Part shown: positions 1-64,000 of the stretch, piece by piece
Position numbering within the stretch: the first letter of the stretch is position 1
Layout: every line of letters starts with the position of its first letter
Program-made: the position numbers and the translations under genes
Notes under the pieces: model-generated
Told to the model about the DNA's origin: nothing
What the model saw: the letters and a program-made list of their open reading frames with translations, nothing else
Databases searched by the model: none
Source: Eledone cirrhosa
Lineage: Eukaryota
Reading direction: 5' to 3'
NCBI GenBank assembly: GCA_964016885.1
Contig: OZ024754.1
Location: 13,144,001-13,208,000, forward strand
Length of the DNA: 64,000 nt

Positions 1-14
1 ATATATATATATAT

Positions 15-290
15 AGAAGTGGTTACACAACAGTTAGTTCACCATACCGAGAACAATTGTTTCACCTTGGCGGATGCCCAGCTCGGAATGGGCATGGTTA
101 TAGGAACAGGAAGGAGAACCGTACGAACACGCATGCGCAGAAACCCGCTCACTTCACACAGGCAATACTAGAATGCGTGCGAGAGGTGTAAGGGAGAAAA
201 CTGCGAAAGTCCGAAAAGTTTCTAGTTGAAAATAAAATTACAAATAACATATTGCTTTATACTCCAATACAAAGTTCTATGCAAACTACA
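15..290 (-). mobile_element. PLE terminal-repeat fragment (family D) in a (TA)n tract, with a decayed hammerhead at 47-86
   Basis: Same sequence as 18120-18275 and 48449-48590. Minus strand reads CCGAG-CTGGGCA(core mutated)-TCCGCCAAGGT-GAAACAATTGT-T-CTCGG. Confidence 0.65.
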
Positions 291-379
291 ACACACACAC
301 GTGTGTGCATATGTATATAATATATATATATATTTATTTATTTATATATATATATGTGTGTGTGTGTATATGTATTTTA

Positions 380-443
380 GGTATCTAGTCTTTAATGCGC
401 CGAAATACCAACGATAATCAGCAGACTACTAATGAGGACATTT
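380..443 (+). ncRNA. Candidate non-circularly permuted hammerhead ribozyme (core mutated to CUAAUGA in this copy)
   Basis: GGTAT-C-TAGTCT / AATGCGCC-GAAATACC / AGACTA-CTAATGA-GGACATT; stems I, II and III can all pair. Confidence 0.5.
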
Positions 444-920
444 TATCTCTTGGTCTATTTTTATTCATATGTCCATGTTCGCAATAAGGCAGCACGCCAT
501 TCTTCATTCACATATTTTTTCCCTTCGCTGTGGTTCATATTTTTTCTGTCACCTTACTGCTATCACCTTTTCTCTCTCCTTCACCTGTTGACTTCCTCAA
601 CTCCCGCTGCTGGTCTGGTCACTCACTCTCGGCTGGCCCCTTCCTCACACTTTCACTCATCCCTTCTCTGCTTCTCCCCCTCTCTCTCACTTCCTCCCGT
701 CTGACCTGCTTGAATTTCTTTCCTCTATCAATCTTCTCGCGGCTCGGGCGTATCTATTTCTCCTCGTCAATTTGATTTGTCAGACTTAAGCCCACAGGAT
801 TCATTGACTTGTCTCTATTTTCCTCTCTTTGCTTTGCATTACTACCACGTGTTTGTTTCCTTCCCTCTGTGTTCCCACTGTCCCGATAACTTAATTGAGT
901 TATCGCTCGCACTGATTTTA

Positions 921-984
921 GGTATCTAGTCTTTAATGCGTCGAAATACCAACGATAATCAGCAGACTACTGATGAGGACATTT
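921..984 (+). ncRNA. Candidate non-circularly permuted hammerhead ribozyme (intact core)
   Basis: GGTAT-C(926)-TAGTCT, then AATGCGTC-GAAATACC, then AGACTA-CTGATGA(970-976)-GGACATT. Stem I 6 bp, stem III 5 bp, stem II GG-A-CATT/AATG-CG-TC. Confidence 0.6.
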
Positions 985-1004
985 TATCTCTTGGTCTATT
1001 TTTA

Positions 1005-1080
<76 letters not shown>

Positions 1081-1097
1081 TTATATTTATATATATA

Positions 1098-1144
<47 letters not shown>

Positions 1145-1466
1145 CGGTGGGGAGCAGACAGAGAAAATTTACATACGCAAACATCCACACGAAATAGATT
1201 TCGAAAGAAAATATTTCATCCAGTTGTACATAAATTAGCGAATGTTGGGGAAAAAATGAAAGTTCTTTCAAAGACGACATTCTATAGAATTACGTTAATC
1301 CAAGAGAAAAAAGAACATTAATTAAAGTCAACACTATCAGATCTATAATAAGTAGCAACATGTACTATCACGACTAATTTACATTTTTTCCTGATTTAAT
1401 TAGCTTTTAATTTCTCTGAACTCTCATTCACTCTCATTCTCTCTTGATTCCCCTTCTCTCTCTCTC

Positions 1467-1525
<59 letters not shown>

Positions 1526-1644
1526 CTTATATCTTAGATACACAGAAAGAATTATATATTTATATATATATTCTATATAGCTGAGATTAATCTCTGTTGC
1601 TACTCGGAGTTTCGCGCATGACCGCTGATCACGCACCTGTTGTT

Positions 1645-1862
1645 AAGAGATGTCAACATGAATGGACTCGTTATTTTTATCTGAAGATATTTTTTTCCAA
1701 TTCCATCCCGCCCGTCCCCTCAATCTATTTTATTTCTCATTCTTTCTTCTGATGAAGGACAAGCGTCCGAAACGTTAAGATCCTCTTCCTGCTATATCAA
1801 GCGTTAACCTAATATATACCTTCAATATACTGTACCGATTGTATTGTTATTTGTTTACTTGC
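1645..1862 (+). mobile_element. PLE 3'-end/pLTR fragment carrying a minimal hammerhead
   Basis: Reverse-complement copy at ~53310-53527; contains the HHR at 1745-1780. Confidence 0.65.
1745..1780 (+). ncRNA. Minimal type I hammerhead ribozyme (PLE type)
   Basis: TCTT-CTGATGA-A-GGAC(AAGC)GTCC-GAAACGT-T-AAGA: stem I TCTT/AAGA, stem II GGAC/GTCC, palindromic ACGT stem III. Confidence 0.75.
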
Positions 1863-2343
1863 GATAGAACGAGAAGGATTGCTACCCGTTGACGAAATTC
1901 TGTGTTGATCCTGGCTGCATCCATTCCTTTCAGACAACTCTGGATTTAATTCATGGCTTCTGTGCACTTCGGTGCAATTATTGCACCACAGTGCACAGGA
2001 CACGGAGTAGAAACCAACGATTTCATTTCGTCCGGGCTAAATTGTTTACACGTGCACATAGTCCTGAACTTACCACTAACAACTAAATATGTACGCTCTG
2101 AATCATGGACTGGCGCTTTGGAAGTGCAAGTCACATGACTTCATTGAGCGAGTGGGAAGGTTCAATGTACCAGCACAAACTCGCTTTGTCTAGTCCGATA
2201 CACTTTATATATATTCTGCTTCGTAACAGATATATCTCTAATCGTAAGTTGAATTCTTTCTGTATTTCTTATATATTCTATATATTCATGTATATTTAAT
2301 GTATTTTTAATATTAATTCAACGGATCACGCATTTAAGACTGT

Positions 2344-2765
<422 letters not shown>

Positions 2766-4126
2766 TTATATTCTAATTTTCAAGAATATAAGAAACGTGC
2801 TGTGAGTACATCAATTAAATGCACTTATTTCCATTCTAGTGATTTCTATTGTTTGACTTCTATCCGGGCACATATCCTTCCCTCAGCCACCCCTACCTTC
2901 ACCCCACCCACCCCTGCCTTCACCCCCACCCACCCAGCTATTTACACATTCACAACTGTTCTCCATACCACATTCTCTTAATGTATTTAATCCCACATGG
3001 AGCTTAGCTCCATCTATTCTGCCCGCTTGTAATCCTATCCTAATATAAACACATTTGCAAATTACTTGCCGGGCTTTCTCCGTGGTCTTTTACTCTAGGG
3101 CTTAATGGTGGTACTGTTGTTGTTGTGGTTGTTGTTGTTGTTGTTGACGACGACGATGATGATGATGAGGAGGAGGAGAAGGAGGAGGAGGGGGTGTGAG
3201 GTAGTGGACTAGGATGTGGAAGAAGAGGAGAAGGAAGTGGATGAAGAGGTGGGGTAGATGAAGAAAAATGAGGGAGAGGGGGTGGGGGGGGGGGGTAATT
3301 GTGATGGTAGCGGTGGTGGCGACGACGATGATTATGGTGAAAAATAAAAGAAGAAGAAGAAGAAGAAGAAGAAGAAAGTGGAGGCAATGATGATAGTATT
3401 CCTCATGAAGATGACCAACACAAGATTCCTTATAATACATGTGATGTATTATGTAGGTGTGTAATGATTCGTTAAGCTACTGTTGAAAGTTATCTGCTTA
3501 GCTACTGGTATCAGCGGGTGGTGATAGCGAGTTACTAAATGAACCTCTGTCATTTAGTCAGATGACCTTCTTTAGATAGCGTCAACAGCAACTGGGGCTA
3601 TTTTTGTGGGTCAGCAGATGTTACTGAGTTAAACTTTATCTCATGCCCCAGAAATCTCATCAAGCCAATACTTATTCACGCTTTCCTTGGCGCTAAGCGA
3701 CTGAGAGTACAAGACTTTCCCTGGATAGAACACCAGTCTATTGCAGGTTTAACTCCCCAGCTACTGTTGGTATTCATCTCAGCTGAGATGAATACCAACA
3801 ATCTGAAATAAAGTGTTTCGCTCAAGATCCCAACGCGGGAATCAAACCAACGACATTATGATCGCACGTGAAACATCCAACGGGCTTTCATACAGATTCT
3901 ATCTACCGAATTTCACTCACAAAGCTTGAGTCAACCTAAGACTTTGAGAAAGTCTTGGCTTCGATGACTTACACAGGAGTTGAAGCCGGAACATTAATAT
4001 TGTGAAGTGAATTTTGAGACGCTTCACAGCCATGCCGCCATGTTGTATTGAGATAGGCAAGAAACATTTTTAAATGGACCAGTATCCTGAATTTTTTCCA
4101 GTATTTCACACACAGACACACACACA

Positions 4127-4212
<86 letters not shown>

Positions 4213-4220
4213 AAACTATA

Positions 4221-4264
<44 letters not shown>

Positions 4265-4318
4265 ATATACATATATATACACATAAACTATATATACAAG
4301 TACATACACACACACACT

Positions 4319-4380
<62 letters not shown>

Positions 4381-4436
4381 TATATAAGTAGTGTCAGAAA
4401 TAAGAGTGAGAAATGAAATTTCGTTTCATTTTTTCC

Positions 4437-4469
<33 letters not shown>

Positions 4470-5994
4470 AAATCAACACTTGCAAGCACGTATATTCAGT
4501 CAGTCAGTCATTAAACAACATCTCACTTTCTGTAATTCCAGTAAATTGCTTTGAACGTAATTCTTTTTGGTAATATTGATGTACAGTTGAATTTAAGTCG
4601 ATATAAAACCTTACGAGAATTTGACATTTAAGTTACTGATTTATGGTCAATACTTGGAATTTTACACGTCTGATATCACTTATATGGTTTTATATAGATA
4701 TATGCAGAATAATGTGCAAAGATTTTGTTTGATCTGTTATATATCATGTGATAAGCAACACGAAATGCTGTTTGTTTTCTTTTTTGGTATAATAACCATA
4801 TCCTAAAAGTATCTCCGTATTAGACGATTATAACCAAATCACTCGTTATCCTAATGGTATAAAAATTGTATACGAGATGAGCATTTCTGTCATAATATAT
4901 TCAAGGTTTTTATGTCACTACACAGGTTTGGTATCAAACTTTTATTTTAAATGGTCTCTACTACTATAAATAAAGACATTACGGGTTTAAATTATTGAGA
5001 ACCATTTTTATGGTTTACCATGTTGAAATTGTTATTGTAGTTGTAGTACTTGGAGTCGTGACTATATAATCCGTTTTATCCATTTTTATTAGACCGCCAG
5101 GACATATGCAATGAAATGGAGTGAGAGGGGTTGGTGTGATTAATTGTTTGTGTAATTCGATATGTATGTATACAACTACGTAACTACGTATTGGTGCATG
5201 TATCTAGTATAGTCTCGTTACTCCTGGGAGGTTGTAGGGGCGCCATATTGACTTGCGCTGTTTCTTATGACATTTTAAAACCTGACGTTGCTCATCTCCT
5301 CTCTAAGTCTGAATAAAGCAGACTTCTTCTAGAGAAGGAGAGAGAGTGAGAGAATGGTAGTGAGAAAGAGATGTAAAAGAGGAATCGACCCCAGTATTAG
5401 ACTGGTTCTTTTCTATTGACCTCGAATGGATCAAAAGTAAGCTTAACCTCGGCGGGATTATCTAAATAATCGATTATCGATTAACGACTATCGATTTTGG
5501 TCACGCTACGGAAGACGCGAAACTAGTCATCAGAAGAATCGTCTTTGGATGAGTTCTAATAAAGTACAAAATACCTTTATATCTGTCGGGATCTGAGAGT
5601 CAACCAAAACTATAGACTGCATGGTGTGAAGAATGTTTTAACTGTGGCGGCAGATACAAATAGGACTGGACGTCGTATCTTCAAGAAAGGTGCGAAGTAT
5701 TAGTCACAGTATAAGCAGCTCAACAAATTAAGAATTTGGAGTAGTTATATAGTAATTGAAGGTATCATAACATATATAATATGTATGAAGATTATGTTTC
5801 CCAGGAGAAAAGATTAATGGACGTTTTCTATATATAAGGGTGTCCATTATTTACCAGTTTTGCCCGATGAATTAATTAATTAAATAAATAAATAATCAAA
5901 TCAATTAGTTATATCTTAATAAAATTATAAGTGGGAAAAGCAAATAAGATAAAAAGTTTCTTAATTTTACTTCCATGTCCCGACTGCTGTTTCG

Positions 5995-6115
<121 letters not shown>

Positions 6116-6339
6116 CTCCTTCTCTCTTCCCTTCTTCAATACCCTTTTCAGTTCCTCTTACTCCAAGGAGTAGCTGTACTATGTTTCTTTCTACTCTCAC
6201 TTCTCCTCTCACTGAACACCTGTGTATTGTTAGACTGGCATCGTCTGCTTAATTGAATAAAATGTAATCACTGAAGCATACGACACGCTAATTTGGCGGT
6301 TTAAAGGCGGTCGGTACTTCAGCCCAGCCTCGTAATGAT

Positions 6340-6830
6340 CTTGTGGTTGCTGTTGCGGAAGTGATGACGGTGGTTGGAGTGGTATTGTTGGTGCTGGTGG
6401 TAGTGATGGTTATGGTGGTGGTGGTGGTTATGGAATGAGAGATTGTGGTGGTCGTAGTGGAGATGGTGGTGGTGGTGGTGGTTGTAGTGGTGGTGATGGT
6501 GGTGGTTATGGAATGAGAGATTGTGGTGGTCGTAGTGGAGATGGTGGTGGTGGTGGTTATGGTTGTTGTTGTTGCGGAAGTGATGACGATGGTTGGAATC
6601 GTATTGTTGATGCTGGTGGTGGTGGTGGTGGTAGTGATAGTGATGATGTTGGTAGTCCGTGGTAGCAGTGGTTGTCATTGTGCTAGCGGCAGCCAAGCTG
6701 ATGCTGATGATGGTGGTGGTGGTGGTGGTGGCGGTGGTGGTGGTGTTGATAGTGATGGTGATGGTGGTGGTAGTGGTGGTGGTGGTGGTGGTAGTGGTCG
6801 TGGTGGTGGTGGTGGTGGTGGGTGGTAGTG
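6340..6830. repeat. (GGT)n-derived trinucleotide low-complexity tract
   Basis: GGT/GAT/GTT runs with an internal duplicated block. Confidence 0.9.
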
Positions 6831-8029
6831 TTAGTATGAAAGTGTTTCAATGACAGAGCATACATGAAGGGCAATCTGTGAGAATGCTTGTATGGACCAG
6901 TAACTCCTTATAGAATCGTATCGGCGCCATTGTGACACGGCGTATGATGGGTATTTTAAACCTGGCAGAGTTTACCCTTCTTCAGGTCTGATCACAGACG
7001 ATTCTTTCCAGAGATTGGAAGAGAGAACAAGAGAGGAAATGACAAAGAGAAATAAAGGAAGAATCGACTCCAAAACACATTAAACAGACCCCTTAATTTC
7101 AAGAAGTCTTTGGACAAATTAATTCCTTCAAGAAATCCCGGATAAAGCTCCTGCACCCGGATTTGTTTCCGTAACCAATAACCTTCTACTTGAGTGGGCA
7201 ATGGTGTCCAAATGCTGATTTGAAGAACTTCGCCAGGTGCTGATTTTAAGTTAGGCTTGGCCTGGAACAATACTGGCCGAAACCTATCAAAGTTATCAAA
7301 GTTAATACTGGAATGGTACTTTTGTATCGATCTCGAATGAATGAAAGGCAAAATTGACTTCGATAAGATTTGAACACAGAACGCAGAGAGCCGAAACAAA
7401 TAACGCAAGATATTCTATCCGACGATTTAATGTTAATTAGCCACCTGAAGGGCAATTTGAATTTGACCAAACACCAGTCTAGAGTTAACTCAAATCAATA
7501 AATAAATATTTCAAATGATGCTGTTCTAATCACAAATGATACAAGAACTAGTTTGTAGGAAAATAAAAATAACAGCCTTCTACATGCAGCAAGAATATAA
7601 CTGATGGTTAGTTAACAACTATCTGAGGGTAAAGTGGGTATATTTTAATCGACTGTGGACATGTGTTGACTGAACCAAACTGACGTTTAACCATGTCCAT
7701 ACAGCTCCTCCAATGACATCATATATCACCGTAGCACAGAAAGACCGCCTATAGATTATTTGTTTGGATCCTCGCTAATAAAAGAATCGTCCACATAAGA
7801 TGACTTAGCAATTTACAATGAACAGAAACGTATTCAGCATTGTCTGAACAAAATTTAGCTGAATAAGATTAAACTGAATAAGATTTAGCTGAATGTGAAG
7901 TGGACTCCATAAGATGTATCACTTTTATCAATAATTGCCTAGGATTGTGGGGAATTCTGTATTAGATTGATGCACCGTTTCCAAATGTTTACCTGTCACG
8001 TTTTGTTTTATATTGTGTGATACGACGCA

Positions 8030-8830
8030 CAGAATATACGAACAGGTTATAAGAAGAAGAAAAAAAGCTCATTAAACAGAACAGACAGATTGTGTAGAAT
8101 CATAAACTAAGACTAATAATATATTACTAAACCTTTAAAATGAAAACACCTTCTTGGCAATAAAATTCCACTAGCGTGCAATGCCGCGAACAAGCTATTA
8201 ATGACCAATGTGACTTACAAATTTGATTGTATAGAAGAAAGTTGTAAACTTCACGATTCAAACTGTTATATTGGCCACACAAGTACAATATTCTTTTATC
8301 ATCTACAGTTGTATTTACAAGGAGAAATTACAGTCTAATACATCACGCACCACAAAACAAAATCTGATAAAACGCAGAATTCTTATGCAGAATTACACCC
8401 AAAACTTTCAGATTAATAATGGAAGCGATACTAATAGCATATCAAAATGCTAATATAAAATACAGATAAAGTATACCAGTCATTATCAAAAACCACTGAG
8501 ACTGTTTAAGAAACGACAATAACAAACGACAAAAAGAAAAAAAAAAGATATTGTAATTTCAACGCTAACAAATACACATCTTGTTCGTTCATATGATCAG
8601 ATCTTGAAGTAGAAATACTTGATATAAAAAATTCGAAACACTCCTATCGACAGTTTTTCAACAGATGGTTAAATGCTTTTTTGAATCTACCTCTGCTCAC
8701 TCTCCTCTATCTTTCTATTTTTTCTATAATATCTCAGGCTATTTTCTGATGATAGACTAGCATCCGAAACGCTAGAGCTTTTCCTTCTATATTAATCGTG
8801 AAATTAATATATATCTACATTGAACTTCAG
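8030..8830 (+). pseudogene. Decayed PLE 3' part: GIY-YIG endonuclease remnant followed by a degenerate hammerhead (8746-8777)
   Basis: From 8201: MTNVTYKFDCIEESCKLHDSNCYIGHTST (VxY...C...YIG motif), preceded by KLRLIIYY. Downstream CTGATGA-TAGACTAGCATCC-GAAACGCT resembles the 1745 HHR. Confidence 0.7.
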
Positions 8831-8888
8831 CGTCTGTTGCATTATTTCTATTTACTTATCTCTCACTCCCTCTTTTGTCTGTTTCTCT

Positions 8889-8971
<83 letters not shown>

Positions 8972-9039
8972 TATATATATATATATATTCACACTCACAC
9001 ATATATATATAAATATATATATATGTGTGTGTGTGTAAT

Positions 9040-9137
<98 letters not shown>

Positions 9138-9153
9138 GTGTACACACACACAC

Positions 9154-9196
<43 letters not shown>

Positions 9197-9273
9197 TATA
9201 TACAGACACATACATTTATATTTATATATATAATATATATATATACTGTTTATATATATATATATATATATAT

Positions 9274-9321
<48 letters not shown>

Positions 9322-9361
9322 GGGGTGACGAAGAGAGATACAGAGGTAGAAAGAAAAATAA

Positions 9362-9465
<104 letters not shown>

Positions 9466-9789
9466 TTGTGTGTGTGTGTGTGTAGATTGTTATATAGATA
9501 GGTTCAAACATAGACAGATTTCCTCACATAGGTCTATTTATATATGTACATATATTTCTACTAGAATACATGATGACTGCTTCTGTGTAAACTCTGAATA
9601 ACAACATTCGTTATTATTTATTAGGTTTTCTTAAAGAAAAATGGTGTATTTTTCATCTTTGTGCATAAATATGTGTGCACGAGTGTAATGTGTGCATATG
9701 TGTGCACACGTGTGTGTGCGTCTCTGTCCATATGTGTGTGTGGGGGTATGCAAATACGTATATGTACACACATACATCTTATATATTAT

Positions 9790-10834
<1,045 letters not shown>

Positions 10835-11915
10835 AGAAAAGTTATCGAAAGAGATGGTCTGTGTGTGGGAGGTCTGAGTAAGGTGGGGATGAATCGTATG
10901 AAGAGACGATGTGAATGATTGAATAACTAGAATTGACTAAGAAAAGAAATAAAAATAAAAATAAAAATAAAAATAAAAATAAAAATAAAAATAAAAATAA
11001 AATTGTGCTTGCGTATGTTTATGTTATGTTTTCCATATTGTATTTATGTGTGTAAATACGTGATGCGTTGATGCGTGTGTTTTACCATATCCCTAAAGCT
11101 TCACAGTATCCAGCCAACACCCGCCAGCTTCACGGCTACAATGTCGAAACTATCTCCGTTCGGTTTACTCCCTTGATAACTGGAAGCATAAATCTTTTGT
11201 TAAGCAACATTTCTGCCATTCACACTCAGCTAAAAAAAAAAAAAAAAATTAGATCTTTCTAATTGTGAAAGAAGCATCTCTCCTGCAGTTGCACCAACTA
11301 CTTGTATTTTATTTCTCCAAGTGTCCTCAGTTCTGCGAGATTATTAAATTTCCGCTCAATATTCTTATTGAGCAACAGATATGAAGAAAACAATGGAAAA
11401 AAAGAGAAAGAGATATATATATAAAAAAGGTAAAAAAAAAAGTAAAAAAAGAAACAAGCAAATAAATAAAAAACGTTATAAAAGGTAAAAAAAAAAAGTA
11501 AAAAAAGAAACAAACAAATATATAAAAAAGGTTAAAAAAGGTAAAAATATAAATAAAAATAAACATAATAATATAAAAGTATCATATAAGCCACATTGAA
11601 GAAAAGTAAGAAAACAACAACAACAAGAATAACAATAACAATTAAAGCTATTTGATATGACTGCTCCATGAGTCTATCTCATTTCTTATAACGTCGCAGA
11701 TATCACACAGACCAATTGTTTCGAAAGGAAATTTCTTTTCTAAAGGAACTTCAGAAGGTTTCATATTGAATATCATTATATCTATGGTTCCTGGCTGGTC
11801 TCTCACGCTTCCCCTTCTATCATATTGCTCTTCTCGTTCTTCATTATAAATCTCTCTCTCTCTCTCACACTTTCTCTCTCACACACTTTCTCTCCACCCT
11901 CTTTCTATACACACG

Positions 11916-11981
<66 letters not shown>

Positions 11982-12043
11982 TATATGTATATAAATATAT
12001 ATGTGTATATATATATATAAATATATATATATAAATATATATG

Positions 12044-12114
<71 letters not shown>

Positions 12115-12167
12115 CTTACATATATGACTAATCTATGTAGTCCTCTCACTCTTTTCCGAACACACAA

Positions 12168-12285
12168 CCCTCTCACCATTTCGCCGTCTCACCATTTCAC
12201 CCTCTTACCATTTCACCCTCTCACCATTTCACCCTCTCACCATTTCACCCTCTCACCATTTTACCCTCTCACCATCCCACCTTTC
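12168..12285. repeat. 16-bp tandem repeat (CCATTTCACCCTCTCA)
   Basis: About 6-7 imperfect copies. Confidence 0.85.
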
Positions 12286-13063
12286 CATCTTTATTTCATC
12301 AAGGGAAATATCTTATATTCTTTGATGATCTCGTAGTTGGCTTTCGATAAATTTTTCAATAGGGGGAGTGTTTAGCTGTATTGTACAATAGTTAGCTTTA
12401 TTTAGACTTGCTGCCGTCAAGACGCCAACTCCTATAAATGATTTCAAATAGATCAACGGTATTGTATATGGATATTAAGAATGAAATCAAGGACGTGTGT
12501 GTAAGTATAACAAATATACCATTTAGTGTCGGTGTTCGTTCAAAATCCGCAAAGTAGTATTGGATCTGAGTCAATGTATTGTTTATTGTTTCTTTCTTTT
12601 GTATGCAACTTATTCCAAAAATAATCAAATTGAGTCATTCCTCTGATGCCACAGTCAGCATCTACTGGAATGATAGATCAGTGAAGATAATGTGCAATTA
12701 GATTATATTAATGCCGAGTTATGCATGACGTTGTGGTTGTGTCGTTTCTTTCATAACTGCATCATTTCGTGGCATCTTCGGTAAATAGGGTTTGCTACCA
12801 TAGCCCCCGTGTTGTACAATATCTTACACGGGAATTTTGACACAAGGAAATTAGCTAAAGCCCATATATATATATATATAAATAAATACAATATCGGAGA
12901 AAGCTTTTTAGCGATACTCCGGCCAAATTCCAACTCACTCAACAAACATTAGCAAATAAGTGATTATATTCCCAATTATGCCTTCGGGGTGCTAACTAAA
13001 AGTATTGCGTAGAAAATTGGCTGTATTATTTCATATGAGACATATCTAATATATCTCTTCTAT

Positions 13064-13097
<34 letters not shown>

Positions 13098-13099
<2 letters not shown>

Positions 13100-13297
13100 C
13101 GAAGGAAAAGTGGTAAGTAACCAGGTGGACCATAACGCACCAAAGTACTCAATACTTAGGGTAGTAGAGTGGGTAATAGGAGTAAGTAAGACCCCGACGG
13201 CTGAGCTCAAGCCGTTTCGACGGCTAATTCTGTACTGAAATTACAGAATTAGCCGTCGAAACGGCTTGAGCTCAGCCGTCGGGGTCTTACTTACTCC

Positions 13298-13299
<2 letters not shown>
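13098..13299 (-). mobile_element. Fold-back PLE-end insert, family A
   Basis: Long arm plus short inverted arm, apex ~13235-13241, (TA)n on both sides. Carries the HHR 3' half CCGTC-GAAACGGCT-TGAGCTC-AGCCGT-C-GGGGTC. Confidence 0.8.
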
Positions 13300-13330
<31 letters not shown>

Positions 13331-13332
<2 letters not shown>

Positions 13333-13573
13333 ACTAGAAATTGATTGACATATATATATATATTTAAAATAAACACATTAAACAATCACAGGGGATAAAT
13401 TGTCCCCTGTGATTGTTTCATGTGTTTATTTTAAATATATATATATGTCAATCAATTTCTAGTTGATATAAAATGCTCGGATCTATTCATTGGAATCTTT
13501 GAACTTATTCTACGGTGGATATGGCGCATGTCTCGGACATGACTCCCTTAATTTAATTAAATTTAATTAATTT

Positions 13574-13575
<2 letters not shown>
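13331..13575 (+). mobile_element. Fold-back insert (arms 13331-13395 / 13403-13465 plus unique tail)
   Basis: Near-perfect inverted repeat with 7-nt loop, between (TA)n tracts. Confidence 0.7.
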
Positions 13576-13624
<49 letters not shown>

Positions 13625-13628
<4 letters not shown>

Positions 13629-13713
13629 AAATGGCGTGCTGCGTGGTTGCAAATGGGTTATATATGAATAAAATTAGTTCTTCATCAGTGATCTTCCGTT
13701 CATCGCTTTAAAG

Positions 13714-13717
<4 letters not shown>
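13625..13717 (-). mobile_element. Diverged fragment related to the 375-1008 element, with permuted-HHR remnants
   Basis: Minus strand: TGATCTT-TAAAGCGAT-GAACGG-AAGATCA-CTGATGA-AGAAC...TTTTATTCATAT...GCAGCACGCCATT, the latter matching 457-502. Confidence 0.6.
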
Positions 13718-13780
<63 letters not shown>

Positions 13781-13817
13781 GTATATATATACGTATATAT
13801 ATATATATATATATATA

Positions 13818-14075
13818 GGAAAAGTATGACCCCGACGGTAGAGCTCAAGCCGTTTCGACGGCTATTTCTGGACTAGATTTTAGAGGCTCCTGATGAGGCG
13901 GAGGGGATATTCACTTCAGTTTGGAGCCTTTAAAATCTAGTCCAGAAATAGCCGTCAAAACGGCTTGAGCTCTACCGTCGGGGTCATACTTTTTCCTATT
14001 TCCCACTCTACTATCCTAAGTATTGAGTACTCTGGTGCGTTATGGTCCATCTGGTTCCTTACCACAATTCCTTTG

Positions 14076-14078
<3 letters not shown>
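13818..14078 (+). mobile_element. Fold-back PLE-end insert, family A, retaining the CTGATGA core (13890-13896) in its loop
   Basis: Arms 13818-13890 / 13923-13998. CTGATGA-GGCGG...CCGTC-(G/A)AAACGG...CCGT-C gives the family's HHR with a long stem II insertion. Confidence 0.8.
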
Positions 14079-14163
<85 letters not shown>

Positions 14164-14668
14164 TTTACAAAATGAAGAGAAAATATATCCTTTTGAAATC
14201 AGATGGTTCTTTTGATATACCCTGTATATATCCTATTGGAATGGCTTCTACAAATATAGGACAGTTCCAGGAACCTGAAATCTATATCAGCATATAAATA
14301 AGCGGCTGTTAATGAACGATGGAACTGAGAATTTGCTAATATTAATTATTGGCCCCAAAAGAACTTTAATTGGAGAAGTCCTTCTACTGTATTGATGAGG
14401 CGGAGGAGATATTCCTTTCAGTTTGGAGCCTTTAAAATCTTTGGGGAATATTCAATTAATTAAAATTACAACCTATGTTTAAAGAGCGATAACTATTAAA
14501 TTAATTAAAAGTTGTTAAATCCCGAATGAAGATTTGGACCTGTTAAATACTTAAATTGTAATTAAAAATTAGAATTTAAGAGAATATTCTGTGATTACGG
14601 GAATAGAGTTAAATCGTCAACATTCTAAAGATGTCAAAATGTAAACAAAAACAGAATGGAATATATTT

Positions 14669-15746
14669 AATTGTTTCTACATTTAGCACGAGGCCAGCAA
14701 TTATCCCAGTGCATTACTGGTACTTTATTTTATCGACCCCGTAAGGATGAAAGGCAAAGTTGACCGCGACGGGATTTGAACTCAGACCGTAAAAGGACGT
14801 AACTATGCTCCAAAGCATGGCGTCCGACCCTCTACCGGTACTGCCATTTCACTGAGAATATAATATATTCAGTAAGAAGGGTGGTGGGTTGGCAGTAATC
14901 GGTAGAGCGTCGGACAACATGCTTTGTGGCATGAAGTTACGGCCCTTTATGGTCTGAGTTAAATCCTATCAAGGTGAGCTTTGCCTTTCCTCCTTACGGG
15001 GTCGATAAAATAAAGTACCAGTAACGTACTGGTAATTGCTGGCCTTGTGCGTAAATAAAAAAATCATCATGTAATGAGTAAGATTGATAATTGTTTCTAC
15101 TTTTGGCACAAGGCCAGCAATTACCCAGTACATTACTGGTACTTTATTTTATCGACCCCGTAAGGATGAAAGGCAAAGTTAACCTCGGCGGGATTTGAAC
15201 TCAGAATGGCAAGGGCCGTAACTCTATGCGTCAAAGCATGGCGTCCAACCCTCTACTGATACTGCCAAATAATGTAATATGATGTTAGTAATATTGTATA
15301 GACACACACAGACACACACACATACCGATATGAAACATACACAGACACACACACACACGGACATGAAACATACACACACACACATAAAACATACACAGAC
15401 ACAAAGCATATGCATAACCACGCACACACTCTCACGCACACAAAACACGATCACACACACACGGACACACGCGCGTGCGTGGACACAAAACGTTCACACA
15501 AACACGCACACACTCTCACGCACAAAAAATACGCACACGCAACACAAAACACACTCTCACGTACACAAAACACAATCACACACACACACACACAGTAACA
15601 AAACACACACTCACACACGCAAAACACACAGACAAACACAAAATACAAAAGCACACTCATGCACACAAAACACTTCCATAAACACACACAAATACAACCA
15701 AACACACACACACTCACGCACACACACACGCGCGCACAAAACAGAA

Positions 15747-15785
<39 letters not shown>

Positions 15786-16328
15786 TACAGAGATGAAGTG
15801 AAGGTGGCACCCCGCAAATTCTTGAAATTAATAAAGGGAGGAGTGCGGGACTGTGTCCTGAATATGTTTTTTTTTTATCGCATTTGTAAAATAAGTTGGA
15901 TTGGTAAAATAAATTTGAATAAATAATTGTTTCTACTTTTGGCACAAGGCCAGCAATTATCCAGTACATTACTGGTACTTTATTTTATCGACCCCGTAAG
16001 GATGAAAGGCAAAGTTAACCTCGACGGGATTTGAACTCAGACCGTAAAGAAACGTAACTATGCTAGAAAGCATGGCGTCCAACCCCCTACCGATACTGCC
16101 AATTCACCGCACTTGAATAAGTTTGAATAAGTTTGAATAAATAATTTTTTTTTATTTTTGGCACAAGGCCAGCAATTATCCAGTACATTACTGGTACTTT
16201 ATTTTATCGACCCCGTAAGGATGAAACAAAGTTTACCTCGGCGGGATTTGAACTAAGAATGGCAAGGGCCGTAAATCTATGCGCCAAAGCATGGCGTCTG
16301 ACCCTCTACCGATACTGCCAATCCACCA
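14669..16328. mobile_element. Cluster of five tRNA-derived octopus-type SINE copies (14669-14853 -, 14878-15062 +, 15089-15268 -, 15925-16110 -, 16143-16328 -)
   Basis: A-box-like TGGCAGTATCGG, B-box GAGTTCAAATCC, shared body ACTTTGCCTTTCATCCTTACGGGGTCGATAAAATAAAGTACCAGT, AT-rich tail. Confidence 0.85.
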
Positions 16329-16710
16329 TAAATAATTGTTTCTACAAGGCCAGCAATAAATAATGAATGAATATTATGTAATTTATGTACTAAATTTCGT
16401 AACTCTTGATTAAATATCAATAATTTTATTGCTTATTTCAAGATTCACTTCTAATCTAATCTGACTGAGTTTACACTCGCAAATAAGAAGAACCAGGGCC
16501 GCTCCTAGGAGCATTGTTTCGGTTGCTGAATACAATCAGGGGTCGCTGCTTCTCTTAAAGGTCAATAGTTCTCTTCTAACTTGAGCGGGAGCGCCTTTCC
16601 ATTCTCAATTTGCATTGATCATCTGCAAAGCCGAATTGTTCTCAGAACAACTACACCAGTCTTTCGATGCGTGCAGCTGGAAGTAGTGCCCACCATTGAT
16701 GAGTAAAAAG

Positions 16711-16825
16711 GAGCAACGTGAAATAAAGTGTCTTGCTCAAGGACACAACACATCACCCGGTCCGAGAATCGAACTCACAACCTTTCGAACTGAAGCCCAA
16801 TGTTCTAACTACTTAGCCATGCGCC
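16711..16825 (-). mobile_element. tRNA-head SINE, second family (5' part)
   Basis: Minus strand GGCGCATGGCTAAGTAGTTAG...GAGTTCGATTCTC...TGTGTCCTTGAGCAAGACACTT; similar to 40128 and 56266. Confidence 0.75.
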
Positions 16826-17077
16826 GCCTTCCCTAATTACATCGCTTATATAAATGTTCATATATTTGCATCGTTATATAAGGTTTATATTTCCGTCGCT
16901 AATGTCCTCCTAATGCAGTTTATATATAATATCGTCTTTTTTAAATGTACCATGGATTACTCTACTGATTGCAGTAGATACTGTAACACAGTATCTTTTC
17001 CCAATTACGATTTTATTTGACATATCATATCTATATGTATATATATTTGCGTATAATATCAATACGCACACTACACA

Positions 17078-17120
17078 TACTAGCAGAAAAACCACCCGAG
17101 GGGTGGTTTTTCTGCTAGTA
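17078..17120. repeat. Perfect 20-bp-arm hairpin (probable apex of a fold-back insert running to ~17316)
   Basis: TACTAGCAGAAAAACCACCC-GAG-GGGTGGTTTTTCTGCTAGTA. Confidence 0.75.
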
Positions 17121-17315
17121 TTTTTTAATTGTTAGATTAATATAATTATACTTCTGATTGTAGTGAATCTTTCAGTATCTTCTCTGTTGTGTTTATTTCA
17201 TATTTATTACTGTCATTTCTATACACCCTTGGTTTTACATCGATCTTTCAATTGATGGTTGAGTTTGTAGCACTTTCATCTATTGACCTCGGCTTTTCAA
17301 TGCTAGGTGAATGAC

Positions 17316-17376
<61 letters not shown>

Positions 17377-17424
17377 TTGCCCCTTGACAAGTTCGGCTAT
17401 CTAAATACCAGAACTGATTTTTCA

Positions 17425-17565
17425 TTCAGTACAGAATTAGCCGTCGAAACGGCTTGAGCTCAGCCGTCGGGGTCTTACTTACTCCTATTACCCACTCTAC
17501 TACCCTAAGTATTGAGTACTTTGGTGCGTTATGGTCCACCTGGTTCCTTACCACTTTTCCCTCGC

Positions 17566-17566
<1 letters not shown>
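17425..17566 (+). mobile_element. Family A PLE-end copy, single arm
   Basis: Matches the reverse complement of 13098-13239; ends in (TA)n. Confidence 0.8.
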
Positions 17567-17656
<90 letters not shown>

Positions 17657-17660
<4 letters not shown>

Positions 17661-17830
17661 CAAAGAGGGTGTGGTAAGATACCAGGTGGATCATAACGCA
17701 GCAGAGTACTCGATACTTAGGGTAGTAGAGTGGGTAATAGGAAAAGAGTGAGGATCATGATGGCTGAGCTCCGACCGTTTCGACAGCTAGATCCGAACGC
17801 AGCTAGCTGCCGAAACGGCCGGAGCTCAGC
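17657..17830 (-). mobile_element. Family A fold-back copy (more diverged)
   Basis: Same layout as 13098-13299. Confidence 0.75.
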
Positions 17831-17846
17831 CGTCGGGGTCCTGACT

Positions 17847-17913
<67 letters not shown>

Positions 17914-17930
17914 CCCTAGGAAGAGAAAAT

Positions 17931-18012
17931 GCTTCTCTGATGAGCTTTGGTTTTCCATCATGAATCCATCGGATTTATGAGGTTTTACAAAGCGAAACTG
18001 ATCAGTAAGGGC
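17931..18012 (+). ncRNA. Type I hammerhead ribozyme with extended stem II and palindromic stem III
   Basis: TTCT-CTGATGA(17937)-GCTTTG...TCATGAATCC/GGATTTATGA...CAAAGC-GAAACTGATCAGT-A-AGGG; inside a (TA)n-flanked insert 17911-18097. Confidence 0.85.
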
Positions 18013-18119
18013 CACTAGGAGAGGTAAATATTTATATTATATTTTTTAATGTATTTTGAAAAATTGATTGAATTTTACTTGTTCTGCTTATCTTAATATA
18101 TATATATATATATATATAT

Positions 18120-18433
18120 AGTGGTAGAACACTGGAAGGTAATATCCGTAGTGGTAGAGCACTCAGTCCATGGGACGAGTTAGGTAGAAGTGGTTACACA
18201 ACAGTTAGTTCATCATACCGAGAACAATTGTTTCACCTTAGCGGATCCTCAGCTCGTAATGGACATGGTTATACGGCAGTAGTTCTGTATCAAATTGTTC
18301 AAGATCGCTAATGTACGCTGATCAATTACATGTTATTGTACTGAAACTGTTGAGAGTTAACCATGACCATTACGAGCTGAGGATCTACTAAGATGAAACA
18401 ATTGTTCTCGTTATGGTGAACTAACTGTTGTGT

Positions 18434-18437
<4 letters not shown>
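18120..18437. mobile_element. Family D fold-back insert with two HHR copies (18218-18256 -, 18372-18411 +) and an inverted ORF piece as loop
   Basis: Plus copy: ACGAG-CTGAGGA-TCTACTAAGAT-GAAACAATTGT-T-CTCGT. Loop 18276-18358 is the reverse complement of 18683-18765. Confidence 0.75.
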
Positions 18438-18468
<31 letters not shown>

Positions 18469-18530
18469 GTGTGTATGTGTGTGTAGTAAATAGGTCATTT
18501 TGTCCTTTCAAGATTAATAGTCTTTATATA

Positions 18531-19880
18531 ATGGAACAAGACGATTTATCCTACTCGTTAAAGACCATCTCAATACTAACTAACCAACGTTAGTTGAATC
18601 AATCGGTTAATTGCAAACCTAACATTTGTGAAGCAAATGTAATGGAAATCATATTTCCATGATGTCAATAAAGTTATCCATGAACTCTCAACAGTTTTAG
18701 TACAATAACATGTAATTGATCAGCGTACATTAGCGATGTTGAACAATTTGATACAGAACTATTGCAAATGACGAGTACAATTTTGTAAGTACCATAACGT
18801 TTTCCAGCATAAACTAAATGCCGACATCAAACGTTTACATTTCCAGATGAAACTAAAAATCTATATGAATTAGATAATCACATGTACACCGAAGCTCTCT
18901 ATAACAATATTATTGAAAAAGCTGTTTCACTCACATATGAGTACATCAATGTGAATGCGAAATATATAGTAACGAGATGAAAACTATACCGACATGTAAA
19001 AATGTGTCGCCGAGCATGAAGCAATATCACGTCTCATGATCGCGAAGTAAATTTCGATTCTACTACAAACTGCACATTAATTAAATCAGCCATGAGTGAA
19101 ATCAGATTAATTAATAAATACGTCATAAATAATATAAATGTCAAAATGGGGAATGCCACAAGCATCTAACAACAGAATAGAAGCTTTGACGAAGTCTGTT
19201 GGTTCACAAATATTAACAATATAATCAAATATAAGTTTAATTAATTCGATATAGTTACATTTCGAAACACTTTGTAACTCGAGCCTTAAGATTAGCCGAG
19301 AAATATTGCACTATAACCCAAAGTGATACGAGAGATGGCTGCAAAGTTCATAGTCTGACTAAGATGCTCTCATGGAATGACCAAATGAGGTTTATTTTTC
19401 CATATAGTTCCTGGAAAGAAACAAGACAGTTATTAATAAGAAATGTTGAAATTAATGCATACAAGATTTCACAGCTCTAGCATCACTCCTTCATAGGTTG
19501 ACCAAGATACTCTCATGGAATGACCAAATAAGGTCTATTGCTCAATATAGTCCCTGGAAAGAAACAAGACAGTTATTAATAAGAGGAATTATAATTAATG
19601 TATGCAATATTTCACAGCTCTAGCATCACACCTTCATAGTCTGACCAAGACACTTTCATGGAATGACCAAATGAGGTTTATTTTTCAACATAGTCCCTGG
19701 AATGAAACAAGACAGTTATTAATAAAAAGAGTTGGAATTAATGCAGGCAATATTTCACAGCTCAAACATCATTCCTTCTTAGTCAGCCTTTGAACTTTTC
19801 AGCCGAATTCCGTACATATGTGAGCATGTACGTCAGAAAAAATAGTATTTTGTGGAAATCCCATTTACTTATTGAGAACA
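18531..19880 (+). pseudogene. Decayed Penelope/Poseidon-type reverse transcriptase (N-terminal half), interrupted by a MITE
   Basis: Frameshifted remnants MEQDDLSYSLKTISI, FVKQM*WKSYF, DETKNLYELD, ITSHDREVNFDSTTNCTLIKSAMSEI, WFTNI...FDIVTF correspond to PLE motifs YSLKNIP, FIKRMRWKA, ADKTxNxY, ITLKDHKxNF...CRLINPAKSEI, FDIxxFYPSI. Confidence 0.75.
19327..19814. mobile_element. Mariner/Tc1-like MITE with three internal ~140-bp tandem repeats
   Basis: TIRs TACGAGAGATGGCTGCAAAGTTCA / TGAACTTTTCAGCCGAATTCCGTA, TA at both ends; repeated CTCATGGAATGACCAAAT...GAAACAAGACAGTTATTAATAA units. Confidence 0.75.
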
Positions 19881-19968
19881 AATAGCAATTCTATTGATTC
19901 AGGCGTTAGTTAGGGTTCATTCCATAGTGTCTTGGTATCATTAGGCTGTGCAACTGAGACACGTTTAA

Positions 19969-20055
19969 TAATTGTTTCTACTTTCGGCACAAGGCCAGCA
20001 ATTATCCCAGAGCATTACTGGTACTTTATTTTATCGACCCCGTAAGGACGAAAGC
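19969..20055 (-). mobile_element. Octopus-type SINE 3' fragment
   Basis: Shared SINE body; another fragment at 20413-20508. Confidence 0.75.
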
Positions 20056-20198
20056 ACGTTTAATAATATATTCAAAAACATTGGGCATAGACTTATATAT
20101 GTATGTATATGTAACAATATCCGTAGATGTGGAAAGGAAAAAAGGAAAACGGTGTTCAATCGGGAAGGGAGCAGAAATATAATACTATTTATTATATG

Positions 20199-20379
20199 TT
20201 CATACAGGGAACAAAAGCGCTACCCACGGTTTCAAGGCCCAAATTTGACCAACTTTGACCATACATCTAGAAGACAAGAGTCATCAAAATAAGATGCCTC
20301 TAGTTTTCTGGAAGTATGGTCAAAGTTGGTCAAATGTGGACCTTGTAACCTTGGGTACCGCTTTTGTTCCGTGTATGAA
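20199..20379. mobile_element. Old palindromic MITE (imperfect ~87-bp arms)
   Basis: TTCATACAGGGAACAAAAGCG...TTTGACCAACTTTGACCATAC / GTATGGTCAAAGTTGGTCAAA...CGCTTTTGTTCCGTGTATGAA. Confidence 0.65.
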
Positions 20380-20784
20380 TAAATAGAATAATAATAATAA
20401 CAATAATAATAATAATTGTTTCTACTTTTGGCACAAGGCCAGCAATTATCTCAGTGCATTACTGGTACTTTATTTTATCGACCCTGTAAGGATGAAAGGC
20501 AAAGTTAACAATAATAATAATAATAATGGTTTATTATATAAGCACAATGCCAGCAATTTTGGGGGAGGGAACTGATTATACAGATAAGTACTAATCAGTA
20601 CGAAACAGAGCTCTGTCAGCTTTATCTCCCCTGTTTGCTGAACATTTAAAGTAAGTGAGACTGTCACTACGCTAAAACAATAGCGTAAGGTCTTCGAAAT
20701 GCTTTTAATTAAGCATACAGTGTATTGCAAAATACACTGTGTATACATTCATATATATATCGCTATTTCAGAGCACCAATTCTA

Positions 20785-21095
<311 letters not shown>

Positions 21096-21260
21096 CAATA
21101 TATTGAGAAACACACAGATACATGCGGACACACACATATACATGAATATATCCACATCCATCCTTGAGTTAATGGTGCCAACCTTAACCGATGTTGCTCT
21201 ATGAATAACTGGGACAAACCAATCCGAATGGATTAGACTGAACCAGTATCAGAGCTAAAA

Positions 21261-21908
<648 letters not shown>

Positions 21909-22000
21909 CACACACACAGATTTCGATAGCGAGAGTTGTGTTTGGTGTTGAAGTTTAAGGAATTTACACCTTAGAAATAGATATTTGTTCATTCATATAT

Positions 22001-22093
<93 letters not shown>

Positions 22094-22117
22094 TACACAT
22101 ATATATATACATATATA

Positions 22118-22198
<81 letters not shown>

Positions 22199-22745
22199 TA
22201 TATATATATATATATGTGTGTGTATATATATAGATATATATGTATACACGCATATACATATATAAATGTGTATATACATACATATAGGTTCACCTGCAAA
22301 CATTCATATTGACAAACATATATGATATACGATATTATAAACATTAATTTAATTTATATCTGAACTAATATTGACTTGTCATGTTGTAAATAAAATTATA
22401 TTCAACGTAAAAATATAATAATGAGAAACAAATTAACTTGATAGGAAAAGTAGGCGAGATAAGTAAATCTTCTTTGATACATCTACCACCTGCTTAATCT
22501 CTGATTAGATTGGTTTATATTTATGCATATTTTATAGATATATTCTTACACACACCCACACACACCCACACACACACACAGATACACACACACAGATACG
22601 CACACACACACACACACACGCATATATATATATGCGTAAACCTCTTATTGAATTGACTTATATTCATGCATACTTTATACAAACATTCATACAAAACGCT
22701 CACACACACACACACACACACAGGCAAACATACACACACACACAT

Positions 22746-22791
<46 letters not shown>

Positions 22792-22842
22792 GATGTTAAA
22801 CAAATGGAAACTATATAACCCAACAATTTTAAATAAAACCTT

Positions 22843-22901
<59 letters not shown>

Positions 22902-22925
22902 AATATATTTACGTATAATAATAAT

Positions 22926-23107
22926 AATTGTTTCTACTTTTGGCACATGGCCAGCAAATTACCCAGTACATTACTGGTACTTTATTTTATCGACCCCGTA
23001 AGGATGAAAGGCAAAGTTAACCTCGACGGGATTTGAACTCAAACCGTAAAGGGACGTAACTATGCTAGAAAGCATGGCGTCCAACTATCTACCGATACTG
23101 CAAATTC
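22926..23107 (-). mobile_element. Octopus-type SINE
   Basis: Near full-length shared SINE sequence. Confidence 0.85.
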
Positions 23108-23222
23108 AATAATGAAATTATTGTGTAAAGTGCTCAGGTGCATAAAAATATCAATGTGTAGATATGTATAGATACAAATCTCCATATATATACACATATA
23201 TGGACCCAATCACACACACACA

Positions 23223-23280
<58 letters not shown>

Positions 23281-23281
23281 C

Positions 23282-23459
<178 letters not shown>

Positions 23460-23526
23460 ATAATAGTAAATTTCAAAACTAAAGCCCAAAATTCTTTGCT
23501 TAAACTTTAATCTGTTATTTTAATAA

Positions 23527-23626
<100 letters not shown>

Positions 23627-23875
23627 ATCTATTTTTTTGTCTATGTATTTATGTATGATAATTATACATACTTCTTTTTAGATAACAACAAATAAGATTT
23701 AACGCTTTTTTGTTTTCTGTTTTTTCTAAATTCTACTTACGTGTCATATAGAATTAAATTGTTGTTATATAGGAATTGAATTTTGGAAATAGGAACATCT
23801 GTTTAGTTCGATATCGAAAGTGGTCGATACACATACATGACTGAACATATTGATACAAAAGTTTTAATACCTGGT

Positions 23876-25865
23876 CATACACATACATACACATACATAC
23901 ACATACATACACACAAACATACATAAACACACATATAATACATACATACATACAAACACATACGTACACACACACAAACATACATAAACACACATATAAT
24001 ACATACATACACATACAAAAACATACATACACACACACAAACACACATACATACATAAACACACATACATACACACCTACATACACATACATACACATAC
24101 ATACACACACACAAACATACATAAACACACATATAATACACACATACATACACATACATACACATACATACACACACACAAACATACATAAACACATATA
24201 ATACATACATATACATACAAAAACATACACACACACAAATATACATAAACACACATACATACACATACAAAACATACATACACACACACAAACATACATA
24301 AACACACATACATACACACATACATACACATACATACACATACATACACACACACAAACATACATAAACACACATATAATACATACATACACATACAAAA
24401 ACATACATACACACACACAAACATACATAAACACACAAACATGCACACCTACATACACATACATACACATACATACACACACACAAACATACATAAACGC
24501 ACATATAATACATACATACATACACATACAAACACATACGTACACACACACAAACATACATAAACACACATATAATACATACATACACATACAAAAATAT
24601 ACATACACACACACAAACATACATAAACACACATACACACCTACATACACATACATACACACACACAAACATACATAAACACATATAATACATACATACA
24701 CATACAAAAACATACATACACACACTCAAACATACATAAACACACATACATACACACATACATACACATACATACACATACATACACACACACAAACATA
24801 CATAAACACACATACATACACACCTACATACACATACATACACATACATACACACATACAAACATACATAAACACACATATAATACATACATACATACAC
24901 ATACAACACATACATACACACACACAAACATACATAAACACACATACATACACACCTACATACACATACATACACATACATACACACACACAAACATACA
25001 TAAACCCACATATAATACATACATACACATACAAACACATACATACACACACACACACACACGCGCACATACACACAGATACACACACACTCACTCACAC
25101 ATAGACACATACACACACACACACATATACACATACATACACATGTATGAGTGTGTGTGTGTGTGTGTATCTGTGTGTGTGTGTGCATGTGTGTGGGGGG
25201 TATGTGTGTGTGTGTGTATGTGTGTGGGGGGTCTGTGTATGTGTGTCTGTCTGTGTGTGTGGTGGGTGTCTGTGTATGTGTGTCTGTGTGTCTCTCAATG
25301 TGTGTGTATGTGTATGTGTGTATGTCTGAGTGGGGTGTATGGGTGTGTATGTGTGTGTATATGTGTGTGGGGGTATGTGTGGGGGTTACGTGTGTGGGTG
25401 TGTCTGTGTGTCTCTCAGTGTGTGTATGTGTATGTGTGTCTGTATGGGGTGTATGAGTGTGTGTGTGTGTGTGTGTGTATGTGTGTCTCTCAGTGTGTGT
25501 CTGTGTGTGTGCGGGGGTGTATATGTGTGTGTCTGTGTGTGTCTGTGTGTGGGGGTGTATGTGTGTGTGGGGGGGGTGTATATGTGTGTGTCTGTGTGTG
25601 GGGGTGTATGTGTGTGTGTGTGTCTGTGTGTCTGTGTGTCTCTCAGTGTGTGTGTGGGGGGGGGGTATACGTGTGTGTGTCTGTGTCTCTCAGTGTGTGT
25701 GTGGGGGGTATGTGTGTGGGGGGGTATGTGTGTGTGGGGGGTATATGTGTGTGTGTCTGTGTGTCTCTCAGTGTGTGTGTGTGTGGGGGGATATGTGTGT
25801 GTGTGTGGGGGTATATGTGTATGTGTCTGTGTGTGTCTGTGTGTCTCTGTGTGTGTGTATGTGTA
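23876..25865. repeat. CA-rich minisatellite (23876-25143) abutting a GT-rich minisatellite (25144-25865)
   Basis: Higher-order units such as CACACAAACATACATAAACACACATATAATACATAC, then GTGTCTCTCAGTGTG/GGGG units. Confidence 0.9.
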
Positions 25866-26040
25866 AATAAAATCGAATACCCTTTTCTAACCTTGTATAT
25901 TCCAAGATATTTGCTGGCTGAATACGTAGAGAGCAGGCCGTTTACTCAACGTAGATTTGATAGCCAATCATGTCCTGGTGAAACGGAAGTGTTGAGATTA
26001 ATTTGATGTTTAGCTCTGCCCCTACACTGTGCAACTATGT

Positions 26041-26612
26041 TAGCAAGTGCATTTGCCGTGTGCATTGGTGTATCCATCTGAGTCTAGAAAGTGCATTTGC
26101 CATGTGCATTGGTGTATCCATCGGAGTCTAGCAAGTGCATTTGCCATGTGCATTGGTGTATCCATCTGAGTCTAGAAAGTGCATTTGCCATGTGCATTGG
26201 TGTATCCATCGGAGTCTAGCAAGTGCATTTGCCATGTGCATTGGTGTATCCATCTGAGTCTAGAAAGTGCATTTGCTATGTGCATTGGTGTATCCATCTG
26301 AGTCTAGCAAGTGCATTTGCCATGTGCATTGGTGTATCCATCGGAGTCTAGCAAGTGCATTTGCCATGTGCATTGGTGTATCCATCGGAGTCTAGAAAGT
26401 GCATTTGCCATGTGCATTGGTGTATCCATCGGAGTCTAGCAAGTGCATTTGCCATGTGCATTGGTGTATCCATCTGAGTCTAGAAAGTGCATTTGCCATG
26501 TGCATTGGTGTATCCATCGGAGTCTAGCAAGTGCATTTGCCATGTGCATTGGTGTATCCATCGGAGTCTAGCAAGTGCATTTGCCATGTGCATTTGCCAT
26601 GTCCATCTGAGT
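26041..26612. repeat. 44-bp tandem repeat, ~12.5 copies
   Basis: Unit TAG(C/A)AAGTGCATTTGCCATGTGCATTGGTGTATCCATC(T/G)GAGTC; no spacers. Confidence 0.95.
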
Positions 26613-26764
26613 CGGGGCGGTTGTTTGAGGCAATAGCTGCTCCATACTTTAACATTTTAGTGAAAGTCGAGAGAAGAGAGATGTGAGAAGGATATCTTTC
26701 AAAAATACGAAATAAAATAATCAGAAATGAGTGAAACATGTTGAAATAAGTGGTGTTTGGGTGA

Positions 26765-27110
26765 GTGTATGTGAAAACCTGGGACGCCACCTGCTGCGAT
26801 ACGTTCTCCGCCTCCAGCTTAGTTGCTTCGGCCACAATCCCCGGCATCGCAGCGCGCCTCGCAGAAGAACGTAAAGTAAACAAACACTGGGGTTTGTCCG
26901 ACCGCTTCCTCTTCGCACCAGTCGCCGTCGAGACCTCAGGCGTACTTGGACCCCCGTACAGCCGAGCTCCTCCGCAAGATCGGAACGTCGGCGGCCCGTC
27001 TGAGGAAGGAGCCCCGCGAGGTTTGGTGGGTGTTACTGGCCATCGTCCGGGTGAATGGTTTTTCCATCTTGTCGGCGTGGCGGAGCACTCCTTCCCCCTT
27101 GTCCTAGGCC
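26765..27110 (+). pseudogene. C-terminal restriction-like endonuclease region of a CRE-like non-LTR retrotransposon (fragment)
   Basis: WDATCCDTFSASSL...GIAARLAEERKVNKH..L...FLFAPVAVETSGVLGP resembles the WDxT..DT / AE..K..KY / P.AVET.G..G pattern. Confidence 0.7.
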
Positions 27111-27670
27111 CAAAGCCCAATCACCCTCCTCCTTCACACCTCCCCTTCACCCTCCCTTCTCTTCTGCGACACCAGAGCTCTTTCCATCCCCTCCCTCTCT
27201 CGTTCTTTTTCTTCTTTCTTTCTCTTCTTTTTTTCTATATTTCCCTATTCTTTCTTTCCATGTCCCCCCCCCCCCCCTCTTTTTTTCTTACTAAATATTG
27301 TTTAGTTTTTTTTTGCTTTTGAATATTTCAAAACAGTAAATTCAATGAAAGAGAAATTATAAGCCAATGACAAAGAATTCAAAACTGAAAAATCTATTCT
27401 GAAAAAAAAACTAACTCCAGAAAAACTAAAATGGCTAAATTGCAACATCATGAAGTGTAAGTGAAACAAAAGTAAAATATTATGAAAAATGATAGGATTT
27501 CATATTCGAGTTCTTTTTTTTTGGAGTTCATAGTCAGTATTTGGGTACATTTTTTTCTTCTTGTTTATGTATTTATTTATCCTTGTGTTTCTTCCATCTA
27601 CTTTGTTGTCATCACTTGTCTTCGATCATTTAGTGATGTCAACGTTCTTGTGTTTTATATATATATATAT

Positions 27671-28952
27671 AAGAAAATACATAAATATTATATATATATA
27701 TAAAAATAAAAAAGTGGAAGGGTAAACAAATGCTAACTTTCTAGACATTAATCTTGATCTACTTACTGCCTCTTTTAAACCTTATCATAAACCTAACGAA
27801 AATCTTAGATATATACACAAAGAGTCTTGCCATCCCCCTATAGTTTTTAAAAATCTTATTCCCAAAATTAGCCGTAGGATTTCTGCCTTATCTTCGTCTC
27901 TAGACATTTTTAACAAAGCCGCCCCTTATTATAATAAAGCCCTTAATAACAGCGGCTTTACAGAACAGATTAAATATTTACCTACTCCTCCCCCTAAAAC
28001 TAACCACAATAATAGGAAAAGGAAAATTATTTGGTTTACACTCCCCTTATCTCTAACTGTCAAAACTAATGTAGGAAGGAAATTCCTTGACCTCTTAGAC
28101 AAACATTTTCCTCCTAATCATAGATATTATAAGATATTTAAAAGAAATGTAGTTAAAATCAGTTACTCTTGCTGCCCATCAATGAAGTCTAAAATCACCA
28201 ATTCTAATCGTACGAGAATAAATCCAGGATGCAGTTGCAGGAAGCCGGATGAATGCCCATTACAGGGCAAATGTAATAACAAATCCGTTGTATATGAGGC
28301 CAAAGTGACACCTTTAATTAACAACCAGACATCCAGGAGTGACCGATATGTTGGCATGACTCAGGACAGGTTCAAAACCAGGTTTTATGCACATGTTGCT
28401 TCTTTTAAACACTCTGATAAAAGAACAGCAACGGCTCTCGCAAATAAGGTGTGGGAATTCAAAGATAAAAACATTCCGTACTCTATCGATTGGTCTATTT
28501 TAGACCATCAGAGGGTATACCAAAGGGGCACAAAGAATTGTTCTTTGTGTACCACTGAAAAATTTAGGATTCTACAAAACTTGAAAACCACTTCAACTTG
28601 CCCGAACTCCAAGACCGAGATCTTCAGATATTGTTCTCACCTGAAATCACATCTGATCTATAACTGGATTGACATTCCTACGATGACTCAACCACCTTGT
28701 ACTTCTTTTCTGCTCTATACGCTTTACATCCACTACGATTTGTATTACTCTCTGAACTCACTTTCTGTACTCTTATATTTTTTTCTCCCTTATCTCCCCT
28801 TATATTTAAACTGTTTCCTATGTTATTTATTTTCCTTATTCCCCCCTACTTTCTACCTTACATACCCAACTTTTTTCTACCTTACATACCCACCTTTTTT
28901 ATTTATAGATATTTATTTCTGTATGTATGTGTTGTGTATATGTGTATGTGTG

Positions 28953-28983
<31 letters not shown>

Positions 28984-29203
28984 GTATGTAATTATATATA
29001 TATGTATGCATAATTACATACAGAGTGATTTAATGTTTATTTTCATTGATTATTTGCTCTAGGAATTTGTTGAGTGCTCTAAATCAGCTATAAATATTTA
29101 TACCTTTATCTATTTATTTATTTATTATTTCTCGTATTCCTAACTATTTGTTTACCCTTCCACTTTTTTATTTTTATATATATATATAATATTTATGTAT
29201 TTT

Positions 29204-29206
<3 letters not shown>
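27671..29206 (+). mobile_element. 5'-truncated Penelope/Poseidon-type PLE with a short inverted copy of its 3' end
   Basis: 27671-27731 is the reverse complement of 29146-29206; (TA)n on both sides. Confidence 0.85.
27729..28991 (+). CDS. PLE ORF fragment: RT thumb + GIY-YIG endonuclease (no start; homology ends ~28670)
   Basis: Frame open from 27729: NFLDINLDL..FKPYHKPN..YIHKESCHPP..RKIIWF..TNVGRKFL..KISYSC, then CSCRKPDECPLQGKC..SVVYEA..YVGMT..FKTRFYAH..CSLCTTEK. Confidence 0.85.
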
Positions 29207-29246
<40 letters not shown>

Positions 29247-29294
29247 GAAAGGTATAGAAATTGTTTTAGCGAGAAGCTAATAGTATTCTATAAC

Positions 29295-29350
<56 letters not shown>

Positions 29351-29899
29351 GTATGTATGTGTGTGTGTATATATATATGTGTGTATATGTGTGTGTATAT
29401 ATATATATGTGTATATATATATATGTATATGTGTGTGTATGTGTGTGTATGTATGTATATATTTATATGTGTGTATGTGTATGTGTAAATGTGTGTATTG
29501 CTTACCTCGTGTGTTTGTTTATTTATTTGTGTCCTTTCCTGTATCGCTGTCAACTTTATAATAATTTTTATTTTTATTTTCTTAAGTCGTGTATTCTTTA
29601 TTTTTATTTTTTTTATTTTGATGTGACGGCCTTTTGCGTCATATGGTTGTCAATTGTTTTTATTTATTTTTTATTATTATTTTTTCTTATAATTAATTGT
29701 GTGTGCGTATGTAGGTGTGTGTACATATATCTATATATGTGTGTGCGTAAGTATGCGTGTATATGTGTGTGTGTGTATGTGTGTGTATGTACGTGTGTAT
29801 ATGTGAATGATTATATGTGTGTATGTGTATATATGTGTGTATATATATATATATATATGTGTGTGTTTATGTGTATATATGTGTATATGTATATATATA

Positions 29900-29930
<31 letters not shown>

Positions 29931-30895
29931 GTGTATGTATATGTGTGTGTGCGCGCGTGTGTGTGTGCATGTGTATTCATCTACTTTTATTCATCTACTT
30001 TTATATTTATTCTGAGATCGAATGTGACTTTTTAGCCCAGCCAATGATATAAAATGTCTTGCACATAATTGCCAACCAAAACATTCACTGGCCATAGCCG
30101 TCTGTGGTTGCATTTCATGTACTTTTGCATGTCATTTGAGCCCTCCCTGCTGATTTATACTCTCTTCCACATACATACATACATACATACATACATACAT
30201 ACATACATACATACATACATACATACATACATACATACACACGTACGTACGTAAATATATACATTCATGCATGCATACACACACACAGATTAATGATTAA
30301 AGTGGTAGAAAAACCAGGAACTACCAAAAAGTCCCTGATCAGCAAGACATACCCCTTTAAAAAACCCACTGTACTAATAAGAAATGTGTTATATGTAGAA
30401 TAAATCCACAAATAAATTGTAAAACTATAAATATAGTCTGTAGCATAAGATGTACAGAGGGTACTTGCAGAAACATGACAATGACATACATAAGTGAGAC
30501 AGCTCGAAGCATAGGAGAAAGAATAGACCAACACTGGGGGGAACTAAAAGGACAAAAAGACGGTTCGGTACTATATGAACACGCCAGACAAAGACATGAC
30601 GGTAACATAGGCAACATAGAAATTAAAATAATGTCTAAACATAGAAATGACTCGACATGTAAGTAAATCAGAGAAGCATCTGAGATAGAACTAAGAAAAC
30701 TGAAGTTGAAGAAGAAAAATGAATAAAATAACAACAACAACAACCAGACACAAACAGTACAATAACAACAGCCACACATAAACACACACTAGTGAACAAA
30801 GATAGAATACAAACACACACAGACTCAGACACTCACACAGACTCAGACACATACACACACACACACACAAACGCATGCGCAAACAGAGACAAGAA

Positions 30896-30926
<31 letters not shown>

Positions 30927-30970
30927 AAATGGAATAGACATTGCAATACAACGAGAGGAAACATAATAGG

Positions 30971-31010
30971 ACCACTGATGAAGTCACAGGTTGTGACGAA
31001 ATAACTTTGA
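30971..31010 (+). ncRNA. Degenerate minimal hammerhead in PLE 3' UTR
   Basis: ACCA-CTGATGA-A-GTCACA(GGT)TGTGAC-GAAA; stem III decayed. Confidence 0.55.
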
Positions 31011-31025
31011 TATAATATATATATA

Positions 31026-31104
<79 letters not shown>

Positions 31105-31107
<3 letters not shown>

Positions 31108-31632
31108 TTTACGTATCGGGAAAGAGAGAAAAAGGAGGGATAGGTGATACATATAGTTATTTGCCAAGTAGCGTATGCCAAAGGTGCTCGATACTAGTGC
31201 CGGCAGTATTAAATATTCGAAGTGTTAATATTTAGTGGGCTAGAGAGTTAGCAGACCGTAAGCACGTGGGAAAGTAAAAATCGGAGAATAGACCGTTAAA
31301 ACATGTTTATTTAAAATATCACCTACGTACGTTTCGCCCAGTTGGGCTTCTCAAGGGCATAAATAATCACAAGTGTTCCTTATATAGTTCGGAAAGAGTT
31401 TTGGGGGTTAAATCTACATCAAAATTTATTGCTCGCAAAAATATCTTGTTTTGATTTTGCAGCAGGTCAAGGGAGGTAACTCTGGCCGGTGTTAGGGCAG
31501 TCTTTCCCGGATAATTTTTTATTTTTTATTTATTTTTATTTATTTTCTTTTTTTTGCCGCATTCGTTTGTCTGAGGCTGGGTCTGGTATGCGAGGATTGT
31601 TTTCTGGGTGTTATTTTGCTGCGCGTGCCCGC

Positions 31633-31635
<3 letters not shown>
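31105..31635 (-). mobile_element. Nested PLE-end insert with variant hammerhead (31320-31360)
   Basis: Minus strand TGCC-CTTGAGAA-GCCCA(AC)TGGGC-GAAACGTACGT-A-GGTG, then AATAAA; (TA)n flanks. Confidence 0.65.
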
Positions 31636-31722
<87 letters not shown>

Positions 31723-31930
31723 GTATTTTTAACCGTTGGTCAATCAATGATAAGCATTAAATGCCAGATAAATTAACGATAGAGATATAAAATATACGGA
31801 AACGGTAACCAACCCAAACCAAACAGTTAGTGTGTTTTATTATAAATTTCTGGCAATGTTATAACAATATGACCCTCCCCAAATATATCAATATATATTT
31901 ATATATATATATATGTGCGTATGTATGTCT

Positions 31931-31973
<43 letters not shown>

Positions 31974-32129
31974 TACATATATGTGTATAAGTATGTATGT
32001 ATGAATGTATGTATATACGTATGTGTGAGTGTGGATAAATTTGGTTGAGCAAATTTGGTCACAGGAGCCACAGTCGCAGCCATGTTCATAGAAAACCAGT
32101 GAACTATGATCTCCAATGTGTTGTGAAGG

Positions 32130-32225
32130 TTGACAATACCTGAGGCCAGGGAGATCCATAGTTGTCGTCAGTGTGTGAAGGAGTGCAAGTCTCTAGCAGG
32201 CTTGAAAAGGCATATCCGAGCGATT
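32130..32225 (+). pseudogene. C2H2-like C-terminus of an RTE-type LINE ORF (remnant)
   Basis: CRQCVKECKSLAGLKRHIR. Confidence 0.45.
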
Positions 32226-32261
32226 GCAATACTCTTAGCAGAGTTTGCAGCTATCATATAC

Positions 32262-32325
<64 letters not shown>

Positions 32326-32454
32326 ATAATAAATTTGAAGAGTAAAATCCAAAGAGGGATAAATATATATAAAATATAATGACGTATTATCTTCGTTTTT
32401 TTTGTTTCGTTCTTTGCCAGGAAACGTTTCCACGAACCAAAGTATCGTCTTCCT

Positions 32455-32592
32455 GTCTTCCTTCGGTTGCAACGTTTTTCGAAATATTCACTTCTGCGTT
32501 CACAGATTGACTTTTTAGTTTTTTTAGTTTCAGAAGATCCCGTTAAGGGTGAAAGCAGCGATTCTTTGCTTAAACTTTAATCTGTTATTTTA

Positions 32593-32598
<6 letters not shown>
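32455..32598 (+). mobile_element. Short repeat ending in (TA)n; copies at 34936-35070 and (partial) 23490-23530
   Basis: Shared ...ATTCTTTGCTTAAACTTTAATCTGTTATTTTAATAAATATA end; HHR-like CAGAAGA-TCCC(GTTAA)GGGT-GAAA. Confidence 0.6.
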
Positions 32599-32690
<92 letters not shown>

Positions 32691-33041
32691 GGAAAATAAG
32701 ATTGGCTGTGAAGTTGCAATTAAGGTAGCTTAAAATGGAGTGAGAATAAGAAGAAAGCAAGAACGAACGGGGGAGGGGGGGGTCCTCATCAGTTTCTTAC
32801 CTTAAGTTTTTCACACATTGCTCGGTTTGTTGTGTTTTTCGCTGTTTTCTCTTTTCTTTTTCCTTCTATTTTCCTTCCCTCCTCCTCCATTTTCCCAATA
32901 ACTTACCCAGTTATTGAACCCTCTGGGCGGTAGATATATTGTCTTTGAATCGTGGACATATCCGAAACCCCTAGTAGACAACTGATGAGGAAAACTCCCC
33001 CGTCTCTTGCTTTCTTCTTATTCTCATTCCATTTTAAGCTA
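32691..33041. mobile_element. Fold-back insert (arms 32726-32794 / 32980-33041) with a candidate permuted hammerhead at 32929-32991 (+)
   Basis: GGTA[GATATA]TTGTCT...TCC-GAAACCCC...AGACAA-CTGATGA-GGA. Confidence 0.6.
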
Positions 33042-33772
33042 TATATATCTCTATATATATATGTGTGTGCGCGTGTGTGTGTGTGCGTGTTCGTGTGCGT
33101 GTGCGTATGTGTGTGTATGTGTGTGTGTGTGCGTGTGTGTGTGTGTGTGTGTGCGTGTGTATGTATGTCTAATATCTTATGAGAGCATTGAACCAAATAT
33201 TGATAAGGATATTAAAGTGGTATGGAGTATTTCGAAGATTATAATATTCTCAGTCTATTTTGACGTTAAAAAATAAGAGGTTTCTACTCAGAATTGGATC
33301 TCGCATTTAACCTTTGCAATAGAAATCCAGATAATTATTGAAGAATATTGTAAAAAATATATATATATATATATATAATAATAACTTCTTTTTCGAAAAT
33401 CAATATTCATAGAAAGCACAGAGATATTGACGCAGACCACTCGATGAAGTATACAAGCAGGATCGATATAATATGAACTCGAATATGAACGGGAAATCAT
33501 TGATGCGTAAAAAATATGTATGTAAGAAGAGGAATATTGCAGTGTATGGCTGACCGGATGTGGGCTATTATGACAGAGATCGCTACATATATGACATGTG
33601 ACCTTAAACTTGTATATGTAATGGTCAGTTATAGTCTTTCCACACTCGCATCATTAACGCTTGTGTATGGGGAAATAACCTTAACCGATTATAACTAATA
33701 TTATTTGGTGTACATACTCCAATACATATAAAACTGTATGCATATGAATATATTAATATATATGTGTGTGTG

Positions 33773-33812
<40 letters not shown>

Positions 33813-33976
33813 CGTCTGTGAGTGTGTATTTGATTTATATATATATATATATATATATAATATATTTAAATATGTGTGTATGTACATATGTATGTAGATA
33901 TATATGTATCTATGTATCTATATATATCTATGTATGTATATATGTTTGTATGTATATATGTGTGTATGTTTGTGTG

Positions 33977-34056
<80 letters not shown>

Positions 34057-34340
34057 TGTGTGTGTGTGTGTGTGTGTGTATTTATATGTGTATGCTTGTA
34101 AATATATGTCTCTATATGTATAGTTGTATGTATATGTTTGTATGTATATATGTGTGTGTATGTATGTATATATGTGTGTGTATGTATGTAATTATGTATT
34201 TATGTGTACGACTGCAGTTTACACCAGCCATTACAAAACTGTAAAACAATTATATGTAAACATAAATTATCTAGAAGACTATAAACTAAAACTCACGTAA
34301 TTCTCGAGTGTGTGCCTGTTTATGTGTGAGTGCATGTGTG

Positions 34341-34376
<36 letters not shown>

Positions 34377-34460
34377 TTTCTCTTTTAACTATTACTCTTT
34401 TACCTGTTCCAACCATCCGACTGAGGCCATGCTGGGGCACCGCCCTTTTTGCTACACATT

Positions 34461-34917
34461 TTATCTCCAGCCTGTATTGGTTGGCCACTGGTGTAAGAGG
34501 GAGTTTGTTGCTGCTGCCCTTAGGATTCCCTCGTGCCTTGCTGTGGGCTCATCCGGGATCCTGGATAGCAAGGTGTCGAGATGTTTCTTGAAGACATCCA
34601 CCTCCACACCATGCAGATCTCTCAGATCCCTCGGCAGCTTGTTGAAGAGTTGAGGGCCCTTGAATCCCAGACTATTGCAATATCCGCTCCTCGGACCACA
34701 CATCATTAGTTCTACTAAGTTATGATTCCGAGAAAATTGTTGGTGTCACCTTTACATTGTGGATGAGCACTTCGTTGTTTGTAAAACAATGGTCCAGGAC
34801 ATTTTCGCCTCTTGTTGGGAGGAGTATTGCTTGTTCCATGAACAGCCTGTGTGTGAGGGCCAGAAGGGATTCCGTCTGTCTCTGTTCTATTGACGTCATT
34901 CCAGGGAGGAGGTGGCC
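34461..34917 (-). pseudogene. CR1/L2-like LINE remnant: APE endonuclease C-terminus joined to the ORF2 C-terminus
   Basis: LPTRGENVLDHCFTNNEVLIHNVKVTPTIFS/HNLV followed by GPQLFNKLPRDLR...FKKHLDTLLSRIPDEP. Confidence 0.75.
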
Positions 34918-35116
34918 CTCATATATATATATATGTCTTCCTCCGGTTGCAACGTTTTTTGAAATATCCAGTTCTGCGTTTACAGATTGACTTTGTTAGT
35001 TTCAGAAGATCCCGTTAAGGGTGAAAGCAGCAATTCTTTGCTTAAACTTTAATCTGTTATTTTAATAAATATATATATATATATATAAAATTTATACTGT
35101 ATATATACTGTATATG

Positions 35117-36182
<1,066 letters not shown>

Positions 36183-36310
36183 GTAGGAGGTGAGTTTTAT
36201 TGTAGTACAATAAAGCAATGCAGATATCCGATAAGAAGCACTCTACAGTTTGTAGGACTGGAGTATACATAATATATAAGATCAAAAGATGGTTAAATGA
36301 GTTCCATGTA

Positions 36311-36377
36311 TTTTATTATGCGCATTTCAAAAACAAATATCATCTTGCAATAACATTTGTGTTTTCATCAGATAAAA
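36311..36377 (-). ncRNA. Type I hammerhead ribozyme (family B)
   Basis: Reverse complement of 36498-36564. Confidence 0.8.
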
Positions 36378-36497
36378 TAGGAAGACATGATATGAAGGTT
36401 AAAAACACTTGTGGATAGAGCAGTTTTAAATGAACATATGTTGATTTAAAACTGCACTATCCACAAGTGTTTTTAACCTTCATATCATGTCTTCCTA

Positions 36498-36564
36498 TTT
36501 TATCTGATGAAAACACAAATGTTATTGCAAGATGATATTTGTTTTTGAAATGCGCATAATAAAA
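36498..36564 (+). ncRNA. Type I hammerhead ribozyme (family B)
   Basis: TTTTAT-CTGATGA-AAACACAAATGTTAT(TGCAAG)ATGATATTTGTTTTT-GAAATGCGCAT-A-ATAAAA. Confidence 0.8.
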
Positions 36565-36879
36565 TACATGGAACTCATTTAACCATCTTTTGATCTTATA
36601 TATATATATATATACATATACATATAGTTTTGCGAGGTTTTTTATATGAAATCGTGTGTCGAAACAGATATTGTTATATTTGGGGAGGGTCATATTTGCG
36701 TAATATTGCCAGAATTAATAACAGAACACACTCACTGTTTGGTTGGTTTTCGCTTCTCGCTGTCTTTTATATATATATATCTGCGATCTAACTTACTCGG
36801 TCCTCAATGTTGCCATTGACTGACCGGCGGTCAAAAATAATACAGATACAATATAGACAAACACATATATATATAGTTT

Positions 36880-36920
36880 ACATAAATCTTTCGTTGCACA
36901 TCTGCAACATCGTCAGTGGT
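36880..36920 (-). ncRNA. Minimal hammerhead-like motif in pLTR
   Basis: Reverse complement of 39647-39687. Confidence 0.6.
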
Positions 36921-37190
36921 GTTATATTCATTGTTCCTCCTGTTGTGTTGTATGTCTACGCCATTTTTTTTTTGTTCAGTCTGTCTATATATTTATTTAT
37001 TTATTTGCTTGTTTGTTTATCTTATTTTATTTTGTCTTCTTTGCGCATGCGTTTGCGTGTGTGTATAGTGTTATGTGTGATGTGTGACTAGTGTGTATAG
37101 TGTTGTGTCTGCTGGGTGACTAGTGTGTGTTTATGTGCTTGTGTATGTATTTATTTATCTTATTTTATTTAATTTAATTTTCTTATTTAT

Positions 37191-39101
37191 TTATACTTCT
37201 CTTAGGTCAGTGTTGTTTGTTTGGGTGTTGTTGTTGTTCCACTCATTCTTTCTGTTTAGCTTTGGTCTTCTAATTTCTATTTCACTGGCCTCTCTGATTT
37301 GCCTATCTGCTGGGTCATTCCTATGTTTAGATATTATTCTAATTTCTATGTTGTCTATGTTACAGTCATGATGTTGTCTAGCATGTTCGTATAGTACTGA
37401 CCCGTTTTTTCGTCCTTTTAGTTCCCCCCAGTGTTGGTCTATCCTTTCACCTATGCTACGAGCTGTCTCACCTATGTATGTTGTTGTCGTGTTTCTGCAA
37501 GTACCCTCTGTACATCTTATGCTATAGACTACGTTTCTAGTTTTACAGTTTATCCGGGGGTTCACCTTACATATGATACATTTCCTATTGGTACAGTGGG
37601 TTTTCTTAAAAGGGTAGGTTTTGCTGATCAGGGATTTTATGGTGGTTCCTGGCTTTTCTACCACCTTTATTTTTAAGTGGGTCTTTCTCAGGGCCTTTCT
37701 ACACTGGTTAGCTAATTTCCCTCCAGGGGTGGCGTCCACAAACATGACACTCTGATATCTCTGGTTGTCGTACCATGATGTGGCCTTCCCTATCTTATGT
37801 CTAGCCCTATCTAAGCTATTCCATGATTTGCTCCTGTATAGTGGGCAAATTCCTTTCATGTCCAGTTCTATGAGGGTCTTATACTTTTCCATGGCTCCTT
37901 CGTATACTCTGACTCTGTCTCTTTGGTTGTAGCCAGAGAACTGCATGCGGTTGATGAAGTGTTGGATGTGTCCTTCCATTTCTGTTGGGTCGCACATGCT
38001 GGACACATTCTTCATCACTCGTACCAAATCTGCGATCAGAATATTAAACTTAGCACTACTGGACATTGCTGAGTTTTTGAGTATCAGGTATTTGGAGGCC
38101 ATGGGTTTAGCATAGTGTGAGTGGAGAATTTGGGCTCTCTCGTCTATAGTGTTAATCCAGAGTTCTGTGTCTAATACAGGTAGTCTATTGTTAGGGTGTT
38201 TGGAAGGGAAGTCTATAGTTACAGTTATACTCTGGTGTATGGAATTAGCTATCTGCTGGATGCTTTCCATCGTGCTACGTTCTAAATCAAACTTGTTAGT
38301 GCTCTCTAGTGGGGGTGTTCTTATAACTATATTGATATCGTCTACATAACGAGAGTACATGATGAGGTCTATGGAGCTTTCATTAAGGAGATCTTTAAGT
38401 CTCCTTTCCCACCATACCATGAAAAAGTTGGCAACATCGCCAGCTATGCTGACGCCGATGGCTGCTCCCTCATTTTGGGTGTAGATTTTCTCATTGAACT
38501 TAAATATGTGGCCCTTTAGGGTAGTTTTGATACTAGCCCCTATTGCATGTGCGACCATTTTTCTTACCTGATCAGTGTTTTGGGGGGTCCGTATAGCTTT
38601 GGTCCACCCAATCCACCTTCCTATGGGAGTCTTTTTAGCCATTGAGGTTATGGTGGGGGGTCTACCTCTTATAGGTCTACTAGGGCAGAAACATCTAAGG
38701 TCATGGCTGTCTAGGTAGTCAGTGTCGTAGGTAAGTCTAAGTAGGAGGCCCAGTTCGTCTGTGTCGACGTCGCAGAACTCCACCTCACTCTCAATGATCA
38801 TCTCCACACATCTTTTCACATCAAAATCAATGTTAATGGATGGGTACAGTGACACCACATCCATGCTGCCTATTATGCAGTTGGATAGGCTCCTGTTTTT
38901 GTTGCACTCACTGATTCTGCTGAGGAGGTCCTCTGTACTTTCACATACATCTGGGGACATCTTGATTATGGGGCGTATAACCATTGAGAGGAAGTAGGAG
39001 ATCCTGTAGTTGCTAGCTATATTAGCTCCGCATACAGGTCTTGTTGGTGGTCCTATTGTCGGGTCGTCGACTGTCTTGTGGTCTTTGCGGAGCCCATACA
39101 A
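37191..39101 (-). CDS. PLE reverse transcriptase + Cys-rich linker + GIY-YIG endonuclease (5'-truncated; frame open to the ~39134 junction)
   Basis: GSMDVVSLYPSI, YTQNEGAAIGVSIA, YSRYVDDI, LPVLDTELW, CTNRKCIICK..C, NVVYSIRC...YIGETARSIGERIDQH. Confidence 0.92.
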   Translation of the reverse strand: MYGLRKDHKTVDDPTIGPPTRPVCGANIASNYRISYFLSMVIRPIIKMSPDVCESTEDLLSRISECNKNRSLSNCIIGSMDVVSLYPSINIDFDVKRCVEMIIESEVEFCDVDTDELGLLLRLTYDTDYLDSHDLRCFCPSRPIRGRPPTITSMAKKTPIGRWIGWTKAIRTPQNTDQVRKMVAHAIGASIKTTLKGHIFKFNEKIYTQNEGAAIGVSIAGDVANFFMVWWERRLKDLLNESSIDLIMYSRYVDDINIVIRTPPLESTNKFDLERSTMESIQQIANSIHQSITVTIDFPSKHPNNRLPVLDTELWINTIDERAQILHSHYAKPMASKYLILKNSAMSSSAKFNILIADLVRVMKNVSSMCDPTEMEGHIQHFINRMQFSGYNQRDRVRVYEGAMEKYKTLIELDMKGICPLYRSKSWNSLDRARHKIGKATSWYDNQRYQSVMFVDATPGGKLANQCRKALRKTHLKIKVVEKPGTTIKSLISKTYPFKKTHCTNRKCIICKVNPRINCKTRNVVYSIRCTEGTCRNTTTTYIGETARSIGERIDQHWGELKGRKNGSVLYEHARQHHDCNIDNIEIRIISKHRNDPADRQIREASEIEIRRPKLNRKNEWNNNNTQTNNTDLREV

Positions 39102-39646
39102 GGGTGGTATGCCATTGTTAGACGCCTGGAAGTTGTTGGGGGAACTAAAAGGACGAAAAAACGGGTCAGTACTATACGAACATGCTAGACAACATCATGA
39201 CGGTAACATAGACAACATAGAAATTAGAATAATATCTAAACATAGGAATGACCCAGCAGATAGGCAAATCAGAGAGGCCAGTGAAATAGAAATTAGAAGA
39301 CCAAAGCTAAACAGAAAGAATGAGTGGAACAACAACAACACCCAAACAAACAACACTGACCTAAGAGAAGTATAAATAAATAAGAAAATTAAATTAAATA
39401 AAATAAGATAAATAAATACATACACAAGCACATAAACACACACTAGTCACCCAGCAGACACAACACTATACACACTAGTCACACATCACACATAACACTA
39501 TACACACACGCAAACGCATGCGCAAAGAAGACAAAATAAAATAAGATAAACAAACAAGCAAATAAATAAATAAATATATAGACAGACTGAACAAAAAAAA
39601 AAATGGCGTAGACATACAACACAACAGGAGGAACAATGAATATAAC

Positions 39647-39687
39647 ACCACTGACGATGTTGCAGATGTGCAACGAAAGATTTATGT
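39647..39687 (+). ncRNA. Minimal hammerhead-like motif in pLTR
   Basis: ACCA-CTGACGA-T-GTTGCA(GATG)TGCAAC-GAAAGATTT-A-TGT. Confidence 0.6.
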
Positions 39688-39903
39688 AAACTATATATAT
39701 ATGTGTTTGTCTATATTGTATCTGTATTATTTTTGACCGCCGGTCAGTCAATGGCAACATTGAGGACCGAGTAAGTTAGATCGCAGATATATATATATAA
39801 AAGACAGCGAGAAGCGAAAACCAACCAAACAGTGAGTGTGTTCTGTTATTAATTCTGGCAATATTACGCAAATATGACCCTCCCCAAATATAACAACATA
39901 TAC

Positions 39904-40047
<144 letters not shown>

Positions 40048-40127
40048 GTATATATATGTGTGTATATATATATATGTGTGTATATATATATATGTATATG
40101 TATATAGTTATAGATATATATAGTAAA

Positions 40128-40245
40128 GGCGTGTGGCTGATTGGTTAGTGAACTGGATTCGCAATCGTGAAGTTGTGAGCTCGATTCCTAGACCGGGCGA
40201 TGCATTATGTCCTTGAGCAAGGCACTTTATTTCACGTGGCTCCTT
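40128..40245 (+). mobile_element. tRNA-head SINE, second family
   Basis: GGCGTGTGGCTGATTGGTTAG...GAGCTCGATTCC...TGTCCTTGAGCAAGGCACTT. Confidence 0.7.
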
Positions 40246-40350
40246 CTACCTTGAGTTGCGACCAATTAGTATTAACAATTGGAAAGCCCAACGGAAAGAT
40301 TGTTTCCTCGGTCCGATTTGGCGATCGATATATATATGGATGTATGTATG

Positions 40351-40382
<32 letters not shown>

Positions 40383-40659
40383 CACATACATACTCGACAC
40401 TGGGTGTATATATATACAGATATGTACACATACACACACATACATATATATAATATATATATACATATATTATATATCTATATATACATACATATATATA
40501 TATATACATACATCTATATACATACATCTATATATATATATATATATATATATATAGATGTATGTATATAGATCTATGTATATATATGTATGTATATATA
40601 TATATATATATATAATATATGTATATACATATTATATATATGTATGTGTATGTATGTGT

Positions 40660-42060
40660 ATATATCTGTATATATATACACACATAGTAGAGTATGTATG
40701 TATGTGTACATATCTGTATATATATATACACCCAGTGTAGAGTATGTATGTATGTGTACATATGTGTGTATATATACACATAGTAGAAGATGTATGTATG
40801 TGTACATCTGTGTATATATATATACACATAGTAGAGTATGTATATCTATGTACATATCTGTGTACATATACACACATAGTAGAGCATGTATATATGTGTA
40901 CATATGTGTGTATATATACACACATAGTAGAGGATGTACATACATACTCTACTATGTGTATATATGTATGTACATACATACTCTATTATGTGTGTGTACA
41001 TATGTCTGTACATATACACACATAGTAGAGGATGTATGTATGTGTACATATGTGTGTATATATACACACATAGTAAAGTATGTACATACATACTCTACTA
41101 TGTGTGTGTACATATGTCTGTATATATACACACATAGTAGAGGATGTATGTATGTGTATATATCTGTATATATATAGACCCAGTGTAGAGTATGTCTGTG
41201 TGTATACATATCTGTGTGTATGTGTATATATACACCCAGTGTAGAGTATGTATGTGTGTGTACATATGTGTGTATATATACACCCAGTTTAGAGTATGTA
41301 TGTGTGTGTACATATTTGTATATATATACACCCAGTGTAGAGTACGTATGTATGTGTACATATGTGTGTATATATACACATAGTAGAAGATGTATGTATG
41401 TGTACATCTGTGTATATATATACACACATAGTAGAGTATGTATGTGTACATATGTGTGTATATATACACACATAGTAGAGTATGTATGTATGTATGTGTA
41501 CATATCTGTGTATATATACACACATAGTAGAGGATGTATGTATGTGTACATATCTGTATATATATACACCCAGTGACGAGTATGTTTGTCTGTGTACATA
41601 TGTGTGTATATATACACACATAGTAGAGGATGTATGTGTATATATCTGTATATATATAGACCCAGTGTAGAGTATGTCTGTGTGTATACATATGTCTGTA
41701 TATATATACACACATAGTAGAGGATGTGTGTATGTGTATATATCTGTATATATATAGACCCAGTGTAGAGTATGTCTGTGTGTATACATATCTGTATGTA
41801 TGTGTATATATACACCCAGTGTAGAGTATGTCTGTGTGTATACATATCTGTATGTATGTGTATATATACACCCAATGTAGAGTATGTCTGTGTGTATACA
41901 TATCTGTATGTATGTATATATATACACCCAGTGTAGAGTATGTATGTGTGTATACATATATGTATGTATGTATATATATACACCCAGTGTAGAGTATGTC
42001 TGTGTGTATACATATCTGTATGTATATATATACACCCAGTGTAGAGTATGTATCTGTGTG
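40660..42060. repeat. Microsatellite-derived minisatellite (CACATAGTAGAG / CCCAGTGTAGAG units, ~40-55 bp)
   Basis: Direct reading. Confidence 0.9.
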
Positions 42061-42222
42061 TACTGTGGGTTGTGTGTAGAAAGTCGTTAACCCCGCCATT
42101 GTAAATATCCCTATAAGGCGGCAGTAATGATTTATTATTGAACATTTTCAATTTCATATCAATTTAATCCACAGTGGAAGGATTTCTTTTGCTCTCCGTA
42201 CCACTGATTGTTTGTGTGGCAC

Positions 42223-42259
<37 letters not shown>

Positions 42260-42297
42260 CATACACTTATATATATAAGTATATATATAAGTGTATG

Positions 42298-42370
<73 letters not shown>

Positions 42371-42418
42371 TATATATATACATATATATACATATATATA
42401 CATACTTATATATATAAG

Positions 42419-42488
<70 letters not shown>

Positions 42489-42746
42489 ATATACATACAC
42501 TTATATATATACTTATATATATAAGTGTATGTATATTATATATATATATATATATGTATATATATGTATATATATACATATATATGTATATATATATATA
42601 TAAGTATAATATATGTATATATATATATATAAGTATATATATATATGTATATAAGTATATGTATATATATATATGTGTGTGTATATTTATATATATAAGT
42701 ATATGTATATATATATATATGTGTGTGTATATTTATATATATATAA

Positions 42747-42837
<91 letters not shown>

Positions 42838-42877
42838 TATATATACTTATATATATAAGTATATATATATATATACA

Positions 42878-42916
<39 letters not shown>

Positions 42917-42974
42917 TATATATATATGTATACATATTTATATATATAAGTAAATATATATATATATATATAAG

Positions 42975-43134
<160 letters not shown>

Positions 43135-43463
43135 TGTGTGTCTGTGTGCGTGTTTCTGCTCATTCGACGTTTCTAAGTAATTTTTTCGTTCCACTTATAT
43201 TTGTATTTATATAGTTGTTGTTGTTGTTATTGTATTTATATTGTTATGGATATTGTATTTCTATTGTTATTTATATTGTATTTATATAGTTGTTGTTGTT
43301 GTATGTTTATTTATATTTTTATTTATATTTTTATTATATTGTTATTGTATTGTTGTTGTTATTTCACATTTCTTACCTTCATACATCTTCGCCACCTCTT
43401 GTCACATTATTCTGATTCTGTATACACTCATAAACAAACTCATATACATATATACTTACACCG

Positions 43464-43499
<36 letters not shown>

Positions 43500-43689
43500 T
43501 TATTTATTTATATATTTATACATATATTTATATATATATATATTTATTTACTTATATATTTATACATATATTTATATAGATATATATGTATTTACTTATA
43601 TATTTATACATATATTTATATATATATATATATATATACTTATATATTTATACATATATTTATATATATATATAAATATTTATATATTT

Positions 43690-43773
<84 letters not shown>

Positions 43774-43897
43774 GTGTATATAGATATATAGATATAAATA
43801 TATATATATATTTATTTATATATATATATATTTATATACATATATATATAAATATACATATATATACATATGCATTAAAATATGTATAGGATAATAG

Positions 43898-43961
<64 letters not shown>

Positions 43962-44394
43962 ATGTGTGTGTGTATGTGTGTGTGTTGGTGTGTGTGTGTG
44001 TATACATACGAACCCACACACATATATATATACCATTTGTTTTAAGTATATATATACTCATTTCCTTTACATTGTTACGTTCACCTTCATCGCCATCCTC
44101 ATATCACCATAATCATCACCATTATCATCATCATCTCTATCATCAGCATCACCTCTATCATCACCATCCTCATCAGCATTACCTCTATCATCGCCATCCT
44201 CATCATCACCATAATCATCGCCATTATCATCATCAGCTCTATCATCACCATTACCTCTATCATCACCATCAGCTCTATCATCACCATCCTCATCACCATC
44301 ACCTCTATCACCATTCTCATCACCATCCTACTTATCATCAATATCATTATTTTATATTATTCCATATTATTCTTGTTCTTGTTCTATATTTTCT

Positions 44395-45530
44395 TTGTTT
44401 TCTATGTTTTCTATACGTTTTCTATATGTTTTCTATATGTTTTCTATATGTTTTCTCTATGTTTTTTATATGTTTTTTATGTTTTCTATGTTTTCTATGT
44501 TTTCTATATGTTTTCTATATGTTTTCTATATGTTTTTTATATGTTTTTTATGTTTTTTCTATGTTTTCTATGTTTTCTATATGTTTTCTATATGTTTTCT
44601 ATATGTTTTTTATATGTTTTTTTATGTTTTCTATATGTTTTCTATATGTTTTCTATATGTTTTTATATGTTTTTTAATGTTTTTTATGTTTTCTATGTTT
44701 TCTATATGTTTTCTATATGTTTTTTATATGTTTTTTATGTTTTTTCTATGTTTTCTATGTTTTCTATATGTTTTCTATATGTTTTCTATATGTTTTTTAT
44801 ATGTTTTTTATGTTTTCTATATGTTTTCTATATGTTTTCTATATGTTTTTATATGTTTTTTTATGTTTTTTATGTTTTCTATGTTTTCTATATGTTTTCT
44901 ATATGTTTTTTATATGTTTTTATGTTTTTTATGTTTTCTATATGTTTTCTATATGTTTTCTATATGTTTTTATATGTTTTTTATGTTTTTATGTTTTCTA
45001 TGTTTTCTATGTTTTCTATATATTTTCTATATGTTTTTTATATGTTTTCTATGTTTTCTATATGTTTTCTATGTTTTCTATATGTTTTTATATGTTTTTT
45101 ATGTTTTTATGTTTTTTATGTTTTCTATGTTTTCTATATATTTTCTATATGTTTTTTCTATGTTTTCTATGTTTTCTATATGTTTTCTATATGTTTTCTA
45201 TATGTTTTTATATGTTTTTTATGTTTTTATATGTTTTCTCTGTTTTCTATATGTTTTCTATATGTTTTCTATATGTTTTTATATGTTTTTTATATGTTTT
45301 CTGTTTTCTATATATTTTCTATACGTTTTCTATGTTTTCTATATGTTTTCTATATATTTTCTATATATTTTCTATATATTTACTACATGTTTGCTATATG
45401 TTTTCTATATATTTTCTATATGTTTTCTATATATTTTTTATGTTTTCTATATATTTTCTATATATTTTCTATATATTTTCTATATGTTTTCTATACGTTT
45501 TCTGTTTTCTATATGTTTTCTATTTGTTTT
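44395..45530. repeat. (TTTTCTATATG)n-type 9-11-bp satellite
   Basis: Direct reading. Confidence 0.95.
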
Positions 45531-45589
45531 CGTATCTTCCTTCTGTAAGTTCCATGCTGCTGCTTATGATAATCTTGCTATTGATATTT

Positions 45590-45651
<62 letters not shown>

Positions 45652-45829
45652 GCTGTTGCTGCTGTTGTTGTTGCTGTTATCGTTGTTGTTTCAATACTAC
45701 TATTGTGAAAATGATTATTACTAATGTTGTAGTTGCTGTTGTTATTTCTGTATTTCTGTCTATTATTATCAAAATGATTATTGCCGTTGTTGCTGCTGCT
45801 GCTGTTGTTGTTGTTGTTGTTGTTGCTAC

Positions 45830-45860
<31 letters not shown>

Positions 45861-46852
45861 TTTGTTGCTGTTGCTGCTGTTGTTGTTGTTGCTGTTGCTG
45901 CTGCTGCTGCTGTTGCTGTTGCTGTTGTTGTTGTTGTTGTTGTTGCTGTTGTTGTTGTGGTTATTATTGTTGATGTTGTTGTTGTTGCTGCTGCTGCTGT
46001 TGTTGTTGTTGATGGTGTTGTTTTTGTTGCTGTTGTTGCTGCTGTTATTGTTGTTGTTGCTGTTGTTGTTGTTGCTGTTGTTGTCATTGCTGTTGCTGTT
46101 GTAACTGTTTTTGTTGCTGTTGCTGTTGTTGTTGTTGTTGTTGTTGTTGCTGTCGTTGTTGCTGTTGTAACTGTTGTTGTTGTTGTTGTTGTTGTTGCTG
46201 TTGCTGTTGTTGTTGCTGCTGTTGGTGTTGCTGTTGTTGTTGTTGTTGCTGTTGTTGATGTTGTTGTCGCTGTTGCTGTTGCTGTTGTTGGTTTTATTAC
46301 AATTATTATGAATATAACTTTTGCTGTTGTTTTTGTTATTGGTGCTGTTGCTGACGCTTCTTCTTCTTCTTCTTCTTCTTCTTCTTCTTCTTCTTCTTCT
46401 CCCCCCCCCCCCATATAACAGTTGTTATTCATAACAATGTTATATTATATTCGTCTTACTGTTGTTCTATATCTCCGCCATCTTGTTTTAATACTATTCT
46501 TCATGGTATTGTTGTAGATTATATCACCATTATTGGTAGTATTATTACTATTATTGTTCGTCTTCATATTACTACTAATACAAATACGACGACTACTACT
46601 ATCACTACCGCCACTACTACTACTACTACTACTAATAATAATAATAATAATAATAATATTAATACTACCACTAGTGCTGCTGCTGTTACTACTACTACTA
46701 CTACTACTACTACTACGACTACTACTACTAATGCTACGACTACTACTACTACTACTACTACGACGACTACTACGACTACTACGACTACTACTACTACTAC
46801 GACTACTACTACTACGACTACGACTACGACTACTACTACTACGACTACTACG

Positions 46853-46905
<53 letters not shown>

Positions 46906-46910
46906 AACCA
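45590..46910. repeat. (GTT/GCT)n, (CTT)n and (CTA/CGA)n trinucleotide tracts
   Basis: Direct reading. Confidence 0.95.
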
Positions 46911-47090
46911 CTGCTTTTGTTATTATCATCAATATAGTTTATTTTATATTTTTATATCTTCATTGTTAAATTAGTCTTGCCATTGTGCACTTTTACTCGA
47001 CCTTATTGTAAACCCCCACTCTCCCTGTCTTTCTATTGTCCCCTACATGTCGGCCCTGGTGGCTAATAAGTGAAATCATCATTATTATTA

Positions 47091-47270
47091 TTGGCGGTAT
47101 CGGTAGAGGGTCGGACGCCATGATTTGACGTATAGAGTTACGGCCCTTGCCATTCTGAGTTCAAATCCCGCCGAGGTTAACTTTGCCTTTCATCATAACG
47201 GTGTAGATAAAATAAAGTACCAGTAATGCACTGGGTGATTGCTGGCCTTGTGCCAAACGTAGAAACAATT
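47091..47270 (+). mobile_element. Octopus-type SINE
   Basis: Shared SINE sequence with B-box GAGTTCAAATCC. Confidence 0.85.
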
Positions 47271-47414
47271 ATTATTATCATTAGATTTGATGTTGCTGTC
47301 GTTCGTGTTGAAGTCGTTTATTTATAACCCCCCACCCCACCCCCTCCCAATAGTGTTACAGTTATCGGGTCTTGGTGTATGAGGCTTCTATCAGTGACGC
47401 CCAAAGGAAAATGG

Positions 47415-47449
<35 letters not shown>

Positions 47450-47452
<3 letters not shown>

Positions 47453-47640
47453 AACCAGTAAGACCCCGACGGCTGAGCTCAAGCCGTTTCGACGGCTAAT
47501 TCTGGACTAGAATTAGCCGTCGAAACGGCTTGAGCTCAGCCGTCGGAGTCTTACTGGTTCCTATCACCCACTCTACTACCCTAAGTATTGAGTACTTTGG
47601 TGCGTTATGGTCCACCTGGCTCCTTACCACATTTCCTTCG

Positions 47641-47643
<3 letters not shown>
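47450..47643 (+). mobile_element. Family A fold-back insert
   Basis: Short arm 47450-47503, long arm from 47509; (TA)n flanks. Confidence 0.8.
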
Positions 47644-47724
<81 letters not shown>

Positions 47725-47969
47725 GAAAGTATAGAAATTATTGTGATCATGAAGCCAACAGTATTTCATAATATATAAGTGACTATAACGTCAAAATGGA
47801 AAAATAGTTAACGTAAGATGTGGGAAAATAATTCAAACTGAATTTTAAAAAATCAAGACATAGATTTATCCACAGAATTTTGTGAAATCCAGGAAATAAT
47901 CAATAGAGCCTTAACTCTGAATAAAATAAAGTTTAAATACTCATCCTTCAATTTGGAAAAACTTCAAAT

Positions 47970-48049
47970 GCTCTATATAGTCTTAAAAAGACTATTTCAC
48001 GAAACTTTCAGTGGGGATGGTCACGGTTGGAATCGTTCATCAGTAGAGC
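47970..48049 (-). ncRNA. Complete type I hammerhead ribozyme with 8-bp stem III
   Basis: Minus strand GCTCTA-CTGATGA-ACGA...TCGT-GAAATAGTCTT(TTT)AAGACTAT-A-TAGAGC; inside a (TA)n-flanked insert ~47722-48343. Confidence 0.85.
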
Positions 48050-48358
48050 TCAAACACGATAACCCTAAAGAACTGCCAGAATAGGCCAAAAAGGGAATTT
48101 AAAAGCAGGCTAGTTCAACTCATGCGTAATTATGAAAATAAACGCACATGGAGAGACATGGCTGGTGACGTCAGAATGAGACGGATGTCTGTTTACAGGA
48201 AACAGCAGTAAAAAAACATTCCGAAAAAAAAAACCTACAAATGTAAGGAGTTCAGCAAAATAGCAATATTATCGCGGTTTTTTTTTTTTTAAAGACCGGG
48301 ATTAGTTAAATAATTTTAAGCACTCTAGGAAAATATTCCGAGTATAAATATATATATA

Positions 48359-48448
<90 letters not shown>

Positions 48449-48452
<4 letters not shown>

Positions 48453-48636
48453 GTGGAACACTGGAAGGTAATATCCGTAGTGGTAGATCACTCAGTCCAG
48501 GGGACGAGCTAGATAGAAGTGGTTGCACAACAGTTAGTTCACCATACCGAGAACAATTGTTTCACCTTCGCGGATCTTCAGCTCGGGATGTATACATATA
48601 CTCTATCACTACAGATATTACCTTCCAGTGTTCCGC

Positions 48637-48640
<4 letters not shown>
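48449..48640 (-). mobile_element. Family D insert with short inverted end; HHR at 48547-48586 (-)
   Basis: Minus strand CCGAG-CTGAAGA-TCCGCGAAGGT-GAAACAATTGT-T-CTCGG; 48608-48640 inverts 48449-48482. Confidence 0.75.
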
Positions 48641-48693
<53 letters not shown>

Positions 48694-48702
48694 TATATAG
48701 AG

Positions 48703-49062
48703 AGAGATTTTGAGTTTATGTTGGTTGTATATCAACACCTATGTATGCAGGCTGGAGCACTCGACGAAGTGCGCAGGTTGGTTTTGTTACTCCGGAGTAG
48801 TGTAAAATAAAGTTAAATAAAAGTCAAATGATTAAAATTTAGCTTCGTTTATTACTGCTATATATATTTCAGCGACAGCCATCTTTGGCTGTGACCTCTT
48901 CAGGCAGTTTGAATTAGTATGGTATAGACAAATTCAGTTACTTGTCTATACCATACTAATTCAAACTGCCTGAAGAGGTCACAGCCAAAGATGGCTGTCA
49001 CTGAAATATATATAGCAGTAATAAACGAAGCTAAATTTTAATCATTTGACTTTTATTTAACT

Positions 49063-49070
<8 letters not shown>
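48703..49070. mobile_element. Family C fold-back insert (arms ~48804-48931 / 48942-49069)
   Basis: Near-perfect inverted repeat with 10-nt loop plus left tail. Confidence 0.8.
48965..49019 (+). ncRNA. Type I hammerhead ribozyme (family C); mirror copy 48854-48908 (-)
   Basis: ACTGC-CTGAAGA-GGTCACAGCCA(AAGA)TGGCTGTCACT-GAAATATATAT-A-GCAGT. Confidence 0.85.
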
Positions 49071-49117
<47 letters not shown>

Positions 49118-49119
<2 letters not shown>

Positions 49120-49309
49120 AACGAGTAGGACCCCGACGGCTGAGCTCAAGCCGTTTCGACGGCTAATTCTGCGTCCAGAATTAACCGTCGAAACGGCTTG
49201 AGCTCAGCCGTCCGGGTCCTACGCGTTCCTATTACCCACTCTACTACCCTAAGTATTGAGTACTTTGGTGCGTTATGGTCCACTTGGTTCCTTACCACAT
49301 TTCGTTCGT

Positions 49310-49312
<3 letters not shown>
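49118..49312 (+). mobile_element. Family A fold-back insert
   Basis: Same layout as 47450-47643. Confidence 0.8.
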
Positions 49313-49374
<62 letters not shown>

Positions 49375-49469
49375 CATATATATATATATAAACATATATA
49401 TATATAAACATATATATATATAAACATATATATATATAAACATATATATATATACATATATATATAAAC

Positions 49470-49502
<33 letters not shown>

Positions 49503-49881
49503 TAATTATATATATATATAATTATATATGTATATATATATATAATTATATATGTATATATATATAATTATATATGTATTATGTGTAAATATGTTGATAT
49601 ATAACTTTGGAGTTAGCAACACATCAAGCCTGGAAGCATTAATCTTTCCTATATTCAACATTTACTTTGTAATATTTACTTTTTACTTTTGATATACATG
49701 GAGGTTTTTTTTTTTATTCCATTTTATTTTTTACCTATATTTCTTTACCTCATTCCTTCTTTTATATGTTCCCCTACCCGCATTTATATCTCTCGGCATT
49801 GTCAGACTGCCAACGGCTGGAAAATTGATTTCAGCTATTTTCTTTCCACCAGCAATACATGGCCACAAGAGAATATCTATA

Positions 49882-49988
<107 letters not shown>

Positions 49989-50026
49989 AGGTATATATAT
50001 ATATATGTATATATTATATATAAATG

Positions 50027-50059
<33 letters not shown>

Positions 50060-50201
50060 ATATATAGGTATATGTATGTATGTATGTGTGTTTATATATA
50101 TATTTATTATATATGTATACATGTATGTATGTATATATATACATATATATATATATATGCATATGTATGTGTGTACATATATATATTTATATATATATTT
50201 A

Positions 50202-50265
<64 letters not shown>

Positions 50266-50414
50266 TATATGTATGTATATGAATGTATATATATATATAT
50301 ATATATATACAGACATACAGGATATATCACTGGAACACCGAAAATAGGGTCTTAAGAAGATATATATAGTAATTATAGAAATATAGACGCGGTATCAAAG
50401 TATATGTAAAAGCG

Positions 50415-50445
<31 letters not shown>

Positions 50446-50512
50446 ATGTATATGCGCTTGCATGTGTGTGCGTGTGCGTGTGAGTGCGTGTTTGTGTATG
50501 TGTGTGTGTGAA

Positions 50513-50638
<126 letters not shown>

Positions 50639-51156
50639 ATACTTGTTATGAAAGTCTGTATTAAAACCTAAAATGTAATACTATCGGATAGTCATGCTGC
50701 CAATAAACCATGCGCACTTGTAGAGTTTCATTTCACTTTTTTCTTATTTGTTTTATTATGGAACAGGTAATTGAAACATCGGATGAGTCATGAGACTGCA
50801 GCTTTACAGAATCACTGACTTGATTCAATAAATCATATACAACAGGACTTATTTAGATCGAGACTACTAATTATATTGAACTAATATCAGATTAAATTTT
50901 TAACTATTTTTCACAGTGAAAATGCTACGTTGAAACTAGCTTAACCGCTCAACATTTCTAAAAATACGATTCTAAAATGTCTATATATATATATAAGGTT
51001 CTTAATGTTATCTACATCCTTAGTTATTATAATTTTATTATTTTTATCTTCATTTTTATTATCGTATATCTTTGTAAGACATTAGTGTATGTAAACTCCA
51101 TATTCTTCAGAGTTTCTGGCTTGTATCTGCCGAAATTACCTCTTGTTGTTTTGATT

Positions 51157-51194
51157 GCCCTGATGAGTCCTTAATAAGACGAAACATTGTCGGC
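51157..51194 (+). ncRNA. Minimal type I hammerhead ribozyme
   Basis: GCC-CTGATGA-GTC(CTTAATAA)GAC-GAAACATTGT-C-GGC followed by AATAAA, near the 3' end of a (TA)n-flanked insert ~50637-51243. Confidence 0.85.
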
Positions 51195-51240
51195 TAATAA
51201 AAACTTTTGATGTATTAAAGGATTTTTTGTTTTACTCTCT

Positions 51241-51302
<62 letters not shown>

Positions 51303-51391
51303 TTTTCTCGAATGAAACAGTTCTAGTCTTGTAGAAGCCTTTTCTATATTATATATATTTATATATATATATATATGTGCATATATATATA

Positions 51392-51447
<56 letters not shown>

Positions 51448-51449
51448 AT

Positions 51450-53208
51450 ATAAGATCAACGGGTGGTTAAAAGAGTTCCAAGTATTTTATTATGCGCATT
51501 TCAAAAACAAATATCATCATGGGATGATATATGCGTTCTCATCAGATAAAATAGGGAGACATGATATGAAGCTTAAAAAACACTTGTGAGCAGTGAAGTT
51601 TTAAATCAAGATATGAAAAATAAAGTAAGATGGATATATGAGATAGATTGGGAAAAAATGAGTGGGGGGGGGGGGGGGATATGAAATTGGGAAAAGGTAA
51701 GGAAGAGGAAGAAAGAAAATAAAGGATGGTGGGGAAGGAGTATAAGAAGGAAGGATAAGAGAGGGTGAGAAATGAGTGATAGAGAGAGAGAAATAGCCTT
51801 TACAAGTGAGTCACAGAGAGAAATTAAAAAACCATTGGAAGATAATAGATGATTTAAAATTCTTCCCTATCCAGAACATGTAATCTCTGCCTAGCCGAGA
51901 AATTTACAATTATATCTAATTTTAATCCTATAATAAATAGACGTACCGATTTATTTTCGCTCTTCTTGGATAAATCCCATAGAACATTCTATAAAGTATA
52001 CAGTTAATATCTCAATACCTAATTAGTTTAAAACCTTCTTTTCTCAAAGGCTTTTATATCTTTTACAAATATACCCATCTTTCTACTTTATTTCAGTATA
52101 TTATATTATACAATTTACTCACTCTATGTCGTTGTGATCCCCTATCTTTCTTCTTTTTATCCTTTTTCCTTTCTTCCTTTTTTCTTTTTTAATTTCTAAT
52201 CTTTAATCTGTAACTTTCACTTCCCAATTACTTCTCAATTCATATTATTACTCACTACAGCATTTTCCATTTTCCATTTTTACTCATATTATTGGCCATA
52301 GAAACTATATATTTTTTATTATATAATAATATTACCACTAGAAAATGTTTGTAAACATATATACTTTTTGACGTTAGATATTTTTTCTTCCTTAAATTAT
52401 CTTTTTTCTTCTCTCCTTCCGTACTTGTTTTAAACCTACTATTTACTTTTACATATTACAATACATAAAAACAAACTTAAACCCTAACTAATTCCTCTAA
52501 GTTCATAATTCATTTATTCTTCTCCTGCTTTCACATTATATCCTTAATATCATTAATATTTTTATTTTAATAATACATATTAATAAATTCTCTTTTTTTT
52601 TCGCACATATTGTTAAATCCTTCAATATACAAACCTAAATTAATACTATTCCTAATTCCTTTTTCTTCAATCATAAACATCAACATCCATAAACCTCATT
52701 AACTTTTAATTTCAAAAACTGTTTAAATTATCTATTATCTTCCAATGGTTTTTTAATTTCTCTCTGTGAGACAATGTTGTTCTCACTTGTAAAGGCTATT
52801 CTCTCTCCCTATCACTCATTTCTCCTCCTCTCTTATCCTTCCTTCTTATACTCCTCCCCCTCTATCCTTTATTTTCTTTCTTCCTCTTCCTTAACTTTTC
52901 CTACCCTCATTTTTTCAAAATCTCATATATCCATCTTACTTTATTTTTCATATCTTGATTTAAAACTTCACTGCTCACAAGTGTTTTTTAAGCTTCATAT
53001 CATGTCACCCTATTTTATCTGATGAGAACGCAGATATCATCCCATGATGATATTTGTTTTTGAAATGTGCGCATAATAAAATACTTGGAACTCTTTTAAC
53101 CATCTTTTGTTCTTATATTATTTATACTCCAGTCCTATAAACTGTTAAGTGCTACTTATCCGATATTTGCATTGCTTTATTGTGCTACAATAAAACTCAC
53201 CTCCTACA
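51450..53208. mobile_element. Longer family B element with ~400-bp inverted arms (51450-51850 / 52730-53120); HHRs at 51485-51551 (-) and 53013-53081 (+)
   Basis: Arms are diverged reverse complements; tail 53120-53208 matches 36185-36276. Confidence 0.8.
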
Positions 53209-53230
53209 TATATATATATATACACACACC

Positions 53231-53308
<78 letters not shown>

Positions 53309-53309
53309 A

Positions 53310-53527
53310 AAGGTAAACAGAAATAACAACACAATCGGTACAGTATATGGAAGGGATATATTAGGTTAACGCTTGATATAGCAGGAAGAGGGTCTTAACA
53401 TTTCGGACGCTAGTCCTTCAGCAGAAGAAAGAATGAGAAATAAGATAGATTGTGGGGACGGGCGGGATGGAATTGGAAAAAATGTCTTTAGATAAAAATA
53501 ACAGGTCCATTCATGTTGACATCTCTT
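53310..53527 (-). mobile_element. PLE 3'-end fragment, copy of 1645-1862, HHR decayed (53393-53430)
   Basis: Minus strand TCTT-CTGCTGA-A-GGAC(TAGC)GTCC-GAAATGTT-AAGA. Confidence 0.7.
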
Positions 53528-53663
53528 GCAAAACTGTTGGTGCTGGCATTTTGTGTATGATTTATTTTTTAGAAAAATGGATGATTGAGCGCGTCTACCT
53601 GAAATGAAAAAATAACCGTTTTGTAAAAAGAACTATACCTGAGCACGTGCGTAAGCATGTGTT

Positions 53664-53720
<57 letters not shown>

Positions 53721-53724
<4 letters not shown>

Positions 53725-54091
53725 TGAAAGATTGAAGAATAACATGGTCGGCTGAACAAAAAGGGTTTTATTTCAAGTATTAACAATTGTTTCATTGATC
53801 AGGGGAGTCTAAAGGCCGCTAATCACTCGAAGTTGCGGTCTTTAGACTCCCCTCATCAATGAAACAATTGTTAATACTTGAAATGAAACCCTTTTTGTAC
53901 AGCTGACCATGTTATTCTTCAATCGTTCACTATTATTACTCCAAGAAAAACCTGCATAGGAATTCTCGTGAACTCGCTACCTAACTATGGAAACCTCATG
54001 TTGAGTCAAACAACGCCGTACGTTAAATCTATCCACAATACAGAGTACTCACAACCTCTAACTGGATTAACTATAAAGATAACTTGTTATC

Positions 54092-54095
<4 letters not shown>
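53721..54095 (+). mobile_element. Fold-back insert (arms 53721-53819 / 53835-53932) carrying only an HHR 3' half
   Basis: GAAACAATTGT-T palindromic stem III at ~53861; microsatellite flanks. Confidence 0.7.
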
Positions 54096-54152
<57 letters not shown>

Positions 54153-54319
54153 TAAGCAGAGAATTTCTGCTTCGGTAATTTACTTTGGAACTTACGCGAG
54201 TCTTTATATCTCTTCTGTTCTGGAAGTTATGTTGATGTCATTTTATTTCATGGCTGTTACTTAACTTTTGATATTATTACAGTTAAATGTACAATAAATA
54301 ACCAATAAATAAATAGATA

Positions 54320-54383
<64 letters not shown>

Positions 54384-55562
54384 AACAAACAAACAATTAT
54401 GACAGTTAAAGCTCTGCAAGCTTCAGACTTTCACGCTACACAAACTACATGTTTGTAAATTTTGGAGATTGTGGTTTCTTTAGTATAAATCTTGAAAACT
54501 GTTCTCAACTTAATCATTCTTTGAGGTATTTTTCTGGCTCTATTAAATAAATGATTGGATGTTTTGCAAGCACTTTATGTATGTTTATTAAATTATTTAA
54601 CAAGAGCTTCGGAACTTTACCACTTTCAAATTGTTCAGTTTGTGTAGCTTTCAAGACACTTCACATGAACAAATTGTCTCCATTTTAATTTACAAAGCTG
54701 TTTGTACCAAAACAAAATACACTATTAAGGGGAGCCAAAAAGAACAACAAAAAAAAAAGAAATGAAAGGATGAAAAAAAAAAATGAATCAAGCAAGGAAA
54801 GAAAGGGCGAGGGTGAGGGACAGAAAGTACACCCCAATTATTTAAGCTGGTAGACACTTGCTATTGCTTGTCACGATGCTTCAGGTTCTGCACTTCAAAG
54901 AACCGTTGTCGATTTTCATGCGACTGATTCTCTAGATTTAGTAAAGTTCTCTTTCATTCCGTGTATGTCGTCTATTTGTAACATTATATCTTTGAACTTT
55001 CATCATTCTTTCCTTTTTATTTTCTATTTGTGGCTTTCCAGTTTAGATTTTGTTAAGGATTCAGACACCTTTTATTTTACTTGTATATGTTTCTCTGTAT
55101 ATTTATTTACCACGTTATTTGCTAAAAATGTTGATGTTTTTGTAGCTATAGTCTTGGCGGAGTACCGCCGTTTCTTTGTAAATATTTTGTATGATTTTAT
55201 CAGGTGAGATTAATGTTTGCATCTCTTTTCCCTAATTCTATAGATAGGCTTGCACTTATTAAGTTGTTATTTTAGCAGTAAGTTTTATTTCTGGAAACGT
55301 TCGTTCATGAGTGTCCCTTCATTGTTTTGTTTTCTATGTTATTAACTGTTTTCACGTTTAGATTATTGTTATGTTAAAAATTTAGGTAGAGAAATTATTT
55401 ATAATAATATATTTTGGCTCTGTACTTAACGTAGAGCTCTCTTTTTCCTGTGTCTACTCCTGTGTCTACAGAATCTCTTGACACTATATATATGTTGCGT
55501 GCGTGTGTGGGTGTGTGTTTGTGTGTGTGTTTGTGTGTGTGTATGTGTGTGTACCGGCTTAG

Positions 55563-55601
<39 letters not shown>

Positions 55602-55675
55602 TATGACTAAGCAGGTACACACACATAGACACATGTGTGTGTGTGTCTGTGCATGATTTAGTTGCATATATATAC

Positions 55676-55706
<31 letters not shown>

Positions 55707-55834
55707 ACAAAGGAATTGTGGTAAGGAACCAGATAGACCATAACGCACCAGAGTACTCAATACTTAGGGTAGTAGAGTGGGAAATAGCCGTCGAAACGGC
55801 TTGAGCTCTGCCGTCGGGGTCATACTTTTTCCTA
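55707..55834. mobile_element. Family A insert with collapsed hairpin
   Basis: Minus-oriented tail joined at GAAATAG to a plus-oriented short arm. Confidence 0.75.
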
Positions 55835-55898
55835 TTTATATATATATATATATATATATATGTCTAAGCCGGTACATACCTCAACTAAATCATGCGCG

Positions 55899-55960
<62 letters not shown>

Positions 55961-55961
55961 A

Positions 55962-56262
55962 AAAGGGTAAAGACCCCTTCGGTCACGAATGACCATGGGA
56001 TTTGCACCTAGAAAGTTTCCCTCTGAGGCGCAAGCCTGGGCAAGGTTTGTTTTGTGGAAGACCAGCAGTCGCCCATGCATACCAGTCTCCCCTCTCCACG
56101 CCACAGATGTTGTCCAAGGGAAAGGCAATGGCCGATACAGCTTGACACCAGTGACGTCTCAACTCATTTCTACAGTAAACTGGAGCAACGCATCACCCGG
56201 TCCGAGAATCGAACTCACAACCTTCCGATTGCAAGTCCAATGCTCTAACGACTAAGCCATGC

Positions 56263-56266
<4 letters not shown>
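55962..56266 (-). mobile_element. tRNA-head SINE, second family, long copy
   Basis: Minus strand starts GGCGCATGGCTTAGTCGTTAG...GAGTTCGATTCTC. Confidence 0.75.
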
Positions 56267-56361
<95 letters not shown>

Positions 56362-56587
56362 ATGAAGGTGTCTGTATCTTTGCATTCATATCACAGGAAG
56401 TATATAAAACTTCGTCAAATTGAACAATGGAGATGCAAAAACATTGATATGACATGAGATGTTTCCAGGAAACAATAAACGTTAAAAAAATTTTCTATAA
56501 CCTCACCAGAAAAATTGTAGGGAGTCGTTAACAATGGGAATCTAGGCTTATGTCCAACTTGAACTCCTAATATTATTCCTATCTCAT

Positions 56588-57251
56588 GGCGGTGGATTGG
56601 CAGTATCGGTAGAGGGCCGGACGCCATGCTTTCCAGCGTAGTTACGTCCCTTTACGATCTGAGTTCAAATCCCGCCGAGGTTGACTTTGCCTTTCATCCT
56701 TACGGGGTCGATAAAATAAAGTACCAGTAATGCACTGGGTAATTGCTGGCCTTGTGCCTAAAGTAGAAACAATTATATTTAGGGCGGTGAATTGGCAGTA
56801 TCGGTAGAGGGTCTGACGCCATGCTTTGCAGCATAGAGTTACGGCCCTTTCCATTCTGAGTTCAAATCCCGCCGAGGTTAACTTTGCCTTTCATCCTTAC
56901 GGGGTCGATAAAATAAAGTACCAGTAATGCACTGGGTATTTGCTGGCCTTGTGCCTAAAGTAGAAACAATTATTCCTATCTCAGGTTCGTTTTGTATATC
57001 GGCACACTTCTTTAAATATAAATTTAAATATAAAATAACTGTTTCTACTTTTGGCACAAGGCCGGCAATTTTGTGTGTGGGGTCGATTAAGTCGACCCTA
57101 GTACGTTACTGGTACTTTATTTTATCGACCCCATAAGGATGAAAGGCAAAGTTAACCTCGTTTAGATTTGAACTCAGATCATAAAAGGCCATGATTCTAT
57201 GTTACAAAACATGGCGTCCGACTATCTACAGATACTGCCAATCCATCGCCC
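56588..57251. mobile_element. Three octopus-type SINEs (56588-56773 +, 56782-56971 +, 57037-57251 -)
   Basis: Shared SINE sequence. Confidence 0.85.
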
Positions 57252-57262
57252 TTGTAAAGTAA

Positions 57263-57914
57263 TCTTTATATATAAAACTGAGAATGTCTTTGTGTATGTG
57301 TGTGTGTGTGTGTGTGTGTGAGTTTGAATCCCTAAAACTCGAGAAGTACCCAACCGATTTTTATCAAACTTTACATGTGTATTATTTATGTTTCAGGGAG
57401 TGTTTTGCACATACAATTCAACTTTTTGATCTCCTAGTGCCTGCATTAGGTGAAAACTTGCGCTTTTTCAGCTTTTGGGGGGATTTTTGAGGCGTTATGT
57501 CAGACCGATTTCCTTGAAATTGTAACTATGTATTAGTCAGTCTCTTCTTCATACCTTGATCAATGAAAATCCAACTTTTTTATTGCCTAGGGCCCGCATT
57601 AGGTGAAAAACTTTATTTTTTCAGCTTTTTAGGGGTTTTTGAGGCGTTACATCTCGCCGATTTTCCCGGCAATTTCAAGGCATATTATGCACATTAAAAA
57701 AATTCATTTTCTTGATCCTCTAGGGCCCGCATTAGGTGAAAATATGTAATTTCACTGCTTCATCGAGGGAAATCTTAAAGATTATCCAGCCATCAGAGCA
57801 TTCGGTTTATTTTCTTTACATATTATCCAGGCATGCAGTTTTTCCACGATTAGGTCTGTTGGCGGCCCGCGTTCCAAAATACCTTATCCCGTGCAAGCCG
57901 GGTACCACTGCTAG
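57263..57914 (+). mobile_element. Non-autonomous Helitron-like element
   Basis: 5' A|TC start (TCTTTATATATAAAA), internal (GT)n and three GCATTAGGTGAAAA repeats, subterminal hairpin CCCG..CGGG, 3' CTAG|T. Confidence 0.75.
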
Positions 57915-57943
57915 TATAATATAATATAATATAATATAAAATA

Positions 57944-58410
57944 ATTGTTTCTAATTTTGGCACAAGGCCACCAATTATCCCAGTGCATTACTGGTACTTT
58001 ATTTTATCGAGCCCATAACGATGAAAGGCAAAGCTAACCATGGCAGGATTTGAACTCAGAACATAAAGGGTTATAACTCTATGCTGCAAATCATGGTGTC
58101 TGACGCTCTACCGATTCTGCCAATCAACCACCCTTATAATATAATATAATATAATATAATATAATATAATATAATTGTTTCTACTTTTGGCACAAGGCCA
58201 GCAAAAACCCAGTGTATTACTGGTACTTTATTTTATCAGTAATACACTGGGTAATTGCTGGTCTTGTGCCAAAAGTAGAAACAATATTTTATTGACCCCG
58301 TAAGGATGAAAGGCAAAGTTAACCTCGGCGGGATTTGAAACTCAGTCCGTAAAGGGACGTAACTCTATGCTGGAAAGCATGGCGTCTGACTCTCTACCGA
58401 CACTGCCAAT
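57944..58410 (-). mobile_element. Two octopus-type SINEs (57944-58133; 58174-58410 with internal inverted duplication)
   Basis: Shared SINE sequence with (ATAAT)n tails. Confidence 0.8.
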
Positions 58411-58956
58411 ATACTAATATAATATATAATATAATATACAAAAAAATATCCATAGTTCTATCCTGGTTTTACCATCGGTGTATATAAAAAATATAAAATT
58501 TCAAAATTCATTGTTATATATATATACCCATTCACATATATACACGCTCAGACGGTGAGGGTGGGGGATGGTGAGAGGGTGTAGGATTATAGACGAGGAG
58601 ACTGTTGCTATACGTTATTATTCTCGAGAACAAAAGAGAGATTTTAAATAGTTCATTATTACTGAGTAAACATGTTATAGTCAGATACAAATAAACACAC
58701 GTGTGTGTATGTATGTATGTATGTATGTATGTATGTATGTATGTATGTATGTATGTATGTATGTATGTATGTATGTATGTGTCTATGTGTGTATGTATGT
58801 ATGTGTGTATGTACGTGTGTATGTGTGTGTGTATATAAGTATGTGTGTGTGTGTGTATATAGGTATGTGTGTGTGTATGTATGTGTGTATATCTGAGCGT
58901 GTGTGTGTGAGTACACACACACACTCATATGTATATATATACACACACATATACAC

Positions 58957-58993
<37 letters not shown>

Positions 58994-59000
58994 GATATAA

Positions 59001-59046
<46 letters not shown>

Positions 59047-59055
59047 TATGTATAA

Positions 59056-59111
<56 letters not shown>

Positions 59112-59563
59112 GTATATATATGTATATATATATACATACATATCTATATATGTATATACACATACACGTATATATATACATATGTACATATGTATCTATA
59201 TATGTGTAAGAATATGTATGTTTGTAATATATATAGTTACACATAGAGGCACACTCACTCACATACACATACACACACTCACACACATACATTCGCACAT
59301 ATACACTCGCACACATACACTCTCACACACATACACTCACACACATACACTGCCACACATACACTCGCACATATACACTCACACACATACACTCACATAT
59401 ACACTCACACACAATCACTCACACATATACACTCACACATATACACTCGCACATATACACTCACATATATACACTCACACACATATACACTCACATAAAT
59501 ATATATTAAATGAAAATATTTTCTTTCACTATGAAAATAAGCCTGCCGGTTGTTTTTACCATA

Positions 59564-59609
<46 letters not shown>

Positions 59610-59689
59610 ATACCTACCTGTCTGACTGTGTATATATACACGATTGTGTATATATATATATATACCTGCCTGTCTAACTGTGTATATAA

Positions 59690-61450
59690 GAGTATATGTC
59701 TGTTTGTGTATATATACCTGACTGTGTATATATGAGTATATGTCTGTTTGTGTATATATACCTGACTGTGTATATATGAGTATATGTCTGTTTGTGTATA
59801 TATGTACCTGACTGTGTATATATGAGTATATGTCTGTCTGTATATATACCTGACTGTGTATATATGAGTATATGTCTGTTTGTGTATATATGTACCTGAC
59901 TGTGTATATATGAGTATATGTCTGTCTGTATATATACCTGACTGTGTATATATGAGTATATGTCTGTCTGTGTATATATACCTGACTGTGTATATATGAG
60001 TATATGTCTGACTGTATATATACCTGACTGTGTATATATGAGTATATGTCTGACTGTATATATACCTGACTGTGTATATATGAGTATATGTCTGTTTGTG
60101 TATATATGTACCTGACTGTGTATATATGAGTATATGTCTGTCTGTATATATACCTGACTGTGTATATATGAGTATATGTCTGTCTGTGTATATATACCTG
60201 ACTGTGTATATATGAGTATATGTCTGACTGTATATATACCTGACTGTGTATATATGAGTATATGTCTGTCAGTATATATACCTGACTGTGTATATATGAG
60301 TATATATCTGACTGTGTATATATACCTGACTGTGTATATATGAGTATATGTCTGACTGTATATATATACCTGACTGTGTATATATGAGTATATGTCTGAC
60401 TGTATATATACCTGACTGTGTATATATGAGTATATGTCTGTTTGTGTATATATGTACCTGACTGTGTATATATGAGTATATGTCTGTCTGTATATATACC
60501 TGACTGTGTATATATGAGTATATGTCTGTCTGTGTATATATACCTGACTGTGTATATATGAGTATATGTCTGACTGTATATATACCTGACTGTGTATATA
60601 TGAGTATATGTCTGTCAGTATATATACCTGACTGTGTATATATGAGTATATATCTGACTGTGTATATATACCTGACTGTGTATATATGAGTATATGTCTG
60701 ACAGTATATATACCTGACTGTGTATATATGAGTATATATCTGACTGTGTATATATACCTGACTGTGTATATATGAGTATATGTCTGACTGTATATATATA
60801 CCTGACTGTGTATATATGAGTATATGTCTGACTGTATATATACCTGACTGTGTATATATGAGTATATGTCTGTCTGTATATATACCTGACTGTGTATATA
60901 TGAGTATATGTCTGACTGTATATATACCTGACTGTGTATATATGAGTATATATCTGACTGTGTATATATACCTGACTGTGTATATATGAGTATATGTCTG
61001 ACTGTATATATATACCTGACTGTGTATATATGAGTATATGTCTGTCTGTGTATATATACCTGACTGTGTATATATGAGTATATGTCTGACTGTATATATA
61101 CCTGACTGTGTATATATGAGTATATGTCTGTCAGTATATATACCTGACTGTATATATATGCGTATATGTCTGACTGTATATATACCTGACTGTGTATATA
61201 TGAGTATATATCTGACTGTGTATATATACCTGACTGTGTATATATGAGTATATACCTGACTGTATATATATACCTGACTGTGTATATATGAGTATATGTC
61301 TGACTGTATATATACCTGACTGTGTATATATGAGTATATATCTGACTGTGTATATATGAGTATATATCTGACTGTGTATATATACCTGACTGTGTATATA
61401 TGGGTATATATCTGACTGTGTATATATGAGTATATGTCTGTCAGTATATA
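59690..61450. repeat. ~39-43-bp minisatellite (TACCTGACTGTGTATATATGAGTATATGTCTG...)
   Basis: About 40 homogeneous tandem units. Confidence 0.95.
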
Positions 61451-61469
61451 TGTCTGTGTATATGTCTGC

Positions 61470-61504
<35 letters not shown>

Positions 61505-61617
61505 CATACACACACCACACACACATATATATATATGTAGACATACACACACCATATATATATATATAGACATACACACACCACACATATATATATATAT
61601 ATATAGACATACACACA

Positions 61618-61654
<37 letters not shown>

Positions 61655-61670
61655 TACACACACCACACAT

Positions 61671-61727
<57 letters not shown>

Positions 61728-61736
61728 TACACACAC

Positions 61737-61772
<36 letters not shown>

Positions 61773-61971
61773 TACACACACCACATGATCTATATATAAC
61801 CATGTATCAGTATATGTATGTTTACTTAACTATAATACTTTGGATGTTTGTCTAATGGTGGCAGTAAATTAACTCTGCTTCGTCTCTACAACTTCAGCGA
61901 CACCATCATTAGACAGAGATTTAAATCTGGTCATGTGATCCTGCCTCCACCATCCAACACCACCATTTAAT

Positions 61972-62322
61972 CTTTCTTCTTCTTCTTCTTCTTCTTCTTT
62001 GTTTTCTTTTTCTTCTTTTTCTTTGTATTGTTTTTCTTATTTTTCTTTGTTTTCTTCTTGTTTTTCTTCTTCTTCTTCTTTGTATTGTTTTTCTTATTTT
62101 TCTTTGTTTTCTTCTTGTTTTTCTTCTTCTTCTTCTTCTTTGTATTGTTTTTCTTATTTTTCTTTGTTTTCTTCTTGTTTTTCTTCTTCTTCTTCTTCTT
62201 TGTTTTCTTTTTCTTCTTTTTCTGCGTTTTCTTTTTCTTCTTTTTCTTTGTATTGTTTTTCTTATTTTTCTTTGTTTTCTTCTTGTTTTTCTTCTTCTTC
62301 TTCTTCTTCTTCTTCTTCTTCA
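61972..62322. repeat. CTT-derived ~57-60-bp higher-order repeat
   Basis: Repeated TTTGTATTGTTTTTCTTATTTTTCTTTGTTTTCTTCTTG blocks. Confidence 0.9.
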
Positions 62323-62399
62323 CCCCCCCCCCTCCTCCTCATCATCATCATCATCACCATCATCATCTTCTTCTGTACGACAGACTGTTCTATACCAGG

Positions 62400-62545
62400 G
62401 TAGTGGGTATGACGTCATCACACACTATCGTAGTAACAACTCACCCTTCAACCTGCGAAGACTTCTGGTCCTGATTAAAGGTAACAGGTTTTACTACAGT
62501 TCTGCAGGTTTTGTTGACTGATGACTGCTCTCTTAATGCAGGCAT
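62400..62545 (+). pseudogene. RTE (BovB-type) reverse transcriptase remnant
   Basis: HYRSNNSPFNLRRL, then (frameshift) LQVLLTDDCSLNA, matching YRxDGxLFNLRRL...ELLFADDCAL. Confidence 0.6.
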
Positions 62546-62554
62546 GCTCTGTGT

Positions 62555-62845
62555 CTACACCTGGGTCTCCTGCAGGTTGCTTTTACCCGCGATATCTGCC
62601 CAGCGATTCCTTCCTGAGACATTCTAACCATATGCCCTTAATATCGGAGCTGTGATCTTTCAATTCGCAAAAGTAGCGGCTCTAGCCGGAGTGACTCCTG
62701 ATCTCCGAGTTACGCCCTCTATCGAGTAACCTTACACCCAACGCCCTTTGGAGGATTCCCACTTCGACCAGCTTGTATTCTCGATCGTATTCTTTCGGTC
62801 ATTACCGACGATGTAAATGGCAGTAATTTCCAAAGTTAACATAGC
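62555..62845 (-). pseudogene. RTE-clade LINE C-terminal remnant
   Basis: Frameshifted MTERIRSRIQA...LLDRGRNSEIR...EPLLLRIERSQLRY*GHMVRM...RRPR. Confidence 0.65.
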
Positions 62846-62856
62846 TTTCTCTAGAC

Positions 62857-63159
62857 CCGTGGTTCCCAACGTGGGGCGCACCACGTAGGGGTGAGGGTAC
62901 GGGTGGGGCCTATTTGAAAATGAAGTTAATGAGAGCAAACTTCAGATTTTTACCGTATTACTTTTACACCAAGGGAACTTTGGAACGAATTATGCTCGGA
63001 AACTCCTGTCTCACCTTCTCCACACATGTTATTGTGCATCTGGCACAACTCATCCGCTATTTAGTTTACACTTTTACTCTATTTTTATATCAAATAGGGG
63101 TATAAAAATGTTTGAGATGTTGAGGTGGGGCATGGGGTACAAAAGGTTGGGAACCTCTG
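62857..63159. mobile_element. hAT (Charlie-like) MITE
   Basis: TIRs CCGTGGTTCCCAAC / GTTGGGAACCTCTG; 8-bp TSD CTCTAGAC / CTCTAGGC. Confidence 0.8.
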
Positions 63160-63522
63160 CTCTAGGCGTATAGAGACATTATTTGGATGGCGGGGAGTAC
63201 CTCATCGGTTTATTTCATTTCTAAGTTGCTTGCTAATGTTCAGATTTTCTCATAGGAATCGTCTTGCGGGAGAACCAGAGGAAGTATTGCAGTGGAGGCT
63301 GAATAACAATGAAACACTTATCAGTTTTTAAACCGTTGCCTTTACCGCAAGTGATGACGTGTATTCCCTGTGGTGTAAATACAAACCTGGACGAAGGAGC
63401 GCCGGTCAGATTTATACATGTTGCTTCTTGGCCACAAACAAAACGCCCTTATACATACACAGACACATATACCACACATATATTTATCTGTGTGTTTGTG
63501 TGTGTATGTATGAGTATATATA

Positions 63523-63571
<49 letters not shown>

Positions 63572-63631
63572 GTGTATGTATATATATATATATATATATA
63601 TGTGGGTGTATATATATATATATATATATGG

Positions 63632-63670
<39 letters not shown>

Positions 63671-63723
63671 AGTGGAAGCTTAGTAAAATCGAAGCTTTGG
63701 CTGCGGCCAATCATAGGTCATGT

Positions 63724-63822
<99 letters not shown>

Positions 63823-64000
63823 CAGAAAGTGAAAATATATGTGTGTGTGTATGTGTATAGCAGTGTTCCCTAGTGTTTATCATCACAGCATAAATCAATT
63901 AGACATTACGACTGCTCTCTAAGTTTGAGATCGATAAAACACACCAACTTTTGTACTTTAAGCGCAGCCTTCGGAGACGTCTTGAGAAAGAGGAATTAAG

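Follow-up and report, generated by a model that had tools for sequence, protein, structure and literature searches.

A 93-nt insert lies between (TA)n tracts at 13625-13717 of the window, the whole 64,000-nt stretch of DNA analysed here, and raises the question of whether a self-cleaving RNA left it there, as the initial annotation proposed from a compensatory stem I and a 5' end at the predicted cleavage site. The minus-strand letters and the compensatory stem I were confirmed as described, and the insert is made up of the following parts.

13625..13717, minus strand: the 93-nt insert, an internally deleted relative of a repeat family, beginning at the predicted cut site with an uncertainty of 1 nt, or of 6 nt at most
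13718..13817: (TA)n flank on the 5' side of the insert (tract also counted from 13717)
13711..13717, minus strand: c, the stem I strand after the predicted cut, UGAUCUU
13702..13706, minus strand: d', the strand in stem II position before the GAA block, GCGAU
13698..13701, minus strand: GAAC in the GAAA position, then a 14-nt deletion (3' strand of stem III and its extension)
13689..13695, minus strand: c', the second stem I strand, AAGAUCA
13682..13688, minus strand: CUGAUGA core, intact
13625..13677, minus strand: downstream family sequence, 77-80% identical to 455-504 and 35134-35183, its end UUCAU adjoining (TA)n
13576..13624: (TA)n flank on the 3' side of the insert

Read from 13717 to 13682 on the minus strand, the insert gives UGAUCUU, UAAA, GCGAU, GAAC, GG, AAGAUCA and CUGAUGA, followed by 57 nt to the (TA)n. 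Stem I was indeed changed yet paired: all six pairs were kept through two double changes (pair 2 from A-U to G-C, pair 3 from G-C to A-U), and a seventh was gained. The GAA segment reported between the stem I strands is present, but it actually reads GAAC and is followed by the deletion of the 3' strand of stem III. About 15 nt are also gone after CUGAUGA, and the upstream partner strand of GCGAU (13702-13706) is missing from the truncated insert. What is left of a hammerhead is a CUGANGA core beside stem I; GAAA, stem III and the NUH cut block are lacking, the upstream block being absent. Because the 3' strand of stem III is lost, GAAA has become GAAC and about 15 nt are missing, the insert is unable to cut itself. 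The 93-mer folded no better than its shuffles (z -0.16), and Rfam hammerhead models gave no match at E up to 5 on either the 93-mer or the intact motif copy at 35571. Its homology to the main family, as judged by alignment (71/90 and 42/55 aligned bases identical), is real. The insert is a dead remnant with real stem I covariation, and both inferences drawn from it at first need its deletions to be late. Covariation supports stem I, but an insert without stem III cannot back the whole fold; stem III and its extension helix also covary in another copy in the window, at 32939.

BLAST and profile searches of the 64-kb window placed the insert in a (TA)n-inserted family together with three other elements.

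374..1008, plus strand: about 1.2 units of the family (unit 541 nt), with a motif at each end and cuts predicted at 385/386 and 926/927
35116..35675, plus strand: family element of about 1.07 units, starting about 51 nt downstream of the cut position
32690..33041, plus strand: third subfamily with an inverted 5' piece (32690-32800) and GACA for GAAA

The element at 374-1008 starts 12 nt upstream of its first predicted cut. Both it and the element at 35116-35675 slightly exceed one unit (about 541 nt) and carry the motif region in duplicate, at their two ends. Family copies terminate in UUCAU(A)-like sites adjoining (TA)n. A degenerate pattern written from the family copies matched four copies and nothing in 100 shuffles, which, for a pattern built from the copies themselves, shows only that the motif is no chance word; pattern scans of metagenome contigs and of viral contigs gave no match. 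A 147-nt flank is duplicated at 32454-32600 and 34934-35072 (90% identical), each copy followed by (TA)n with a different family member, which suggests that the members inserted independently into pre-existing TA tracts. The microsatellite load of the DNA and a SINE of an octopus type suggest a cephalopod host.

By the four-helix descriptor, one complete motif stands in the window.

35571..35641, plus strand: complete four-helix motif, the sole one in the window
35571-75, plus strand: d
35577-82, plus strand: a
35586-90, plus strand: b
35591, plus strand: C17
35592-97, plus strand: c
35603-07, plus strand: d'
35608-11, plus strand: GAAA
35611-15, plus strand: b'
35622-27, plus strand: a'
35629-34, plus strand: c'
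35635-41, plus strand: CUGAUGA

Its strands follow one another as d, a, b, UH|c, UUAA(U), d', GAAA, b', a', c', CUGAUGA. Stem I is formed by c/c' and stem III by b/b', with a/a' as an extension of the latter, and d/d' ends at G12. The block order in the family is cut site, GAAA, CUGAUGA (S-G-C), and intact copies hold every core letter of a hammerhead; the copy at 35571-35641 has CUGANGA, GAAA, NUH and stems I and III. Stem I was paired in 5/5 motif copies in the window, and stem III (GGUAU/AUACC, or GAUAU/AUAUC in the 32939 copy) in 4/4 copies having both strands. The 32939 copy, of the third subfamily, changed pair 2 of stem I to U-A, a double change different from that of the insert, and also covaries in stems III and a, with helix d/d' broken. 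Five pairs change on both sides, against 1.5 in shuffles, and none of 500 shuffles reached five, a figure that is no probability for related sequences. The four-helix descriptor matched once in the window and once in 100 shuffled windows; the descriptor of stems I and III matched twice in each.

The partner of d' is central to the fold. In the 35571 copy, d' (GCGAA) pairs with UUCGC upstream of the whole motif, just before the a/a' helix CUGAUU/AAUCAG. Helix d/d' is complete (5-6 bp) in one of the three window copies with both strands, 60% of its cells being paired; no double-sided change was found among these three, and the pair beside G12 in the 35571 copy is U-A, not G-C. One contig set and three RAD runs, which may derive from the window's own species or sample and do not reach the insert's subfamily, were aligned to 374-935 at 80% likeness. 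CUGAUGA was restored at 431 in 400/400, 371/371 and 357/359 reads of the three RAD runs, and AA preceded GAAA in 377/405, ~351/376 and ~333/357 (~93%); this majority fits d as read in the 35571 copy. AA is absent from about 7% of the RAD reads and from 29% of the contig depth. We consider it probable that d/d' represents stem II, in which case the 5' strand of stem II would not be joined to A9. Another UUCGC about 45 nt after the core could pair with d' in the main family, with no double change and with no counterpart among the Naiad examples below. In the reads, a local GGA/UCC hairpin follows CUGAUGA; a type III reading, with the GAAA block downstream of CUGAUGA, was rejected, neither the copies nor the majority loose end having a GAAA behind this hairpin.

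Naiads are Penelope-like elements that dominate many invertebrate genomes and insert at (TA)n targets, with partial tandems and inverted 5' pieces (PMC8557442), and all three of these features are present in the window family. They were reported to be without canonical hammerheads, the halves of the core being sometimes apart, and their cephalopod members to be old remnants (PMC8557442). We searched the published Naiad consensus file (PMC8557442) for the word CUGANGA and judged the layout by eye, without an alignment test; such a search misses words split across lines, and 10 of 43 CTGAAGA places were listed. The four-helix layout was seen in 11 of the 24 non-coding CUGANGA contexts listed (8 distinct sequences, 7 genera, 4 phyla), namely in Beroe, one Clytia, two Morbakka, three Acropora, Eulimnadia, two Octopus and Euprymna, the first three genera being named by file order. 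Of the remaining 13, six followed the ordinary order, four of them nematode records, and seven were unplaced.

The eight Naiad sequences differ in every helix. Stem I occurs as UAGGAU/AUCCUA, GAGGA/UCCUC, UUUUC/GAAAA, UCGA/UCGA, GGAAG/CUUCC, CUGCCC/GGGCAG and UUGUUU/AAACAA, and has 2 bp only in Beroe. Helix d/d' covaries by eye (GGCUCC/GGAGCC, GGCCCC/GGGGCC, GGGGA/UCCCC, GACGCC/GGCGUC, GACACC/GGUGUC and others), with 4-6 pairs (4/6 in Euprymna) and a G-C pair beside G12 in 7/8 distinct sequences. The cut triplet is NUH in 8/8 (GUA, AUA, AUC, UUC, GUU), helix a has 5-15 bp, and in Acropora, Morbakka and Eulimnadia a spacer of 0-1 nt connects a with b on one strand. CUGANGA, GAAA, an A-U at the base of stem III and a non-G at the cut are kept across the four phyla while the stems vary freely. 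The UUAAU linker is common to two Naiad sequences and the window family; a word search of the published consensus file for three 13-nt stem I and core words of the family found none. Given the 3' motif layout shared by eye, the window family is likely a non-autonomous Naiad-type Penelope-like element. We also observed that the family body contains GGACUUAAGC at 780-795 and 35455-35470; perhaps by chance, Darwinula Naiad records have this word ahead of CUGACGA. In the supplement of PMC8557442, the Naiad records of spiders and ostracods show CCCC-CUGACGA in another context and may hold further arrangements.

The features labelled 'HHR_core' and 'HHR_half_core' in PMC8557442 lie in the same host elements, with the same (TA)n target and with the core halves apart in the 3' UTR; Naiad_Ovul and Naiad_Esco were flagged half-core there, and no fold or cut site is proposed in the passages available to us. 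The missing canonical hammerheads had been taken to indicate that Naiads can do without the ribozyme (PMC8557442). A conserved rearranged motif makes this directly testable, since it names the strands, the predicted cut site and the compensatory mutants.

We favour a reading in which the insert is a broken copy of this likely Naiad-type (TA)n family, whose intact copies carry a rearranged hammerhead predicted to cut as a dimer. In hammerheads, stems II and III stack on each other, stem I is placed alongside stem II, and stem III points away from both I and II (PMC4209133). A three-way junction would be formed by helix a and the distal ends of stems I and II (spacers of 0-3 nt plus the linker), and, helix a being continuous with stem III, one molecule could not close the ring with a formed. 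The joining of a and b by 0-1 nt, together with a stem III that points away, favours a pairing across two motifs. The loop of one (c and d') would then pair with the flanks of the second (d and c'-CUGAUGA), which would work at any hairpin length, and two motifs in one tandem transcript would cut each other to yield unit-length RNA beginning at c. We lean slightly towards this part of the scheme, in which the a-b hairpin cannot fold back on its own core and paired motifs cut each other to release unit-length RNA from c. The copy at 35566-35650 folds the a-b hairpin (z -0.8), and that at 901-985 does not. Dimeric action has been proposed for other Penelope-like hammerheads, which tolerate one extra base at the A9-10.1 position (PMC4209133). 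The A9-10.1 link would be missing altogether in the two-motif model, and a hammerhead without it contradicts an assumption of Eckert 2023 (PMC10085705).

The more general claim, that an active hammerhead of a seventh arrangement is present in Naiads and in the non-coding elements derived from them, with stems I and II formed only between two copies and cutting confined to tandems, is one that we advance tentatively and place just short of an even chance. Such an arrangement would have the CUGANGA block cut loose from stem II, giving four blocks. If true, it would be a natural form with the A9-10.1 link broken, outside the Eckert 2023 scheme and current search descriptors, and the first non-circularly permuted ribozyme in animal genomes, and it would explain the 'missing' Naiad ribozymes. 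An obligate two-copy ribozyme would also let an element detect tandem transcripts by simple means.

The same four helices might instead form a real hammerhead within a single molecule, helix a melting and serving as an off-switch. With a open, the linkers (at least 7 nt) would be long enough to span the core, as inferred from helix lengths, and the validated type-SGC ribozymes are multiply pseudoknotted monomers (PMC10085705). We nevertheless find this unlikely, as helix a covaries and reaches 5-15 bp in Naiads, and all four helices coexist only in the two-motif model.

For the insertion step, a Penelope-like reverse transcriptase would prime on nicked (TA)n at an internal UUCAU(A) about 125 nt downstream, copy to the cut end and stop, and the two deletions would have arisen during or after copying; the insert would be a short copy from a second UUCAU(A)-like site back to the cut end. 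The UUCAU(A)-like ends beside (TA)n fit priming on nicked (TA)n, and we regard this course, from internal priming through copying to the cut end to deletions during or after copying, as evenly balanced between true and false. The insert's 5' end had been placed exactly at the first base of stem I. A start near the predicted cut stands, but the junction is uncertain by 1-6 nt: it cannot be fixed exactly because the first U continues the TA register, and up to 5 upstream bases would be indistinguishable from (TA)n if the cut-site block of this subfamily resembled that of the 32939 copy. The insert likely begins at the predicted cut.

Counted from the cut, the elements of the window have their 5' ends at 0 (the insert), -12, about +51 and about -140, the last element carrying an inverted piece that starts near +35; one of four elements starts at the predicted cut. 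One further locus in the reads, seen in 3/3 RAD runs (2 starts, 30-41 reads per mate), connects 386/387 with 406/405 of the opposite strand, and because only 13 bases are left of 386 it is taken as a copy beginning at the cut with an inverted piece ahead. Reads stopping at 386 account for at most 26-33% of core reads by the depth step, and the 386/387 inversion locus alone for 14-19%. The unit joint 914->374 was crossed by 135, 152 and 146 reads in the three RAD runs (10-15 starts), at least two thirds of the RAD core reads pass through the predicted cut site, and no loose end at 386 was found among 24 of 280 listed. Mapping 5' ends over the window and the RAD reads thus uncovered a second locus at the site but no dominant peak, and the view of the insert's 5' end as the product of a cleaved RNA is plausible, with one further locus starting at the site, although three of the four window elements do not. 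From the 386/387 locus and the depth step, cut RNA was likely used at times as the copying template, and for most family copies the template was likely uncut or circular RNA. An anole Penelope-like element has uncut RNA as its main substrate; its insertion proceeds without need of cleavage and zero reads begin at the cut site (PMC11167929).

This preponderance of copies passing through the site suits a different account, in which the motif is a conserved non-catalytic signal of hammerhead descent, for example for the reverse transcriptase, and the insert's 5' end a chance truncation or a stall at a stem. Hammerhead cleavage is dispensable in another Penelope-like element (PMC11167929), and all five 5' ends in the window fall within -140 to +51, so that one match among four elements has a 5-15% chance. 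Such a signal is a quite unlikely explanation in our judgement: CUGANGA, GAAA, the A-U at the stem III base, the non-G cut and the G-C at G12 are kept in four phyla, and an independent locus begins at 386/387.

We compared the motif with known hammerheads and related systems. The family lacks the circularly permuted C-G-S order of types I, II and III, its own order being S-G-C. The type-SGC hammerhead HRIMA-1 has the same order of cut site, GAAA and CUGAnGA and all core letters, with a short linker likewise joining the stem I strand to the stem II strand before GAAA (PMC10085705). The 5' strand of the SGC stem II, however, follows directly after CUGAnGA, whereas that of the window family lies upstream of the whole motif, which also has a helix extending stem III. 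SGC RNAs came from metatranscriptomes, none being reported in PMC10085705 from genomes of known organisms. Eckert 2023 (PMC10085705) assumed three unbreakable blocks, which gives six possible orders, and the four-helix layout, as read from the sequence, lies outside these six permutations. Minimal type I hammerheads also sit in Penelope-like repeats and are proposed dimers, but they have the C-G-S order and a local stem II and dimerise via a palindromic stem III (PMC4209133); the window family has a local stem III and would instead share stems I and II. Non-LTR retrozymes are likewise non-coding units of a few hundred bases, with partial tandems and a ribozyme motif per unit, and, like the window family, were likely moved by Penelope-like proteins; they are defined by type I hammerheads (PMC7229834; bioRxiv 10.64898/2026.07.22.740005), whereas the window family lacks a type I hammerhead in each unit. 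In titles and abstracts on hammerheads, Penelope-like elements and retrozymes, a search with most subscription journals outside its scope, no description of the four-helix fold was found, and the family motif is predicted to be a candidate hammerhead in a strand order so far unreported. The window scan with Rfam gave no hammerhead at gathering score, and only microRNA-type matches, on palindromes and microsatellites, among 150 of 404 listed. Weak C/D snoRNA matches in Rfam (E 0.93 and 0.59, far below gathering scores) were rejected as explained by the UGAUGA word.

The fold implied by the initial annotation, an ordinary type-SGC hammerhead with stem II formed by the strand right after CUGAUGA, of which the insert would be a decayed member, proved incomplete. 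The block order is S-G-C, and in the copy at 970 and in the majority reads the G-to-C linker could form a helix with the sequence after CUGAUGA, like the SGC interaction helix (PMC10085705). In place of a stem II strand 0-2 nt after CUGAnGA, however, the strands after CUGAUGA and before GAAA gave runs of at best 2, 3, 0, 0 and 1 pairs in the five copies, and 0 in the majority read form (93%), and a plain SGC stem II was rejected on these counts. The best case, the 970 copy, needs one extra nucleotide for its 3 pairs (GAC/GUC). In PMC8557442, moreover, all 8 distinct examples from Naiads have the strand before GAAA paired upstream, not downstream. Overall, the ordinary SGC fold is improbable. 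Compared with 35603-35660 (plus strand), the 970 copy (938-985, plus strand) no longer has the local hairpin that follows CUGAUGA, and GUC precedes its GAAA; a true SGC stem II of 3 bp could form in this copy, which may represent a minor subfamily in transition.

In a neutral-decay simulation at 20-30% divergence, a test picked after the pattern was seen, six stem I pairs were kept with at least four changes in 0.06-0.2% of trials, and in 0.4-0.9% when exactly four changes were required. That the stem I changes are chance transitions or a DNA-level inverted-repeat correction in one old copy, without RNA structure, would suit a single copy whose four changes are all transitions, which restore pairing whenever both sides change, but is very improbable given these simulated frequencies and the 32939 copy, where stem I shows a double transversion and both sides have changed in stems III and a.

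Other hammerhead-like and Penelope-like features were also observed in the window. Ordinary-order type I hammerhead-like motifs of the minimal Penelope-like kind stand at 1742-1790, 8740-8790, 17930-18000, 30968-31010, 39645-39690 and 51150-51195 (plus strand) and at 36880-36920 (minus strand); several of the seven have one extra base after CUGANGA, and none reaches the Rfam gathering score. A second family, with CUGA(G/A)GA, GAAAC and the palindromic stem III AACAAUUGUU, occurs at 18370-18420 (plus strand), 18200-18260 (minus strand) and 48530-48590 (minus strand), the pair at 18.2-18.4 kb being in inverted orientation. Another (TA)n-inserted family forms long fold-backs at 13099-13300, 13818-14076, 47448-47564 and 17521-17703 and, by eye, reads CUGAUGA-GGCGG ... 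CCGUC-GAAA with a 45-nt loop II in ordinary type I order. Two Penelope-like reading frames, 27726-28991 (plus strand) and 37191-39194 (minus strand), run by eye from a reverse transcriptase to a GIY-YIG-like end; the Pfam scan gave no match in the first and a weak RVT_1 match (E 2e-4) in the second, which is flanked by inverted repeats carrying a hammerhead-like motif.

Follow-up and report, generated by a model that had tools for sequence, protein, structure and literature searches.

Background

Type-SGC and type-CSG are non-circularly permuted hammerheads, described by Eckert, Friedrich, Weinberg and Weinberg in 2023 (PMC10085705). According to the available portion of that paper, which sets out a scheme of six permutations, both RNAs cleave in vitro and require a fourth helix; they were found only in metatranscriptomes and metagenomes, none of them in the genome of a known organism, and type-CSG is represented by two examples only. 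The type I hammerheads of canonical Penelope-like elements (PLEs) and non-LTR retrozymes have the circular order C-G-S, and some of them need two copies to cleave (accessible parts of PMC7229834 and of the preprint bioRxiv 10.64898/2026.07.22.740005). As far as its accessible text goes, the retrozyme preprint uses type I models only, and the portions at hand of PMC13725137 and PMC13159263 add nothing on non-circular hammerheads.

The Naiad retrotransposons target (TA)n and carry inverted 5' copies (Craig et al. 2021, PMC8557442). In the accessible portion of that paper they are reported to be without canonical hammerheads, and eight of them, among them Naiad_Ovul and Naiad_Esco, are flagged 'HHR_half_core'. 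In the literature searched (mostly open-access, with preprint supplements outside its scope), non-circular hammerheads are described neither from animal genomes nor from Naiads.

Here we analysed a window of 64,000 nucleotides, in which an insert at 32691-33041 contains a motif copy at 32896-32991. We consider it likely that this is an inactive copy of a high-copy repeat which encodes a scrambled hammerhead-like RNA, predicted to cut itself, and which is probably a non-autonomous Naiad passenger.

The insert and its relatives in the window

The insert, about 350 nt long, has a (TA)n tract on either side and folds back on itself, as a sequence-only reading of this DNA had stated: its arms (32726-32794 and 32980-33041) are inverted, with 83% identity over 69 columns. 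It contains no ORF. Family reads extend to about 32691, with loose ends before 32720. The features of the insert and of its relatives are collected in Table 1.

The same reading had called the insert sequence-unrelated to an element at 375-1008. This was mistaken: 32870-32991 matches 856-979 at 68% over 127 columns, and the homology includes the element at 35127-35675. No gap interrupts the core when the copy is aligned to 884-979 and 35549-35644, which belong to what we term family 1. Over the 61-nt core, again gap-free, 41/61 positions are identical to family 1, and 29 of the 47 positions outside the catalytic motifs are identical (binomial p 1.5e-6). The local alignment score was reached by 4 of 1000 shuffles, or by 42 of 1000 with the CUGAUGA and the pyrimidine tract excluded. 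All four window copies have identical spacers of 10 and 13 nt.

A descriptor for this strand order with an intact GAAA found three matches in the window (385, 926 and 35591), against 0.005 per shuffled window (1 of 200 shuffles). Relaxed to GA.A it found four, against 0.21 per shuffled window, with 38 of 200 shuffles giving at least one. In this comparison with shuffled sequence, proposed earlier, it takes the relaxed form to catch 32896-32991; this copy is therefore beyond chance by homology, not by the descriptor alone. Being a homolog of 375-1008, the insert is also not the independent witness it was taken for. The permuted class that it was thought to betoken, common to several Penelope-like families, did find support, and more widely than had been guessed.

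Table 1. Coordinates of the insert, its predicted RNA parts and related elements in the window
Feature	Position	Strand	Remarks
Family-1 element with a 97-nt direct repeat and two motif copies (the 5' one CUAAUGA)	374-1011	+	
Short internally deleted relative with a third stem I variant	13625-13717	-	By eye
5'-truncated inverted copy of the element's 3' part	32691-32794	-	Starts 2 nt before CUGAUGA
Pyrimidine-rich body of the non-autonomous element	32795-32895	+	Family contigs cover the body
8-bp hairpin adjoining position 10.1	32896-32916	+	1 compensatory change versus family 1
Predicted stem II 5' strand (10.1-10.6), upstream of the cleavage site	32917-32922	+	
Fourth (interaction) helix, 5' strand; partner 32968-32974	32923-32929	+	6/7 pairs in copy 32896-32991
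Stem III 5' strand and predicted cleavage triplet AUA	32933-32938	+	
Stem I strand 3' of the predicted cut	32939-32944	+	6/6 pairs; 1 compensatory change versus family 1
Stem II 3' strand (11.6-11.1)	32949-32954	+	
GAAA block (GACA in copy 32896-32991) and stem III 3' strand	32955-32962	+	
Fourth helix 3' strand, 1 nt before stem I	32968-32974	+	
Stem I partner strand and CUGAUGA core	32976-32988	+	No variant of at least 8% listed in 32976-32991, four runs
3' tail ending in (TA)n	32989-33041	+	Other copies' ends near 33037
Second family-1 element, perfect 6-bp upstream-strand stem II	35127-35675	+	

Family letters and the register of the motif

Family letters were obtained from four public runs (X1, X2, X4 and X5) of one other organism, perhaps a relative of the window's species, aligned at 80% likeness; of the query words, only 7-13% occur in these runs, none of whose pieces covers the whole stretch. 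They bear directly on how the motif is to be read. The letters quoted in the sequence-only reading are indeed present at 32929-32991, its stem I (UUGUCU/AGACAA) pairs as it proposed, and its reversed order of cleavage site, GAAA block and CUGAUGA is real. The remainder of its model, an unrelated family with GGA/UCC as stem II, GAAAC at 32964-68 and a later insertion of six nucleotides (GAUAUA), is permitted by the letters of this single copy and is contradicted by the reads. Position 32957, a C in this copy, is A in 5461/5497 of the depth in X1, 5549/5608 in X2, 89/89 reads in X4 and 95/95 in X5; position 32966 is G in 11134/11335 of the depth in X1, 10262/10463 in X2, 89/89 reads in X4 and 97/100 in X5. 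These letters thus hold in about 98-99% of the family depth. No indel of at least 8% is listed between 32881 and 33003 in the four runs, 32933-38 included, and a family consensus, the check suggested for the insertion, therefore gives neither a 6-nt insertion nor a GAAAC block, the latter being a private mutation. The GAUA(U) in question is instead the 5' strand of stem III, with 5/5 pairs to 32958-62. Stem II as GGA/UCC likewise falls to the family letters. With the changes 32920 C>G, 32950 T>G and 32954 G>T, which are in the majority in the contig runs, the two stem II strands in Table 1 form 6/6 pairs. Taken with the gap-free alignment to family 1, these data leave that model hardly credible, unless the family of the reads differs from that of the copy.

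The GAAA next to stems II and III, absent in the copy (GACA at 32955-58), is restored by the family letters, and the CUGANGA core at 32982-88 shows no variant of at least 8% in the four runs. The copy has thus lost A14, the conservation of which in hammerheads is stated in the available portion of PMC10085705, and is likely to be a point-mutated, inactive member of a high-copy repeat.

Predicted fold

From 5' to 3' the predicted layout comprises the hairpin, the first strands of stem II, the fourth helix and stem III, the cut site, the first strand of stem I, the second strand of stem II, GAAA, the second strands of stem III, the fourth helix and stem I, and finally CUGAUGA. Minimum-energy folding misses this pseudoknotted fold and was not used as evidence. 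Stems I and III have 6/6 and 5/5 pairs in all four window copies, and the NUH site, AUA or AUC (the latter in many family copies), is present with its A15.1-U16.1 pair; the predicted cut falls after 32938. Stem II formed with the upstream strand has 6/6 pairs in the copy at 35591, 4/6 in that at 926 and 3/6 in 32896-32991. When the majority letters are compared by hand with the copy at 35591, three of the stem II pairs differ on both sides. Position 11.1 (32954) is mostly A or G in the RAD reads (60 A and 4 T of 89 in X4; 77 A and 1 T of 95 in X5), so that there the 10.1-11.1 pair is lost and stem II is shorter.

The fourth helix directly abuts the upstream stem II strand, and the family change 32972 T>C turns one of its G-U pairs into G-C. 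Between the window's two families, family 1 and that of the insert, compensatory changes were counted in the hairpin (1), stem III (1), stem I (1) and, for copy 32896-32991, the fourth helix (2). The family keeps the core together with five covarying helices. Both strands of the fourth helix are tethered to stem III, so that a fold within one molecule needs a sharp turn. It is possible that two copies assemble instead, by analogy with the dimeric hammerheads of retrozymes.

The loop of the 5' hairpin reads C/U-UUA in both window families (884-905 and 32896-32916), in Naiad_Obim and in one coral-type subfamily (L048 and L086); perhaps it makes a tertiary contact or serves as a protein site. At 35635-35645 (+) the family-1 copy has an extra C between CUGAUGA and the following GG, at the junction which is open in the split form.

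Comparison with known hammerheads

The block order S-G-C of the window motif is that of type-SGC, and so was already published. The motif also shares with type-SGC and type-CSG a short linker between stems I and II, 4 nt here and typically 3 in the published RNAs, and a fourth helix that connects the two stems on their other sides. It departs from them in that their stem I, CUGANGA and stem II are taken to form one continuous block C, whereas that of the window motif is split, and in that they were taken from uncultured RNA and metagenome contigs while the motif is a high-copy animal repeat (all as given in the accessible part of PMC10085705). With its stem II strand 5' of the site, the layout therefore corresponds to SGC/CSG circularly permuted, the opening lying between A9 and N10.1. 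In its predicted form it lies outside the six permutations in that part of the paper. By analogy, the motif would work like type-SGC even though its block C is interrupted.

Type I hammerheads resemble the present case in that they too lie in the terminal repeats of small non-autonomous PLE derivatives. They have no core pseudoknots, unlike the window layout, and would be caught by standard descriptors, which would not catch the latter (accessible text of PMC7229834 and bioRxiv 10.64898/2026.07.22.740005).

Naiad 3' ends

All CTGANGA matches listed for the Naiad supplement file (54 consensus records) were read by eye, a procedure that misses motifs split by a line break. Eighteen of the 54 records end in a non-circular hammerhead by this reading: 11 in the split layout, six in type-CSG and one in type-SGC. 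No fit was seen by eye in the other 36, and several CTGANGA matches from the arthropod region of the file were assigned to none of the layouts. The split layout was seen in Bfor (stem I of 2 bp only), three Acropora records, Obim, Ovul and Esco (stem II 4/5), and in further records of part 9 (one), part 12 (two) and part 19 (one). Again by eye, Naiads from ctenophores, cnidarians, the arthropod region of the file and cephalopods thus carry the permuted layout at their 3' ends.

The intact type-CSG records comprise three from Nippostrongylus and one each in parts 13, 15 and 16. The latter three come from the nematode part of the file, and all six are well paired with a long fourth helix; one CSG record carries an extra U between A9 and G10.1. 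The S-G-C record with stem II after the core lies in part 17, the spider part of the file, and has a long insert between S and G and a fourth helix of 15 bp.

The insert shares with Naiads the (TA)n target and the inverted 5'-truncated copy (accessible part of PMC8557442), features which are not exclusive to Naiads. Its RNA layout is the same as that seen by eye at the 3' ends of the consensus records Naiad_Obim, Naiad_Ovul, Naiad_Esco and the three from Acropora, all from the same source. The insert, as noted, has no ORF, and the likeness is one of RNA layout as judged by eye. We infer a link between the insert and Naiad. No Naiad ORF (N-terminal GIY-YIG plus RT) was found within the window.

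Pairing and copy boundaries in coral-type loci

A short motif from the Acropora Naiad records led to at least 120 metagenome loci (L002-L121), with at least 122 matches in the loci listed, 18 of them outside the family. A strict site test was passed by 18 of the 122 matches listed, 10 of which have 6-7 bp to the upstream strand. In 12 hand-picked intact copies, 95.5% of 443 cells were paired, against 25-43% in slid controls, and three pairs were changed on both sides, reflecting two subfamilies.

The 5' starts of these copies were then considered. Among the matches listed, 86 of the family lie away from contig ends; after removal of three duplicates and five rearranged copies 78 remained. Relative to the predicted cut, 36 of the 78 start 1-14 nt downstream and 8 at the cut itself; upstream of it, 6 start at 1-3 nt, none at 4-22 nt and 8 at 23-61 nt, and 20 are longer. 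Fifty of the 78 copies listed thus have their starts no further than 14 nt downstream or 3 nt upstream of the predicted cut, the search pattern being blind to starts more than 14 nt downstream. The starts at 1-3 nt upstream are compatible with chance A/TA matches. In a simulation of uniform truncation the filled zone received 147 of 600 starts and the empty zone 130. Downstream, the short copies have only some 110-130 nt in common.

Such a pattern is expected from reverse transcription of the 3' cleavage product, and the wall in the boundaries at the predicted cut is likely to be a genomic footprint of self-cleavage. This wall comes from the coral-type family and would thus speak for the window's families only indirectly. 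Contrary to it, the 5' repeat of the family-1 element begins about 12 nt upstream of the cut (374 versus 385), in the zone which is empty in the coral-type family. The start of the relative at 13625-13717 (-) lies about at the predicted cut, with (TA)n blurring its boundary.

No Naiad ORF was found in loci L002-L121; a 709-aa ORF in L080 was considered as an RT and rejected, as it resembles a host receptor. A pattern for the window's own two families gave no loci in metagenomes, none in viral contigs and one in prokaryote genomes (L001), which was unpaired and was rejected as chance.

Proposed mechanism and alternatives

We propose that the four helices would together build a normal hammerhead core whose backbone is open between A9 and N10.1, and that the fourth helix would, as in type-SGC, hold the far ends of stems I and II together. 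Cleavage after NUH would fix the 5' end of the downstream RNA; the partner element, on reverse transcribing this RNA, would run off at that end and leave short insertions that start at or just after the cut.

The fold might also be real without being catalytic: a structure of hammerhead origin could bind the protein of the element, or it could stall the RT and so make the wall. An open A9/10.1 junction is without tested precedent in the literature searched, position 11.1 varies in the family 2 reads (those of the insert's family), and the hammerhead of a Poseidon element, in the accessible part of PMC11167929, was dispensable in vitro as regards cleavage and gave no reads ending at the site. 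Against a mere binding or stalling structure, however, CUGANGA, GAAA and UH are kept across phyla in unrelated sequence contexts, and the nematode Naiads have the same four helices in the intact type-CSG form. The wall, moreover, stands at the predicted bond and not at a helix end, with 0 of the 78 copies listed starting within stem III or most of the 5' strand of the fourth helix. We therefore think a non-catalytic role unlikely.

Nor does an ordinary type-SGC, with stem II drawn from the bases after CUGAUGA and the upstream pairing merely an alternative or inhibitory helix, fit the pairing well. The copies at 385 and 926 do offer 2 bp at 10.1-11.1 in this manner, family 2 could form two G-U pairs, and the spider-region Naiad record has at least three such pairs. 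These positions have 0 pairs to the bases after CUGAUGA, however, in 32896-32991, in the copy at 35591 and in all of the 18 strict coral-type copies listed (0/18 pairing 11.1 so), whereas the upstream strand gives 6-7 bp with compensatory changes; we regard the ordinary form as quite unlikely.

With the split, self-cleaving form preferred, the motif is likely a new variant of the non-circular hammerheads and the missing ribozyme of Naiads. It is probable, in our judgement, that Naiads across animal phyla and their non-autonomous passengers carry active non-circular hammerheads, among them a seventh layout in which CUGAUGA is severed from stem II, and that cleavage sets the 5' ends of most copies. 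If so, non-circular RNA permutations would be abundant in animal genomes and not a metatranscriptomic rarity, moving from uncultured RNA contigs to high-copy animal repeats, and within a single clade of transposons the CSG, SGC and split forms would be able to change into one another. The Naiads would be supplied with the ribozyme that they were reported to be without, and the hammerhead core would be seen to tolerate an open backbone between A9 and N10.1. From the boundaries, moreover, the function of PLE hammerheads could be read out in genomes, which is rarely possible; the accessible parts of the Naiad and Poseidon papers leave that function an open question. The work also gives a descriptor usable on any animal genome.

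Other features of the window

An Rfam scan of the whole window returned no hammerhead family among the best 150 of 563 matches; these 150 were of miRNA type and below gathering scores. Ordinary type I PLE-style hammerhead motifs are present at 1745-1785 (+), found by descriptor, and by eye at 51155-51200 (+) and 30970-31005 (+). A Penelope-like element at 36597-39962 (-) has a 667-aa RT frame and an 833-nt inverted repeat, its best match being an Octopus vulgaris protein (68%), and a Penelope-like 3' fragment of 421 aa lies at 27726-28991 (+). The PLE ORFs at 37191-39194 and 27726-28991 were considered as carriers of the motif and rejected; their endonuclease-like part is C-terminal and they have no such motif. 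The short relative at 13625-13717 (-) is flanked by (TA)n, has a deletion of about 14 nt and ends in a tail matching family 1. Several interleaved short fold-back repeat families occur at 13042-14163, 14648-16357, 17317-17911, 47077-47736, 48804-49402 and 56588-58438.
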